55,914 bases of DNA from a virus. Lineage: Duplodnaviria; Caudoviricetes. Of this stretch, positions 1 to 55,914 are shown piece by piece. Below the pieces are notes generated by a model that searched no databases, had not been told where the DNA came from, and saw only the letters and a list, made by a program, of their open reading frames with translations. Each line of letters opens with the position of its first letter. The stretch's first letter is position 1. Location: positions 1 to 55,914 of the IMG/VR virus record IMGVR_UViG_3300046010_005980. The stretch is one strand, 5' to 3'. Made by a program: the position numbers and the translations under genes.

Positions 1-621
1 GGCTTCCACATGCGGAGCGATCTCGAGCTTCGACATGGGAATCCGGTTGGCTTCCACCTTGTCGAGAAACTCCTCCAAGCTCAGCGCCTCACCCGTCTCC
101 GAGATGGCATAGCGCACGGTGGCGTCGGCGTTGAAGTACGGCGTGTTGATGAAGTTGCCCACATCCCCACGGTCGAACAGTATCTTGTCCTGCTTCGGGA
201 ATATCTCCCGACCAGCAAAGCCCAGCACGGCCGCCATCTCGGTCAGGTATTCCCGCACCATGGCGGCCGGATACCAGCCGTCCAAGAACAGGTACAGGTG
301 TGCCCCGCCAGACTTCGAGCGGCACTGGATCAGCGGCAGCTTCTGGTTCTTGATACGTGCAGCCAAGGCCTTGTGGTCGAGGTCGTAGTCGTCGACATCG
401 ATGGCCCCGAAGCAGCACTCGTTCTTCGAATTGATCGGGATCGCGCCGACGCCCTGCTTTCCTGCAAGATGCGCCTCGACGTGCTCCTCCGTCATCACCT
501 CACGGATGACATAACTGTTGGCTTCTGCCTTGCCGTTTCTCGCAACTCGGCCCACGGTCGTTCGTCCATGGGCCAAGTCCGAGCCTTGAAAGGCAAGCAG
601 AAGACGTCTGGCGTTATTCAT
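1..621 (-). CDS. Primase/primase-polymerase (AEP-like) N-terminal part, runs off the window
   Basis: Hand-translated from ATG 621: MNNARRLLLAFQGSDLAHG...FGAIDVDDY...RSKSGGAHLYLF...GNFINTPYF. DxD plus SxxGxH motifs are typical of archaeo-eukaryotic primases; replication-module context. Confidence 0.7.
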   Translation of the reverse strand, partial: MNNARRLLLAFQGSDLAHGRTTVGRVARNGKAEANSYVIREVMTEEHVEAHLAGKQGVGAIPINSKNECCFGAIDVDDYDLDHKALAARIKNQKLPLIQCRSKSGGAHLYLFLDGWYPAAMVREYLTEMAAVLGFAGREIFPKQDKILFDRGDVGNFINTPYFNADATVRYAISETGEALSLEEFLDKVEANRIPMSKLEIAPHVEA

Positions 622-1048
622 CAGCCCTCTTCCTACGATGTTTTGCCCACGCACTTTTCTCGCCTGTTCTCTCTCGGCAGTAAGACGTGAATCCGGGCAT
701 GTTTAGATTTTCTTTTTGTGTCCCCCAGCGAAGGTTGTCCGCCCTATTGTTCAGGGCGTTCTCGTCCAGATGGATTACAACGGCGTTCGGAAAAGGAGGC
801 GGACCATAGAAGGCTTCACAGATCAGCCGATGGATTTTCTTCTGCCCAAAGGACTGTGTCCGAATACCGTAGTAACAGTGTCTGGCGGTCTTTGAGGACC
901 TTGTCTTCACTCCTAAAACGGGCTTTGTTTTGTACGTGCGGACAACGCCACTTCGCAGCACCACAGTTGTTTCGGGGAGCTTTATAAAGCCAAGGCTGCT
1001 GGCAAGCATCCCCGGACACGACGGCACAGGTCGCCACTCTTCTTCCAT
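614..1048 (-). CDS. Free-standing NUMOD4-HNH homing endonuclease
   Basis: EEEWRPVP N-terminus; HRLICEAF...VIHLDENALNNRADNLRWGTQKEN HNH motif; GGAGG RBS before ATG 1048; lower GC than neighbours. Confidence 0.85.
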   Translation of the reverse strand: MEEEWRPVPSCPGMLASSLGFIKLPETTVVLRSGVVRTYKTKPVLGVKTRSSKTARHCYYGIRTQSFGQKKIHRLICEAFYGPPPFPNAVVIHLDENALNNRADNLRWGTQKENLNMPGFTSYCRERTGEKSAWAKHRRKRADE

Positions 1049-1069
1049 GATTCCCTCCATAGGTTATAA

Positions 1070-1098
1070 GGTGTCAAGCCTAACTCAGGCTTGACACC
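1070..1098. promoter_or_regulatory. Perfect 12-bp inverted repeat upstream of HNH gene
   Basis: GGTGTCAAGCCT-AACTC-AGGCTTGACACC; contains TTGACA on both strands. Confidence 0.5.
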
Positions 1099-1107
1099 GT
1101 ATCAAGC

Positions 1108-1893
1108 CTAAAACGGGATAGAATCGTCTCGGCCGCCGCCCTCGGAATGGTTCTCGGCTTGCGCCTTCACCTCGCCGCGCATGATGCTCTCGCGGAAATT
1201 CTTGGCCTCAACCAGAAGGTCACGGGTATCGACCGTGCCGACCTTGTCGATGGACCAGTTGTAGAAGTCGCCCTTGTCGTTGGTCTCTTCCGTGGTTGTC
1301 AGGAGCCACATCGTAGCGAACACTGGCGGGGTAATGATGGCACCCGTCGTCGGATGCTTGATCTTCTGCATGGCGATCTGCGTCTTCCAGCGACGCGAGA
1401 CCTTGAGCTGCGTGGACTTCATGTCAACCACAACGGGCTGGGTCATGCCGTCTTCGTCTACGATCAGGCAGAAGTGCTGGTCAGACTTCACCAACTCGTT
1501 GCCTGTCGGCAGGATTTCCTTGCTGCCGTTGCGGCTGGTGCGCTGCAGGATCGGATCGTTGGCGTTGATCTCGCCCCGGAACCCGCCGCCGCTTTCGCGA
1601 GGGACAAACTCCAGATACTTCGTGGTCTGGTAGCAGGGGATGATGACCAGCCCCTTCTCGCCTGCCCACATCTGCCCGGTGAGCGTGTTGTACGCATCGC
1701 CAGTGGAGAGGCCTTCGATGTACTCGGGCTTCTTCTTGTTCAGTTGCGGAGACAGGGACTGCGCCACACGCACGAACGGGATTTGCATCTCGGACGAGTC
1801 GAAGGCTGCGCCCTCTCCCGCCATGCCGAAGATGTCGTCCATCACTTCGTTGGACAGGGCGGTCTGGTTGGCTTTTGCCACAGCAGTGGTCAT
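1108..1893 (-). CDS. Phage single-stranded DNA-binding protein-like
   Basis: 261 aa with acidic C-terminal tail DDSIPF resembling the SSB tip; replication cluster. Confidence 0.65.
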   Translation of the reverse strand: MTTAVAKANQTALSNEVMDDIFGMAGEGAAFDSSEMQIPFVRVAQSLSPQLNKKKPEYIEGLSTGDAYNTLTGQMWAGEKGLVIIPCYQTTKYLEFVPRESGGGFRGEINANDPILQRTSRNGSKEILPTGNELVKSDQHFCLIVDEDGMTQPVVVDMKSTQLKVSRRWKTQIAMQKIKHPTTGAIITPPVFATMWLLTTTEETNDKGDFYNWSIDKVGTVDTRDLLVEAKNFRESIMRGEVKAQAENHSEGGGRDDSIPF

Positions 1894-1895
1894 GA

Positions 1896-2453
1896 TTATT
1901 TCCTCCGGATATCAGCAGCGTTGACGACGTATGCACCGAACATGTCGAGATCGATGGGCTTGCCACCCTCGACACGCTCTTTGACAAAAGCCTTCAGCGT
2001 CTGGGAATGAATGTGGGTCTTGATTTCGGGGTCGAAGCCCTGCTCACGCAGGATGCCGACAGCGTTCTTGGCAGCGTTGTCTTCGCCACGTCCGAAGGAC
2101 ACCGTCACATCGTTCTTGATGATGTCGTCCAGACCGTTGTCGCGAAGCCAGCCGAAGGCCTTCTCGCGGTTGTCCTCAGAGATCGAGGCCGACACGATGA
2201 GCTTGCGTGTCACAGCCACGCCGTCAACGTCGAGGCGGTCAACGCCCATCTCGTCCATCACGCCGGGGATCAGTTCGGTGGTGAGCTTCTGACGCTCCTG
2301 CTTCAAGGCCTTGAGATCGGCTTCCACCTTCTCGATGTCCTTGTCCACCTGCCGCAACGTGCGGACGAGGTCGCTCAGGTTCTTGGTCTCTTGGGTGCCC
2401 ACGTTTGACAGCGCGTCGGCTTCGCTGAAGATGTCGTCGAAGATGTCGGTCAC
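1896..2453 (-). CDS. Conserved phage replication-module protein (coiled-coil)
   Basis: C-terminal part of ORF 1896..3977; GTG start after AGAGGA RBS; AFGWLRDNGLDDIIKN and HSQTLKAFVKE motifs recognised from phage proteins adjacent to SSB. Confidence 0.7.
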   Translation of the reverse strand: MTDIFDDIFSEADALSNVGTQETKNLSDLVRTLRQVDKDIEKVEADLKALKQERQKLTTELIPGVMDEMGVDRLDVDGVAVTRKLIVSASISEDNREKAFGWLRDNGLDDIIKNDVTVSFGRGEDNAAKNAVGILREQGFDPEIKTHIHSQTLKAFVKERVEGGKPIDLDMFGAYVVNAADIRRK

Positions 2454-2483
2454 AAGTATATCCTCTTCAGGTTTGTGGTTGAT

Positions 2484-2501
2484 CAACAAGTCGTCTTGTT
2501 G
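2484..2501. promoter_or_regulatory. Palindromic operator candidate between divergent genes
   Basis: CAACAAG-TCGT-CTTGTTG in the 75-bp divergent gap. Confidence 0.45.
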
Positions 2502-2528
2502 TAGATGCAGTATATCGGAGGATATGCC

Positions 2529-3983
2529 ATGACTGTCAAGCTGAATTTTAAGACGACGCCATACGCCCATCAGGTGACGGCGCTCGAACGCTCTCTCGAC
2601 CGGGAGTCCTATGGATTCTTCATGGAGATGGGCACTGGTAAGTCGAAGGTGCTGATCGACACCATCAGCAACCTGTACCTCGAGGGCAAGATAGACTTCG
2701 CCCTGATCATTGCACCCAAAGGCGTGTACCGCAACTGGGTGTCGAAAGAAATCCCAGAGCACATGCCCGACGAGTTGGAGAAGCGGGTGATTCGCTGGGT
2801 GTCCACTGCGAACAAGGAACAAGAGGCCGAGATCAAGTCGGTCGGCAAGTTCTTCGGGGGCCTGACCCTCTTCGTCATGAACGTCGAAGCTTTCTCTGCC
2901 CTCAAGGGCAAGCAGGCAGGCGAGTGGTTGGGCAAGAAGTTCGGGGCCCGAGGTCTGATCGGCATCGACGAATCGACCACCATCAAGAACCACAAAGCCA
3001 AGAGGACCAAGGCCCTCGTCAAGATCGCCTCGATGTTCAAGTACCGTCGGCTGCTGACGGGGTCGCCTGTGACCAAGTCGCCCATGGACATCTACGCGCA
3101 ATGCGAGTTCCTCGGACCTCGGCTCTTGGGCTGCGACAGCTACTACGCTTTCCAAGGGCGGTACGCTGTGACGCAGAAGCGGAAGATGGGAGCACACAGC
3201 TTCGAACAGATCGTCGGCTACCGCAATCTGGAGGAGCTCGGACATCGGATCGACAGCTTCGCCTACCGGGTCCTGAAGAAAGAGTGCCTCGACCTGCCGG
3301 AGAAAACCTACAGCGCCCGCTACGTGACGATGACGCCCGAGCAGCAGAAGATGTACGAGGAGATTAGGAAGGAGGCGTTCACCCTGATCGACGGGACAGA
3401 GCTGGTGTCTACCCCTGTCGTGATCACGCAGCTTCTCCGCCTGCAACAGGTGCTGTCCGGCCACCTCAAGACGGACGAGGGTGAGCTCGTCACCTTCAAG
3501 TCGAACCGCATGGAGGCGCTGCTCGAGATACTCGAGGAGCACGATGGCAAGGCCATCATCTGGTCTCGCTTCCGGCACGACATCATCTCGATCACCGAGG
3601 CGCTTCGCAAAGAGTACGGCCCGCAGGTGGCGGCCGCCTACTTCGGGGACACCTCGGACGAGGAGCGCAACGACATCGTGCGAAACTTCCAGAACCCCGG
3701 GCATCCGCTGCGCTTCTTCATAGGCAACCCAGCCACGGCAGGCTATGGTCTGACGCTGACGGAGGCGAACCTCGTGGTCTACTATGCCAACTCCTTTGAC
3801 CTCGAACATCGGCTGCAAAGCGAAGATCGGGCGCACAGGATCGGGCAGAAGAACCCGGTCACCTACATCGATCTGATCACCGAGAAAACGGTGGACGAGA
3901 AGATTGTGGCAGCATTGAGGAACAAGATCGACATTGGGGCGAAGGTCCTCAGAGAGGAGGCGCGCAAATGGCTGCAACTCTAG
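2529..3983 (+). CDS. SNF2-family (SF2) helicase
   Basis: MEMGTGKS Walker A, DEST motif II, LTGSP, GYGLTLTEA, QSEDRAHRIGQ motif VI. Confidence 0.92.
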   Translation: MTVKLNFKTTPYAHQVTALERSLDRESYGFFMEMGTGKSKVLIDTISNLYLEGKIDFALIIAPKGVYRNWVSKEIPEHMPDELEKRVIRWVSTANKEQEAEIKSVGKFFGGLTLFVMNVEAFSALKGKQAGEWLGKKFGARGLIGIDESTTIKNHKAKRTKALVKIASMFKYRRLLTGSPVTKSPMDIYAQCEFLGPRLLGCDSYYAFQGRYAVTQKRKMGAHSFEQIVGYRNLEELGHRIDSFAYRVLKKECLDLPEKTYSARYVTMTPEQQKMYEEIRKEAFTLIDGTELVSTPVVITQLLRLQQVLSGHLKTDEGELVTFKSNRMEALLEILEEHDGKAIIWSRFRHDIISITEALRKEYGPQVAAAYFGDTSDEERNDIVRNFQNPGHPLRFFIGNPATAGYGLTLTEANLVVYYANSFDLEHRLQSEDRAHRIGQKNPVTYIDLITEKTVDEKIVAALRNKIDIGAKVLREEARKWLQL

Positions 3984-4282
3984 CCGAGCTGGACAACATC
4001 ACAGGCGACGACCTCATGGCCCACTGGCAGTTCATGAAGGCGGTGCTGGAGTACAAGTTTGGGGATCGGACGAGGGACGATGCCCTCGAACACATGAGCT
4101 ACTACAGCGGGCTCGAGGTGTTCTTCTGCGAGATCATGCTCAAAGAGCTGTGTCGGGAGCGCCTCGGCGCTCTCGTCATTTCTTTTCCGAAGCTACCGCC
4201 ATGTCCTCCGCCATACTACCCTCTTCCGGTTGAATCGCGCGGTACTTTTCGCGGATCATCACGGCGAGTTGCCGAGCCATAG
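3968..4282 (+). CDS. Hypothetical protein
   Basis: Overlaps helicase stop, GAGGAGG RBS upstream; 3' end overlaps the convergent gene. Confidence 0.55.
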   Translation: MAATLAELDNITGDDLMAHWQFMKAVLEYKFGDRTRDDALEHMSYYSGLEVFFCEIMLKELCRERLGALVISFPKLPPCPPPYYPLPVESRGTFRGSSRRVAEP

Positions 4283-4373
4283 AGCGGTCCTCTTTCTCGG
4301 CGATGATGGCAAGAAGTTTGTGGTCGTCCTCGGGGACGGCCACATTCCGAAAGACAAGACCTTTATTGGCCAT
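4176..4373 (-). CDS. Ribbon-helix-helix (Arc/CopG-like) DNA-binding protein
   Basis: RNVAVPEDDHKLLAIIAEKEDRSMARQLAVMI fits the RHH pattern; GGAGG RBS. Confidence 0.65.
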   Translation of the reverse strand: MANKGLVFRNVAVPEDDHKLLAIIAEKEDRSMARQLAVMIREKYRAIQPEEGSMAEDMAVASEKK

Positions 4374-4436
4374 CGTGTGTAGCCTCCAACAAGCAGCTTA
4401 TGACAGGGTTATAGCTGTCCTGTGAGCAGGAAACAA

Positions 4437-4547
4437 GGCTCTTCGGTTTTGGGTATCGCGAGGGGCGCGATGGTGGATGGTGAGCCGTAGCGCAGTCTGA
4501 CCTTCGACCAAGACAAAACCGCAGGTTTCGTGTGCGCCCCTCGCAAT
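4437..4547 (-). ncRNA. Candidate structured RNA (11-bp closing stem with two pseudoknot-compatible pairings)
   Basis: 4458-4468 pairs with 4534-4544; 4444-4451 with 4514-4521; 4437-4441 with 4482-4486; G-U pairs favour the minus strand; intergenic. Confidence 0.45.
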
Positions 4548-4551
4548 CTTT

Positions 4552-4839
4552 TTAGCCGCGCTTTCCGGCAGCTTCAAGTGCTCTTTGGATGGCGGCGGGG
4601 CTGCACGACCATAGGGCCGGGGTCCTCTTGTCACTGACCTGCTCGTCTGGCTTGGGCTTCGTCTTGGACGGCATCGTGGGTGCGTACTTGCTGAGCGGCA
4701 GCGCGATGCCGAAGCGCTCACATGCAGCGTCAATCGAGCTACGATGCATCGAATAGTGGGCCGCGGTCAACGATACGCTCCAGCCCTTGTCTCGCGCCGC
4801 AATGATCATGTCGCGCGTGATGATCTTCCTACCAGCCAT
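4552..4839 (-). CDS. Small putative helix-turn-helix protein
   Basis: GWSVSLTAAHYSMHRSSIDAACERFGI resembles an HTH; part of an overlapping leftward operon. Confidence 0.55.
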   Translation of the reverse strand: MAGRKIITRDMIIAARDKGWSVSLTAAHYSMHRSSIDAACERFGIALPLSKYAPTMPSKTKPKPDEQVSDKRTPALWSCSPAAIQRALEAAGKRG

Positions 4840-5008
4840 TCCGGTCCTCTGCTTCTTGTTTGATACGGTTGATGTCCGGCAGGTTCTGCCGGGCCATGTA
4901 TTGTAGCAGCTCGAACTGCTCTTGTGTCAGCCACCAAGCCGGGCATTTCACATACCCAGCCAGCCTCAGGGCCCTCGCTCCGGGGCTGTTGCTGGCTTCA
5001 CGGGGCAT
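4829..5008 (-). CDS. Hypothetical protein
   Basis: ATG 5008 after GAGGG RBS; overlaps both neighbours. Confidence 0.6.
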   Translation of the reverse strand: MPREASNSPGARALRLAGYVKCPAWWLTQEQFELLQYMARQNLPDINRIKQEAEDRNGW

Positions 5009-5192
5009 TGGTTCCCTCAATCTCGGCGATGATGGCGCGGGCTGTTGAGCAACCGCACTCACCCGCAATCTCCCGCAGCGCCTCCACCGCCTTCGCCAGA
5101 TTGGCGGTCAGGGTTTCGATGCGGTCGGCGGCAGCGATGGTGTCTTTGTTGCCGCGACCCCGCAGTCGGGCGAGTAGTCTTTCGTCAGTCAT
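4998..5192 (-). CDS. Hypothetical coiled-coil protein (paralog of adjacent gene)
   Basis: Shares ADRIE-x-LT, LAKAVE and AEIEG segments with 5189..5635. Confidence 0.65.
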   Translation of the reverse strand: MTDERLLARLRGRGNKDTIAAADRIETLTANLAKAVEALREIAGECGCSTARAIIAEIEGTNAP

Positions 5193-5635
5193 GTCTGCTC
5201 TCCCTCAATCTCGGCCAGCGTGGCGTCAATGCGGCGGCACAGTTCCATGTCTCGCTCCCACTTACGCTCGTAGACTGGATGCTCGTCCTTCGGCCATTCG
5301 TGGGTGACATACTCCTCAAGGTCTTGCCGCGCCTCCTTGAGCAACTCCACCGCCTTCGCCAGCTTGGCTTCAAGAGCATCACCCCTGCGGTCCGCTTGAC
5401 GGATCATCGCCTCTTGGTTCTTGTTCATAGCCTCCAGCTCCTCCGCATAGGCCTCGGCCTCCTTGGCGTCAGCACGGGCGGCTTCGAGTTGCTCGGTCAG
5501 GGCTTCGATGCGGTCGGCTTGCTTATGACCGTCCGCAAAGCCCACTGCATATGCCGCTCCCTTCTTGAGATCGGCGTGCGTGGGCGTGGCGGCGGGGTTG
5601 TGGGCGTGCCACCGTTGAACGGGGTTGTCACTCAT
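5189..5635 (-). CDS. Hypothetical coiled-coil protein
   Basis: 148 aa, ATGA overlap with downstream gene. Confidence 0.7.
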   Translation of the reverse strand: MSDNPVQRWHAHNPAATPTHADLKKGAAYAVGFADGHKQADRIEALTEQLEAARADAKEAEAYAEELEAMNKNQEAMIRQADRRGDALEAKLAKAVELLKEARQDLEEYVTHEWPKDEHPVYERKWERDMELCRRIDATLAEIEGEQT

Positions 5636-5636
5636 G

Positions 5637-5828
5637 TCAGTCCCTCCATGTTCCCATGAGCCTTGAGTTTAGGTCAACTACCTCAGTCAGCCGCGCATAG
5701 CGCCAGCGACCCCACTTCCACCGTCCCACCCCCCAGTCTGGCACCGCCACACGGACCATAAACACAGGCAGGAAGCCCCACTTCAGGTGGATCGCGCCCT
5801 GTTGGGCTTCGCTTGTCAGTTCTTTCAT
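5637..5828 (-). CDS. Hypothetical protein
   Basis: ATG 5828 overlapping the upstream stop; Trp-rich. Confidence 0.55.
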   Translation of the reverse strand: MKELTSEAQQGAIHLKWGFLPVFMVRVAVPDWGVGRWKWGRWRYARLTEVVDLNSRLMGTWRD

Positions 5829-6043
5829 TTCCGACCCCGTTCCCAAGCTGCCCGCGACAGCCGATTGGCCAGCGCGTCCATGTCCTCAGTGCTGATCTGG
5901 CGGTTGGTCATAATGGCCCAGTAGACCAAGTCCATAAACCTTTTGGGCGGCAGCACGGATGCCGCATTGTTGATCCCTAATGCCGCCTCTGCCTGCACGT
6001 CCCTGTGCGGCATGGTCTCTTGTCTCTTGCGTAGGAAGAACAT
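5825..6043 (-). CDS. Hypothetical protein
   Basis: Tightly packed in the leftward operon. Confidence 0.6.
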   Translation of the reverse strand: MFFLRKRQETMPHRDVQAEAALGINNAASVLPPKRFMDLVYWAIMTNRQISTEDMDALANRLSRAAWERGRK

Positions 6044-6044
6044 G

Positions 6045-6665
6045 TCAGTAGCCCTCCGGCTTCAGCGCGTCGAGATCGACAGAGAAGTAGACGGCATGTG
6101 CGATGTCCACGTCATGACGGAACATCTCAATGCGGTGCATCTTTCCCGCCCGGCACAGCGCCCGCAGGTGATTGCCAATCGTGGCGGCGTTGAGCTTGTC
6201 CTCGTTCCTCTTGTAGTCGATGTCCCGCTTGAAGAGATTGTAGAAAACCTCGCGGCTCGTCCACACCTGCCCTTCCAGAACCAAGTCGTTGACCAAAGTT
6301 TTCAGGTCGGGCGTGCCAACCTCTTTCTTTGGGGCAGGGGCTGGCGCAGGGGGCGGCACGGGCACAAGCTCTGCGATCCCGCGCTCCTCATGCTGGGTCT
6401 GCTGCGGGAAGATGTAGATCGTCCGCCACGGCACGTCCTGCCGACGGTCCTCGTAATTGGGGATGTAGCGGGTCCGCACTGTGTCCCCCGGCTTGATGTC
6501 AAACCTCTCCGTCTGGCTCTTGTGGAAGAAGATCGAACCTTGGTTCTTGCCGCTCGTGTCTCGGCCATAGGCGTTGCCGGAGAAGGAGACAGAGTAGACG
6601 AGAACCTCGCTCTCGCGCATGTCTTCCAGATCGAAGGCGAGACGCTTGTCGTGTTCGTTTTCCAT
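6045..6665 (-). CDS. Hypothetical protein, two domains with Pro-rich linker
   Basis: 206 aa, PVPPPAPAPAP linker, operon packing. Confidence 0.7.
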   Translation of the reverse strand: MENEHDKRLAFDLEDMRESEVLVYSVSFSGNAYGRDTSGKNQGSIFFHKSQTERFDIKPGDTVRTRYIPNYEDRRQDVPWRTIYIFPQQTQHEERGIAELVPVPPPAPAPAPKKEVGTPDLKTLVNDLVLEGQVWTSREVFYNLFKRDIDYKRNEDKLNAATIGNHLRALCRAGKMHRIEMFRHDVDIAHAVYFSVDLDALKPEGY

Positions 6666-6667
6666 GG

Positions 6668-6946
6668 TCAGTGTACCTTTTTCTTGGTTTCTGGTTCTTC
6701 TAAATGTTCGGCCGCGCCCCGCAGGACGATGGCCATCTTTTTGTCAGGCATGCCAATCGAGCGGGCGTAGACCATCGTCGTGGTCAAGAGCAAGCTCAGG
6801 GCAACCGACCTGTCGTCGCCCATGTAGGCGTCCACAACGGTCAGAAGCAGGGCAGAAAGCTCGTCCGGCTTCATGTCGTCGGGCAGGCACTCAAACGCCG
6901 CCTCGATCATCTTTGTCTTCTCTTCGTGGCTCGTCAAAACGGGCAC
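6668..6946 (-). CDS. Hypothetical protein
   Basis: 92-aa ORF in operon; start uncertain. Confidence 0.6.
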   Translation of the reverse strand: MPVLTSHEEKTKMIEAAFECLPDDMKPDELSALLLTVVDAYMGDDRSVALSLLLTTTMVYARSIGMPDKKMAIVLRGAAEHLEEPETKKKVH

Positions 6947-7107
6947 TCCTTGCCTTGCTTGTACCAGTCGCTGGTCTCGGCCTTGGGATAAACCTTAGAC
7001 TGGGGGGTTGTCTTAGTATTTTCGATGTGCTTGGGCCGCAGGCCCATCTGTTCCATGAACAGCCCGAAGTCGCCGTAGACCTCGGGGGTGAGGGTGCGGT
7101 CGGTCAT
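6934..7107 (-). CDS. Hypothetical protein (57 aa, below ORF-track cutoff)
   Basis: Hand-translated MTDRTLTPEVYGDFGLF...KECPF; ATGA overlap and GGAG RBS; fills the gap. Confidence 0.55.
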   Translation of the reverse strand: MTDRTLTPEVYGDFGLFMEQMGLRPKHIENTKTTPQSKVYPKAETSDWYKQGKECPF

Positions 7108-7313
7108 GCTGCGTCTCCCACTGTTGCGTTCAGGTGATCCACGATCTCCTGAAACAGACGCTTCAGTTCGTCATACTCCTGCTGCGCGGCCAGACCAGCC
7201 TCGCTCTGAGGTAGCAAAGGAATCTGCAAAAGCATCCCCGTCTTGGGCGTGACCAGCACAACCTCGCGCTCGTTGATGTGGCTCTTGGTTCTCGGCACTT
7301 GGACCTTGGTCAT
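7104..7313 (-). CDS. Hypothetical protein
   Basis: MTKVQVPRTK..., ATGA overlap with the upstream gene. Confidence 0.6.
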   Translation of the reverse strand: MTKVQVPRTKSHINEREVVLVTPKTGMLLQIPLLPQSEAGLAAQQEYDELKRLFQEIVDHLNATVGDAA

Positions 7314-8185
7314 GCTGCGTTCCCCATCTTCGGTGCGTGATACGATTTCTTGATGCCAAAGGCCGGGTGCCCCGACCAGAAGCCCTCGATCCACTGATAC
7401 CAGAGGCCGTCCTTCCGCTGGGTGGTATTCTTCCAGCCCTCCTCGGCCCTGCGCCAGTGACCACGGGTATAGTGCAGTGGCATGCAGCGCACAGGCTCGT
7501 CGCGGGTGAGCTTGGCCTTGACCTCTTCGCCAATGTTCCACGTAATCTTGTGCCATGCGTCAGTGGCGTACCCCCCGTTGCGCTTGGCAGCGCGGCGCTC
7601 TTGCCTCGACCCTGCGGGCTCACGCTTGGTGAACGAGGGCTGGTTCAGGAGAGAGCACATCGTTGCGACGGTCAGGACGTTCATGGTGTGGACTTGCTGC
7701 TGCGTCTCGTCCATCCCAGCCGTGTATCCAGAAATAAGAATAGGCTGCTCCACGCCGACCTGATACGATCCCATAAACACGGCCCCAAAGTACGGGGATA
7801 TGAGAAACACTAGGTTCTTCCCTGATCCATCGGGGTCGGCAAAGGCAAGGTACATGAACGGCAGGTTGCTTGCCCTTCCCGTGAAAGATATCTTGGAGCC
7901 GGGAGACCAGAACGCGCAAATGTTTGACGGCAGGCGGCAGTCCGCGTCCAAGATAATTTCGTCAGTGGTCTTCCCGCCGTATGTTTGCTCATACACTTGG
8001 TCAACCGCCCGAACGACGCTGTCGTCAAGCTGGTAGAAGTCACACGCCCCCAGTGCGTCAAGCACATCTTCGGCATTGTCGATGTCGTCCTGTGTTACCC
8101 CCTCCATGTACTTAACCAGAGGCTGCGCCAGACGGCACAGCTCCGCCATCTCGACGATGGAGCTTGGCTCTCGGACCTTGGTCAT
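7310..8185 (-). CDS. Conserved phage hypothetical protein
   Basis: 291 aa; C-terminal HYTRGHWRR...WIEGFWSGHP motif recognised from phage accessory proteins; GGAGG RBS. Confidence 0.75.
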   Translation of the reverse strand: MTKVREPSSIVEMAELCRLAQPLVKYMEGVTQDDIDNAEDVLDALGACDFYQLDDSVVRAVDQVYEQTYGGKTTDEIILDADCRLPSNICAFWSPGSKISFTGRASNLPFMYLAFADPDGSGKNLVFLISPYFGAVFMGSYQVGVEQPILISGYTAGMDETQQQVHTMNVLTVATMCSLLNQPSFTKREPAGSRQERRAAKRNGGYATDAWHKITWNIGEEVKAKLTRDEPVRCMPLHYTRGHWRRAEEGWKNTTQRKDGLWYQWIEGFWSGHPAFGIKKSYHAPKMGNAA

Positions 8186-8412
8186 TGCTTCACCTCCCGC
8201 AGCACGTCGCCCTCTTCATGGTAGACCTTGATCTCTGCCCACGTGCCGTCCCAGAACTGCTCGATGCGGTGCCTGAACAGGGCGATGGGGTTGCCCTTGT
8301 TGCCGAAGGCATCGACAGGCACCGTCTCACCGTCCACGTAGTTTACCACGCGGATTTCCCCGGGCCTCGGACCTTGGTTCTCGGCTGTGCAGTCCAGTTC
8401 CCACTTAGCCAT
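8182..8412 (-). CDS. Hypothetical protein
   Basis: Overlapping operon gene with GGAG RBS. Confidence 0.6.
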   Translation of the reverse strand: MAKWELDCTAENQGPRPGEIRVVNYVDGETVPVDAFGNKGNPIALFRHRIEQFWDGTWAEIKVYHEEGDVLREVKQ

Positions 8413-8626
8413 CTGACTTCTCCCCCACCAATCTCACAAGCACCCCTTCTTTGATCACGGACCTGTAGTGGTGCTTCAGGATGGCCTGAACCAAAGCCAA
8501 AGCCACGTCGGGGTCGAGCGCTACCACCTTGCTTTCGTGATGGCCTACGGCAAGCCAGAGGTGATACCCGTCGTCGGACAGGTAAACACCGTCGCCAAGA
8601 TATCCGAGCTCTTTGTATTCAGTCAT
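8405..8626 (-). CDS. Hypothetical protein
   Basis: YLGDGVY motif; AGGAG RBS. Confidence 0.65.
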   Translation of the reverse strand: MTEYKELGYLGDGVYLSDDGYHLWLAVGHHESKVVALDPDVALALVQAILKHHYRSVIKEGVLVRLVGEKSDG

Positions 8627-8843
8627 GATCCATCTCCTCGTCCTTGAGCTTGTGGTAGAGCCAATCGCCCTCCTCTTCGTCGTAATCGTCGTCCTCGATC
8701 TGCCCGTCTCCGCCGCAGTTTTCGCAAGCGTCCTCGTACTCCTCGATGAAGCCCACGTCGCGGCCGACGTTGTGGCTGTGGACGCGCTCGTAGAGCACCG
8801 AACCTTGGCCCTCGCACTCCGGGCAGGGTTTGAAGTGGGTCAT
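8619..8843 (-). CDS. Small DnaJ-type zinc-finger protein
   Basis: Two CxxCxGxG motifs (CPECEGQG, CENCGGDG) and an acidic tail. Confidence 0.7.
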   Translation of the reverse strand: MTHFKPCPECEGQGSVLYERVHSHNVGRDVGFIEEYEDACENCGGDGQIEDDDYDEEEGDWLYHKLKDEEMDHD

Positions 8844-9010
8844 GCGTGAAACTCCTCTACGCCAAAGTCCTCTCCGCCTATCACTGCGAAGGCGAAGTCC
8901 TCAGGGTGGTCAGTCTTGAACCGCAGCGCGGCCTCAAGCTTGGTTGGGCAGGAATAAACCTCATACGCCATGTTGAGGTCCTCGTTCATCCAGATGAACA
9001 GCCAGCGCAT
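8840..9010 (-). CDS. Hypothetical protein (56 aa, below ORF-track cutoff)
   Basis: Hand-translated MRWLFIWMNEDLNMAYEV...EEFHA; TGATG coupling, fills the gap exactly. Confidence 0.55.
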   Translation of the reverse strand: MRWLFIWMNEDLNMAYEVYSCPTKLEAALRFKTDHPEDFAFAVIGGEDFGVEEFHA

Positions 9011-9255
9011 CACTCCACCTCCTTGAAGCTTGCGTTCTTGAAGTCATCCTCATGCAGGGCAGGCTTGCCCACCCCCTCGAAGATGTACTTGTTGAAGACG
9101 TGGCGGGCCTCGTCGAGAGTGTCCCCGCCGACGCATGCGCTAGCGTACCCCATCAGGGTGCCATCGTCGTTGTAGTACACCTCCTTCAGCACAAACCAAT
9201 CCTCTCCGTCGTTCTCGGACGGGGTGTTCACAAGGCGGTAATTCCAGTGCATCAA
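9010..9255 (-). CDS. Hypothetical protein
   Basis: WNYRLV...EVYYNDDG motif recognised from small phage proteins. Confidence 0.7.
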   Translation of the reverse strand: MMHWNYRLVNTPSENDGEDWFVLKEVYYNDDGTLMGYASACVGGDTLDEARHVFNKYIFEGVGKPALHEDDFKNASFKEVE

Positions 9256-9680
9256 TCCACCTCCCAGCCCAGCACGGCAGCGTAACCCTTGATCGCTTCG
9301 ATCAGCATAGGCACCTGCAAAGGGCTTTGCAGATACAGGGCGTCTTCGTGCTGTTCCACGTAAATACAGGCAAACGCGCCGTCTTCAGTATACACCAAAA
9401 GCTGCCCCACATCGGACGCCCTGCCGATGATCGTCCCCCCCTGATCCTTGAATGTCCGGAACACCCGAGACTTGCGCTTGAGGGCACGAAGTAACCTGCG
9501 CGTATGCGACTCACACGTCAAAAGCACAATGTCCGTCAGCCAGTCTTCGCCATGCTCCCCACCATTTATCTGCTGGATGGCAATGCTGTCCGGCCAAGGC
9601 CCCGCAGCGGTCCTGATGTAGACGCAGAACCTGTTGCAGCCGTCGCCCGGATCGACGAGGGTTTTCGAATTTCTGTCCAT
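9252..9680 (-). CDS. Hypothetical protein
   Basis: TGATG coupling, AAGGAG RBS. Confidence 0.6.
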   Translation of the reverse strand: MDRNSKTLVDPGDGCNRFCVYIRTAAGPWPDSIAIQQINGGEHGEDWLTDIVLLTCESHTRRLLRALKRKSRVFRTFKDQGGTIIGRASDVGQLLVYTEDGAFACIYVEQHEDALYLQSPLQVPMLIEAIKGYAAVLGWEVD

Positions 9681-9982
9681 CACGCGGTCTCCTTGCAAGC
9701 GCAGCCGCTGCGGATGTTGTTAGGGAATACGCTGGCCTTGCGGCACTCGCAGTTCCCGTCGTCGCAAGCGTTGACGTACACGTCCTCTTCGGCAGCGTTG
9801 GCTTCCCGAATCGCTGCCCACAGCAGTTCCCGTAGCTCCGCGCGGCGCAGGTAGAAGGTCATCTCGCCCACGTCCCGGAAATTGGGGTAGCCGCTGCCGC
9901 TCAGCTCAATGTCGTTGTCGAGGCAGTCGATGATCACCTGCGCGTAGGCGACGGACAGGGATAGATTGATGGTGTCAGGCAT
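9680..9982 (-). CDS. Hypothetical protein, first gene of leftward operon
   Basis: ATG 9982 after ACGGAGAAC RBS; Cys-rich C-terminus. Confidence 0.6.
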   Translation of the reverse strand: MPDTINLSLSVAYAQVIIDCLDNDIELSGSGYPNFRDVGEMTFYLRRAELRELLWAAIREANAAEEDVYVNACDDGNCECRKASVFPNNIRSGCACKETA

Positions 9983-10017
9983 GTTGGTTCTCCGTTCTGG
10001 TTTAAGGTTTAGGTGGT

Positions 10018-10049
10018 ACTTGTGTAAAATAAACAAGTGAGGGTGTCAA
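10018..10049 (-). promoter_or_regulatory. Sigma70-like promoter with overlapping palindromic operator
   Basis: TTGACA-N17-TACACA; ACTTGT-N9-ACAAGT palindrome at 10018-10038. Confidence 0.55.
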
Positions 10050-10053
10050 GGGG

Positions 10054-10380
10054 TCAGGATAAGCGCCAGACCCGCATGCCATACGTCTGGCCCTCAGTGC
10101 CCGACCGCGTCAACACGGCAACCTGCCTGCGACGCGCTGCGCTCATGATCCGGGCCCGATGCCCGTTCTCCTCGGTCCTCGGCACTGGGACAAACACGCT
10201 CTCCCCCACCACCATGGCGTCCAAGACAGCGCCAAAGCCAAGCGTGGGGTCGTCGCCCAATACCTCGACAGTGTGGGTAAAGCCCGGAGGCGGAGGCAGG
10301 TCGCCGCCATGCTCAAGACGCGCACGACGCAAAGCCTTGCTGGCAGGGATGCGGTGGTCGGAGGAGATTAGGAGAAGCAT
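10054..10380 (-). CDS. Hypothetical protein
   Basis: C-terminal GMRVWRL resembles GIRVFRI of the adjacent gene (probable paralogs). Confidence 0.6.
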   Translation of the reverse strand: MLLLISSDHRIPASKALRRARLEHGGDLPPPPGFTHTVEVLGDDPTLGFGAVLDAMVVGESVFVPVPRTEENGHRARIMSAARRRQVAVLTRSGTEGQTYGMRVWRLS

Positions 10381-10384
10381 GGGT

Positions 10385-10726
10385 CTAGGCTATGCGAAAG
10401 ACGCGGATGCCGGGGATGTCGTTCTCGTAATCCTTCCGGGTCATCACCGCCCACCCGTGCTTCTTGGCCTTGCTAAAAGCCGCGGCACGAGCCTGCGCAA
10501 CCCCGTAGCGTGGGTGTATGTAAAGGCTGTCGCCGGGAAGAAGGTCGTCGATGATCGAGTAGTCCACACGCAGGATCGAGGCGTCACGCTCGTCAAAGGT
10601 AAGCTCCAGCTTCTCGTTGAACCCCTTCACAGCATAACGCTGTAGCTCCTTCCACTTCAAGAAGCTCAGGCCACGATCAATCTCCGAGTCAATCGGGGTC
10701 TTCAAAGATAGTGCCGACATGCTCAT
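10385..10726 (-). CDS. Hypothetical protein
   Basis: GAGG RBS; PGDS...GIRVFRI pattern of small putative DNA-binding phage proteins. Confidence 0.65.
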   Translation of the reverse strand: MSMSALSLKTPIDSEIDRGLSFLKWKELQRYAVKGFNEKLELTFDERDASILRVDYSIIDDLLPGDSLYIHPRYGVAQARAAAFSKAKKHGWAVMTRKDYENDIPGIRVFRIA

Positions 10727-10754
10727 ACCTCATGCTGTCATAGTTTGTAGTTTG

Positions 10755-10783
10755 TAATTAGTTGATGGAGACGGGTTCGTCAA
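10755..10783 (-). promoter_or_regulatory. Sigma70-like promoter
   Basis: TTGACG-N17-TAATTA upstream of ATG 10726. Confidence 0.45.
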
Positions 10784-10824
10784 GGGTGGTTCTCGGGCCT
10801 TGGGCCTTGGGCCTTGGTGCTTCG

Positions 10825-11086
10825 CGAGTTTCCCTAATACGGCCGTAGACCCCAGCGTGAGTGTGAAGCCCGCGTTGATTTGAGGAAAAAAAACTATTTG
10901 GTGTAAATGACAGTCATTTCACCCTTATAAATAAGGGTTTTCAGCATTTACAGGCATGTTTTGTTCTTTTACACTTGGACAGCATTCGTAAATGAAAACA
11001 CCATCTTCTCTACCCTGCCCTGCCCCTGAGCGTTGTTGAAACGGTTGAAATGACGCTGGGAGCCACGGGCCTATAAGGGAAACTCG
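10825..11086. other. Candidate replication origin: AT-rich core flanked by 36-bp imperfect inverted repeats
   Basis: 10825-10860 vs reverse complement of 11051-11086 (29/36 identical by hand count); palindrome ACCCTTAT-AA-ATAAGGGT at 10921-10938; several GTAAA(T/A) boxes. Confidence 0.55.
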
Positions 11087-11159
11087 ACTTTGCCCCACCT
11101 TGCCAGCCCGCTTTTGACGCTGTAGAGTTGTGGGAATACCACAAGTTGGAGGTTGATAC

Positions 11160-11801
11160 ATGGCCGAGCGTAAAAAGCCGGGACCTGTGCCCCGTGCGAA
11201 GTTTGACAAGACGGTCGATGCTGCCCCTCTCTTGAAGTCCGCCTTCGAGCTTGAGCTTGAGGAAGAGTACGGCCGGGAGATCACTGTCAGGCAGCGCACG
11301 TTCTGCGAACTGTATGTCGAAGGCAGGCTGACGGCCACCGAATGCGCGAGGCAGGCGGGGTACAGCCCCAACGCTGCCAGCGACATTGCCACCAAGCTAC
11401 TGAACGGGTCGTCCTTCCCACATATCCCCCGATACATCTCCCAGCTTCGGGACGAGAAGGAGCGGCTGTACGGTGTCAGCCTGTCCGGCCAGCTTGAACG
11501 GCTGTACAAGCTGTCGCGCGGGGCCGAAGAGGCCAGCCAGTTTTCTGCCGCCATCAACGCGGAGAAGATCAGATCGGCACTCGGGGGCCTGACGGTTGAC
11601 CGTCGCGAGAACGTCAACACCATCGACCAGATGACACGCGACCAGATCACCGCCCGCCTTGCGGAGTTGCAGCAGAAATACCCGCAGGCTTTCATCGTCG
11701 ATGCCGAATACACAGAGGTGCCCAGTGGCCGGACCAGAAGCAAAGGTGTGGGCAAATATGCGGAAATATCTGCCCCCGAAGTGTCACGCGACGAGGATTG
11801 A
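11160..11801 (+). CDS. terS: Terminase small subunit
   Basis: TVRQRTFCELYV...ATECARQAGYS...ATKLL...PHI..YI N-terminal TerS pattern; GGAGG RBS. Confidence 0.8.
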   Translation: MAERKKPGPVPRAKFDKTVDAAPLLKSAFELELEEEYGREITVRQRTFCELYVEGRLTATECARQAGYSPNAASDIATKLLNGSSFPHIPRYISQLRDEKERLYGVSLSGQLERLYKLSRGAEEASQFSAAINAEKIRSALGGLTVDRRENVNTIDQMTRDQITARLAELQQKYPQAFIVDAEYTEVPSGRTRSKGVGKYAEISAPEVSRDED

Positions 11802-12183
11802 GAACCGCCACGGCGGCGGTATTCCTGACGTGCATATTTGTATCCCCGGGGTGAGCTTTTGGGTCGAACTGAAAGCCTCGAAAACAGATGGCGTTTCTCT
11901 GCGCCCGCAACAGGCTGCTTGGCATGCGCGGCAGGCTTCATGCGGTGGCCTCTCATACGTGCTCTGCGGCTTTGCGCACCCACCCTACGTCAAAATATGG
12001 AGGGCCTCTGCGCCCTCTCCTACGGCCTCTGCGGGCCTGCTCTGCGGCCCCGCGCTGATCGAGTCTGACAGCATGGCCGATGCTCTGCGCCTGCTCTGCG
12101 CCGACGCTCTGCGGCTGAACGCTGAGCGGAGCTCTGCGGCTCTGCGCTCTGCGGGTGGAACGGAAAAGACCCCCGACCCGTGA
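11725..12183 (+). CDS. PD-(D/E)XK nuclease, VRR-NUC/Holliday-junction-resolvase-like
   Basis: E...RIEN..GGGIPD...WVELK...LRPQQAAW motifs. Confidence 0.75.
   Translation: MAGPEAKVWANMRKYLPPKCHATRIENRHGGGIPDVHICIPGVSFWVELKASKTDGVSLRPQQAAWHARQASCGGLSYVLCGFAHPPYVKIWRASAPSPTASAGLLCGPALIESDSMADALRLLCADALRLNAERSSAALRSAGGTEKTPDP
11897..12153 (+). repeat. Dispersed CTCTGCG heptamer cluster (11 copies)
   Basis: Copies start at 11897, 11962, 12006, 12027, 12040, 12083, 12094, 12107, 12132, 12140, 12147; same strand, several reading frames. Confidence 0.75.
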
Positions 12184-12193
12184 GGGCCGGGGG
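12162..12193 (-). terminator. Intrinsic terminator between convergent genes
   Basis: Minus strand CCCCCGGCCC-TCAC-GGGTCGGGGG followed by TCTTTT. Confidence 0.6.
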
Positions 12194-12236
12194 CAAGGTG
12201 GCCGCGCCCGGGCGGATATGGGCGCGGCGCGGCAAA

Positions 12237-12959
12237 TCAATGCTGCACGATAGCAACGGATTTAGGCGACCGTGTCGCAAGCCCGGCGCAAAGCTTGCAA
12301 GCTTCGCACGTTGTGCGCTTGCCCGCCTCTTTACTGGCCGGGCAAAGCACTTCCCGGGAAGGATCGATTTCTGAGACGTTCTGCACCACGCGGAACGTGC
12401 GCGCCCCGGCTTGCCAGAAGATCAGCGCTTGCCCGTAGGTGTCGGCCGATTGCATGACAATTTCTGGCCGATATCCCGATTGATGGCTGTATCCGGTCCA
12501 CCCTGCGGCCTCAGACAAAAGCGAATCCCATACATGCGACGGCACGGCGGCGGGGTCCCCGTAGGTGCCAAGCCTGACCATGCGGCCGCGCCCGATAGCG
12601 GCCGGATCGACGGGCGCATACAGGCCCCGATGATAGGCGCGGAAAACAACAAGCGGCCCCTGCCCGAGCACCACGTAGCACGTGCGCATTTTTGCTTGTT
12701 TTGCGCCCGGGTCCGCCGTCGCGGTGCCCCGGTGCACACATGTTCCGCAGATCGAAATATCGGCCCCGGTTTTGCTGGCCTCAAGCGGGTTGATATCTTC
12801 CCGAATGATGTAGGTCTGCACCATGCCGCCCGTCTTTTTGTTCCGCTTGGAATAGACCGCGACCACGACAATAGGCGCGCCGTCGATCAGCGACGGCCCC
12901 CGATAGATGATGCCAGAAGAAATTGTTTCCCCCGCCCGCTTGCCAAGACCTTTTTTCAT
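12237..12959 (-). CDS. GP88-like Cys-rich (putative Fe-S) phage protein
   Basis: NKKTG, CGTC...CY, VRLGTYGD, GYSHQ, SAD and CPA...TCEACKLC motifs recognised from the GP88-related family. Confidence 0.6.
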   Translation of the reverse strand: MKKGLGKRAGETISSGIIYRGPSLIDGAPIVVVAVYSKRNKKTGGMVQTYIIREDINPLEASKTGADISICGTCVHRGTATADPGAKQAKMRTCYVVLGQGPLVVFRAYHRGLYAPVDPAAIGRGRMVRLGTYGDPAAVPSHVWDSLLSEAAGWTGYSHQSGYRPEIVMQSADTYGQALIFWQAGARTFRVVQNVSEIDPSREVLCPASKEAGKRTTCEACKLCAGLATRSPKSVAIVQH

Positions 12960-13024
12960 TTTGCCGTTCTCCGTTTTCCATTTGCCAAAGGCCCGAGGTT
13001 CAAGCCCCGATGCCTGAGAAACCT

Positions 13025-13054
13025 AGCATACTTGTTTGTTTTGCACAAGCACAA
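13025..13054 (-). promoter_or_regulatory. Promoter with operator near-identical to that at 10018
   Basis: TTGTGC-N18-TATGCT; 13030-13050 ACTTGTTTGTTTTGCACAAGC matches the reverse complement of 10018-10038 at 18/21. Confidence 0.55.
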
Positions 13055-13113
13055 AGGCCCCCGGTCCGCGGAGCTTTTCACATTGCGCAGCGGTCCGGGG
13101 GCCGGGGTCCGGG

Positions 13114-13212
13114 GCTCTGCGGCCCGGCGCGGTTCTTTTATTGCTCTGCGGCCCGGCGCGCTTTTTAAATATTGCGCAAGCTCTGCGGCTCTGCGGCCCC
13201 GCGCGGCTTTTT
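13114..13212 (+). repeat. Three GCTCTGCGGCCC(G/C)GCGCG units, each followed by a T-tract
   Basis: Units start at about 13114, 13143 and 13188 in a non-coding gap. Confidence 0.7.
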
Positions 13213-13353
13213 CCACGTCCGAGGCCCGAGGAACGAGGGCCTCGGACCGCGGGTCTCGTGCGTAAGCAAGAGGCCCGCTGACCGCTTGCGCGGAACGCGC
13301 TCCGTTTCACTATGGCTTGTGCGCGACTAGCGCACTCCATTTTAAAAGGTCGT

Positions 13354-13381
13354 AGAGCGACCCGGTTGCCCGGGCCGCTCT
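13354..13381 (-). terminator. GNRA-loop hairpin at end of early operon (possible terminator)
   Basis: AGAGCGGCCCGG-GCAA-CCGGGTCGCTCT just after stop at 13385; T-run 6 nt downstream. Confidence 0.55.
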
Positions 13382-13384
13382 GTC

Positions 13385-13588
13385 CTAGAACCGTTCGCCT
13401 GTCTCCTCGCCCCACTGACTGCGTGGGGCAAGTTGCTGGCCGCCGCCGTTGTATTCGGTGCCGCAGTTGCACTCGTTGGCCCAGCTGTCGTGCAGGGTCA
13501 GGTGCGTGCCGCAGTCGCATTGGATGGTGACGAACCGGCGCACGCGGCCGTTCCAGTTCTCTTCGACGAAGCCTGTTCTCTTTGCCAT
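13385..13588 (-). CDS. Small zinc-ribbon-like protein
   Basis: CDCG...CNCG; GGAGGA RBS. Confidence 0.65.
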   Translation of the reverse strand: MAKRTGFVEENWNGRVRRFVTIQCDCGTHLTLHDSWANECNCGTEYNGGGQQLAPRSQWGEETGERF

Positions 13589-13589
13589 G

Positions 13590-13817
13590 TCAGTCCTCCT
13601 CCCAGTAGTCATCCGACCCGTCGATCTCGCGGGCCATCCGCTGGTAGATCGCATTCTGACGCTCGGCGGTGTCCCTGTCGTCTTCCATCTGGACGCAGCG
13701 CGACTCGGGGAACTCTTCCTGAACGTAGGCCCAAGCGGCCTCGCGACAGGTTGCGTTGAACGTGTGGCCGAACTCGCAGCCCGTCTCGTCCAGCATTACG
13801 GCGTGGTATTGTGTCAT
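13590..13817 (-). CDS. Hypothetical early protein
   Basis: ACGGAGAAC RBS, acidic. Confidence 0.7.
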   Translation of the reverse strand: MTQYHAVMLDETGCEFGHTFNATCREAAWAYVQEEFPESRCVQMEDDRDTAERQNAIYQRMAREIDGSDDYWEED

Positions 13818-13830
13818 TTCCGTTCTCCGT

Positions 13831-13861
13831 TGTGTGAGTGGGGCGACGTTGCCGCCGCCCC
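13831..13861 (-). repeat. 31-bp intergenic repeat, copy 1 (GNRA hairpin)
   Basis: Identical to 14729-14759; minus strand GGGGCGGCG-GCAA-CGTCGCCCC-ACTCACACA. Confidence 0.9.
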
Positions 13862-13868
13862 GAGGTTG

Positions 13869-14171
13869 TTAGCCGAGGCGCTCGATGGTGCCTGCGATGT
13901 TGGAGCGCTTGCCGTGGGCCTCGAGCCACTCCGGCGTGGCTGCGACGAGCCTGCCGTAGGTGATGATCTCGTTGGCGTAGGTGTCGCCCATCTCGAAGCT
14001 GCCCCAAGTGTTTTCCGACTTGGCCGCGACCATCCAGCGGGCGTAGCGGTCCTTGAGCTCGTTTGCGGGTGCCTTGTAGGTCTTGAGGACCCGCCACTCC
14101 CATCCGCCCGGTGCCTGATAGATGGCGTAGGGTGCGTCGGTCTTGCGGGATTTTGCGAAGGGGTTAGCCAT
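13869..14171 (-). CDS. Hypothetical early protein
   Basis: NPFAKSR...PYAIY...WEWRVLKTY...YARW...FEMGDTY, a conserved-looking phage protein; GGAG RBS. Confidence 0.75.
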   Translation of the reverse strand: MANPFAKSRKTDAPYAIYQAPGGWEWRVLKTYKAPANELKDRYARWMVAAKSENTWGSFEMGDTYANEIITYGRLVAATPEWLEAHGKRSNIAGTIERLG

Positions 14172-14379
14172 TGTTTTGCTCCGTGAGTTTGTTGAGGTCG
14201 TCGAGTGCCAGTAGGTATTGACCGCGTTTGTATTCCCACCCGGTCAGTGCGGATACTTTGGCCAGCAGCGTCTTGCCGGACATTTTGCTGTGCTTGAGGC
14301 CTAAAGCCATCATCTTGAGGTGCAGCTTCAAGAACAGCGCCTGCGTCGTCGGGTCGGTAGGGTCGATAATCGTTGTCAT
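14164..14379 (-). CDS. Hypothetical early protein
   Basis: CGGAGAAC RBS; TG..YKRGQY motif. Confidence 0.7.
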   Translation of the reverse strand: MTTIIDPTDPTTQALFLKLHLKMMALGLKHSKMSGKTLLAKVSALTGWEYKRGQYLLALDDLNKLTEQNNG

Positions 14380-14396
14380 GTTGTTCTCCGGGTTGG

Positions 14397-14420
14397 GCCG
14401 GGGACATCGCTGCCCCCGGC
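14397..14420 (-). promoter_or_regulatory. Intergenic GNRA hairpin
   Basis: GCCGGGGGCA-GCGA-TGTCCCCGGC directly upstream of the RBS. Confidence 0.6.
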
Positions 14421-14427
14421 GTTGTTG

Positions 14428-14715
14428 TCAGAACGGCAGGTCGCCGTCGTCCACGACAACCTCGATCCGAGGCAGCGACCTGATCCAGTGCGTGTAGTGC
14501 GAGTACTTCTCGACCACCGACATCGGGCCGACCTTGGCCTCGTAGGTGTGCATGAAGACCGGCGCGTCGCAGTCTTCCTCTAGGTATACGACAGCGCCCT
14601 GCTGGTAGCTGTAGGCGCTGAAGTCGCTGGGCGTGAGGCCGACAGTGTCAAGGTCCGCGACGCGAACTTCAAGCCAGCCGTGCGACGGGTCGGTGTGGAA
14701 AGTGAACTGTGTCAT
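14428..14715 (-). CDS. Conserved phage hypothetical early protein
   Basis: FHTDPSHGWLEV...SAYSY...VYLEEDCDA...WIRSL motifs; AGGAG RBS; ends DDGDLPF. Confidence 0.75.
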   Translation of the reverse strand: MTQFTFHTDPSHGWLEVRVADLDTVGLTPSDFSAYSYQQGAVVYLEEDCDAPVFMHTYEAKVGPMSVVEKYSHYTHWIRSLPRIEVVVDDGDLPF

Positions 14716-14728
14716 AGTGTGCTCCTGC

Positions 14729-14759
14729 TGTGTGAGTGGGGCGACGTTGCCGCCGCCCC
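14729..14759 (-). repeat. 31-bp intergenic repeat, copy 2 (GNRA hairpin)
   Basis: Identical to 13831-13861. Confidence 0.9.
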
Positions 14760-14767
14760 TGTTGAGA

Positions 14768-15172
14768 TTAAGCGTGGTGCTCAAGTGCGTTGGATGCGAG
14801 ACGCTTCATCATGTCCGTCAGCGGGTTGATGAAGTGCTCGTCCATCCCCATGTCCTTGGCCCGATCCATGACGCGACCCAGCATCAGCATGAACTCTTCG
14901 TGCTCGAGCTCGGTCTTGGACTTGAGGCCGTCAACGTAGGTGTGAGCCTCGGTCAGGCTGTCCGAGATCAGCGCCGCGTCGTCGCCGTAGAAGGACTTGT
15001 AGGTGTACTGCGAGTCGTCCCGAACCTTGAAGCTGACCTCGATGCAGGTCTTCCGCCAGTCCTTGGTCGAGACCGAGAGCGACACCTCCGGGTCTATGAA
15101 GTCCCGAGCCTTGAGCCGGAACTGCAGTGCCAAGACTGCGCCGTGGAGTGCTTGTGCGTTGATGTTTGTCAT
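14768..15172 (-). CDS. Hypothetical protein, first gene of early operon
   Basis: ATG 15172 after AAGGA RBS. Confidence 0.7.
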   Translation of the reverse strand: MTNINAQALHGAVLALQFRLKARDFIDPEVSLSVSTKDWRKTCIEVSFKVRDDSQYTYKSFYGDDAALISDSLTEAHTYVDGLKSKTELEHEEFMLMLGRVMDRAKDMGMDEHFINPLTDMMKRLASNALEHHA

Positions 15173-15307
15173 TTGCCGTTTCCTTCTTCGAGTTAGACCG
15201 TCGATCATCGAACGGTCGTTCCCACCTTGCGAGAACGCCCCTTCGCGAACATAGCACCCTGAAAAGTCAAGATTCGGCTTTGTGCATGTCTGTTCTTGCA
15301 ACTGATC

Positions 15308-15355
15308 TTGGTCCGCCCGCGCTGAGCCTGCGAAGCGCGGTTAACAGCGGACCAA
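15308..15355. other. Bulged hairpin 1 (TTAACA bulge)
   Basis: TTGGTCCGC|CCGCGC-loop-GCGCGG|TTAACA|GCGGACCAA. Confidence 0.7.
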
Positions 15356-15525
15356 CACCCAAGAAGAACTGATATGCGCAAAGGTGAATCGACCCCCTTG
15401 CGGGGTTGACTTTTCGATGTCGCAGGGCCGTCGCCCTTTTGGCGGCGGCAATGCGACTGGGTGATATGGTAAGATGGCTCGGGGCGGAGCATGGTGGGAC
15501 GGTCGTTTGATGATAGATAGAAGAC

Positions 15526-15565
15526 AGGCCCGCCCGCGCCCCCGGGCGCGGTTAACAGCGGGCCT
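15526..15565. other. Bulged hairpin 2 (TTAACA bulge)
   Basis: AGGCCCGC|CCGCGCC-CCCG-GGCGCGG|TTAACA|GCGGGCCT. Confidence 0.7.
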
Positions 15566-15863
15566 TCCACTTTGCCATGGCAATGGCAAGTCCCCATGCT
15601 GCGCAGCTATGCTGCGACTGGCATGGGGTTATACTTTCACCTTACTTTCACCTCTCCCCTTGGGCCAGCGCTCCCGGGGTAACTGGACCCAAAGTCCACC
15701 GAAATCCGCTCAATGCGGATGAGGGGGACCCCCCTTTTTGGGGGTGGTTCCGCCCGGCGGCCGGTATATTACTGGTTTTACAAATTCATTCGTCCCTAAA
15801 TCCATTGGCCAAGGCCCAAGTACCAAGTCCCGCACAAATTATATACAACCTAATTTCATTCGG

Positions 15864-15897
15864 ACTTGTTGACAACCAACAACACCTAGACTACCAC
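15864..15897 (+). promoter_or_regulatory. Rightward sigma70-like promoter with palindrome
   Basis: TTGACA at 15869, N17, TACCAC; TTGTTG-N5-CAACAA overlaps the -35. Confidence 0.45.
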
Positions 15898-15930
15898 TGA
15901 AATAGAACCGCGGCCCAAGGAGCTTTGTCC

Positions 15931-16269
15931 ATGCCACTTTTCCGCAAGAAGCCTGTCATGATCGAGGCGGTGCAGTTTGAGCGCTTAACTCTGCTCGAGG
16001 GTGATGTGTACAACATCCAGTTCGACATGTCGGAGTCTTTGCCCAAGTGGGTGCGGAACGCGATCATCGACGACATTCTCTGCCCAAACTTCAAGGACGG
16101 GAAAACTTTGGTGGTTACGACGCTGGAGGGGGAACACATTGTTTCGCCGGGCGACTGGATCATCTGCGGCGTGAAGGGTGAGTTGTATCCCTGCAAGCCT
16201 GATATTTTTGCCATGACTTACGATCCTGTTGACGAGCAGGACGTCGAGGTCACGGGCGTAGCAATCTGA
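15931..16269 (+). CDS. Conserved phage protein (PGDW/PGDY motif family)
   Basis: FRKKPVMIEAVQ...TLEG...SPGDWII.GVKGELYPCKPDIF..TY. Confidence 0.8.
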   Translation: MPLFRKKPVMIEAVQFERLTLLEGDVYNIQFDMSESLPKWVRNAIIDDILCPNFKDGKTLVVTTLEGEHIVSPGDWIICGVKGELYPCKPDIFAMTYDPVDEQDVEVTGVAI

Positions 16270-16279
16270 GGAGAGAGAC

Positions 16280-16567
16280 ATGCCACTGAAGTACAAAGAA
16301 GACGCCGACTTCGCTGCCCATAACCAGCGGGCGAACGACACGGCGGAGCGGGAGCTGAAGGAGATGCTTGCTCAGATCGAGTCTGCCATCGAGCAGAAGA
16401 AGGATGCGTCGCGTGACGAGAGCGACATCTACACTGTCGCAAAGAGCAAGGGCTACAACATCCGGGCGCTCAAGCGGCTGGTCAAAGAACGCCAGAGGGA
16501 CGCGGAGGAACTCCGTGAGGAGGTGGACGCTTTGCAGCTATACAAGCAGCTTGTTGGTATGATATAG
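16280..16567 (+). CDS. gapR: GapR-like (DUF2312) nucleoid-associated protein
   Basis: ELKEMLAQIE...EQKKD...DIYTVAKSKGYNIRALKRLV..R.RD..E..EE...LQLY...VGM matches the GapR pattern. Confidence 0.75.
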   Translation: MPLKYKEDADFAAHNQRANDTAERELKEMLAQIESAIEQKKDASRDESDIYTVAKSKGYNIRALKRLVKERQRDAEELREEVDALQLYKQLVGMI

Positions 16568-16576
16568 TTCTGCCAC

Positions 16577-16670
16577 GCCCTGTGTTCTCCCGCGGGGAAA
16601 GTTTCCGCCGGTCCTCCTCCTCCCGGCGTTGAGGCTTGAAGACCCGTCGCTGCCGCGGCGGGTCTTCTTC
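16577..16670 (+). ncRNA. Candidate cuckoo-like anti-Shine-Dalgarno sRNA
   Basis: Two hairpins with CU-rich loops (UUCUCC; UCCUCCUCCUC, including CCUCCUCCC) followed by a terminator hairpin. Confidence 0.5.
16638..16670 (+). terminator. Intrinsic terminator
   Basis: GAAGACCCGTCGC-TGCC-GCGGCGGGTCTTC-TT. Confidence 0.65.
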
Positions 16671-16731
16671 GTTGAGAAACCCCTGCCGGGCTGCTATAGT
16701 TCCAAGGACCACGGACCTTGGAGCTTTAGGC

Positions 16732-19215
16732 ATGGCCCCCAATCGCATGACGGCATACCAAAACGCTCGGGCGGCAACCCCGCCCCAGAAGGGTCTGACC
16801 TACTCCGAGCTTCTGCTCGACAACATCATCGGCTTGGACAACGACTACCTGTCTGCCGGGGAGCAGCTGGGGCAGGCGTTCAATGCGGACGAGATCGGCT
16901 TTCTGAAGAACGCTGGCATCTCGGCCTACGAGGGCGCGAAGAAGGTCGTTGCGGACCCCATCGGCGCGGGCGAGGAACTCCTGTTCGGCATCTACGACAG
17001 CGTGGAGAACCTTGCCACCGAGGATTTGGACGCGCGGCTCAAGCGCATGTACGGCATTGGCTACGATCAGGCGTCCGAGGACCAAGTCACGAGCGCCCGG
17101 GAGTCGGTGTTCGGGGATGCAGTTACGGCGTCCGGGCTTATCCCGGGCGCGGCTCTGGCGGGCACGGGCGTCAAGGGCCTCGCATCTTTGCCCTTCCGGG
17201 GAGAGCGCAGGGCGCAGGAGCGGATTGCCGAACTGGACGCACTTCGGGCGGAGCGGCAAGCGGAATACGATCCGGGGGATGACTTCGAACCGGGGGATGA
17301 CTACTGGGCGGCGCAGGATCGGATGCTGGCCCGACAGACGCCTATCCGGGAGCTTCAGCTAAGGGAGGCCGAGGGCGGAGATGTGACTGCCGCCGAGCGT
17401 GATCGCCTCGAGGCGGCCGGGCTGCCTGACGGACTTGACCGCCTTCCGTCCCTTCTCGAGCGGGTGCAGCGCGGAGACGTTCTGACGGACGAAGAGGCCT
17501 TCGACGTCATGACCTTTGAACGCTTTGGCGAGGATGGGGTATATGACCCCACTAACACCTTCGAGCGCTGGGGTCAGCAACAAAACGCGGACACGGAAGG
17601 TGCAGCCCGAATCGCCTTCCTGACCGGAGCCAACACGGACATTGGTCAGACTCCAGTCACCCCCGTCGAGGGTCCGTACTTCCAAGACAACCCAGCCTTC
17701 CAAGTCCCTGACCTCCCCGGCGAAGCACCGTTCCTCGCCGTTGAGGACATGCTGGACTTCCACCCAGACGACATTAACTTTGACGCCCCTCTATACAACG
17801 CTATGGGGCTTATGCCGGATGAGGCCGATGAGTACGGAGCCCTTGAGGATTATCTAAGAGTCGGGGGTGGGCTCACCGAGACGGAGGCCGAAGAGGCACG
17901 AGCCCAGCTTGACGAGTTGAGGGAGACCGGAAGACGACGCCTCGCCGCAAATCGGCCGTTCGAGGTCCGCCCGGCCGTGGGCCAAGCCGAAGGCATCGCT
18001 GGCCTATACAGCCCGACGCGCAAGGCCGTCGATCTGTTGGATCGCCCGTCCTACGACAACCTCGACAGCCTGAAGACGCAGCTTCTGAACCGCGGTGCAA
18101 AGCCCGAAGAACTTGAACGTCTTATGGCAAAAATCCCCGGAACTCAAAACAACCCCATGTCCGAGGAGCAGCTCGAGTCGTTCTTGAGTGACCCAAGGTC
18201 CGGGCAGTTTAGCAAGGAAGACCTTGCCAGACTGGCGGACGAAGTTTCTCAGGACGTGGTCGTCAGCACTCGGACGCTGAAAAACAGCCAAGACAACCCT
18301 TCGTTCCTTGACAGCACCTACTTCCCACAAGGTGCCGAGGATATAGGGGCCAACGTCTTCGAGGTCCCTGTATCCGACGCTCCACCCCAAGCCTTCAGAC
18401 ATTTCAAACGTTCTTCGGACGGCACCGCCCCTGTCTTCCACACTCGCTTCGGCCTGTTCCGCTCTCCGGGGTCGGACAAGCCAGACACCTACCACGTCGG
18501 CGAAATCCAGTCAGACTGGGCGCAGGCTCGTCAGAAGCTGTACCCAACACGCGAGGAGTATACGGCAGCGAGGAGCAAGCTTGACGAGCTCCTTGCGAGG
18601 AGCAACGAGCTTGAAAATGAACGTAAGCTCCTAAGAGAAACCTTTGACGGGGAGACCCTCGAGCAGTTTGAAAAACGTAACAAACGTTTCTTCGCCGCAA
18701 TGGACGAGCAGGTCGAAGTTAACAAAGCGATTCGACCGCTTTCCGAAAAGGTGTCTGCCACAGGAAGTTACGGAACCCGGGACGAGTTCGACGCCAAGCA
18801 CCCTGCGCCATACGTCGGAACCACCAGCAAATGGGTACAGCTCGGCCTGCGCCAGTCACTCCTCGATGCGGTGAACAAAGGTGCAAGGCGCATGACGGTC
18901 ACGACCGGTGAGCAGGCACAAAAGTTCATCGGCGGGACGTTGGAGGGGCAGACGAAGTTCTACGACGATATCGTCCAGAAAGAACTCGAAGCGGTGCTCA
19001 AAAAGTTCGCCAAAGAGGCGGGCATCCGGAAGCCCGAGATTACGACGTCAAAGATCGTAGGAAACCGCAGGCAGGAGTACATGGTCCCCACGGTTGAGTT
19101 CACCGACGAGTTCGTCGAGGCCCTCAAGCGTCTGGGCATGCCCACCTACGCCAAAGGCGGCATCGTCAAGGGAAGCTATCTGGACAACGACCCCCTCGAA
19201 CCAGCCCTTTATTGA
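16732..19215 (+). CDS. Large polyvalent-protein-like product (probable internal virion protein)
   Basis: LYSP...GAKPEEL, HF...HTRF...VGEIQSDW, APY...W..LGLR...A...G, KFYD motifs recalled from phage polyvalent proteins; C-terminal YAKGGIV. Confidence 0.6.
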   Translation: MAPNRMTAYQNARAATPPQKGLTYSELLLDNIIGLDNDYLSAGEQLGQAFNADEIGFLKNAGISAYEGAKKVVADPIGAGEELLFGIYDSVENLATEDLDARLKRMYGIGYDQASEDQVTSARESVFGDAVTASGLIPGAALAGTGVKGLASLPFRGERRAQERIAELDALRAERQAEYDPGDDFEPGDDYWAAQDRMLARQTPIRELQLREAEGGDVTAAERDRLEAAGLPDGLDRLPSLLERVQRGDVLTDEEAFDVMTFERFGEDGVYDPTNTFERWGQQQNADTEGAARIAFLTGANTDIGQTPVTPVEGPYFQDNPAFQVPDLPGEAPFLAVEDMLDFHPDDINFDAPLYNAMGLMPDEADEYGALEDYLRVGGGLTETEAEEARAQLDELRETGRRRLAANRPFEVRPAVGQAEGIAGLYSPTRKAVDLLDRPSYDNLDSLKTQLLNRGAKPEELERLMAKIPGTQNNPMSEEQLESFLSDPRSGQFSKEDLARLADEVSQDVVVSTRTLKNSQDNPSFLDSTYFPQGAEDIGANVFEVPVSDAPPQAFRHFKRSSDGTAPVFHTRFGLFRSPGSDKPDTYHVGEIQSDWAQARQKLYPTREEYTAARSKLDELLARSNELENERKLLRETFDGETLEQFEKRNKRFFAAMDEQVEVNKAIRPLSEKVSATGSYGTRDEFDAKHPAPYVGTTSKWVQLGLRQSLLDAVNKGARRMTVTTGEQAQKFIGGTLEGQTKFYDDIVQKELEAVLKKFAKEAGIRKPEITTSKIVGNRRQEYMVPTVEFTDEFVEALKRLGMPTYAKGGIVKGSYLDNDPLEPALY

Positions 19216-19290
19216 TTGCCCGCGCCCATCGTGCTAGGCTGCACGAAACCTTGGTCACTGGGACGAGGTTCCCACCGAACGGAGAGAGAC

Positions 19291-19746
19291 ATGAAGGGCA
19301 AGATCAAAGTTACTGCCTCTGGGGGCACTAACCCCGGTGCTAACTTGAAGCCGTTGGAAAAGCGCCCGCGCCCGATGACGGTGCCGGGGGTGCAGGGCTC
19401 CCCCCACCCAGTCAACATGAGCGGCCGCATGGACAAAGCTCCCCCGCGCCGCACCCCCGCCGCCGAGATCAAAGGCTATCTCGCAAAGGTCGACCGCGAG
19501 GACCGGGAGGATCAAAAATCCAAGGAAAGGAACCTTGAGCGCGCCATGGGCGGAGCTGACGCCAAGGCCATTAAGCAGGACCTCGCGGCCGCTCGTCAGG
19601 ACCGCATGTCGAAGCCTTCGGCTCCGAGCAAGTCGCCCCGTCCGATGGGCAACCCCATGAGGAAAGCCGGTGGCGGCATGGTCAAGTACAAAGACGGCGG
19701 CTGCGTGATGGCTGGCCGCGGCGGCAAGTACAAAGGGCAGATGTGA
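19291..19746 (+). CDS. Small basic K/P/G-rich late protein
   Basis: GGAG RBS; AGGGMV and YKDGGCV motifs. Confidence 0.65.
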   Translation: MKGKIKVTASGGTNPGANLKPLEKRPRPMTVPGVQGSPHPVNMSGRMDKAPPRRTPAAEIKGYLAKVDREDREDQKSKERNLERAMGGADAKAIKQDLAAARQDRMSKPSAPSKSPRPMGNPMRKAGGGMVKYKDGGCVMAGRGGKYKGQM

Positions 19747-19916
19747 TGAAAGCTGTAGGCAAACTGAAGACCGTCAAGGTCAAGACGGGTGACAAGAAGG
19801 CGGCCGACTACGACGCCAAGATGTCCGAGCTCGACTACCCGGGGACCAAGGGCGTAGCTCTGCCGGAAGTTGGAAAGCAGCAGGTTTCCGGATTTAAGTT
19901 TTCCGGGACCTACTAA
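19746..19916 (+). CDS. Small basic protein (56 aa, below ORF-track cutoff)
   Basis: Hand-translated MKAVGKLKTV...GFKFSGTY; TGATG coupling. Confidence 0.6.
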   Translation: MKAVGKLKTVKVKTGDKKAADYDAKMSELDYPGTKGVALPEVGKQQVSGFKFSGTY

Positions 19917-19941
19917 TCCCCCTCGATAGGAGAACACCTAC

Positions 19942-20232
19942 ATGCGTCCTCGTCCCAAGAAACCCGGCGAAACCGTCGCGGAATACAACGCATTCATCGC
20001 CAACCTGCCCAAGCGCGGCGGGCAGCCCGGCACCGGCCCGAAGCCCAAGCCTATGCCTATGCCGCCGAGCGGCGGTGGCCGCGGTCGCGGCGGCGCAACC
20101 CCGCCTCCGGGCATGATGTACGGTCCGAATGACGCGCTTATGCCTATCCCTAAGAAGGGCGGCTCTGCCACTGGTGGCGGCAGGCCTGTCATGCGCGCCA
20201 AAGGCGGCATGGTCAAAGGCAAGAAGAAGTAA
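19942..20232 (+). CDS. Small basic P/G/K-rich late protein
   Basis: AGGAG RBS; RAKGGMV near the C-terminus. Confidence 0.65.
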   Translation: MRPRPKKPGETVAEYNAFIANLPKRGGQPGTGPKPKPMPMPPSGGGRGRGGATPPPGMMYGPNDALMPIPKKGGSATGGGRPVMRAKGGMVKGKKK

Positions 20233-20235
20233 GTC

Positions 20236-20913
20236 ATGAACTACGGCGAACTGGCAGCGTCCTATGCCCGAGCATATGGGCTCGACCCCGAAATCTTCGT
20301 GCGTCAGATGATGCAGGAAAGCGGGTTGAACCCTGATGCGGTCAGCCCAAAGGGCGCTGTCGGTATCGCGCAGATCATGCCCGCCACGGCCCGTGATCCG
20401 GGGTACGGGGTCCGCCCAATCGAGGACCCGACAGACCCCGAAGAGGGCCTCCGTTTCGGCGCGGAGTACATGCGGGCCATGCTTGACGAGTTCGGCGGCG
20501 ACTACAAGCTCGCCCTGTCCGCCTACAACGCGGGAGCAGGAGCGGTGAAAAAGTATGGTGGCGTCCCACCTTTCCAAGAAACCCAGAACTACGTCTCAAA
20601 AATCCTTGGCGGCGCGATGCAGCCTGACGTTCCGGGCGGTTTGTCCATGGGTGTCCCTGCTTCCTCCCTGCCCAGCGAAGAGCTGATGATGGGGACGACG
20701 CAAGATGAGGACACCGAGGCCCTGCTCCGCTCCGTTTTGGGGCGTTTTGACCCCGAGAACCAAGAAGAACAGGCCGCGGCACTGGCCCGACTGACGGCGC
20801 TCAACGCCCGAGGTCCGGGAGCCGGGGCCCAGCCGTCTCCGGAAGGCATTTTCGCGCTTCCGCAGGCCCGTTCGACCCCTACTGCAGTGGAACGCCTGCG
20901 GGAATTAGGGTAA
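20236..20913 (+). CDS. SLT-domain lytic transglycosylase (probably virion-associated)
   Basis: QES, GAVGIAQIMP, AYNAG and ETQNYV motifs. Confidence 0.92.
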   Translation: MNYGELAASYARAYGLDPEIFVRQMMQESGLNPDAVSPKGAVGIAQIMPATARDPGYGVRPIEDPTDPEEGLRFGAEYMRAMLDEFGGDYKLALSAYNAGAGAVKKYGGVPPFQETQNYVSKILGGAMQPDVPGGLSMGVPASSLPSEELMMGTTQDEDTEALLRSVLGRFDPENQEEQAAALARLTALNARGPGAGAQPSPEGIFALPQARSTPTAVERLRELG

Positions 20914-20969
20914 CTTAGGCTGGAAGAGCGGGGTTTTTCCCCAGATCGCCGAGAAAAAGGGAAAATACC

Positions 20970-23900
20970 ATGCCTGCAGCCAATAAAGGCACCCGCGACA
21001 TGACCCGCGCAGCGGCCGACAATGCCGCACGGCAGAAAACCAAGTCAAAAACCGTCGTCGCGCCTAAGAAAGCGGTGATTGCGGGACAGCCCCACATGCT
21101 GGCCTACATCAACAAGGACGAACGGCGGCTGCTGAAGGCCTTGGGCGGCGCTGACATCCCCGGCCCGGCCGGGATTCGGTCGTTTCCCCCGGCGGGGGAC
21201 CGTGCAGGCAGCAGGGGCGGCTCTTCGGGCGGAAGCAAAGGCGGCTCGGTAGATCGCGACCGTCAGGGCGGCACATCCTCTGCCGGGTCCAGCAAGGGCG
21301 GCACATCCTCTGCCGGGTCCAGCAAGGGCGGCACATCCTCTGCCGGGTCCAGCAAGGGTAACACCGCCAGCGTAGATCGCGACCGTCAGGGTTCGTCTAA
21401 CACGGCCGCGGCGAACAAAGCTGCTGCAGAAAAAGCAGCGGCCGACAAGGCGGCGAAAGACAGGGCCGACAAGGCTGCAGCAGATAAAGCGGCAGCAGAC
21501 AAGGCGGCAGCCGAAAGGGCTGCCCGGGAGAGGATTGCCGCCGCAGAAAAAGCAGCGGCCGACAAGGCGGCAGCAGACAAGGCGGCAGCCGAAAGGGCTG
21601 CCCGGGAGAGGATTGCCGCCGCAGAAAAAGCAGCGGCAGAAAAAGCAGCGGCAGATAAGGCAGCAGCAGACAAGGCGGCAGCAGACAAGGCGGCAGCAGA
21701 CAAGGCCGCCTCTGAAAGGGCTGCCCGGGAGAGGATTGCCGCCGCAGAAAAAGCAGCGGCAGAAAAAGCAGCGGCAGAAAAAGCAGCGGCAGAAAAAGCA
21801 GCGGCAGAAAAAGCAGCGGCAGAAAAAGCAGCGGCAGATAAGGCAGCGGCAGATAAGGCAGCGGCAGATAAGGCGGCGGCAGATAAGGCGGCGGCAGATA
21901 AGGCGGCAGCAGAAAAAGCAGCGGCAGATAAGGCGGCAGCAGAAAAAGCAGCGGCAGATAAGGCGGCAGCAGACAAGGCGGCAGCCGAAAGGGCTGCCCG
22001 GGAGAGGATTGCCGCCGCAGAAAAAGCAGCGGCAGATAAGGCGGCAGCAGACAAGGCGGCAGCAGACAAGGCGGCGGCCGAGAAGGCCACTCGTGACAAG
22101 ATTGCCGCCGCTGAAAAAGCTGCGGCAGATAAGGCGGCAGCAGACAAGGCGGCAGCAGACAAGGCGGCGGCCGACAAGGCGGCGGCCGAGAAGGCCACTC
22201 GTGACAAGATTGCCGCCGCTGAAAAAGCTGCGGCTGAGAAGGCCGCCGCCGCAGCTACACCCAACAAGCCGACGGTATCAACCACGGCTCCAACGCTTTC
22301 TCAGCCCTCGGCCATCCAACCGATCAAGGCGGTGACTCCGACCACGGTTGCCACCCCGGCCGGGCCGCAAACTGTTTCGTCCACGTCCTCGGCCGCCGCG
22401 GTAACCCCCGCGCCTGCCGCCGCGGCAGTCTCCACAGCCCCGAAGCCCGAAGCTCCGACGGTAGCCCCCGCCCCCGGAATCACCGCTACGGGGGCTGCTT
22501 CTGGCACCACGGGCGTAGGCGCAAGCGCCACGTCCCCCGCAAAGTCCGGAACAGTCACTGTCGCTACTCCGGCCGGGCCGCAGCAGGTTGCCGTCGGATC
22601 AAACGCTGCCGACGTGAAGGCCACCCCCGCCGCAACGGCGGTTTCTACGGCCCCGAAGGCCGAGGCTCCAGCTTCGGCGACCACGGGCTTGGGACCGTAC
22701 AAAGAAGGCATGACGGTCTCGGCCAATATGTCCAAGGCTTTTGGTCTCCCCGAGGGCAGCAAGCTCAGCGCCACCGACGCGCTGCGCGCAAACAACGCCG
22801 CTCAGGCCGCTGGTCTGGTTGACCCGGCCACGGGCCAGCCCTCCCCGGCCATCAAGGGCGCGGTTACCACGATTGGCACTGCCGCAGGTGCCACGCCTAC
22901 CTCTCGGCAGGCCGCGCTTCAGGCCGCCTTGAAAAGCGCCCCTACGTTCACCAGCAGCAACAACATCCGGACCTTCTTCCCGGGCCTGACCATATCAAAC
23001 GAGCTAAACCTCGACATCGCAACGGGTGCGTCGGGTCAGACAGTCGTTGTCAAAGACCCCAGCGGCAAGGTCATTGGGACTTTTAACCAAGCCCCGACGA
23101 TGGCGCAGATGCAGGACTTGGCCACCAAGAACGGCTTTAAGTCGGTTCAGGTCCCGTCGGGCGTGGACCTTGTAAGCGATGTAAACGCTAGTTCTCAGTT
23201 CGAAACGGCGCTGGACTACAATACCAGCCGCCTGACACTGGATAAAAAGGACCCTCTAAAAGTTGATCTTGTGACGGAAGAACAGCTCGACAAGATGTTC
23301 CCGCCGAAGACGAATCCGACGTCGCCTCCGGCCGTCACCCCACAGCCTCCCACCACTCGCCCGGACAGCGGCGGGATTACGGCGGTTGCCCCACAGCCTC
23401 CCACCACTCGCCCGGACAGCGGCGGGATTACGGCGGTTGCCCCACAGCCTCCCACCACTCGCCCGGACAGCGGCGGGATTACGGCGGTTGTTCCCAAGCC
23501 GGAGACTCCCAAGCCAGTGACGCCGACGCCTCCCAAGCCGGAGACTCCCAAGCCCGTCACGCCGGAGACTCCCAAGCCCGTCACGCCGGAGACTCCCAAG
23601 CCCGTCACGCCGGAGACTCCCAAGCCCGTCACGCCGACGCCAGTGACGCCAGTCACCCCGACGGTCCCAACGACTCCAACAACCCCCAAGCCAGAGACCC
23701 CCAAACCGACGGTCCCAACGCCTCCCAAGCCGGAGACTCCCAAGCCGGAGACTCCCAAGCCAGTGACGCCGGAGACTCCCAAGCCGGAGACTCCCAAGCC
23801 CGTCACGCCGGAGACTCCCAAGCCCGTCACCCCTACGGTTCCAACGACCCCTACTCCGGGCGGCGGAACTCAACCGGGCACCGGGACGGGAACGGGCACC

Positions 23901-24422
23901 GGGACGGGCACCGGGACGGGAACGGGCACTGGGACGGGCACGGGAACGGGCACTGGGACGGGCACGGGCACGGGAACGGGCACGGGAACGGGCACGGGAA
24001 CGGGAACGGGAACGGGAACGGGCGGTGGCGGCGGTGAAACAACCCCACCCACTCCCTCCGGCCCCAAGACCTGTCCTCCGGGGTACAAGCTCCACACGTT
24101 CCCGGACGGAAGTACCACTTGTATTCCCACCACAAGTGGTACAGGAATGGTCCGTCCAATTGTTGCTCCGTTCTATCAGCCCGTTGGTGGGCGGAGAGCC
24201 CAAGGTTACGAGCCTTCTCTTGGGATCGGCACTTTGCCGACCACTCCTCCGAACGCTGGGTTCGAGCCCTGGTGGGGGGACATGCCAGAAGGATTTATTC
24301 CGCCGCCTCCGGGCAGTGTCACTACGCAGGCGTTCGTTAGGTTCGTGAATCCCACGACAGGAGAAGTCTTCAACGCCCCCAACGGAGGGTACACACCCCC
24401 GAAAGGTTGGGTGCGGGGGTAA
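20970..24422 (+). CDS. Giant low-complexity protein (AAA[D/E]K helical repeats, PETPKPVT repeats, GT repeats)
   Basis: 1150-aa ORF; non-repetitive N-terminal [16 protein letters not shown]...GPAGI.SF segment. Confidence 0.8.
21400..22256 (+). repeat. 15-bp coding tandem repeats (AAA[D/E]K)
   Basis: GCAGCGGCAGAAAAA / GCGGCAGCAGACAAG units, interspersed with ERAARERI and ATRDKI units. Confidence 0.9.
23339..23835 (+). repeat. Coding repeats: 3 x 51 bp ([16 protein letters not shown]) then 24/15-bp PETPK(PVT) units
   Basis: Directly visible. Confidence 0.85.
23876..24021 (+). repeat. 6-bp coding microsatellite (Gly-Thr)n
   Basis: GG(C/A/G)AC(C/G/T) tandem units. Confidence 0.9.
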
Positions 24423-24455
24423 GCACTGCAGCAGAAAGAAAGACATAAAGGTCCG

Positions 24456-25928
24456 ATGAGTCTCGAAACACTTCCAGAAGCAGCCCTCAAAGAGCTGCTT
24501 CTGCTGACAGAAGCGAAAAAGAGGCTGGACCTGCGCGATAAGGCGCAGGACAGCTTCATGGCGTTTGCCCACCACGTCTACGAGAACTTTATCGAGGGCC
24601 GACACCACCGAATCATTGCCGAAAAGCTCGAGCGCGTGGCGCGCGGGGAGCTGAAGCGGTTGATCATCAACATGCCGCCTCGTCACTCGAAGTCGGAGTT
24701 CGCCTCGTTCCTGATGCCTGCGTGGTTCTTGGGCCGGAACCCGAAGCTCAAAATCATTCAGGCCACGCACAACACCGAGCTTGCCGTCCGGTTTGGCCGC
24801 AAGGTCCGAGACCTGATTGACGACCCCAAGTACAAAGAGATTTTCCCCAAGACGAACCTGAAGGAAGACTCGAAGTCCGCGGGCCGATGGCAGACGGACC
24901 ATCTCGGCGAGTACTTTGCGGCCGGTGTTGGCGCAGCTGTGACAGGTCGCGGCGCGGACCTTTTCATCATCGACGATCCGCACTCCGAACAGGACGCCTT
25001 GTCCGACACGGCGTTTGATCACGCCTACGAATGGTACACCTCTGGCCCCCGTCAGCGTCTGCAGCCCGGCGGCGCGATCATCGTCGTTATGACCCGCTGG
25101 GGGAAGAAGGACCTGACCGGCCGCCTGATACAGGCACAGGGCTCGGACATCATGTCGGACCAGTGGGAGGTCGTGGAGTTCCCGGCCATCATGCCGTCCG
25201 GAGACCCTCTCTGGCCGGAGTTCTGGGAGAAGAACGCCCTCCTGTCGATCAAGGCGTCGCTGCCTGCAGCCAAGTGGTCGGCACAGTGGCAGCAACAGCC
25301 AACGACATCTGACGCAGGCATCATCCGCAAGGACTGGTGGCGGATGTGGGAGAAAGAGGATGTTCCTCGTCTGGACTACATCCTTCAGGCCTACGATACG
25401 GCCTTCTCGAAGAAGGAGAGCGCCGACTATTCGGCGATCACCACGTGGGGAATCTTCAAGCCGGAGATCGACGGGCCCGACAACATAATCCTTCTGGACG
25501 CCCAGAGGGGACGATGGAGCTTTCCGGAGCTAAAGCAGGTCGCTTTTGACGAGCACGAGTACTGGCAGCCTGATATGGTTCTTGTCGAAGCCAAGGCCAC
25601 AGGACAACCGCTCATCGACGAGTTGCGCCTGAAAAACATTCCTGCCCTCGGGTTCTCCCCGGGCGGCCGGGGCGGTGGCCGAGACAAGGTGAGCCGGATG
25701 CACATGGTCGCGCCGCTCTTTGAGGCGGGCATGGTCTGGGCCCCGGAGGCCAAGAGTTTCTCGGAAGATGTGATCGAAGAGGTGACCTCTTTTCCCAATG
25801 GCGATCACGACGACTTTTGTGATAGCATGACGCTGGCATTAATGCGTTTCCGTCAGGGTGGTTTTGTGGCACTTGAGGGCGAAGACGTAGGGGATGATCT
25901 TATCCCACGCAAACGGGAGTACTACTGA
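24456..25928 (+). CDS. terL: Terminase large subunit
   Basis: MPPRHSKS Walker A, IIDDP Walker B, DTAF...DYSA and FPNGDHDDFCD nuclease motifs. Confidence 0.95.
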   Translation: MSLETLPEAALKELLLLTEAKKRLDLRDKAQDSFMAFAHHVYENFIEGRHHRIIAEKLERVARGELKRLIINMPPRHSKSEFASFLMPAWFLGRNPKLKIIQATHNTELAVRFGRKVRDLIDDPKYKEIFPKTNLKEDSKSAGRWQTDHLGEYFAAGVGAAVTGRGADLFIIDDPHSEQDALSDTAFDHAYEWYTSGPRQRLQPGGAIIVVMTRWGKKDLTGRLIQAQGSDIMSDQWEVVEFPAIMPSGDPLWPEFWEKNALLSIKASLPAAKWSAQWQQQPTTSDAGIIRKDWWRMWEKEDVPRLDYILQAYDTAFSKKESADYSAITTWGIFKPEIDGPDNIILLDAQRGRWSFPELKQVAFDEHEYWQPDMVLVEAKATGQPLIDELRLKNIPALGFSPGGRGGGRDKVSRMHMVAPLFEAGMVWAPEAKSFSEDVIEEVTSFPNGDHDDFCDSMTLALMRFRQGGFVALEGEDVGDDLIPRKREYY

Positions 25929-28423
25929 TGGCTGTCGCACCTCGTATGGCAGGTTCTTTGACTGACCGCGGCTTTATGCAGGGCGGGATGGACGAAGGCG
26001 TTCCGGATGTCGAGTTCTCGATGCCGATGGCCGAGGACTTCTCTGGCGGCGCGGTTGTCACGGAAACGGACGACGGAGGCGCGACGGTGCAGGGCATGGC
26101 GGAGGTCCTCGCGGCGCTTGAGGCCGAGGTTCAAATCCCCCACGACGCCAACCTCGCAGAATATCTCGACGACGCGTACCTCGGCGAGATCGCGTCAGAC
26201 CTCACGGCCTTCTACGAAGACGACCTCCTGTCCCGGGAAGAGTGGGAAGAGGCCTACACCAATGGTCTGGACCTGCTTGGCGTCAAGACCATCGAGCGTA
26301 CTGAGCCCTTCCAAGGCGCGTCCGGCGTGACCCACCCTCTGATCTCCGAGTCGGTCACCCAGTTTCAGGCGCAGGCCTACAAAGAGCTTCTGCCCGCTGG
26401 CGGACCCGTCAAGACTGGCGTCATGGGTCTGAGGGACCCGGAGCGCGAGTCGCAGGCATCGCGCGTTCGGGACTTCATGAACTACCAGATCACCGACGTG
26501 ATGGAAGAGTACGATCCAGACATGGATCAGCTGCTGTTCTATCTCCCCCTCTCCGGCTCCTGCTTCAAGAAGGTGTACTGGGACGTCGGTCTGCAGCGGG
26601 CTGTGGCCAAGTTCATCCCGGCGCAGGACCTTGTCGTCCCCTACATGGCCACGGACTTGTACACAACGCCACGGGCCACGCACCGACTGCGGATGGACAA
26701 GAACGAAATCCGCAAGATGCAGGTTGCCGGGATGTACCGGGACATCGACCTGATCTCCAGCGACGAGCCTGTCGATCAGGTTCGCGAGAAGGTTGACGAG
26801 CTGCAGGGCACGTCTAAGACATACACCGACGACACCTACACGCTGCTCGAAATGCACGTGAACCTCGACCTTGAAGGCTTCGAGGACCTCGATCCTGAGG
26901 GAGAACCTACAGGAATCGAGCTTCCGTACATTGTCACCATTGACCGTGCCTCGTCCAAAATTCTGTCGATCCGCCGTAACTTTGAGGAGGGGACCGAGCT
27001 GGCCAAGAAGCGCCAGTACTTCGTCCACTACAAGTTCATGCCGGGTCTGGGCTTCTACGGCTTCGGTCTGATCCACATGATCGGCGGGCTCGGCCGCGCG
27101 GCGACGTCGATCCTCCGTCAGCTGATTGACGCCGGAACGCTGGCAAACCTCCCGGGTGGCTTTAAGGCCAAAGGTATCCGGGTTCGCAACAGCGACGAGC
27201 CTATCCGGCCGGGCGAGTTCCGCGACATCGACGCCCCCGGCGGAGACCTCCGCAACTCGATCATGCCTCTGCCGTACAAGGAGCCGAGCGCAACCTTGGC
27301 TCAGCTGCTTGGTAGCCTGATCGAAGCGGGTCGCCGCTTCGTCTCGCTGGCCGACGAAAAGACCAGCAACATGAACCAAGAGGCCCCTGTCGGGACCACT
27401 GTGGCCCTGCTGGAGCGCGGCACGAAGGTTATGTCGGCGATCCACAAACGCCTGCACTATGCCCAGAAGACCGAGTTCCGCATCCTCGCCCGCATCTTCG
27501 CGGACAACCTGCCGCAGGAATACCCCTACGAGGTTGCCGGGGCCGAGCGCACGGTGTTCGCGGCGGACTTCGACGACCGCATCGACGTGATCCCGGTCAG
27601 CGATCCGAACATCTTCTCGATGGCCCAGCGGGTTACTCTGGCCCAGACGCAGCTCCAACTTGCCCAGTCGGCCCCGCAACTGCACAACCTGCATGCCGCA
27701 TTCCGGCGCATGTATCAGGCGCTTGAGGTCCAGAACATCGAAGAGCTGCTGCCCGCCCCTCCGGAGCCGCAGCCGACGGACCCGGTCACCGAGAACGCCC
27801 GTATCCTAATGGGCGAACTGGCACAGGCCTTCCCTGATCAGCTGCACGACATCCACATCGCCCTTCATGTGGCCTTCATGAAGACCCCGCTGGTCTCCAC
27901 GTCGCCGACGGCGATGGGCGTGTTCTACGCCCACATCCTCGAGCACATTGCGCTCAAGGCCCGCAACGACGTTCAGGCCCAGATCATGCAGCTCATGGAA
28001 AGCGCGGAGGCGCAAGCGATGGCTGGACGGGCCAACCCGCAGCTGGTGCAGCAGATGCTCATGCAGGCGCAGCAGCAGATGCAGGACCCGGCCCAGATCG
28101 AGCAGCTTGTCGCAATTCGTCAGAAAGAGCTGATGGACGAGCTGCTGCCGATGATCTCGCCGCAGGGCCCTGATCCGATGGCCGACCCGTTGGTGATGAT
28201 CCGCATGCGGGAACTCGAGTTGAAGGGCAAGACCGAAGAGCGCAAGACCGAGATGGAGAAGGCGCAGCTTTTGCTGGACGCCGCCAATCAGAAGCAGCGC
28301 GCCACCACCGACGCCGCCCGTCTTGAGCTGCAGGAGCAGATCGCGGACGAGCGCAACGAGGTCAATCGTGAACGGATCGAGGTCCAACGACAGTCGTCCG
28401 CAGCAAAACAGAGGGCCTTCTGA
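25928..28423 (+). CDS. Portal protein
   Basis: 831 aa directly after TerL; [41 protein letters not shown] motifs. Confidence 0.88.
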
Positions 28424-28620
28424 TGCCGCTAAAGTCCGGGAAATCGCAAAAGACGGTGTCGTCGAACATCAGCATGTTGGTCAAAGAAGGCCGTCCGCAG
28501 AAGCAGGCAGTGGCCATCGCCTTGTCGAAAGCGGGCAAGAAACGCTACGCCCAAGGCGGAATGGTCAACAGCCGCTTCAGCGACGCCGCTCGTCCGCAGC
28601 GTTTCCTCGGCGTTTTCTGA
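28423..28620 (+). CDS. Small basic late protein
   Basis: [16 protein letters not shown]...[12 protein letters not shown]; YAQGGMV; ends RFLGVF. Confidence 0.75.
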
Positions 28621-28676
28621 GGTGACAGTCAGGCACTTTCATGCGATGAACAAAAAACTTATGGGGAGGTTCTTGC

Positions 28677-28889
28677 ATGGATGTTGTTAGCTTGTCGAAA
28701 GCGCTGTATAAGTCCTTACGGGAGCGCGAAAACGACATCGTCGAGATGGTCGCGACGGGCTCTCCCGCGAACTGGGAGCAGTACCAGAGCATGGTTGGCG
28801 AGATACGGGGCCTCGCTTTTGCCAGAGAAGAACTTCGAGCCCTGCTGGAGAGAACGACAGAAGATGCCTTCGAAGCTTTATCTTCCTGA
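28677..28889 (+). CDS. Conserved small protein upstream of GroES
   Basis: GGAGG RBS; W..Y...VGEIRGL motif. Confidence 0.7.
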   Translation: MDVVSLSKALYKSLRERENDIVEMVATGSPANWEQYQSMVGEIRGLAFAREELRALLERTTEDAFEALSS

Positions 28890-29346
28890 CCACTTAGTGG
28901 AACGCATTAACAAGACCAAGGCGGACAGTGAGCCCGTATCTGCTCAGTCCGCCTACGTCAAACCCGAGGAACGCGTCCTCGACCCCGAGCTCATCGAAAA
29001 GCCCTTGGTAGACCGCCTGCCCCAGCCGACAGGTTGGAGGATTTTGGTCATGCCGTACAAGGGCAAGGCCAAGACTGACGGAGGCCTGATCCTGCCTGAT
29101 CAGGTGCGCGAACGCGAAGCGCTTGCCACGGTCGTGGCCTACGTCATGCGCTTGGGGCCTCTGGCCTACAAGGACCCCAACAAGTTTGGCGACAACGCGA
29201 CCCCATGGTGCCAAGAAGGCCAGTGGGTCTGCATCGGCCGATATGCCGGTTCGCGGTTCAAGATCGACGGAGGCGAGGTTCGCATCATCAATGACGATGA
29301 GATCATCGCAACCATCCTTGAGCCTGACGACGTACAACATGTGTGA
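28864..29346 (+). CDS. groES: Co-chaperonin GroES-like protein
   Basis: PTGWRILV, KTDGGLILP, VMRLGP.AY, RIINDDEI.A motifs. Confidence 0.88.
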   Translation: MPSKLYLPDHLVERINKTKADSEPVSAQSAYVKPEERVLDPELIEKPLVDRLPQPTGWRILVMPYKGKAKTDGGLILPDQVREREALATVVAYVMRLGPLAYKDPNKFGDNATPWCQEGQWVCIGRYAGSRFKIDGGEVRIINDDEIIATILEPDDVQHV

Positions 29347-29354
29347 GGAATGAC

Positions 29355-30212
29355 ATGAGCACAGAGAACGAAGAGGACCTCGGCACCGAGATCATCGTTG
29401 AGACCGATGCCCCTGCGGAAGGCCAGACCACTCAGTCATCGGCTGATGACGATGATGAGCTTTCGTCGTACAGCACCAAGGTCCAGACCCGGATCAGTCG
29501 GATTACCGAGAAGTACCGCAAAGAGCAGCGGGACCGGGAGGAGGCCACTCGCGTAGCCCAGAAGCTTCTGGAGGAAAACCAGCAGCTCAAGAGCCGCGTT
29601 CAGGCGCTCGACACTGGTTATCTGTCGGAGTACGGCGCTCGACTGGAGCACCAAGAGCATCTGGTCAAGGGCGCGTACCGCGTGGCCTATGAATCCGGCG
29701 ACTCTGACGCAATGCTTGCGGCGCAGGAGGACCTTTCCAAGATCGTCTTGGAGAAGCAGCGCTACGCCACTGCCAAGCAGCGGTCTGAGGCGTCGGCCAA
29801 CGCGCAGCGGGTCGAACGGGAGACCCCTGTTCAGACGCAGCAAGCGGCCCCTCAGGTCAAGCCCGACCCCAAAGCACAGGGCTGGGCTGAGAAAAACAAG
29901 TGGTTTGGCGAAGACCGCATCATGACGACTGCGGCAATCGCCATCCACCAGACGCTCGTCGAGGACGAAGGCTTTGACCCGAGCTCGAATGAGTACTATA
30001 CTGAGATCGACCGCAGGCTTCGTTCGGAATTTCCGCAGAAGTTCGCGGCCAGAAAACCGGGTGGAGGAAGTCAGGTCGCACCTGCTGGCAACTCCGCATC
30101 CCGCAGCACGACACAGGAGCGCCGAACAGTGAGGTTGACCCCTTCTCAGGTCGCTATCGCGAAACGGCTGAACGTTCCGCTGGAAGAATACGCCAAGTAC
30201 GTGAAGGATTGA
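29355..30212 (+). CDS. Putative capsid scaffolding protein
   Basis: Acidic coiled-coil upstream of the capsid genes; C-terminal VRLTPSQVAIAKRLNVPLEEYAK. Confidence 0.7.
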   Translation: MSTENEEDLGTEIIVETDAPAEGQTTQSSADDDDELSSYSTKVQTRISRITEKYRKEQRDREEATRVAQKLLEENQQLKSRVQALDTGYLSEYGARLEHQEHLVKGAYRVAYESGDSDAMLAAQEDLSKIVLEKQRYATAKQRSEASANAQRVERETPVQTQQAAPQVKPDPKAQGWAEKNKWFGEDRIMTTAAIAIHQTLVEDEGFDPSSNEYYTEIDRRLRSEFPQKFAARKPGGGSQVAPAGNSASRSTTQERRTVRLTPSQVAIAKRLNVPLEEYAKYVKD

Positions 30213-30216
30213 GAGA

Positions 30217-30669
30217 ATGGACCGCACACCACGCACTGCTGATACCCGCGCGACTGAGTCTCGCCGTAAGCCTTGGGCTCCTCCGAGTGTCCTTGACGCC
30301 CCCGCCCCCGCTGAAGGATACAAGCACCGCTGGGTGCGCGCGTCCATCCGGGGAGAGGAAGACAAGGGCAATGTGTTCAACCGTCTGCGTCAGGGCTATG
30401 AGCCCGTTCGCGCGGAAGAGCACCCGGACTACCAAGCGCCCACCATTGAAGACGGCAAACATGCCGGAGTCATTGGGAACGGCGGTTTGATTCTGACTCG
30501 CGTCCCTGTCGAGACAGCCCACGAAAGAACCGAATTTTACGGGAACCGGACCCGCGAACAGATGGCTGCTGTGGATCAGGACTTGATGAAAGAGCAACAC
30601 CCTTCGATGCCGATTAACCAACAGCGGCAGAGCAGGGTATCTTTTGGCGGACGAAAATCGTCCGACTGA
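30217..30669 (+). CDS. Conserved head-module protein
   Basis: WAPPSVLDAP...GYKHRWVR...GYE.VR...GGLIL motifs. Confidence 0.7.
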   Translation: MDRTPRTADTRATESRRKPWAPPSVLDAPAPAEGYKHRWVRASIRGEEDKGNVFNRLRQGYEPVRAEEHPDYQAPTIEDGKHAGVIGNGGLILTRVPVETAHERTEFYGNRTREQMAAVDQDLMKEQHPSMPINQQRQSRVSFGGRKSSD

Positions 30670-30684
30670 TAAGGAGCAACGTCT

Positions 30685-31302
30685 ATGCCTAACTCTTCTG
30701 GTGCGTTCGGGCTTCGCCCGATCAACCTCGCGGGTGGCGCTCCCAACAGCCAAGGTACGAACGCGTACTTTATCGCTTCGGGCGCTTCTGCGATCTACAA
30801 CGGTTCCCCGGTCATCGCGGTCAATGGCGGCGATATCGCCATCACTGGCTCGGCCTCCGGCGACACCTACAAACACCTCGGCGTATTCGCAGGCTGCGAG
30901 TATGTCTCGTCCGTGACTGGAAAGAAAACTTGGTCGAACTACTGGCCCGGTTCCGGCGCGAACACCAACTTCGACATCGTTGGGTATGTCTATGACAACC
31001 CGACCCAGCGGTTTACGATTGCCACCGACGCGTCGTTCACCAACCGGGCCACGGCTCGTGCGGCGATCTTCGAGAACACCCAGTTCGACTCGGGCACTTC
31101 GGGCTCGACCACCACGGGTCAATCGTCGGCAGCCATGGATGTCGCCACGCTCGATGCTTCGAACGCGTCGCTTCCGCTCAAGATTCTCGGCATCTACGAT
31201 GATCCGACCAGCCAAGACTTCGCGGCTGCAGGCATCCAGATGATCGTGATGTTCAACAACCATGCACTCCTTCAGGCTGATTCTGAAGGCACGGTGGCAT
31301 AA
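30685..31302 (+). CDS. Putative capsid decoration/minor capsid protein
   Basis: FGLRP N-terminus, GVF.GCEY; directly before the major capsid gene. Confidence 0.65.
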   Translation: MPNSSGAFGLRPINLAGGAPNSQGTNAYFIASGASAIYNGSPVIAVNGGDIAITGSASGDTYKHLGVFAGCEYVSSVTGKKTWSNYWPGSGANTNFDIVGYVYDNPTQRFTIATDASFTNRATARAAIFENTQFDSGTSGSTTTGQSSAAMDVATLDASNASLPLKILGIYDDPTSQDFAAAGIQMIVMFNNHALLQADSEGTVA

Positions 31303-31315
31303 GGAGACCTGACCA

Positions 31316-32227
31316 ATGGCAATTTCGCGCGCACAACTTGCGAAAGAGCTTGAGCCCGGTCTCAATGCTCTGTTCGGCATGGAGTATGCTCGGTATGAAA
31401 ACCAGCATGCTGAAATCTTCACCACCGAGTCCTCGGATCGTGCATTCGAGGAAGAGGTTATGCTGTCCGGTTTTGGAGCAGCACCGACCAAATCGGAAGG
31501 CTCGGGCATCTCGTATGACGATGCACAGGAAGCCTACACCGCTCGGTACAACCACGAGACCATCGCACTGGCCTTCTCGATCACCGAGGAAGCCATCGAG
31601 GACAACCTGTACGACCGCCTCGGCAGCCGTTACACCCGTGCCCTCGCCCGTTCGATGGCTCACACCAAGCAGGTGAAAGCCGCCTCGATCCTGAACAGCG
31701 CCTTCACTGGCGGTGCGACGGCTGGCGGCGACGGCGTGGCTCTCTGCGCCACCAACCACCCGCTGGTCAACGGCTCGACCTTCGCCAACAAGCCGACCAC
31801 CGACGCCGACCTGAACGAAACCTCGCTCGAGGACGCTCTGATCAGCATCGCTGGCTTCGTTGACGAACGCGGTCTGAAGGTCGCTCTGCGCGGCACGAAG
31901 TTGGTGATTCCTCGCCAGCTGCAGTTCGTTGCAGAACGCCTGATGGTGTCGAACCTCCGCGTCGGCACCGCCGACAACGACGTGAACGCCATCCGCTCGA
32001 TGGGCATGCTGCCGGAAGGTTATGTGGTCAACGACTTCCTAACCGACCCGGACGCCTACTTCATCAAGACGGACGCACCGCGCGGCTTCATCCACTTCCA
32101 GCGCACCGCGCTGAGCACTGGCATGGAAGCTGACTTCGACACCGGCAACATGCGCTACAAGAGCCGTGAACGTTACAGCTTCGGATTTTCTGATCCGCGT
32201 TGCGTGTTCGGAACCACTGGCGCTTGA
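31316..32227 (+). CDS. Major capsid protein
   Basis: MAISRAQLAKELEPGLNALFG...SDRAFEEEV...DFDTGN.RYK.RERYSFG.SDPR; strong RBS; terminator follows. Confidence 0.9.
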   Translation: MAISRAQLAKELEPGLNALFGMEYARYENQHAEIFTTESSDRAFEEEVMLSGFGAAPTKSEGSGISYDDAQEAYTARYNHETIALAFSITEEAIEDNLYDRLGSRYTRALARSMAHTKQVKAASILNSAFTGGATAGGDGVALCATNHPLVNGSTFANKPTTDADLNETSLEDALISIAGFVDERGLKVALRGTKLVIPRQLQFVAERLMVSNLRVGTADNDVNAIRSMGMLPEGYVVNDFLTDPDAYFIKTDAPRGFIHFQRTALSTGMEADFDTGNMRYKSRERYSFGFSDPRCVFGTTGA

Positions 32228-32248
32228 TCTGATCGAGCACCAAGTTTT

Positions 32249-32280
32249 AAAGGGCGGGGGAAACCTCGCCCTTTTAGTTT
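32249..32280 (+). terminator. Intrinsic terminator after major capsid gene
   Basis: AAAGGGCGGGG-GAAA-CCTCGCCCTTT-TAGTTT. Confidence 0.8.
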
Positions 32281-32328
32281 GCGTTTACATTAAGTCTGTG
32301 TCATTTTGGACCCGAAGGAGTGTTGAGT

Positions 32329-32925
32329 ATGCCATACAGCAGAGATCAGGCCGGTATCTACGTGATACGGAACAACACCACAGGCAAGGGCTATGTGGGC
32401 CAATCTGCGCGCATGAAGAAGCGTATCGCGGACCATTTAAACCTCCTGCGTCGAGGTGTGCACCCCAACCCGCATCTACAGAACGCTTTTTTAAAGTATG
32501 GGGCGCATGCTTTTAGCCATAGTTTTGAGGTTGTCTGTGAGGACCCGTCCGAGCTCGACGCTTTGGAAGAAGCCTTCCTGACTGGAGACGCGGTGTTCGA
32601 TGAAACGCCTGTCTACTACAACGTTTCCAAAACAGCGCATGTCCCCATGCGTGGTAAAAACCACTCCGACGAGACCAAGAAACGCATTAGCGGGTCCAAA
32701 AAGGGGAACGTTTCACACGTTACCCCTGAGTACCGCAAGGCGCTGTGTGAGGGGCAGCTGAGACGGGTTTTGTCGGACCCGGATAGGCTTGCAAAAATCC
32801 TCTATATAGTCGACAATCCACACATGACCTATGCGGCGCGCGGTCGTGCTGTAGGGACGGATACAAGCTCCGCCAGAAAAATTGCGCTTCGCTACACCCC
32901 GCTAAAGGAGAAACTCCGTGGCTAA
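32329..32925 (+). CDS. Free-standing GIY-YIG homing endonuclease with NUMOD3 motif
   Basis: GIYVIRN...YVGQS...R...H...L...HPN..LQ; MRGKNHSDETKKRIS. Confidence 0.88.
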   Translation: MPYSRDQAGIYVIRNNTTGKGYVGQSARMKKRIADHLNLLRRGVHPNPHLQNAFLKYGAHAFSHSFEVVCEDPSELDALEEAFLTGDAVFDETPVYYNVSKTAHVPMRGKNHSDETKKRISGSKKGNVSHVTPEYRKALCEGQLRRVLSDPDRLAKILYIVDNPHMTYAARGRAVGTDTSSARKIALRYTPLKEKLRG

Positions 32926-33517
32926 TACAAACTTCTCGGGTCCCGTCCGTTCGCAAAACGGCTTCCAGACCATCTCCGTCAACCCCACCACTGGCGCTGA
33001 AACCCTCACCGGCTCGTTCGGCTTCGGCATCGCAAACCCCGCAGGCGCTGGCATCACTGCTGGTACGGGTACGGTCTACGAAACCTCCGTTGCCCGCAAC
33101 AACGGCATCGTAACCACCTCGATCATGATCGACCTTACCGGCCTAAACTCTGGCGGTACGGCTGGTGACATCATTGGAACCAATGGGTCGGCGACACCCT
33201 CTTTTATTGCCCGAATCACGGCAGAAAACAATGGCACGGTCTTCGGTGTTCGTATGACCTGCTATGAGCTCCCAGCTGGCGGCGACACTGACATCGACCT
33301 GTACTCGGCCACCGAAGGAACGGGCACCGAAGACAGCGCTATTAGCGCGCTGACTGAGACTCAGATCATCAACTCCGGAACCTTGGCGCTTGGCTCGGCT
33401 GTCTATGGCACCGACATCGCTGCCAACCAGTACCTCTACCTCGTTGGTCAGGGCACCGCTAACGCAATCTACACCGCGGGTCGTCTGCTGATCGAAATCT
33501 TCGGCTACGACGCCTAA
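32918..33517 (+). CDS. Virion structural protein
   Basis: MANTNFSGPVRS.NGF N-terminus; G/T/A-rich beta-type composition. Confidence 0.7.
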   Translation: MANTNFSGPVRSQNGFQTISVNPTTGAETLTGSFGFGIANPAGAGITAGTGTVYETSVARNNGIVTTSIMIDLTGLNSGGTAGDIIGTNGSATPSFIARITAENNGTVFGVRMTCYELPAGGDTDIDLYSATEGTGTEDSAISALTETQIINSGTLALGSAVYGTDIAANQYLYLVGQGTANAIYTAGRLLIEIFGYDA

Positions 33518-33532
33518 TAGGAGCAGTATAAC

Positions 33533-34060
33533 ATGGGCGCGTCAGATATCCTTTCCGGACACCTCCACAGCAGCGGCTTTATCCGTAAGGCGAGAACCCG
33601 CATCAAGGCTTTCGACGTCGTTGGAACCAGCTCTGCGGGGATGCTGGAGTTCTGGGACACCACTGTCGCGCCCACCGCTGCCACTTATGGCCGGGCCGCG
33701 GCCGTAGTGACAGTGACCAGCGTTGGGCACGGCCTGAGAACAGGCGACGTTGTGGGCATCTCCTTTGAAGAAGCTTCCGGGGTCATCGCGACTCCCGGGA
33801 GCTACGTCATCACCGTAACGGGTAATGACACCTTCACGCTAACCGACATCAACAGCGGGACTATCGCCACCAGCACCGTCTGCCGTTATGTGTCCAACAA
33901 ACAGAATGGGTATAACGCCCGTTGGCTTGCCACCTATCACACTTCCGCCACGGACATCTTCTTCAATGGATTCAACCTTCCCGGCGAGGGTTTCCTCGCT
34001 CGGATTGGCGTGTACGTCTACGCGGAGAATCTGGACTCCATCAACGTCTACTACGGGTGA
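33533..34060 (+). CDS. Virion structural protein
   Basis: VTVT..GHGL.TGD.V beta module; AGGAG RBS. Confidence 0.65.
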   Translation: MGASDILSGHLHSSGFIRKARTRIKAFDVVGTSSAGMLEFWDTTVAPTAATYGRAAAVVTVTSVGHGLRTGDVVGISFEEASGVIATPGSYVITVTGNDTFTLTDINSGTIATSTVCRYVSNKQNGYNARWLATYHTSATDIFFNGFNLPGEGFLARIGVYVYAENLDSINVYYG

Positions 34061-34067
34061 CGATGCA

Positions 34068-34319
34068 ATGGCAAAGACCCCAGCGTGGACCCGTAAAGAA
34101 GGGAAGAACCCCGCTGGGGGCTTGAACGCCAAGGGCCGAGCTTCGGCGAAAACCCAAGGTATGAACCTGAAGCCCCCGGCTCCGAACCCGAAGACCAAGA
34201 AAGACGCCGCGCGGCGCAAGAGTTTCTGTGCCCGTATGGGCGGTATGCCCGGTCCAATGAAGAACGAGAAGGGCAAACCCACCCGCAAGGCCCTGTCACT
34301 TCGCGCATGGAATTGTTGA
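34068..34319 (+). CDS. Small basic conserved phage protein (DUF6321-like)
   Basis: PAWTRKEGKNP.GGLNAKGR...RRKSFCARM.GM...SLR.W.C. Confidence 0.75.
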   Translation: MAKTPAWTRKEGKNPAGGLNAKGRASAKTQGMNLKPPAPNPKTKKDAARRKSFCARMGGMPGPMKNEKGKPTRKALSLRAWNC

Positions 34320-34320
34320 C

Positions 34321-34524
34321 ATGAACCGCTCGAGTGTGTCCAAACAGATAGAGAACCCCGGAGGGAAGACGATGGCAAATCCCGGCTTGTATGCTAACAT
34401 CAACGCCAAGCGGAAGCGCATCGCCGCAGGTTCTGACGAGAAGATGCGGAAACCGGGAACCAAGGGCGCACCTACCGCGAAGGCCTTCCGGCAGTCCGCC
34501 AAAACAGCAAAGGGGAAGAAGTGA
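34321..34524 (+). CDS. Small basic conserved phage protein
   Basis: GLYANI.AKRKRI.AGS.EKMRKPG.KGAPT..AF..S.KTAK; alternative start at 34372. Confidence 0.7.
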   Translation: MNRSSVSKQIENPGGKTMANPGLYANINAKRKRIAAGSDEKMRKPGTKGAPTAKAFRQSAKTAKGKK

Positions 34525-34646
34525 TGAGCTACGGTAAAAAGGGCGGTAAAGGCTGCTCGGCCGACATGATCAGCCCGCGCAAAGCCATGGCCATGGGTAT
34601 GAAACCCTCCGGTGCCAAGAAGGGTACCAAGAAAGGCTCGAAGTAA
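34524..34646 (+). CDS. Very small K/G-rich protein (40 aa)
   Basis: Hand-translated MSYGKKGGKGCSADMISPRKAMAMG...KKGSK; TGATG coupling, fills the gap. Confidence 0.55.
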   Translation: MSYGKKGGKGCSADMISPRKAMAMGMKPSGAKKGTKKGSK

Positions 34647-34649
34647 GCC

Positions 34650-35315
34650 ATGACAACCTCCGGAACCGCGACGTTCAACCTAGACGTTGGAGAGCTGATC
34701 GAAGAGTCGTATGAGCGCTGCGGGCTTGAGGTCCGCACGGGCTACGACGCGCGCACGGCCCGGAGGTCCCTGAACCTCATGTTCGCGGAGTGGGCCAACC
34801 GCGGCCTCAACCTGTGGACCGTGGCCCAAGCGACGATCACCGTCACACAGGGCACGGCGACCTATACGGTCGGCGCAGACCACGCGGACATCTTGGAGAT
34901 GGTCCTTCGTCGTTCAGGTACGGACTACGAGGTCGAACGGATCAGCCGCGGCGACTACTTCTTGCTGCCCAACAAGACCGCACAGGGTCGCCCGTCGCAG
35001 TTCTACTACGACCGGAAGATTTCCCCGGTCATCAACTTGTGGCAGGTTCCTGAGAACTCGACAGACCAGCTGGTTTATTACTACGTGCGGCGCATTCAGG
35101 ACGCAGGGACGATGCAGAACACCACGGACATGCCGTGGCGCTTCTACCCCTGCATGGTTGCGGGCCTGTCCTATTATCTTGCCATGAAGCGGGCCCCGGA
35201 GCGGATGGCCATGCTCAAGGCGATCTACGACGAAGAGTTCGCCCGCGCGTCCGAGGAAGACGAAGATCGCGTCCCGCTGAAGCTGCAGCCCGACGTAGCA
35301 TACTTGAGGTTCTGA
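34650..35315 (+). CDS. Putative head-tail adaptor protein
   Basis: MTTSGT..FNLD...IEE.YERCG...ARRSLN.MFAEWANRGLNLW; position after the head genes. Confidence 0.65.
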   Translation: MTTSGTATFNLDVGELIEESYERCGLEVRTGYDARTARRSLNLMFAEWANRGLNLWTVAQATITVTQGTATYTVGADHADILEMVLRRSGTDYEVERISRGDYFLLPNKTAQGRPSQFYYDRKISPVINLWQVPENSTDQLVYYYVRRIQDAGTMQNTTDMPWRFYPCMVAGLSYYLAMKRAPERMAMLKAIYDEEFARASEEDEDRVPLKLQPDVAYLRF

Positions 35316-35617
35316 TGTCGTTTGCCAGCGGTAAAAAGGCTTGGGGAATTTCGGATCGCTCCGGCGTTCGGTTCCGCCTGCGCGACATGCGCAAGGAGTG
35401 GACCGGGCTGCTTGTGGGCCCGGACGAGTTTGACCCGAAGCACCCGCAGCTTTTCCCGCCAAAGGCCTACCCTGATCCGCAGGCGCTGCGCAATCCGCGC
35501 CCGGACCCTGAGGCTGGGCACGTCTACGTCCCCGTTGGAAATACCGTATTCCCGCCGGTTGCGCCTGTGTATCCCATGGTCGTCAGCCTCGGCTTTGTCA
35601 CGGTGGAGATCACATGA
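35315..35617 (+). CDS. Conserved virion-module protein
   Basis: ASGK.A.GISDRSG.RF...EWTG.LV...E..PKHPQL...DPQAL.NPRP. Confidence 0.7.
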   Translation: MSFASGKKAWGISDRSGVRFRLRDMRKEWTGLLVGPDEFDPKHPQLFPPKAYPDPQALRNPRPDPEAGHVYVPVGNTVFPPVAPVYPMVVSLGFVTVEIT

Positions 35618-36264
35618 GCTTTACATACGGCCAGCTGAAGCAGGCTCTGCAGGACTATCTCGAGACCACAGAGACCACCTTCGTGAACAACCTTCCCCTG
35701 TTCATCCGCCTGTCGGAAGAACGGATTCTGAAGAGTGTGCAGCTGAACCTGTTCCGCAAAAACGCCACGGCCAACGCTACCATTGGCAATCAGTTTCTGG
35801 CTGCCCCCAGCGACTTCCTTGCTCCCTTTTCGCTCTCGTACCGGGGCGACAACAACGACAAGGCCTTCGCGGAGTTTAAGGATGTAAGCTTCCTTCAGGA
35901 GTATAACCCTGACTCGACGACCACAGGACAGCCGCGCTACTACGCACAGTTCGACAACGAGAACTTCCTTCTGGCTCCTACCCCCAATGATGACTACATT
36001 ATGGAGCTTCACTATTTCTACCGCCCGGCCAGCCTCACGGCCGGTTCGGATAGCGGAACCACGTGGCTGAGCATCAACGCTGAGCTGACCCTGTTCTACG
36101 GCGCGATGATCGAGGCCTATATCTTCTTGAAGGGCGATCCGGACCTGATGGCGGCCTACGACAAGCGCTTCCAAGAGTCGTTGATCGGCCTGAAGATGCT
36201 GGGCGAAGCCAAGCAGACGACCGACGAGTATCGCGTCGGCAGGGTTGTGAGGTCCAAAGAGTAA
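35614..36264 (+). CDS. Putative tail adaptor/tubular protein
   Basis: FI...EERI, G.PRYYA, APTP..Y..ELHY...P, TTWLS.NA...L.YG motifs. Confidence 0.65.
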   Translation: MSFTYGQLKQALQDYLETTETTFVNNLPLFIRLSEERILKSVQLNLFRKNATANATIGNQFLAAPSDFLAPFSLSYRGDNNDKAFAEFKDVSFLQEYNPDSTTTGQPRYYAQFDNENFLLAPTPNDDYIMELHYFYRPASLTAGSDSGTTWLSINAELTLFYGAMIEAYIFLKGDPDLMAAYDKRFQESLIGLKMLGEAKQTTDEYRVGRVVRSKE

Positions 36265-36557
36265 TGTTCTCAGCCTCCATGAACCTGCCTTCCACGCCCA
36301 TCGTGACCGTAACGACGACCAGCAACCGGGGCCAGACGCCCGAGGAGGTCGCGCTCCGTTGCGTGAACAAGCTCATCAGCGTGTCTGACTCTGCGCCGCA
36401 GGGGATCAGGGATCAGGCCTTGGCCTACCGAAGCGCCCTGCTCACTGTCGTGACGGCCTACATGAAAGAGGCAGTTACCAACGACCGCCTTACCGTGTAT
36501 AATGCGCTCGTAGAGGCTGGGCACCCACAACTGGCTGCGGCCATTCAAAAGCTATAG
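36264..36557 (+). CDS. Conserved hypothetical protein
   Basis: TTSNRG.TPEEVA..C..K.ISVSD.AP..IRDQA.AY. Confidence 0.7.
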   Translation: MFSASMNLPSTPIVTVTTTSNRGQTPEEVALRCVNKLISVSDSAPQGIRDQALAYRSALLTVVTAYMKEAVTNDRLTVYNALVEAGHPQLAAAIQKL

Positions 36558-36566
36558 GAGGCTACT

Positions 36567-37010
36567 TTGGCCATTTCGCAAGCAATGTGCACTTCGTTCA
36601 AGGACGAGCTTCTCGAGGGCGTCCACGACTTCCGCTCGAGCGGCGGCGACACGTTCAAGCTGGCTCTCTACACGAGCTCGGCCGATCTCAGTGCGGCTAC
36701 CACTGCCTACTCGTCCTCGAACGAGGTGGCGAACTCGGGCAGCTACTCGGCCGGTGGCGGCTCCCTGACCAACATCAGCCCGACCACGTCTGGCACCACG
36801 GCGTTCACAGACTTTGATGATCTGTCGTTCACCTCGGCGACCATCACGGCCCGCGGTGCGTTGATCTACAACACGACTCCGGCGCATACCTACACCAACC
36901 CGTCCGTTGCGGTTCTGGACTTCGGTGGAGACAAAATCTCCACTGCAGGCACCTTCACCATCCAGTTTCCCGCAGCCGACTCCACGAATGCCATAATTCG
37001 TATTAGCTAA
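36567..37010 (+). CDS. Virion/tail structural protein
   Basis: QAMCTSFK.ELL.G.H.F...FKLALYT...TARGALIYN...VLDFG.DK; GGAGG RBS. Confidence 0.75.
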   Translation: MAISQAMCTSFKDELLEGVHDFRSSGGDTFKLALYTSSADLSAATTAYSSSNEVANSGSYSAGGGSLTNISPTTSGTTAFTDFDDLSFTSATITARGALIYNTTPAHTYTNPSVAVLDFGGDKISTAGTFTIQFPAADSTNAIIRIS

Positions 37011-37019
37011 GGGGCGGCC

Positions 37020-37856
37020 ATGGCCAACACGACCCTTACAGGCTGGGGCCGTGGTACGTGGTCCTCTGGGGCGTGGGGTGAGGCAATCCCCGTCGTCGTC
37101 ACTGGCGTGTCTGCCACTGGCGCAATTGGCACTGTCACCGTCACTGGCACCGCCCTTGTCCAGCCCACAGGTGTATCAGCCACCGGGGACGTCGCCACAG
37201 TTGTTGCCACGGGCTCCGCCCTTGTTCTACCTACCGGGGTCTCTGCGTCTGGGGCAGTTGGAACTGTCATTGCGCGGGCTGGGGCTGACGTACCGGTCAC
37301 GGGCGTTGAGGCATCTGGCGCTGTAGGTTCTGTCACAGTGGCCGCAGGGGCGATTGTCGAGCCGACGGGGGTATCAGCCACCGGAGAGACAGGCGACGTT
37401 TTCGTCTCAGGCTCTGCCCTCATTTTGCCAACTGGCGTCTCTGCATCTGCTGTTGTGGGTGATGTCGTCGCTCAGGCTGGCTCTGATGTGGCAGTCACTG
37501 GCGTTGAGGCCTCGGGCGCTGTAGGCGACGTGGTGATCATCATCCCGACGATTGCAGAGCTCACTGGGGTCTCAGCCACCGTGGCCGTGGGCACTGTGGT
37601 CCCCGAGGCTGGCGCTGACGTTCAGGTCACTGGTGTCTCAGCCACCGGGGCTGTCGGCGTCGTTCTTGTCTGGAGCCAGATTGTCCCCGGTCCCGGAACC
37701 GCGTGGGACCCACTGAATCCAGCGCCACCTACATCTTGGTCTGACGTCTTGCCTTCTCCGGGTTCGTCATGGACGGACGTCGATCCGGGTGTTATAAATT
37801 CATGGACAACCCTTGAGCCAGCGCCACCTACGGTCTGGACCCCAGTCGCCGCGTGA
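37020..37856 (+). CDS. Tail-associated repetitive beta protein
   Basis: About 22-aa repeats V.TGVSATGAVG.V; GWGRGTW N-terminus. Confidence 0.7.
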   Translation: MANTTLTGWGRGTWSSGAWGEAIPVVVTGVSATGAIGTVTVTGTALVQPTGVSATGDVATVVATGSALVLPTGVSASGAVGTVIARAGADVPVTGVEASGAVGSVTVAAGAIVEPTGVSATGETGDVFVSGSALILPTGVSASAVVGDVVAQAGSDVAVTGVEASGAVGDVVIIIPTIAELTGVSATVAVGTVVPEAGADVQVTGVSATGAVGVVLVWSQIVPGPGTAWDPLNPAPPTSWSDVLPSPGSSWTDVDPGVINSWTTLEPAPPTVWTPVAA

Positions 37857-37865
37857 GGATGAACA

Positions 37866-39812
37866 ATGCCCAGCACATACACAGGTAATCTCGGAATCGA
37901 GCTCCCCGCCGATGGCGAACTCGACGGTGTCTGGGGGGATGTTGTCAACGACAACATGAACATCCTTGACCGGGCCATCAACGGCTCGATTGCGCTGTCC
38001 CTGAGCGGAACATCCTCGACCCTGACAACTTCGGACGGCGCGCTATCTGACGGGCAGTACAAGTTGCTGGTTTTGGCGGGCTCCCCGAGCGGCACCCACA
38101 CGATCACCATCGCGCCCAGCGATGCCCAGAAAATTTACTTTGTGCGGAACACCACTGCCCAGAGCGTCGTGTTTACTCAGGGCTCCGGCGGGAACGTGAC
38201 CATCGCCACGGGCGACAGCGCGATTATCTACTCGGATGGGGCCGGGGGCAGTGCCGCCGTCGCAAACATCACTAATGACTTTGCCATGAGCTCGGTGAAG
38301 ATCACGGGCGGCACCATTGACGGGACCGTGATCGGTGGGACGTCCGCCGCCGCAGGCACTTTTACCACGGCGAACGCCACGACCGTAGACACCACCAACA
38401 TCGAAGTTACCACCATCAAGGCTAAGGATGGCACCTCTGCTGGTTCCATTGCGGACTCGACGGGTGTAGTCACGCTGGCTTCTTCTGTGCTGACAACGAC
38501 TGACATCAACGGCGGCACTGTGGACGGCGCTGTCATTGGTGGATCGTCTGCCGCAGCCATCACCGGGACAACCATCACGGCCACTGGCGATGTGACCATT
38601 GCCGACAAGATCATCCACGCTGGCGACACCAACACCGCCATTCGTTTCCCTGCGGCTGATACCGTGACGGTGGAGACGAGTGGGGTTGAGCGTATGAGGA
38701 TCTCCTCTACGGGCAACGTAGGGATTGGGGTGAGTTCTCCTGCCAGTGCTTTAGACGTGGCTGGTAACATTAGCACCACCTTGGCAACCTATAACTTTGT
38801 GAACGTCAACAGCGGGACTGTTCAAGGGCAATTTGCAGCCAATGGCAGCGGTAGTGCGGTGCAGATTCGTGCTGTGAGCGATCACCTGATGGCGCTTTTC
38901 ACCAACAACCTCGAACGTATGAGGATCACCTCTGCAGGCAACGTGGGTATTGGGACGAGTGCGCCAGACGCCCTCCTGTCCGTAAACGGCGTGGCCTCCT
39001 TTGGAGACGGCTCTGCTGCTGCTCCGTCGATCACAAATTTTGGTGACCTGAACACGGGTATGTTCTTCCCGGCTGAGAATACCATTGCCTTCGCAGAAGG
39101 TGGCACCGAGCGTATGAGAATCCTCTCTGGGGGCAACGTGGGGATCGGGACGACTACTCCGCAGCGAATTTTGCATATCGCAACCGCAGAGCCGACTGTT
39201 ATTTTGCAAACCACTTCTGCTGCGGTAGATCAAAACCGTTGGCGTACTCGTGTAAACACATCCGGAAATTTTATTATCGGAACCGCTAACGATGCCTTTA
39301 GTGCGGGTGAGGAGGCGTATCAAATTGTTCGAGGCACGGGTATTGCTGTCAGTACCCATATATTTAGTACAGCCAACACTGAACGCATGAGGATCGCGAC
39401 TACGGGCAACGTAGGGATTGGCAACACCTCCCCTATCACCCCGCTCCATGTCACGGGTGCTACCGTCACCACTGGTGTGGTTTACAAGAACCAGCCAGCC
39501 CAGAGTGTGGAGAGTGCTGCTGCAACACTCACCATTGCAGAACTGCTGACGGGTATCATCCAGTATACTGGCGCTCTGGCCACGCTGACCATGCCGACAG
39601 GCACAGACATTGAGGGCGGCGTTCCAGCCACCTTCCCGACGGATATGTCCTTCGACTTCTCGGTCATCAATACTGGTGCTGGTGTAGTTACTCTTGGGAC
39701 AGCCACTGGACTTACTCTGGTTGGTGGCATGACCGTCGCTGCTGCTGCCTCGGGATTGTTCCGGGTGCGTAAGACCTCTACCAACACCTACACCGTTTAC
39801 TGCATCTCTTAA
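37866..39812 (+). CDS. Tail fibre protein
   Basis: Four ERMRIxxxGNVGIG modules; I.GGTIDG..IG repeats. Confidence 0.85.
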   Translation: MPSTYTGNLGIELPADGELDGVWGDVVNDNMNILDRAINGSIALSLSGTSSTLTTSDGALSDGQYKLLVLAGSPSGTHTITIAPSDAQKIYFVRNTTAQSVVFTQGSGGNVTIATGDSAIIYSDGAGGSAAVANITNDFAMSSVKITGGTIDGTVIGGTSAAAGTFTTANATTVDTTNIEVTTIKAKDGTSAGSIADSTGVVTLASSVLTTTDINGGTVDGAVIGGSSAAAITGTTITATGDVTIADKIIHAGDTNTAIRFPAADTVTVETSGVERMRISSTGNVGIGVSSPASALDVAGNISTTLATYNFVNVNSGTVQGQFAANGSGSAVQIRAVSDHLMALFTNNLERMRITSAGNVGIGTSAPDALLSVNGVASFGDGSAAAPSITNFGDLNTGMFFPAENTIAFAEGGTERMRILSGGNVGIGTTTPQRILHIATAEPTVILQTTSAAVDQNRWRTRVNTSGNFIIGTANDAFSAGEEAYQIVRGTGIAVSTHIFSTANTERMRIATTGNVGIGNTSPITPLHVTGATVTTGVVYKNQPAQSVESAAATLTIAELLTGIIQYTGALATLTMPTGTDIEGGVPATFPTDMSFDFSVINTGAGVVTLGTATGLTLVGGMTVAAAASGLFRVRKTSTNTYTVYCIS

Positions 39813-39840
39813 CCCCTAACCCCCTGAAAGGAGGATCACG

Positions 39841-40053
39841 ATGGCACAGAAACAAACCCAAACCATCACGATCAATGACGTGGACTACACTGAGGATCAG
39901 CTGACGGACGAGCAGAAGATGCTCATCAATCACATCGCTGATCTGGACCGCAAGATGGGTTCCGCTCAGTTCAATCTAGACCAACTGCGCGTGGGCCGCG
40001 ATGCCTTCGTCAACATGCTCACCGCCTCGCTGGCACAAGGAGAAGCCGAATGA
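39841..40053 (+). CDS. Small protein downstream of tail fibre
   Basis: AGGAGG RBS; coiled-coil; possible fibre chaperone (inference). Confidence 0.7.
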   Translation: MAQKQTQTITINDVDYTEDQLTDEQKMLINHIADLDRKMGSAQFNLDQLRVGRDAFVNMLTASLAQGEAE

Positions 40054-40352
40054 CCGCCACTATCACTTGGGCCATCGCCCAGCTTGACCGCAATGCCACG
40101 GATGGTGGTGTGACGGTCGCCCACTGGACTGCCTCTGCCGTCGATGGGGACCACAGCGCCTCGTCCTACGGCACCGCAGGCTTCACTCCTGACGCCACCG
40201 CACCGGGCTTCAAGCCCTATGCCAGCCTCACCGAAGCCGACGTGCTGGGATGGGTCTGGGGTTCAGTGGACAAGGCCGAGACGGAGGCCTCTCTGCAGAG
40301 CCAGATCGACGCCCAGAAGGCACCCGCCACCCTGACCGGGACGCCGTGGTAA
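40050..40352 (+). CDS. Small tail-fibre-associated protein
   Basis: TW.I..L.R...V...HW...F.PY..LTE..VLGWV...PW motif. Confidence 0.7.
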   Translation: MTATITWAIAQLDRNATDGGVTVAHWTASAVDGDHSASSYGTAGFTPDATAPGFKPYASLTEADVLGWVWGSVDKAETEASLQSQIDAQKAPATLTGTPW

Positions 40353-40353
40353 A

Positions 40354-40596
40354 ATGACGACCGAGATGCTTTGGAGCCTCGGTCTATCAGCAGCACTCGG
40401 CCTGATCGGCTGGGTGCTGAAAAACCATGTTGAGGAAGTGAAGCGCCTGCAAATCCTGCTAAACAGGACGCGGGAAGAAGTAGCCCGTGACTACGTCACG
40501 CGGGCCGACATGCACACCGACATGAACCGGGTCATCTCTCGGCTGGACAATCTTGACAAGAAGATCGACGAACTGATGCGAAGCCTAGCGAAGTGA
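40354..40596 (+). CDS. Single-TM coiled-coil membrane protein (lysis region)
   Basis: N-terminal hydrophobic helix; LLNRTREE.ARDYVT...LD.KID. Confidence 0.7.
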   Translation: MTTEMLWSLGLSAALGLIGWVLKNHVEEVKRLQILLNRTREEVARDYVTRADMHTDMNRVISRLDNLDKKIDELMRSLAK

Positions 40597-40736
40597 CACT
40601 GCCATTGATCTGGGTGGCCTACACCCACCTGTGGATCGACGGCAGCATGGTATTTGTCAAGATTTGCAGGTATAGTGCGGACGTGGCGCTGGCGGTCCAT
40701 CCGCTCTACCCATGCCCACCGTTCTGGAGCCTGTAA
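40593..40736 (+). CDS. Hypothetical protein (47 aa)
   Basis: Hand-translated; GTGA and TAATG overlaps with neighbours. Confidence 0.45.
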   Translation: MTLPLIWVAYTHLWIDGSMVFVKICRYSADVALAVHPLYPCPPFWSL

Positions 40737-41227
40737 TGTTTGACCCCGCCAGCATAGGCATTGCCCTTAGCGTAGGCAGCAAGGCTTTCAGCCTGCTGAA
40801 ACAAGGCATTGCGGCGGGCCGTGAAATCCAAGACATGGCGTCCCAGCTCTCCGAGTGGGGCAAAGCTGTCTCTGACATCGCCTACGCTGCGGAGAGAGCG
40901 AACGAGCCTCCGGGCGTGTTCAAGACGCTGTTCGGCGGCGGCAACCAAAAGAGCGCCATCGACATCTTTGCCGCCCAGAAGCAGTGCGAACAGCAGCGGA
41001 AAGAGTTGCGCCAGCTGATTAGCTATCAGTACGGAAACGATGCGTGGTTGGAGTTTCAGGCGATTGAGCGCCGGGTCAGAGAGCGACAGCGCGAACAGGT
41101 CTACCGTCGTCAGGAGATTATCGAGTCTATCGTAGAGTTTTTCCTCTGGTTTGGTATAGTCCTGCTGTCCGTGGTGATTTCTGGCGTCGGCCTGTACTTC
41201 TGGGGCCGTTACATAGGGAGGTGGTGA
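40736..41227 (+). CDS. Membrane protein with C-terminal TM helix
   Basis: MFDPASIGIAL...; coiled-coil followed by a hydrophobic helix. Confidence 0.7.
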   Translation: MFDPASIGIALSVGSKAFSLLKQGIAAGREIQDMASQLSEWGKAVSDIAYAAERANEPPGVFKTLFGGGNQKSAIDIFAAQKQCEQQRKELRQLISYQYGNDAWLEFQAIERRVRERQREQVYRRQEIIESIVEFFLWFGIVLLSVVISGVGLYFWGRYIGRW

Positions 41228-41418
41228 TGGCATTGGAACACTGGATATGGCCTGCTTTTGCAATTGGTATTGCATTGGTATTCTATTTCAGCGGAGACGG
41301 ATGGTATCGCTATCCGTGCCAAGACCCACAAAATTGGAGCGCACTTGAGTGCCAGCCTCCGATCTGCCTTCGTACCAAGAACTGCGCTGATGATCTGACT
41401 GGAGGGGCTGCGCCATGA
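41227..41418 (+). CDS. Small Cys-rich membrane-anchored protein
   Basis: TM helix then RYPCQDP.NW...ECQPPIC...C. Confidence 0.65.
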   Translation: MALEHWIWPAFAIGIALVFYFSGDGWYRYPCQDPQNWSALECQPPICLRTKNCADDLTGGAAP

Positions 41419-41681
41419 GAAAGAACGATCCTGACTATCTGGAAAGTAAGCTGCGCTATTTTATCGGCGTGTCGCTCACCATGATCTTGGGCGGCAGCAT
41501 ATTCATCATCCTCTACAGCTTGGTTTTCGTGACCCAGCCGCTCGGAGAGAGCAGCGAGAACGACCGGGCGCTGTTTGCCATCCTCACCCCGATTGCCAGC
41601 TTTATCACTGGTGCTTTGGGCGGCGTGATGGCTGCAGGCAACAACCGCAAACGCGACGAACCGCAGGAGTACACCGAATGA
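41415..41681 (+). CDS. Putative holin (2 TM)
   Basis: Two hydrophobic helices and a charged C-terminus, upstream of the endolysin. Confidence 0.5.
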   Translation: MRKNDPDYLESKLRYFIGVSLTMILGGSIFIILYSLVFVTQPLGESSENDRALFAILTPIASFITGALGGVMAAGNNRKRDEPQEYTE

Positions 41682-41905
41682 TCGGACGCATTATTGGAAT
41701 GTTCATGGGCCGCAAGCTCAAAGAGAAGGCCGTGGACGCGGTGCTGGACAAGGTGAACTTGCCTGATCCAGTCGAGAACGCGATCAAAGCGGCAGCCACT
41801 GGCAACGTCGGTGACCTGCTCGGCGGCACGGGCAAGGACATGGCGCAAGAGGCTGTGCTTGGTGAGATCACCAAGAAGGTTCGCATCAGAAAGCCGAAGA
41901 AGTGA
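41678..41905 (+). CDS. Hypothetical protein
   Basis: ATGA overlap; operon packing. Confidence 0.6.
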   Translation: MIGRIIGMFMGRKLKEKAVDAVLDKVNLPDPVENAIKAAATGNVGDLLGGTGKDMAQEAVLGEITKKVRIRKPKK

Positions 41906-42318
41906 AGTGGCTTGCTCTAACAGCAACGCTCGTTGGTGGCAGTTTTGCCGCTTCTGCTAACGCCTACGAGATCACCCGCGTCATCGACGGAGACACGGTA
42001 GAGATCGCGGTGGACTTTTTACCAAAGCCTCTCCCGCCAAAGCTGTCGATCCGCGTGATAGGTGTTGATACGCCCGAGAAAGCACCTCGCGCCAAGTGCG
42101 AGGCTGAAGCCAAGAGGGCGGTGGAAGCAACACGTTTCACTCAGCGCGCCGTTGCCGAAGCCAAAGAAGTCAACATTCACATCAAAAGCTGGGATAAGTA
42201 TGGTGGCCGCGTGCTAGGCATGGTCGTTTTGGACGGGCGCGGGCTTTCTGAGATGCTGATTGAGGCGGGTCTAGCCCGCCCCTACAAAGGCGAGGCTAAG
42301 TCCTCGTGGTGCGAATAA
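41902..42318 (+). CDS. Thermonuclease (SNase) family protein with signal peptide
   Basis: VIDGDT, IR.IGVDTPE, DKYGGRVL, LIEAGLA; N-terminal K plus hydrophobic stretch ending ANA. Confidence 0.88.
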   Translation: MKWLALTATLVGGSFAASANAYEITRVIDGDTVEIAVDFLPKPLPPKLSIRVIGVDTPEKAPRAKCEAEAKRAVEATRFTQRAVAEAKEVNIHIKSWDKYGGRVLGMVVLDGRGLSEMLIEAGLARPYKGEAKSSWCE

Positions 42319-42329
42319 GGAGCCAATAA

Positions 42330-43220
42330 ATGAGCCTGATTACCGAAGCCCAACTGGCCGTTATGATCCCGACCAACAAGGAAGTTGGAGCGTGGTGCGC
42401 GGCACTCAATGAGATGCTGCCGAAGTACGGCATCACCACCGACAAGCGAATCGCTGGCTTCATCAGCCAGTGCGCCCACGAGAGCTCTGACTTCCGGGTC
42501 TTGCAGGAGAACCTGAACTACAAGGAGGCCACCCTCCTGAAGGTGTTCCCGCGCTACTTTGGCCCCGGCAAGGAGAACGCCGCCGAGTACGCAGGCAAAC
42601 CCGAGAAGATCGCCAACTATGTGTACATGGATAAGAACCGCTCCAAGGGCGGCGCTTTGGGCAATGTGAAAGAGGGGGACGGCTGGCTTTTTTCCGGAAA
42701 AGGTCTGAAGCAAGTCACTGGCCGTGCGAATACGACGGCCTTTGGAAAGACCGTGGGCATGACCGCCGAGGAAGCCGCCGCCTACCTGCTGACCAAGAAG
42801 GGCGCACTTGAGAGCGCACTGTGGTTCTGGGGCAGCCGCAATCTGAACGACGTGGCCGACACGGGCGACGTGGTGAAGCTGACCAAGATCATCAACGGTG
42901 GCGACATTGGCTTAGCCGACCGCAAGGCGCGCTACGCTAAGGCCATGGCGGCGCTGGGCGGGAAGGTATCGGCTCCGGCACCAAAGGCCGCGGCCCCCGC
43001 AACTCGGCCCTCGGCCCCCGCAACTGTTGGGAACGAAACCCTGAAACGAGGAAGCACTGGCGCATTGGTGAAGCAGCTTCAGGAGAAGCTGGGCATCGAG
43101 CCTGCTGACGGTATCTATGGGTTTTGGACTTCGAACGTGGTGAAGGAGTGGCAGGGCAAGAACGGTCTCGTTGCCGACGGCGTGGCTGGGCCGAAGACAT
43201 TGGCGAAGCTGCTCGGTTGA
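42330..43220 (+). CDS. Endolysin: GH19 family with C-terminal peptidoglycan-binding domain
   Basis: FISQCAHES, ENLNY, G.GLKQVTGR.N, TKIINGG..GL.DR; LKRGS.G..VK.LQ...DG..G and ADGVAGP.T. Confidence 0.9.
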   Translation: MSLITEAQLAVMIPTNKEVGAWCAALNEMLPKYGITTDKRIAGFISQCAHESSDFRVLQENLNYKEATLLKVFPRYFGPGKENAAEYAGKPEKIANYVYMDKNRSKGGALGNVKEGDGWLFSGKGLKQVTGRANTTAFGKTVGMTAEEAAAYLLTKKGALESALWFWGSRNLNDVADTGDVVKLTKIINGGDIGLADRKARYAKAMAALGGKVSAPAPKAAAPATRPSAPATVGNETLKRGSTGALVKQLQEKLGIEPADGIYGFWTSNVVKEWQGKNGLVADGVAGPKTLAKLLG

Positions 43221-43249
43221 TGTAATATCTCCGGCAACAGGAGACCGTC

Positions 43250-45112
43250 ATGCCCCTTACCAAGCTCGTATTCCGCCCCGGCATCAACCGCGAGACCACC
43301 GCCTACGGCAACGAGGGTGGGTGGTGGGACTGCAATCTCGTGCGTTTCCGAGCGGGGAAGCCCGAGAGCATTGGTGGGTGGCAGCGGTACACTCGGACCG
43401 CGCTCCTTGGTACTGGGCGGTCTCTTCTGCCGTGGATCGCTCTTGACGGGACGAACCTTGTCGGGTGCGGCACAAACCTGAAGTACTACATCCTTCAAGG
43501 TGGTAGTCCTTTTGACGTCACCCCCATCCGAGCAACAACGACAGCCGGTGCCGTTACATTCGCAGCCACCACGGGCTCGTCTACTTTGGTCGTGACTGAC
43601 ACAGCACACGGTGCGGTGGCCAATGACTTCGTGACCTTCTCGGGCGCGGCCAGCCTTGGCGGCAACGTCACCGCAACCGTGCTCAACAAAGAGTACCAGA
43701 TCACAAGCGTCATAAACGCCAACAGCTATACGATCACGCTCAGCGTCACGGCCAACGCCTCCGACATAGGGGACGGAGGTGCGGCAGTGGTTGGCGCATA
43801 CCAGATCAACACCGGTCTCAACACGGGTGTTGTCGGTACGGGCTGGGGTGCGGGTACATGGTCCCGCGGAACGTGGGGCTCAGGAACTCCAATCACTACC
43901 TCGTTCACGCAGCTTCGAATCTGGTCTCAGGACAACTTCGGCGAAGACCTCATCATGTCCGTGCAGGACGGCGGCCTTTACTACTGGAACAAGTCCAGCG
44001 GCATCACGTCTCGGGCGGTTGCCTTGGCCGACCTCGCTGGCGCACAGGCCGCGCCGACAGTGGCAAAGAGTGTTGTCGTTTCGGAGCGGGATCGCCACAT
44101 CATAGCCTTTGGTTGTGATCCGGAAAGCACTCCCGGGGTCCAAGACCCTCTGACCATCCGCTTCTCCGATCAGGAGAGCGCTACAGAATGGCGAACCATG
44201 GCGACGACGACTGCGGGGGAGCTTCGACTCGGCACAGGCTCAACCATCGTCGGGGCCATCCAGACGAAGCAGCAGGTTGTCGTATTTACTGATGCGTCAG
44301 TCCACGCGATGCAATTTATTGGGCCTCCGTTCACATTCGGGATTCAGGAGGTTTCGTCGGCCACGTCCATCGTCAGTCCAAACTCGATGGTGGCTGTCGG
44401 AGACCTTGTGTTCTGGATGGGTCGTGGGGAGTTCTACCTCTATGACGGCGCTGTGACCCAAATCCCATGCGACGTGAAAGAGTATGTCTTTTCAGGCATG
44501 AACATTGACCAGCAGCTCAAGGTATACGCTGGTCACGCCAGTGCCTTCTCGGAGGTCTGGTGGCTCTACCCGAGCAGCAACAGCCAAGAGAACGACAGCT
44601 ACGTCGTCTACAACTACGAGCAGCGTGTGTGGTACTACGGCCGCATGCCTCGTACTGCATGGGCCGACAGGAACGTTTTTCCGTTCCCGCTGGCCGTGTC
44701 CCCAGACGGTTACGTCTACTATCAAGAGAGCGGACTGAACGACGGCAGCGTCAGCCCGGCGGTGCCGCTGGACGCGTACATCGAGTCGAGCGTCGTGGAC
44801 ATTGGCGACGGCGACCAGTTCATGTTTGCCACGCGGATTATCCCTGACCTGACCTTCCGCAATTCGACCAACGCGTCGCCGACAGCTACACTCACGATCA
44901 AGGCTCGGAACTTCCCGGGCGGGGCGTACTTTGCCTCGGACGACGAGGCCGTAACGAAGACGGCCTCCCATCCGGTAGAGCAGTTTACAAACCAGTTGTT
45001 CACGCGCCTTCGTGGCAGGTCTATGTCCTTGCGGATAGAGTCGAATCAGCTGAACACTGCGTGGCGGCTGGGCGACCCGAGGCTCGATGTCCGAACTGAC
45101 GGGCGGAGGTAG
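43250..45112 (+). CDS. Tail stabilisation/nozzle-like protein
   Basis: 620-aa beta-rich protein (PGINRE, WS.DNFGEDL, IRFSDQE, EVWW.YPS) preceding the internal proteins; P22 gp10/T7 gp12-like position. Confidence 0.7.
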   Translation: MPLTKLVFRPGINRETTAYGNEGGWWDCNLVRFRAGKPESIGGWQRYTRTALLGTGRSLLPWIALDGTNLVGCGTNLKYYILQGGSPFDVTPIRATTTAGAVTFAATTGSSTLVVTDTAHGAVANDFVTFSGAASLGGNVTATVLNKEYQITSVINANSYTITLSVTANASDIGDGGAAVVGAYQINTGLNTGVVGTGWGAGTWSRGTWGSGTPITTSFTQLRIWSQDNFGEDLIMSVQDGGLYYWNKSSGITSRAVALADLAGAQAAPTVAKSVVVSERDRHIIAFGCDPESTPGVQDPLTIRFSDQESATEWRTMATTTAGELRLGTGSTIVGAIQTKQQVVVFTDASVHAMQFIGPPFTFGIQEVSSATSIVSPNSMVAVGDLVFWMGRGEFYLYDGAVTQIPCDVKEYVFSGMNIDQQLKVYAGHASAFSEVWWLYPSSNSQENDSYVVYNYEQRVWYYGRMPRTAWADRNVFPFPLAVSPDGYVYYQESGLNDGSVSPAVPLDAYIESSVVDIGDGDQFMFATRIIPDLTFRNSTNASPTATLTIKARNFPGGAYFASDDEAVTKTASHPVEQFTNQLFTRLRGRSMSLRIESNQLNTAWRLGDPRLDVRTDGRR

Positions 45113-45114
45113 CC

Positions 45115-45411
45115 GTGCCCTCATCCGCACCAGCCCCATTTTTCCCGACTCCTCCGGAAGAATATAATCGTCAATACATGGCGCAGGTCATCCGCGCCTT
45201 TGCCGTTTTTGTCCAGCAGGTCAACAACCCCGGTGACGCGATCTTCACGACGCTGCGCCTGACGAATCTTCCGACCAACGATCAGGGCCTGCCGACTGGA
45301 GCCTTGTTCCAGCACGACGGTTTTGTTAAGATCACGCAAGAAAACACGCCGCACGTGGCAGGGGTATCTGGAACCTCGGTCCTCGGCACAGTCACGGTGG
45401 TAATCACATGA
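45115..45411 (+). CDS. Small virion-associated protein
   Basis: P.PP.EY...LPT...GL..G.L pattern; operon packing. Confidence 0.6.
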   Translation: MPSSAPAPFFPTPPEEYNRQYMAQVIRAFAVFVQQVNNPGDAIFTTLRLTNLPTNDQGLPTGALFQHDGFVKITQENTPHVAGVSGTSVLGTVTVVIT

Positions 45412-46151
45412 GCCTTCTCTCTACAATCGGAAGTCTTGTTGGCCTTGTGGCTGGCGGCCCGGCAGGCGCAGCGCTCGGCGGTGGTCTCGGCACACTGTTC
45501 GGCGGTGGCAGCATCTCGGACGCCTTCAAGACGGGCATCGGATCGCTCGTCACGGGCGGTCTCGGCGGGAAGGCTGGCATCGTGGCCGACCTTCTTGGCG
45601 GAGGTGGCTCCTCGCAGGCGGCTGGTTCTGCTGTGTTCGACGCCTTCAGCGGTGGCGGGAAAGGTGGCGGGAACCTTCTGGGCGGCCTGCTGCCGGGCCT
45701 CGGTGGGACGCCCTCGGCCGCAGCTGCGGCCACCGGGGCCAAGAAGTCTCAGGGCCTTGGCGGCCTGCTTCAGGCCTTTGACAATCCTCTGATGCTTGCC
45801 GCGATCCTGAAGGCGACCGAGCCCAAGAACGTGACCATCACAACCCCCGAGCAGCAGCGCCAACTTGAGACGGGTGAACGTCTTCCAGACTACCGTGGGA
45901 CCCCGACCTTTGACTACCGCTACGGCTCCAACTACGCCAAGGGCGGCATGGTCCAAGGTCCGGGAACCGGGACCAGCGACTCGATCCCCTCCCGCATCTA
46001 CCAGAACGGCAAGCCTGTCCAAGAAGCTCGGCTCTCGGACGGGGAGTTTGTCATGACGAACCGCGCGGTTCGTGGTGCAGGCAATGGCGACCGCGCCAAG
46101 GGCGCAGCGGAAATGTACCGCATGATGCAGCGCTTTGAGCGGAGGGCATAA
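45408..46151 (+). CDS. Putative internal virion/ejection protein (Gly-rich)
   Basis: Hydrophobic Gly-rich N-terminus; YAKGGMV.GPGTGTSDSIP...LSDGEFV...AV. Confidence 0.7.
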   Translation: MSLLSTIGSLVGLVAGGPAGAALGGGLGTLFGGGSISDAFKTGIGSLVTGGLGGKAGIVADLLGGGGSSQAAGSAVFDAFSGGGKGGGNLLGGLLPGLGGTPSAAAAATGAKKSQGLGGLLQAFDNPLMLAAILKATEPKNVTITTPEQQRQLETGERLPDYRGTPTFDYRYGSNYAKGGMVQGPGTGTSDSIPSRIYQNGKPVQEARLSDGEFVMTNRAVRGAGNGDRAKGAAEMYRMMQRFERRA

Positions 46152-47227
46152 TGGCCGATCAAACAGTCCGCCAAGAGACTATCTCTCTTCTTCCTGAGTA
46201 TCAGGAACGGTTTCTAAAAGACCTTCTTGCCAACATCTACAACGTGGACCCAGCAACCGGGCAGCCGTCAGGCATCGCCGCGGTCTCGCCTCTTTACGGC
46301 AGGCCCGTTACGGACGCGCAGGGGAACCCGCTCTACGAGCTCAACGCCGACGGCAGCCCACGCCTCGACATTCGCGGCCAGCCGATCCAGAAGGTCGAGG
46401 GCGGCGTTCCTCGGCCCGAGATCATGCCGTTCACGCCGTCTCAGGAACGCGCGGCAAGGATGGCCACTGAGGGTATCGGTGCCTACGCCCCATACCTGCA
46501 GGCAGGGACGCAGACTATGGGGCAGGGCGTTGCCGCACTGGGCGGGACAACGGGGGCCTACGACCCGCAGTCCTACAGGTCCTTCTACGACCCCTTCGTC
46601 GAGCAGGTTATCGGCTCAGCCGAGCGGGACATTGCACGTCAGGGCGACATCGAGCGCGACCGCATCGGGGCGCAGGCAGTACAGTCCGGAGCCTTTGGTG
46701 GCTCCCGTCAGGCTGTCGCCGAGCAGGAGCTGCAGCGCAACACGGCCGACCAGATGGCCCGCACCGGTGCGCAACTGCGCTCGGCCGCCTACACGGGCGC
46801 GCAGCAGCAGGCTCAGAGCGTGTTCGAGAACCAGATGCAGCGTGGTCAAAACGCCGCCTCGATCTTCCAAGGTCTGGGCACGGCTCAGGCTGCTCTGGGC
46901 GAAGCCGCTCAGGGCCTCGGTCAGCGGGACGTCAACGCCCTGTTCAACATGGGCGCGCTCGAGCAGGGGCAGCGCCAGTCGGAGTACGACGTGCAGCGGG
47001 CCGGGGCTATCGAGTCGGCCTACGAACCGTTCCAGCGCTTCTCCTTCATGTCCGACATTTTCCGCGGAGTCCCGTCGTCGGCGTCAACTCTGGCCGTCAC
47101 CAGCGCCCCGACCCCCAGCCCGGTGTCCTCGATCCTCGGGACAGGGATGGCGCTCGGTGCATACGGAAACAAGTACGGCGGCGGCCAAGGCATTCTTGGC
47201 AGCCTCATGAACCCAAGCGGAGCCTAA
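46151..47227 (+). CDS. Putative DNA ejection/pilot protein
   Basis: Q/A-rich; F.DPF..QVI and GAFGGSR motifs. Confidence 0.7.
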   Translation: MADQTVRQETISLLPEYQERFLKDLLANIYNVDPATGQPSGIAAVSPLYGRPVTDAQGNPLYELNADGSPRLDIRGQPIQKVEGGVPRPEIMPFTPSQERAARMATEGIGAYAPYLQAGTQTMGQGVAALGGTTGAYDPQSYRSFYDPFVEQVIGSAERDIARQGDIERDRIGAQAVQSGAFGGSRQAVAEQELQRNTADQMARTGAQLRSAAYTGAQQQAQSVFENQMQRGQNAASIFQGLGTAQAALGEAAQGLGQRDVNALFNMGALEQGQRQSEYDVQRAGAIESAYEPFQRFSFMSDIFRGVPSSASTLAVTSAPTPSPVSSILGTGMALGAYGNKYGGGQGILGSLMNPSGA

Positions 47228-47228
47228 T

Positions 47229-48635
47229 ATGTCCGGTGTCTACAACCGCAAGCTCTTCCGTCAAAGCGGCGCTCGGGACGAGCTCCGCAAGATGGGCGGC
47301 ATCATGTCCAGCTCCGAGGAGCTGATGCGCGAGGCCCTGATGACGGCGATGCAGGCTCCGCGGCCCGCGGACCTTGGGCCTATGTCCATGCCGCAGCAGC
47401 CTATGGGGATGCCTGCCCCTCCTGTTATGCAGCCGCAGCAGCCTATGATGCAGCCGCAGCGACCCATGGACATGGGGATGGGCATGCAGCAGCCGATGCC
47501 GCAGCAACCCATGGACATGGGGATGCAGCAACCCATGGACGACGGGATGGGGATGATGCAGCCGCAGTCGATGATGCCGCAGCAGCCGATCCAGCCCGCG
47601 ATTGCAGAGCCCGCCTACATGCCGCCGCAGATGCCGCAGTCGCTGCAGATGCAGCCTGCGCAGCCCCCGGGGTTTTTCCTCGGCGGCCTGATCAACCTCG
47701 CCCCGACGATGGGTTCCGCAGAGGCCTCTGAAGACCCGGCCGCTCCTCCCGCTCCGGCAGCCCGGCCGAACCCTGCTCGTGCCATAGGCATCGGGCCTTC
47801 GACCGTCCGGTCGGCTGAGCCTGTCGATATCGGGGCGACCGCTGGTACTGTCGTTGTGCCGCCAAAGGTGAATGCAATTGGCGTGGACGCGTTTGTGGAA
47901 CGGATTGGAGCGAAACTCGACACGGCTCCGCCGGAAGAGGTTGCCGACGAGATCGTGAAAACAGCGGTCGAAGAACCCACGGGTGACCTGCGGTTCGACC
48001 TTGCCAAGACCCTAGAAGAAATGACTGGCGATTCGTCGGCCTACGAAAAGAACATTGACCAGCTCAACCGCGGCATCATCGGTGCGGCGATTGCGGCCGG
48101 GACCTCCGCACGTGCCACAGAGAACATTGCCAAGGGGTTGCTTGTCGGCATGGAGGGCGCGCGAGCGACCGAAGAGCGCCGGGCTGGCGATGCTCGGGCC
48201 TTGCAGCTCAAGGCTCTGGAGGTCCGTGCTGCGGAGCAGGCGGCCAGAGAAGCAGGGGCTAAAGCTGAGACGGAGGCCGAAGGCAAGCTCATCAAGGACA
48301 TGCGCGACACGTTCGACACCATGTACACCACTGTGTTTGATGCCGGGGTGTTTGCCGTTCCGGAAGGCGGTGGGGAGCTGAACGATTACGCTACGCAGGT
48401 TGCTCGGGACAAGGTTGTAGAGCTCTACGGGGCCGAGAACGCCGCTAAGCTGTTCGGGTCTGCTTCGTCGTCTGAGGAACCACCGCCTGCGGCAGCCCAA
48501 AGAACTGGCACTCCGCCAACCCTTGAGCAGTACACGGCCATGGTTAAAGCTAAAAATCCAAACGTCGCAATGACTGGCGAAGAGTTTGAAGCGCGGTACA
48601 ATTCTTGGGTGGCCCAGAACTATGCGGGGAGCTAA
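47229..48635 (+). CDS. Putative internal virion protein with Q/M/P-rich N-terminus
   Basis: NRKLF...GGIM N-terminus; MQQP repeats. Confidence 0.65.
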   Translation: MSGVYNRKLFRQSGARDELRKMGGIMSSSEELMREALMTAMQAPRPADLGPMSMPQQPMGMPAPPVMQPQQPMMQPQRPMDMGMGMQQPMPQQPMDMGMQQPMDDGMGMMQPQSMMPQQPIQPAIAEPAYMPPQMPQSLQMQPAQPPGFFLGGLINLAPTMGSAEASEDPAAPPAPAARPNPARAIGIGPSTVRSAEPVDIGATAGTVVVPPKVNAIGVDAFVERIGAKLDTAPPEEVADEIVKTAVEEPTGDLRFDLAKTLEEMTGDSSAYEKNIDQLNRGIIGAAIAAGTSARATENIAKGLLVGMEGARATEERRAGDARALQLKALEVRAAEQAAREAGAKAETEAEGKLIKDMRDTFDTMYTTVFDAGVFAVPEGGGELNDYATQVARDKVVELYGAENAAKLFGSASSSEEPPPAAAQRTGTPPTLEQYTAMVKAKNPNVAMTGEEFEARYNSWVAQNYAGS

Positions 48636-48637
48636 CA

Positions 48638-51600
48638 GTGGTAGACCTCATCGAGCCCACTCCGGGCGACTTCCTCGAGCCCACCACGGCGGACTTCATT
48701 GATCCCACTCCGGCGGACTTCATTGATCCCACTCCGGCTGATTTTGCTCAGGGGTCCGAGGAAGACCAGTCCTTTTTGGCAAGCGCGGTAGACACCGGAA
48801 TCACCGCCGGGCAGGAGTTTGGCCGAGCGGTGCCTTCGGCCGCGCTGTCTCTTCTTCAGGGGGTTTCTGAACTTGGGTCCTCCGGCCTTGATTTGGTGTT
48901 TGGAACCAGCACTTCCCGCTCCGTCACTGACGGCTTTGAATACCTGAAGTCCTACGTAAAACCTCAAACCGTGGGAGGGCAGATCGCGGAGGACGTCATC
49001 TCGTACGGCCTCGGTTTCGTCCCGGTCGTGGGGTGGCTTGGCAGAGCTTCCGCCGCAGCGAAGGCGGTCAACGCAGGGAAGACCCTCCTCCCAGCCACTA
49101 GCCGCTATCTCAGAACGGCAGATAACTTCGGGGCCTCGTCTATTGGAAGGGCGGCCCTCGGAACCAAGAAGGGACTCATTGGAACCACCGCGGCTGCCGC
49201 GGCTGGGTTTGAGACCATCTTCACCCCGGATGGTCGCGCGACACTGTCAGACACGTTCAGCCTCGGCGGGCCGCTTGAGACAGAGGAAGACACCGGGCTG
49301 TCTGGACGAGAAGAGGCGCTGCGGAGAATCAGAAACAAGCTGCGTTCCGGGATTGAGGGCGGTCTTGTCACAGGTGCTTTTGACACCGCGCTCGTCGGGG
49401 TTGGAAAAGGCGTTGGCTACGTGGGAAGCACGGACGCGGCGTCTGCTGCTGCGCGCGGCATCCGGTCTGGTTTTCAGGCAGCCAAAGAAGGGTTGAGCAA
49501 AATTCCCGGGGCAGAAGCCGTTGGGCGAACGGCCGAGAGCTACTTCACTGCCGCGAGGGGAGCTGACCCGCGTGTCTTTGAAGAGGTCATGGACGTAACT
49601 GCGCGCGAGGATGCCATCAACTCGGCCGCCATCTCCGCATTCGACGAGTTCACCGCCACGGTCAAGGCCGAGGTTGGTGGCCCCATCGCCCGCGCCGTCA
49701 AAGGTCGTCGAGCCGTGAAGCAGGCAGATAAGGACATTATCCGATACCTGACGGGCTTTGGTCCGGACCTCTCGTCCTACGGCCCCAAAGTAAACGCCGC
49801 CGCAGAACGCGTCAAAGATGCAGCCCTGCGTGAAACGGACCGCCTGTTTACCACACTCGAGCGCGAGGTTGACCTTGCTCCCCCGGGCGCGCGTCGGCAG
49901 GTTTTGGAAGCCGCCATGAAGACCATGGCCGAGCATGCCGACAAGCAGAAGGGCGTTTTGCGGCGCGCCTTTAAGGTTTATGAAGACCCCATCACCTACT
50001 ACAAGGGCTTGGACCTCAAGGGCAAGGACGCCGCCCTATACAAAAACGCTGTTGATGAGGTTGCCAAAAACCTAGACCAGAGCAACGCCTCGGCACCGCA
50101 GGTTCAAGCTCTCGCTCGGTACAAGGTCAACGAAGCGATTGGCCTCGGTCAGATCAACACAGGCATGGACCCGAGCGCCGCGATTAAGGAGAAACTTTCG
50201 AGCCTCAAGTCCGAAACCGTCAACCCCAAGGGCGGTTTGTTTGCCATGGAGATGCCGCGTTTTAAGATGACCCGGTCTCTTTTGACGCCTCGGGAACCTA
50301 TGATCGATAAGTCCCCGGTTCTTCGTCAGCTTCTTGGCGAGATCGATGACCCGCGTGAGTTGTTCATTAAGACCATCGGGGACCTGTCCAAGACGGCAGA
50401 GGCTCTTCGCTTCTACCAGAACATGGCCACTTCTGGAATGACCGCAACCCTTGCGGACGCCATCCCTGTGCTCCGCGAGGGCGGGAAGCCGCTCTTCGTC
50501 AAGGTTCCTGAGCCGGGGCAAGACCTGACGGGTTTTGATATGTCCCCCTTTATCCAAGAGGCTCAGCGCCTGAGCGCTGCAACAACGCTCCCCGACCCGA
50601 CCTCAGGGGTCTCCCCGCAGTTTTCCGGAGCGGTCAAACCGGAAAAGGTGATACAGACGTACACGAACGAGCTCAAGCAGAGCGGCTATGTCAGGCTCGG
50701 CGAAGCAGACCCTATGCTCAAAGAGGTTATAGACACCGAGCTCCCTAAAATCGATCCGTTTGGCGGTCAGTACGGGCAGCTCTCTGGGCTGTACGTTTCA
50801 CCGGAAACGTACCGGGTTCTCTCCGCTCCTGCCCGTATCGGCATTACGGGTCTGGACGAGTTTGTTTCCATCTTGGCCCAGATGAAGGGCCTATCGCAGA
50901 AGATGACCGTTGTTCCAAACATCGCAAGTCAGATGCGCTCGGGCATCGGTAACGCCCTCGCCCTTGTCGGGACCGCGAACCTTGGACGTTCCACCGACGT
51001 CTTTGACGTGTATCAGGTCTTTACCGCCAACCTTAAAGATTTGGACGACGCTGGCCTTGAGCGCATGGCAAGGGTCATCGCCCTAAGCGGGACCTCTGAG
51101 ACGAACCTCGTTATCAAGGCACTGCAAGAATACAAGGACGCCGGGGCGGACCTTCGGTTCTCCGGTAAACTTCGCAACATAATCGACAAGGGGGAAAGCC
51201 TTGTCCCCTTCCTGAAGTTCTTTGAAAAGACGTTCTCTGGCGTCGACTCTTTCTTCAAGGGTGTGGGAGTTATCTCCGAGCAGAACAAGCTTCTGGAAGC
51301 ATTCGCAAAGGCCGGGTTGGATCAGCCCATTCCAGACCTGCTTGAAGACTTGGTCGCACAGGGGGTTGGCAAGCGCACGTCTAGCCTTACAAACCCCGGA
51401 TTGTCCGGCATCGAGATCATGGCGGCCGACGCGGTCAAGGACATGTTCCCAATTCAAAACCGGGTTGGCCTGTTTGTTCGCGAGCTCGACAAGCTTCCTG
51501 TGATTGGTGCGTTCACGTCCTTCGCCTCCGAGAACATTCGGAACTCCGTCAACATCCTCGACAGGGCCCTAAAGGAGATGTCCTATAAAGTCTCCGACGT

Positions 51601-53044
51601 TCCTCGCGGACGTCTTGGTGAAGAGCAGGCTAAGGCGTTCGAGCGCGCCATTAGAGAGCACGGCGCGCAACGCCTCATGGCCTATGCCGCTGTCGCTGCC
51701 ATCATCCCGAAGTCCGTGGTCGGTGGCTCCATGATGGCAACCAACACATCACAGGAGCAGCTTGACGCGCTGCATGCCGAAACCAAAAAGCTTTTGCCGG
51801 GGCATGATCTTGCCATCATTGGCAATGACCAACAGGGGAAGATCGAGTACGTCGATCTCGGCTATGTCATGCCGTATGCGTTCGTGACCGACTCGGCTGT
51901 TGCGGGGTTGCGCGCCTACAATGAAGCCGGAAGTCTTGGGAAGAGCGAGGCAGCAGCCATTGCCGACTCCGTCTGGGCAAGTGTGATGGCATACTCTGAC
52001 CCCTTCGCGTCTGAAGCAATGTCCATCGAGCGTGTGCTAGACGTCATGCCTTTTGCCCGAGGGGGCAAAACAAAGAACGGGAGCATTGTGTATCGCCAGT
52101 CAGCTCCGCTTTTTGAGCAGGTCATGAACTCCATCAACCACGTTAGCGCACCATACATCCCGGGGTATATTCGTGACTTCGTAGAGGTTCGGGGTGGAGA
52201 GATTCGCCCGGGCCCGATCACGCGGTCTGTCATAGAAATGCCGACCGGGCAGGGGAAAGACTTGAACCTCTCCGCTGAGTTTGCAAAGCTCGTTACGGGC
52301 CTGAAACCTATGGAGTTGAACCTCCGTCGCGACTTCCAGTTCGCAGGCGGCGAGTATTCCCCGCGACGAACAGACGCAAAGTCCGCAGCCCTTGCCACAA
52401 TTCGCGCCGCGGACAGAACGCCAGAGGAAATGGTTCAGGGCTGGAACCAGTATCTTGACAATCTGTACCGCGAGCAGGGCGCGCTTTACGCCCGAATCCA
52501 GAACGCTCGGGCCTTGGGTCTTTCCGAGCAAAGCATCCGCAGGCAGCTTGCTAAGGAGGCCAACATCGGAACCAACGAGGTTGGGAGTATCATGCGCGGG
52601 GAGTTCTATCCGGGAAACATCACCGAAGAGCTGCTTAACGAAATCCGTATGGTGGAACGCGCGGAGAAGCTGAACCGAGTAACTCCATCGGCTCAAATCC
52701 CCTTTCGGGATTTCATCAAGGCGTCTCGTGCCCGGACCCGTGAAAAGTTGAGACCCCCGTCTCCGGAAGAGGGCGGCCAAGACTTCATTGAACCCAGCCC
52801 GTCCGACTTCATCGAGCCCAGCCCGTCCGACTTCATCACGCCGGGTGGCGCGGGTGGTGGGAGCCAGTCTACACAAGGGGCGGCACTGCCGCCCCCCGCC
52901 TTCGATTCAATGCCAGCACCGTCGGCACCACAGCTGCCGACAGCACCGGCGAATAGGGCCTCCTTGTCTCCGAGCCTTCTCGGAGGTGACCTCGCATCGC
53001 AGATGGCGAATATGGAAATTGCACGGCGTATCTCGGGTCAGTAG
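48638..53044 (+). CDS. Large internal virion protein
   Basis: About 1468 aa, last gene of the late operon; IGAF.SF.SE..RN motif; DF(I/L)(E/D)P(T/S)P repeats at both ends. Confidence 0.7.
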   Translation: MVDLIEPTPGDFLEPTTADFIDPTPADFIDPTPADFAQGSEEDQSFLASAVDTGITAGQEFGRAVPSAALSLLQGVSELGSSGLDLVFGTSTSRSVTDGFEYLKSYVKPQTVGGQIAEDVISYGLGFVPVVGWLGRASAAAKAVNAGKTLLPATSRYLRTADNFGASSIGRAALGTKKGLIGTTAAAAAGFETIFTPDGRATLSDTFSLGGPLETEEDTGLSGREEALRRIRNKLRSGIEGGLVTGAFDTALVGVGKGVGYVGSTDAASAAARGIRSGFQAAKEGLSKIPGAEAVGRTAESYFTAARGADPRVFEEVMDVTAREDAINSAAISAFDEFTATVKAEVGGPIARAVKGRRAVKQADKDIIRYLTGFGPDLSSYGPKVNAAAERVKDAALRETDRLFTTLEREVDLAPPGARRQVLEAAMKTMAEHADKQKGVLRRAFKVYEDPITYYKGLDLKGKDAALYKNAVDEVAKNLDQSNASAPQVQALARYKVNEAIGLGQINTGMDPSAAIKEKLSSLKSETVNPKGGLFAMEMPRFKMTRSLLTPREPMIDKSPVLRQLLGEIDDPRELFIKTIGDLSKTAEALRFYQNMATSGMTATLADAIPVLREGGKPLFVKVPEPGQDLTGFDMSPFIQEAQRLSAATTLPDPTSGVSPQFSGAVKPEKVIQTYTNELKQSGYVRLGEADPMLKEVIDTELPKIDPFGGQYGQLSGLYVSPETYRVLSAPARIGITGLDEFVSILAQMKGLSQKMTVVPNIASQMRSGIGNALALVGTANLGRSTDVFDVYQVFTANLKDLDDAGLERMARVIALSGTSETNLVIKALQEYKDAGADLRFSGKLRNIIDKGESLVPFLKFFEKTFSGVDSFFKGVGVISEQNKLLEAFAKAGLDQPIPDLLEDLVAQGVGKRTSSLTNPGLSGIEIMAADAVKDMFPIQNRVGLFVRELDKLPVIGAFTSFASENIRNSVNILDRALKEMSYKVSDVPRGRLGEEQAKAFERAIREHGAQRLMAYAAVAAIIPKSVVGGSMMATNTSQEQLDALHAETKKLLPGHDLAIIGNDQQGKIEYVDLGYVMPYAFVTDSAVAGLRAYNEAGSLGKSEAAAIADSVWASVMAYSDPFASEAMSIERVLDVMPFARGGKTKNGSIVYRQSAPLFEQVMNSINHVSAPYIPGYIRDFVEVRGGEIRPGPITRSVIEMPTGQGKDLNLSAEFAKLVTGLKPMELNLRRDFQFAGGEYSPRRTDAKSAALATIRAADRTPEEMVQGWNQYLDNLYREQGALYARIQNARALGLSEQSIRRQLAKEANIGTNEVGSIMRGEFYPGNITEELLNEIRMVERAEKLNRVTPSAQIPFRDFIKASRARTREKLRPPSPEEGGQDFIEPSPSDFIEPSPSDFITPGGAGGGSQSTQGAALPPPAFDSMPAPSAPQLPTAPANRASLSPSLLGGDLASQMANMEIARRISGQ

Positions 53045-53250
53045 TCAAACTTCGGGTTGACCTCCACGGTCAACCCGTGAGCCCCGAACAGCTGCACCAT
53101 CTCGTCGATGTCCCCGAAGACTTCTTCGAAAGCATCCGCGCTGTAGGCGTCGGCAAGGTTGAGGGCATGCGCCATCACCCTCGTCAGCGCCGCGATCTGC
53201 ATGGGGTCCATGTCCTTGAAACCAATGCACTTTATTTCCTGCTCGTTCAT
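53038..53250 (-). CDS. Hypothetical protein
   Basis: ATGA overlap with the polA stop; GAGG RBS. Confidence 0.6.
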   Translation of the reverse strand: MNEQEIKCIGFKDMDPMQIAALTRVMAHALNLADAYSADAFEEVFGDIDEMVQLFGAHGLTVEVNPKFDY

Positions 53251-55157
53251 CCGGCCTCTCCCCAATTGTTGCCGAGTTCTTGATCCACTTTGCTGGGGAC
53301 CTTGAGGGACAGCCCTTCTTCCATGATCTTGGTGATCCGGGCAGCCTGCTCGTCGGTCTCCACGTTGAAGCACAATTCGTCATGCACCGTGAGGAGCGGG
53401 ACCAGACCCTCCTCGTAGCACTGCGCCATGGCGAGTTTGTTCTGATCGGCAGCCGATCCTTGGATCACACGGTTCAGGGCCTTGTAGGTAAACGCCCGTC
53501 TCAGGCGACCCATCCCACCGTACTCACGCTGCGCGTCGTCGTACTTCATGGGCTTATTGTAGCCGAAGCTGGCGGGTTCCCAAAGATCAAAGCGGCACAG
53601 GCGGCCGCCGATTGTGCGAATCTTGCCCTCCCGATCTGCCCGCGTCGAGGCCAGCGTGGCCAGCTTCTTCACGAAGGGCACCTTGTCTTGGTACTCGGCC
53701 ATCAGGGCCTTGGCCTGCACGTCGGTCAGCCCGAGCTGGTTGGCAAGCTTGCCCACGCCCATGCCGTACATGATGCCGAGATTGATGGTCTTGGCGGACT
53801 TCCGGCTGATGCCCGCCATGTCGGCCACCATCTGGTGCAGGTCGGCGTCGCCCCTGTTGTACTCGTCCACAATGGACAGGACCAAAGGATCGCGCTCCGT
53901 CTCTGGGTGGCTGGCTGCGAAGTGCACCAAGAGCCGCGGTTCTTGGGAAGAGTAGTCGAACGACCCCCACTTGCATCCATCCTCCGGGACAAAAAGTCCC
54001 CGGATTAATCCTTTGATGTAGGGGTCTCTCGAAGGTATCTGCTGCAGGTTTGGGTTCGAGCTGCTGAAGCGCCCGGTCACAGTGCCGCCGTCGTCGGAGC
54101 GGAGCTGGTGCATTTCGCAGTGGATGCGGCCGTTGCTCTGGTAGCGCAGGATCGAGTCGATGAACGTGCTGTCAGCCTTGTCCATCTCGCGCAGGTTGAC
54201 GAGGGCCTTGGCCACCGGGTGGTCCATGGCCTGCAGGAACTGCTTGGTGAACGACGGCGCTCCGGCCTCGGTCCTTGGGTAGGGTAGGCCGAGGGCATCG
54301 AACATCTTCTGCACCGATGCGGCTGCCCATGGGTCAACCTTGACCCCGGACTCTTTGGCGATCCACGCGGCCAGCTCGTCGGCCTTCTTGCGCAGCTCCT
54401 TCTTGGCGATCTCGGCCTTGTCCAGATCGACGCGGACCCCGCGCATTCGCATGTCGATGACGGCCGGGAGCACACGGTGCTCCAGATCGCAGACGGACAG
54501 CAGGCTCTGGTCCTCGAGCTGGGGCTTCAGCCGCTCCCACAGCTTGAGCGTCAGCACCGCATCCTGCTCGGCGTAGACGCCCACGTAGCGGGCCGGGAGC
54601 TTCCACATCTCGGCCTTCGGATCGATGCCCCACTCTGCGGCTGCACTCTTCAGGACCTTCTCGTCCTTGCGCATGCCCAGATAGTCCTTGCCCAAGAGGT
54701 CAAGGCGGTAGGACAGGCGGTTCTCGTCCAAGAGCGGGGCGACCAGCATGGTATCGATCACCGGACCTTGGACCGTGATCCCCGAAGCCATGAGCCAGCC
54801 CAAGTCGTAGCTGGCGTTGTGCATGATCTTGGTGATGTGCGGCGTCGCAAGCTGCTTCTGCAGCCAGCGGAACACCACCTTCCTGTCAAGGTTCGGACCC
54901 TTGGCGTGGGCGATGGGGAAGTAGCCGGAGAAGTCCCCGGCCGCGATGGCGATACCGATGATCTCGCCATGCTTGGTTGCCCAGCCCGGACCCATGGTGG
55001 TCAGGTTAGGGTCCCGCGTTTCGAGGTCGATGGCCATCGTCCTGTTGTTCGTCAGGTCTGGAAACTCGGAGGGCATGAACCACTCGACGTCCGGGTTGGA
55101 CAGGTCCATCTTCAGCAGGAAGTCGTCCGTGCTGACGTCGAAGCGGTCTTTACTCAC
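53247..55157 (-). CDS. polA: Family A DNA polymerase with 3'-5' exonuclease
   Basis: IDLET, HNASYD, YAEQD exo motifs; TGRFSSSNPNLQQIP, DYSSQE, RKSAKTINLGIMYG, IQGSAAD, TVHDEL. Confidence 0.96.
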   Translation of the reverse strand: MSKDRFDVSTDDFLLKMDLSNPDVEWFMPSEFPDLTNNRTMAIDLETRDPNLTTMGPGWATKHGEIIGIAIAAGDFSGYFPIAHAKGPNLDRKVVFRWLQKQLATPHITKIMHNASYDLGWLMASGITVQGPVIDTMLVAPLLDENRLSYRLDLLGKDYLGMRKDEKVLKSAAAEWGIDPKAEMWKLPARYVGVYAEQDAVLTLKLWERLKPQLEDQSLLSVCDLEHRVLPAVIDMRMRGVRVDLDKAEIAKKELRKKADELAAWIAKESGVKVDPWAAASVQKMFDALGLPYPRTEAGAPSFTKQFLQAMDHPVAKALVNLREMDKADSTFIDSILRYQSNGRIHCEMHQLRSDDGGTVTGRFSSSNPNLQQIPSRDPYIKGLIRGLFVPEDGCKWGSFDYSSQEPRLLVHFAASHPETERDPLVLSIVDEYNRGDADLHQMVADMAGISRKSAKTINLGIMYGMGVGKLANQLGLTDVQAKALMAEYQDKVPFVKKLATLASTRADREGKIRTIGGRLCRFDLWEPASFGYNKPMKYDDAQREYGGMGRLRRAFTYKALNRVIQGSAADQNKLAMAQCYEEGLVPLLTVHDELCFNVETDEQAARITKIMEEGLSLKVPSKVDQELGNNWGEAG

Positions 55158-55443
55158 AGGCGCATTCCCCGGCGATGGCGGCGTAGGCAGCCGCGTCCAC
55201 ATAGTTGTCTTCGTGATAGCCCCCGTTCAGGGAGCGGGCGGCCTTGAGCAAGACCATCATCCACGCCACGTCCTCGGAAGTGATCGTCACTTGAAGCTCG
55301 TTCCTCTGGCTCAGGTATAGCGCCCAGAACTCTGCGATGTTGGACAGATTTTGTTCAACCGGGCCGTAGGAGTCCTGACGTTCGCCACCCGTCACCTCGG
55401 CTGCGCGCTTCAAGATTTCGATTCTTTTATGGTCAGACGACAT
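55150..55443 (-). CDS. DUF6378-like protein
   Basis: IL..A...GERQ.SYG...N...IA..W..YL...DVA.MM.LLK.AR...D.YVD.A.Y.A. Confidence 0.75.
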   Translation of the reverse strand: MSSDHKRIEILKRAAEVTGGERQDSYGPVEQNLSNIAEFWALYLSQRNELQVTITSEDVAWMMVLLKAARSLNGGYHEDNYVDAAAYAAIAGECACE

Positions 55444-55914
55444 AGCGGTAGTCCTTGTCTGTGTGCACGAAGCACAGGTGTTTCTTTGCCCGGCTGCCCA
55501 TGACATAGGCCAGACGGTGTTCGTCGTCGGGGAAGGCGGTGTTGACGCAGTCCTTGGTGGACGACAGATCGACTGCGACGTTGTCCTCCTCCCCACCCTT
55601 GGCCGCATGCCCCGTGGACACGGTGATCCGGGGTTCGCCCGAGATGTCCTCGCCCCGGCGCTCGAGGCCCCGGATGTACTCCGCCTCGGTCTCCCCGAGG
55701 TTCAAGACCCGAAGCGCGTCGAGCTGCTGTGGGGCGATCAGGCCCACGGCTGACACCAAATAGTCGTAGTCGTAGCTCTCCATCGGGCTGAGCGCCTCGA
55801 GGAGCTTGGTCGATCCCCGCTTCACCGCCGCAGCATCGCCCTGCTTGGGCAGCATCTCGTAGAGCGCCTTGATCGCGGCCAGCGGCAGCGCCTCCCCGCG
55901 CTGCAGCGCCCGCC
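55433..55914 (-). CDS. UvrD/Rep-like SF1 helicase C-terminus, start outside the window
   Basis: ITVSTGHAAKGGEEDNV and EHRLAYVMGSRAKKHL (motifs V/VI). Confidence 0.85.
   Translation of the reverse strand, partial: RALQRGEALPLAAIKALYEMLPKQGDAAAVKRGSTKLLEALSPMESYDYDYLVSAVGLIAPQQLDALRVLNLGETEAEYIRGLERRGEDISGEPRITVSTGHAAKGGEEDNVAVDLSSTKDCVNTAFPDDEHRLAYVMGSRAKKHLCFVHTDKDYRYVV

Follow-up and report, generated by a model that had tools for sequence, protein, structure and literature searches.

A conserved two-hairpin RNA element with anti-Shine-Dalgarno loops behind gapR in uncultured phages

Introduction

Cuckoo RNAs of Rhizobiales and Rhodobacterales consist of 2 to 4 adjacent hairpins, each carrying CCUCCUCCC or a listed variant in its loop, and the family paper (PMC4615179) limits them to hairpins of 24 to 50 nt with loops of 9 to 27 nt and helices no shorter than 6 bp, joined by linkers no longer than 10 nt. 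The same paper states that covariance models perform poorly on the family, and it names RNAIII of Staphylococcus aureus as a small RNA with C-rich loops. As described in PMC10746234, ar14 has three hairpins with CCUCCUCCC in each unpaired region, and the redundant loops of NfeR1 cover the ribosome-binding site of ntrB and so silence it. CcsR RNAs are two-hairpin RNAs of the anti-Shine-Dalgarno (anti-SD) type that are cut by RNase E from the 3' untranslated region (UTR) of a small-protein mRNA (PMC8034643).

Anti-SD hairpin RNAs are known from bacteria; for a phage of the kind described here we found nothing in print. Few phage-encoded regulatory RNAs are known, and the familiar examples belong to temperate phages that infect enteric bacteria and have been studied in depth. 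A search of the open literature, with subscription journals outside its scope, found no paper on a phage-borne anti-SD or cuckoo-type RNA, and the word "phage" is absent from the available text of PMC4615179 (cuckoo) and PMC8034643 (CcaF1). The DNA analyzed here, called the window, covers an IMG/VR virus record in full (55,914 bases, with a completeness rating of ~95%). A sequence-only reading of it had proposed a cuckoo-like small RNA behind gapR, able to occlude GGAGG ribosome-binding sites, which might serve to shut off the host or to switch from early to late genes.

Results

Phage genome and the gapR unit

The large terminase encoded in the window is 58% identical to that of Pelagibacter phage HTVC027P and its kin, and genes for portal, tail-fibre, ejection and helicase proteins can be recognised. 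The window has no tRNA genes. In blastn searches against GenBank phages, the region gave no match at the DNA level and the bare element gave nothing that matched over the element itself. PHROG and Pfam searches yielded no function for most of the neighbouring genes. A GapR scan of genome contigs from 185,579 species confirmed none of 100 candidate stretches and provided no lead to a host or prophage.

Minus-strand genes, one with a strong PHROG match, extend to ~15.3 kb, and a gene-free stretch of ~600 nt separates this block from the gapR unit. A 19-nt repeat, GCGCGGTTAACAGCGG(A/G)CC, lies inside the gene-free stretch at 15335-15353 and 15546-15564, 211 nt apart, and may serve as an operator or be connected with an origin. 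The unit itself and its downstream border have the following features.

15869-15874 and 15892-15897, plus strand: likely early promoter, TTGACA and TACCAC with a 17-nt spacer (putative function)
15931-16269, plus strand: small open reading frame (ORF), phrog_419, function not assigned, first gene of the unit
16280-16567, plus strand: gapR, 95 aa, with a GapR-like DNA-binding domain (PF10073)
16539-16568, plus strand: candidate promoter of the RNA's own, TATACA, 18 nt, TG-A-TATAGT (9 of 12, plus TG; putative function)
16575, plus strand: predicted 5' end, a purine 7 nt past the -10 box, read from the sequence alignment
16578-16597, plus strand: hairpin H1, CCCUGUG-UUCUCC-CGCGGGG, 7 pairs, 2 of them G-U
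16599-16637, plus strand: hairpin H2, lower and upper stem, loop UCCUCCUCCUC
16638-16667, plus strand: intrinsic terminator, GAAGACCCGUCGC-UGCC-GCGGCGGGUCUUC, 13-bp stem, with the tail UUCGUU running to 16673
16672-16724, plus strand: next promoter, TTGAGA-17-TGCTATAGT (16672-16700), and leader hairpin CCAAGGACCACGGACCUUGG (16702-16721)

The phrog_419 ORF likely starts at the ATG at 15931, with AAGGAG at 15917-15922. GapR matches PF10073 over profile positions 2-71 of 72 with an E value of 6e-12 and 45.4 bits, above the Pfam cut-off of 22.6. The promoter and leader at 16672-16724 lie outside the RNA, mark its 3' border, and precede an 827-aa ORF (16732-19215), with structural genes farther downstream. 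The element is the end of a short unit (promoter, small ORF, gapR, RNA and terminator) that borders the late region; judged by this layout, the unit is probably early.

Two large ORFs that follow soon after the element, the 827-aa ORF and one of 1150 aa (20970-24422), belong to no PHROG family, and the former has only a sub-threshold Pfam match. The promoter and leader hairpin in front of the 827-aa ORF share a layout with other loci, in which a -10 box of the TGnTATAGT type is followed by CCAAGGACCACGGACCUUGG and then GGAG, the 3' arm of the hairpin overlapping the Shine-Dalgarno sequence. This arrangement recurs before different genes among the relatives, 3' of the element in L013, L019, L021, L037, L039 and L043 and 5' of gapR in L002, and from its recurrence it appears to behave like a movable expression cassette.

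Structure of the element

Every feature listed by the sequence-only reading (H1, H2, the terminator, TATAGT and gapR in front) is present at the positions it gave. The H1 loop, UUCUCC, occupies 16585-16590. The upper stem of H2 pairs CGCCGG (16606-16611) with CCGGCG (16623-16628) around UCCUCCUCCUC (16612-16622), and RNAfold adds a lower stem of 7 bp (16599-16605 with 16631-16637) that was absent from the earlier list. The CCUCCUCCC string reported for H2 does occupy 16616-16624, but its final two C residues are paired in the stem rather than exposed in the loop. The shorter CCTCCTCC occurs at 16613 and 16616; at the other sites in the window (13595, 49084 and 55585) it is never in a hairpin loop. 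The U tract of the terminator is interrupted, and a simple terminator scanner flags the inner part only.

Folding favoured the plus strand, which had a minimum free energy (MFE) of -52.7 kcal/mol (z score of -4.99, with 0 of 200 shuffles as good) compared to -44.6 kcal/mol for the minus strand (z score of -2.03, 9 of 200 shuffles as good). The loops of H1 and H2 were unpaired in both the MFE and the centroid structures.

Distribution among related loci

GapR searches returned 5 viral loci, 17 metagenome loci and, with a broader profile, 16 viral loci, collections that share some contigs. GapR identity among these relatives was 68 to 100%. The element followed the gapR stop codon in 18 of 22 rows of one set and 7 of 11 rows of another, the contigs being partly shared. 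About eight sequence forms could be told apart: that of the window (with three terminator versions), L002, L017, L018, L034, L020/L028, L042 and L019. The last of these has a single anti-SD hairpin, whose loop is AUCCUCCC; a U run and then a second terminator hairpin come after it.

Two gapR lineages lack the element. In the L023 type, gapR is followed by a plain short hairpin, and in the L035 type the next ORF begins 3 nt past the stop codon, which indicates that termination is independent of H1 and H2. The RNA model matched nowhere in the L035 record, which is rated 100% complete and has gapR; the element is thus accessory and dispensable. Linkage in the other direction was strict. A search with a pattern based on the RNA alone hit 7 viral contigs, each of them already known as a gapR contig, so that in this collection the RNA occurred solely behind gapR. 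The pair stays together among relatives while the flanks on either side differ. A looser pattern, GCTTCCG..GTTGAAGCC, matched at least 119 stretches and was uninformative, with one weak RNA-model match (L247, 21.7 bits, E value of 0.0048) among 80 loci tested. Five cultured phages encode distant GapR proteins (30 to 41% identity). Among the three of these five loci that were examined, two had the next gene immediately after gapR, and Pkon1 had a 136-nt gap without tandem CCUCC hairpins.

Covariation and selection on the loops

A covariance model built from 3 sequences of the window form only found a single copy in the window and recovered all other forms except L019 at E values of 2.2e-6 or lower. 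Over 12 distinct rows, 94.5% of paired cells could pair, compared to 44.6 to 51.1% in six slid controls whose partners were shifted by 1 to 3 columns. Double changes occurred in 16 of 28 pairs versus 2 to 4 in the slid controls, and the observed pairing values were reached by 0 of 500 column shuffles, in an alignment that was fitted to the model and therefore favours the structure. In an alignment made with MAFFT only, 9 of 26 pairs still had double changes, the covariation lying in H2 and the terminator. Double changes affected 8 of the 10 modelled terminator pairs. Many pairs in the alignment are G-U, which would be A-C on the opposite strand. Folded separately, the forms adopted the same plan, with the exception of L020/L028, which on its own favours a different fold in place of H1 and H2.

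Within these changing stems the loop core is constant. CCUCC was found in the H2 loop of all 12 rows and CUCC in the H1 loop of 11; the twelfth, L002, is misaligned and has the loop CUCUCUCCC according to RNAfold. None of the rows has the motif in its terminator loop. Several of the loops (GACCUCCA, GUCCUCCA) resemble the 3' end of 16S rRNA. Fourfold-degenerate sites of gapR show an identity of 0.33 to 0.57 for most pairs between forms. Because the loop core is constant while the stems are rebuilt and the fourfold sites are only 33 to 57% identical, the core is under selection. A contig variant from RNA libraries combines 16578 C>U with 16594 G>A, both of which keep the pairing, and has the H2 loop UACACCUCCUC.

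The sequence-only reading had made its proposal depend on conservation of the loops in related phages, and CCUCC or CUCC is present in both loops of all element-bearing forms with covarying stems. Fold and covariation likewise bear out its picture of a structured, terminator-ended module with exposed anti-SD loops behind a phage gapR. The structure is real, strand-specific, conserved and covarying, its loop cores are selected, and it is strictly tied to gapR.

Two possible routes to the RNA

The RNA, of ~100 nt, would be the 3' end of the short early unit (promoter, small ORF, gapR, RNA and terminator), with its own 3' end set by the intrinsic terminator. One route to its release would be processing of the 3' UTR of the gapR mRNA, and the other would be initiation at an extended -10 promoter overlapping the gapR stop codon.

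Several properties of the sequence make TATAGT a plausible promoter of the RNA. It lies at 16563-16568, 9 nt 5' of H1, overlapping the last codon of gapR and its TAG stop (16565-16567), and the TG in front of it makes an extended -10 box, TGATATAGT. The 10-mer TGNTATAGTT occurs twice in the window versus 0.04 occurrences expected, the second copy belonging to the clear promoter past the terminator. The block that forms the last gapR codon and stop (ATATAG, GTATAA or ATATGA) is missing exactly in those gapR copies that lack the RNA. At the seventh base past the -10 box every form has A or G, and H1 begins 1 to 3 nt later (the first hairpin of L019, ~9 nt later). Three points weigh against this route: most forms have TATAAG as the -10 box and so lack the usual final T, the -35 region lies in coding sequence, and conservation of the -10 box is partly forced by the coding sequence of gapR.

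Co-transcription with gapR is suggested by the layout of relatives. In L012, L002, L017 and L018 the unit consists of a promoter, gapR, the element and the terminator. A GTTGACAA(C/T)CAACAAC box directly precedes gapR in L012 and L002, with the shorter GTTGACAA in L017 and L018, and in the window the GTTGACAA(C/T)CAACAAC box of the likely early promoter (15869-15897), with a weak -10, stands before the phrog_419 ORF and gapR. Since the box adjoins gapR in those four relatives, gapR and the RNA form a self-contained cassette into which the phage of the window took an extra ORF. Two 151-nt contigs from RNA libraries span the end of gapR and the element, X1 (16468-16617, 1 difference) and X2 (16526-16646, 12 differences). 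These contigs come from three runs of one study, DNA carry-over is possible in them, and their ends and depths do not represent transcript borders or levels. They fit co-transcription with gapR at least as well as an own promoter.

Comparison with cuckoo, ar14 and CcsR RNAs

The family affiliation put forward by the sequence-only reading did not hold up against Rfam. No family was found at curated cut-offs anywhere in the window. The ar14 model (RF02344), with an alignment spanning all of its positions (1-123), scored 30 bits versus a cut-off of 58.8 (E value of 2.1e-5 for the record), CcsR1 (RF02791) reached 16.9 bits versus 65.3, and the Betaproteobacteria toxic small RNA (RF02278) reached 18.4 bits versus 50. 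Among 11 related loci only two, both with the form seen in the window, gave an ar14 score (30.3 and 25.2 bits), and at an E value of 1 or lower ar14 had no match in 7 other element-bearing sources. In reverse, the phage model matched three certified ar14 copies on viral contigs with E values of 5.8e-5 to 2.5e-3; one such copy gave no blastn match among GenBank phages.

Measured against the family descriptions, the element agrees in part. The gap between the end of H1 (16597) and H2, whose lower stem begins at 16599 and whose upper stem begins at 16606, is within the adjacency and linker limits of PMC4615179. By the size limits of the same paper, H2 qualifies with 23 nt (39 nt including the lower stem), an 11-nt loop and 6 + 7 bp, and H1, with 20 nt, a 6-nt loop and 7 bp, does not. 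The H1 loop reads UUCUCC instead of the CCUCCUCCC or listed variant required by that paper, and relatives have CCUCC or CUCC cores only. The three loops (UUCUCC, UCCUCCUCCUC and UGCC) also differ from the three CCUCCUCCC hairpins of ar14 as given in PMC10746234. Because H1 is outside the limits and relatives carry only the 4- to 5-nt core, the element was not filed as a cuckoo member. Certified cuckoo or ar14 membership was rejected on the scores and on the H1 and terminator loops, which lack the family motif.

The Rfam cut-off is itself a weak test for the cuckoo family, since among 17 viral loci whose tandem CCUCCUCCC hairpins are of the textbook type only 3 pass the cut-off for ar14.

CcsR comes closest in layout and NfeR1 in the proposed mechanism. 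CcsR1-4 and cuckoo HP2 share with the phage element a two-hairpin anti-SD module in the 3' UTR of a small-protein gene and a terminator-like end hairpin (PMC4615179 and PMC8034643), and the RNase E processing of CcsR from its mRNA offers a ready model for the phage RNA (PMC8034643). They differ in that the gene upstream of CcsR encodes the RNA-binding DUF1127 protein CcaF1, whereas no DUF1127 gene adjoins the phage element, whose upstream gene encodes the DNA-binding GapR (PF10073); CcsR RNAs are also clustered, whereas the phage has one copy with a shorter loop motif. NfeR1 and ar14 have the same adjacent hairpins with variable stems, anti-SD pyrimidine loops and terminator end, and the action proposed for the phage RNA would be that of NfeR1 on ntrB (PMC10746234). 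In contrast to the 9-mer in all three ar14 loops, the phage element has the CCUCCUCC string in H2 only, its relatives keep just CCUCC or CUCC, and the setting is an uncultured phage rather than a Rhizobiales chromosome. RF02278 is likewise small and combines a CCUCC-rich stretch with a terminator but differs in architecture and taxon, and the phage element scores far under its cut-off.

Proposed action and candidate targets

The two hairpins would present pyrimidine loops whose CCUCC or CUCC core matches the core of the 16S rRNA 3' end. By base pairing, these loops could cover Shine-Dalgarno sequences of the GGAGG type in target mRNAs of the host, the phage or both and would thereby block binding of the 30S subunit, a mode of action established for NfeR1 and proposed for CcsR. 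Late genes of the phage, called with a crude ORF picker, use GGAG or AGGAG sites. An unselective anti-SD RNA would therefore hit the phage too, and selectivity must lie in extended pairing, timing or dose.

Two candidate targets emerged inside the phage, neither above chance. Eight-mer complementarity gave 60 plus-strand matches in the phage, about the level expected by chance, one of them on the start region of ORF 19942-20232 (GGAGAACAC, against H1). Duplex energies over start regions, at best -25.4 kcal/mol, were no better than those of random windows (1st percentile of -24.1 and minimum of -29.3 kcal/mol). The other candidate is a minus-strand ORF of 67 aa (13385-13588), where the extended site GGGAGGAGGAC (13593-13603) could be joined to the H2 loop by 10 Watson-Crick pairs plus a single G-U pair. 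The same GGGAGGAGGAC also codes for W-E-E-D, the last codons of the preceding 75-aa ORF, and the lone homologue found reads GGGAGGAAGAC. The 67-aa product is Cys-rich with two CxC motifs, and its start codon lies 6 nt past GGGAGGAGGAC, an unusually long Shine-Dalgarno sequence and the best match to the H2 loop inside the phage.

Neighbouring genes showed little sign of being matched to the RNA. By eye, the loops were not seen to covary among relatives with the start regions of gapR or of the downstream genes. The same RNA form occurs with three gapR start regions (GAGGAGAGAGAC, AGGAGGAACG and GGGGGAAUGAC) and four downstream genes, which implies that it is not tuned to its neighbours and speaks against a purely cis role.

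Discussion

Our preferred reading is that the element is a regulatory RNA, derived from the 3' end of gapR or from its own promoter, that would occlude GGAGG ribosome-binding sites, and we regard the chances for and against it as evenly balanced. As part of this proposal we infer a discrete RNA, the origin of its 5' end, its action in trans and its targets.

The main rival is a cis-acting gapR 3' UTR, whose loops would fold back on the Shine-Dalgarno sequence of their own mRNA or set its stability, limiting a dosage-sensitive nucleoid protein with no free small RNA involved. The icaR 3' UTR of Staphylococcus aureus is reportedly the model case for cis anti-SD pairing of this sort. RNAIII and the icaR 3' UTR resemble the phage element in that a C-rich loop or 3' UTR motif pairs with ribosome-binding sites, but they belong to Gram-positive chromosomal genes and are unrelated in sequence. 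A cis role would sit well with the strict linkage to gapR (7 of 7 contigs from the RNA-only pattern), with the joint travel of gapR and the RNA between variable flanks, and with the RNA-library contigs that join the two; in L012, L002, L017 and L018, where the unit runs from promoter through gapR and RNA to terminator, the hairpins are in the gapR 3' UTR by construction. It is nevertheless unlikely in view of the three gapR start regions that accompany an identical RNA form, the lack of any loop covariation with those regions by eye, the retention of the loop motif in L019, whose gapR is without a clear Shine-Dalgarno sequence, and the two gapR lineages that have no element. A purely structural role, as a compound terminator or mRNA-stabilising 3' structure in which the loops are incidental or a protein site and have no base-pairing function, would explain the position at the end of a transcription unit, the good terminator, the complete relative without the element and the failure of searches inside the phage to find a target. 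It would not explain why the CCUCC or CUCC core is kept in both loops of all forms while the stems compensate and neutral sites are near saturation, nor why the terminator loops of the same RNAs always lack the motif; moreover, gapR copies without H1 and H2 terminate by a plain hairpin, and we consider this role distinctly improbable.

Common descent would be compatible with the preferred reading of a regulatory anti-SD RNA, the element then being a true but diverged cuckoo/ar14/CcsR member captured by the phage from its host. Weak reciprocal matches (30 bits for ar14 over its full model, and three certified ar14 copies at 5.8e-5 to 2.5e-3 in reverse) point that way, as does GapR, which suggests an alphaproteobacterial host, and the Rfam cut-off misses most clear cuckoo-type pairs, passing 3 of 17. 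Set against these, all forms stay under the cut-off and ar14 scores the form of the window only, H1, a hairpin of 20 nt with a loop of 6 nt, is outside the family ranges of 24 to 50 and 9 to 27 nt (PMC4615179), and relatives carry a 4- to 5-nt core in place of CCUCCUCCC. What the two have in common, a loop rich in CU followed by a terminator rich in GC, is also of a kind able to converge, and capture of this sort seems quite doubtful to us. Antitermination of the type known from put RNA, in which two hairpins modify RNA polymerase for read-through of a terminator into late genes, would suit two adjacent hairpins placed just 5' of a terminator at the early/late border. It is very improbable here: the conserved part is the loop sequence and not stem or bulge geometry, a separate good promoter follows the terminator, and no Rfam family of that type matched.

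For environmental phages without genetics, comparative evidence alone defines in this case an RNA of a phage and points to a clear candidate for its mechanism. If the loops do occlude ribosome-binding sites, they would give phages a simple, testable route for tuning host or phage translation, and the cuckoo mode of action would, if this is true, extend past the chromosomes of Rhizobiales and Rhodobacterales. The strict pairing with gapR raises the question of why a protein of DNA topology should move as a pair with an RNA that would block translation.

A broader and tentative suggestion, one we think more likely wrong than right, is that phages repeatedly use anti-SD RNAs and that this has gone unrecognised. 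In the present clade of uncultured podophages (kin of the HTVC023P type), an RNA whose two loops mimic the 3' end of 16S rRNA would be a mobile cassette with a nucleoid-protein gene, made early and titrating messages with strong Shine-Dalgarno sequences, for host shut-off or timing of the phage's own genes; separately, CCUCCUCCC cuckoo RNAs would adjoin repressor, antirepressor and other genes of other phages and prophages.

Cuckoo-type hairpin pairs with CCUCCUCCC in both loops were seen on other IMG/VR viral contigs (L081, L098, L099, L113, L121 and others). Among the pattern matches listed, both CCUCCUCCC motifs were in hairpin loops in at least 25 (of 83), ~22 of them convincing. Some of these pairs stand directly behind phage genes, namely, a Pam3 gp34-like gene (L081), a Rha/KilAC antirepressor (L098) and a CI-like repressor with HTH_3 and S24 domains (L099).
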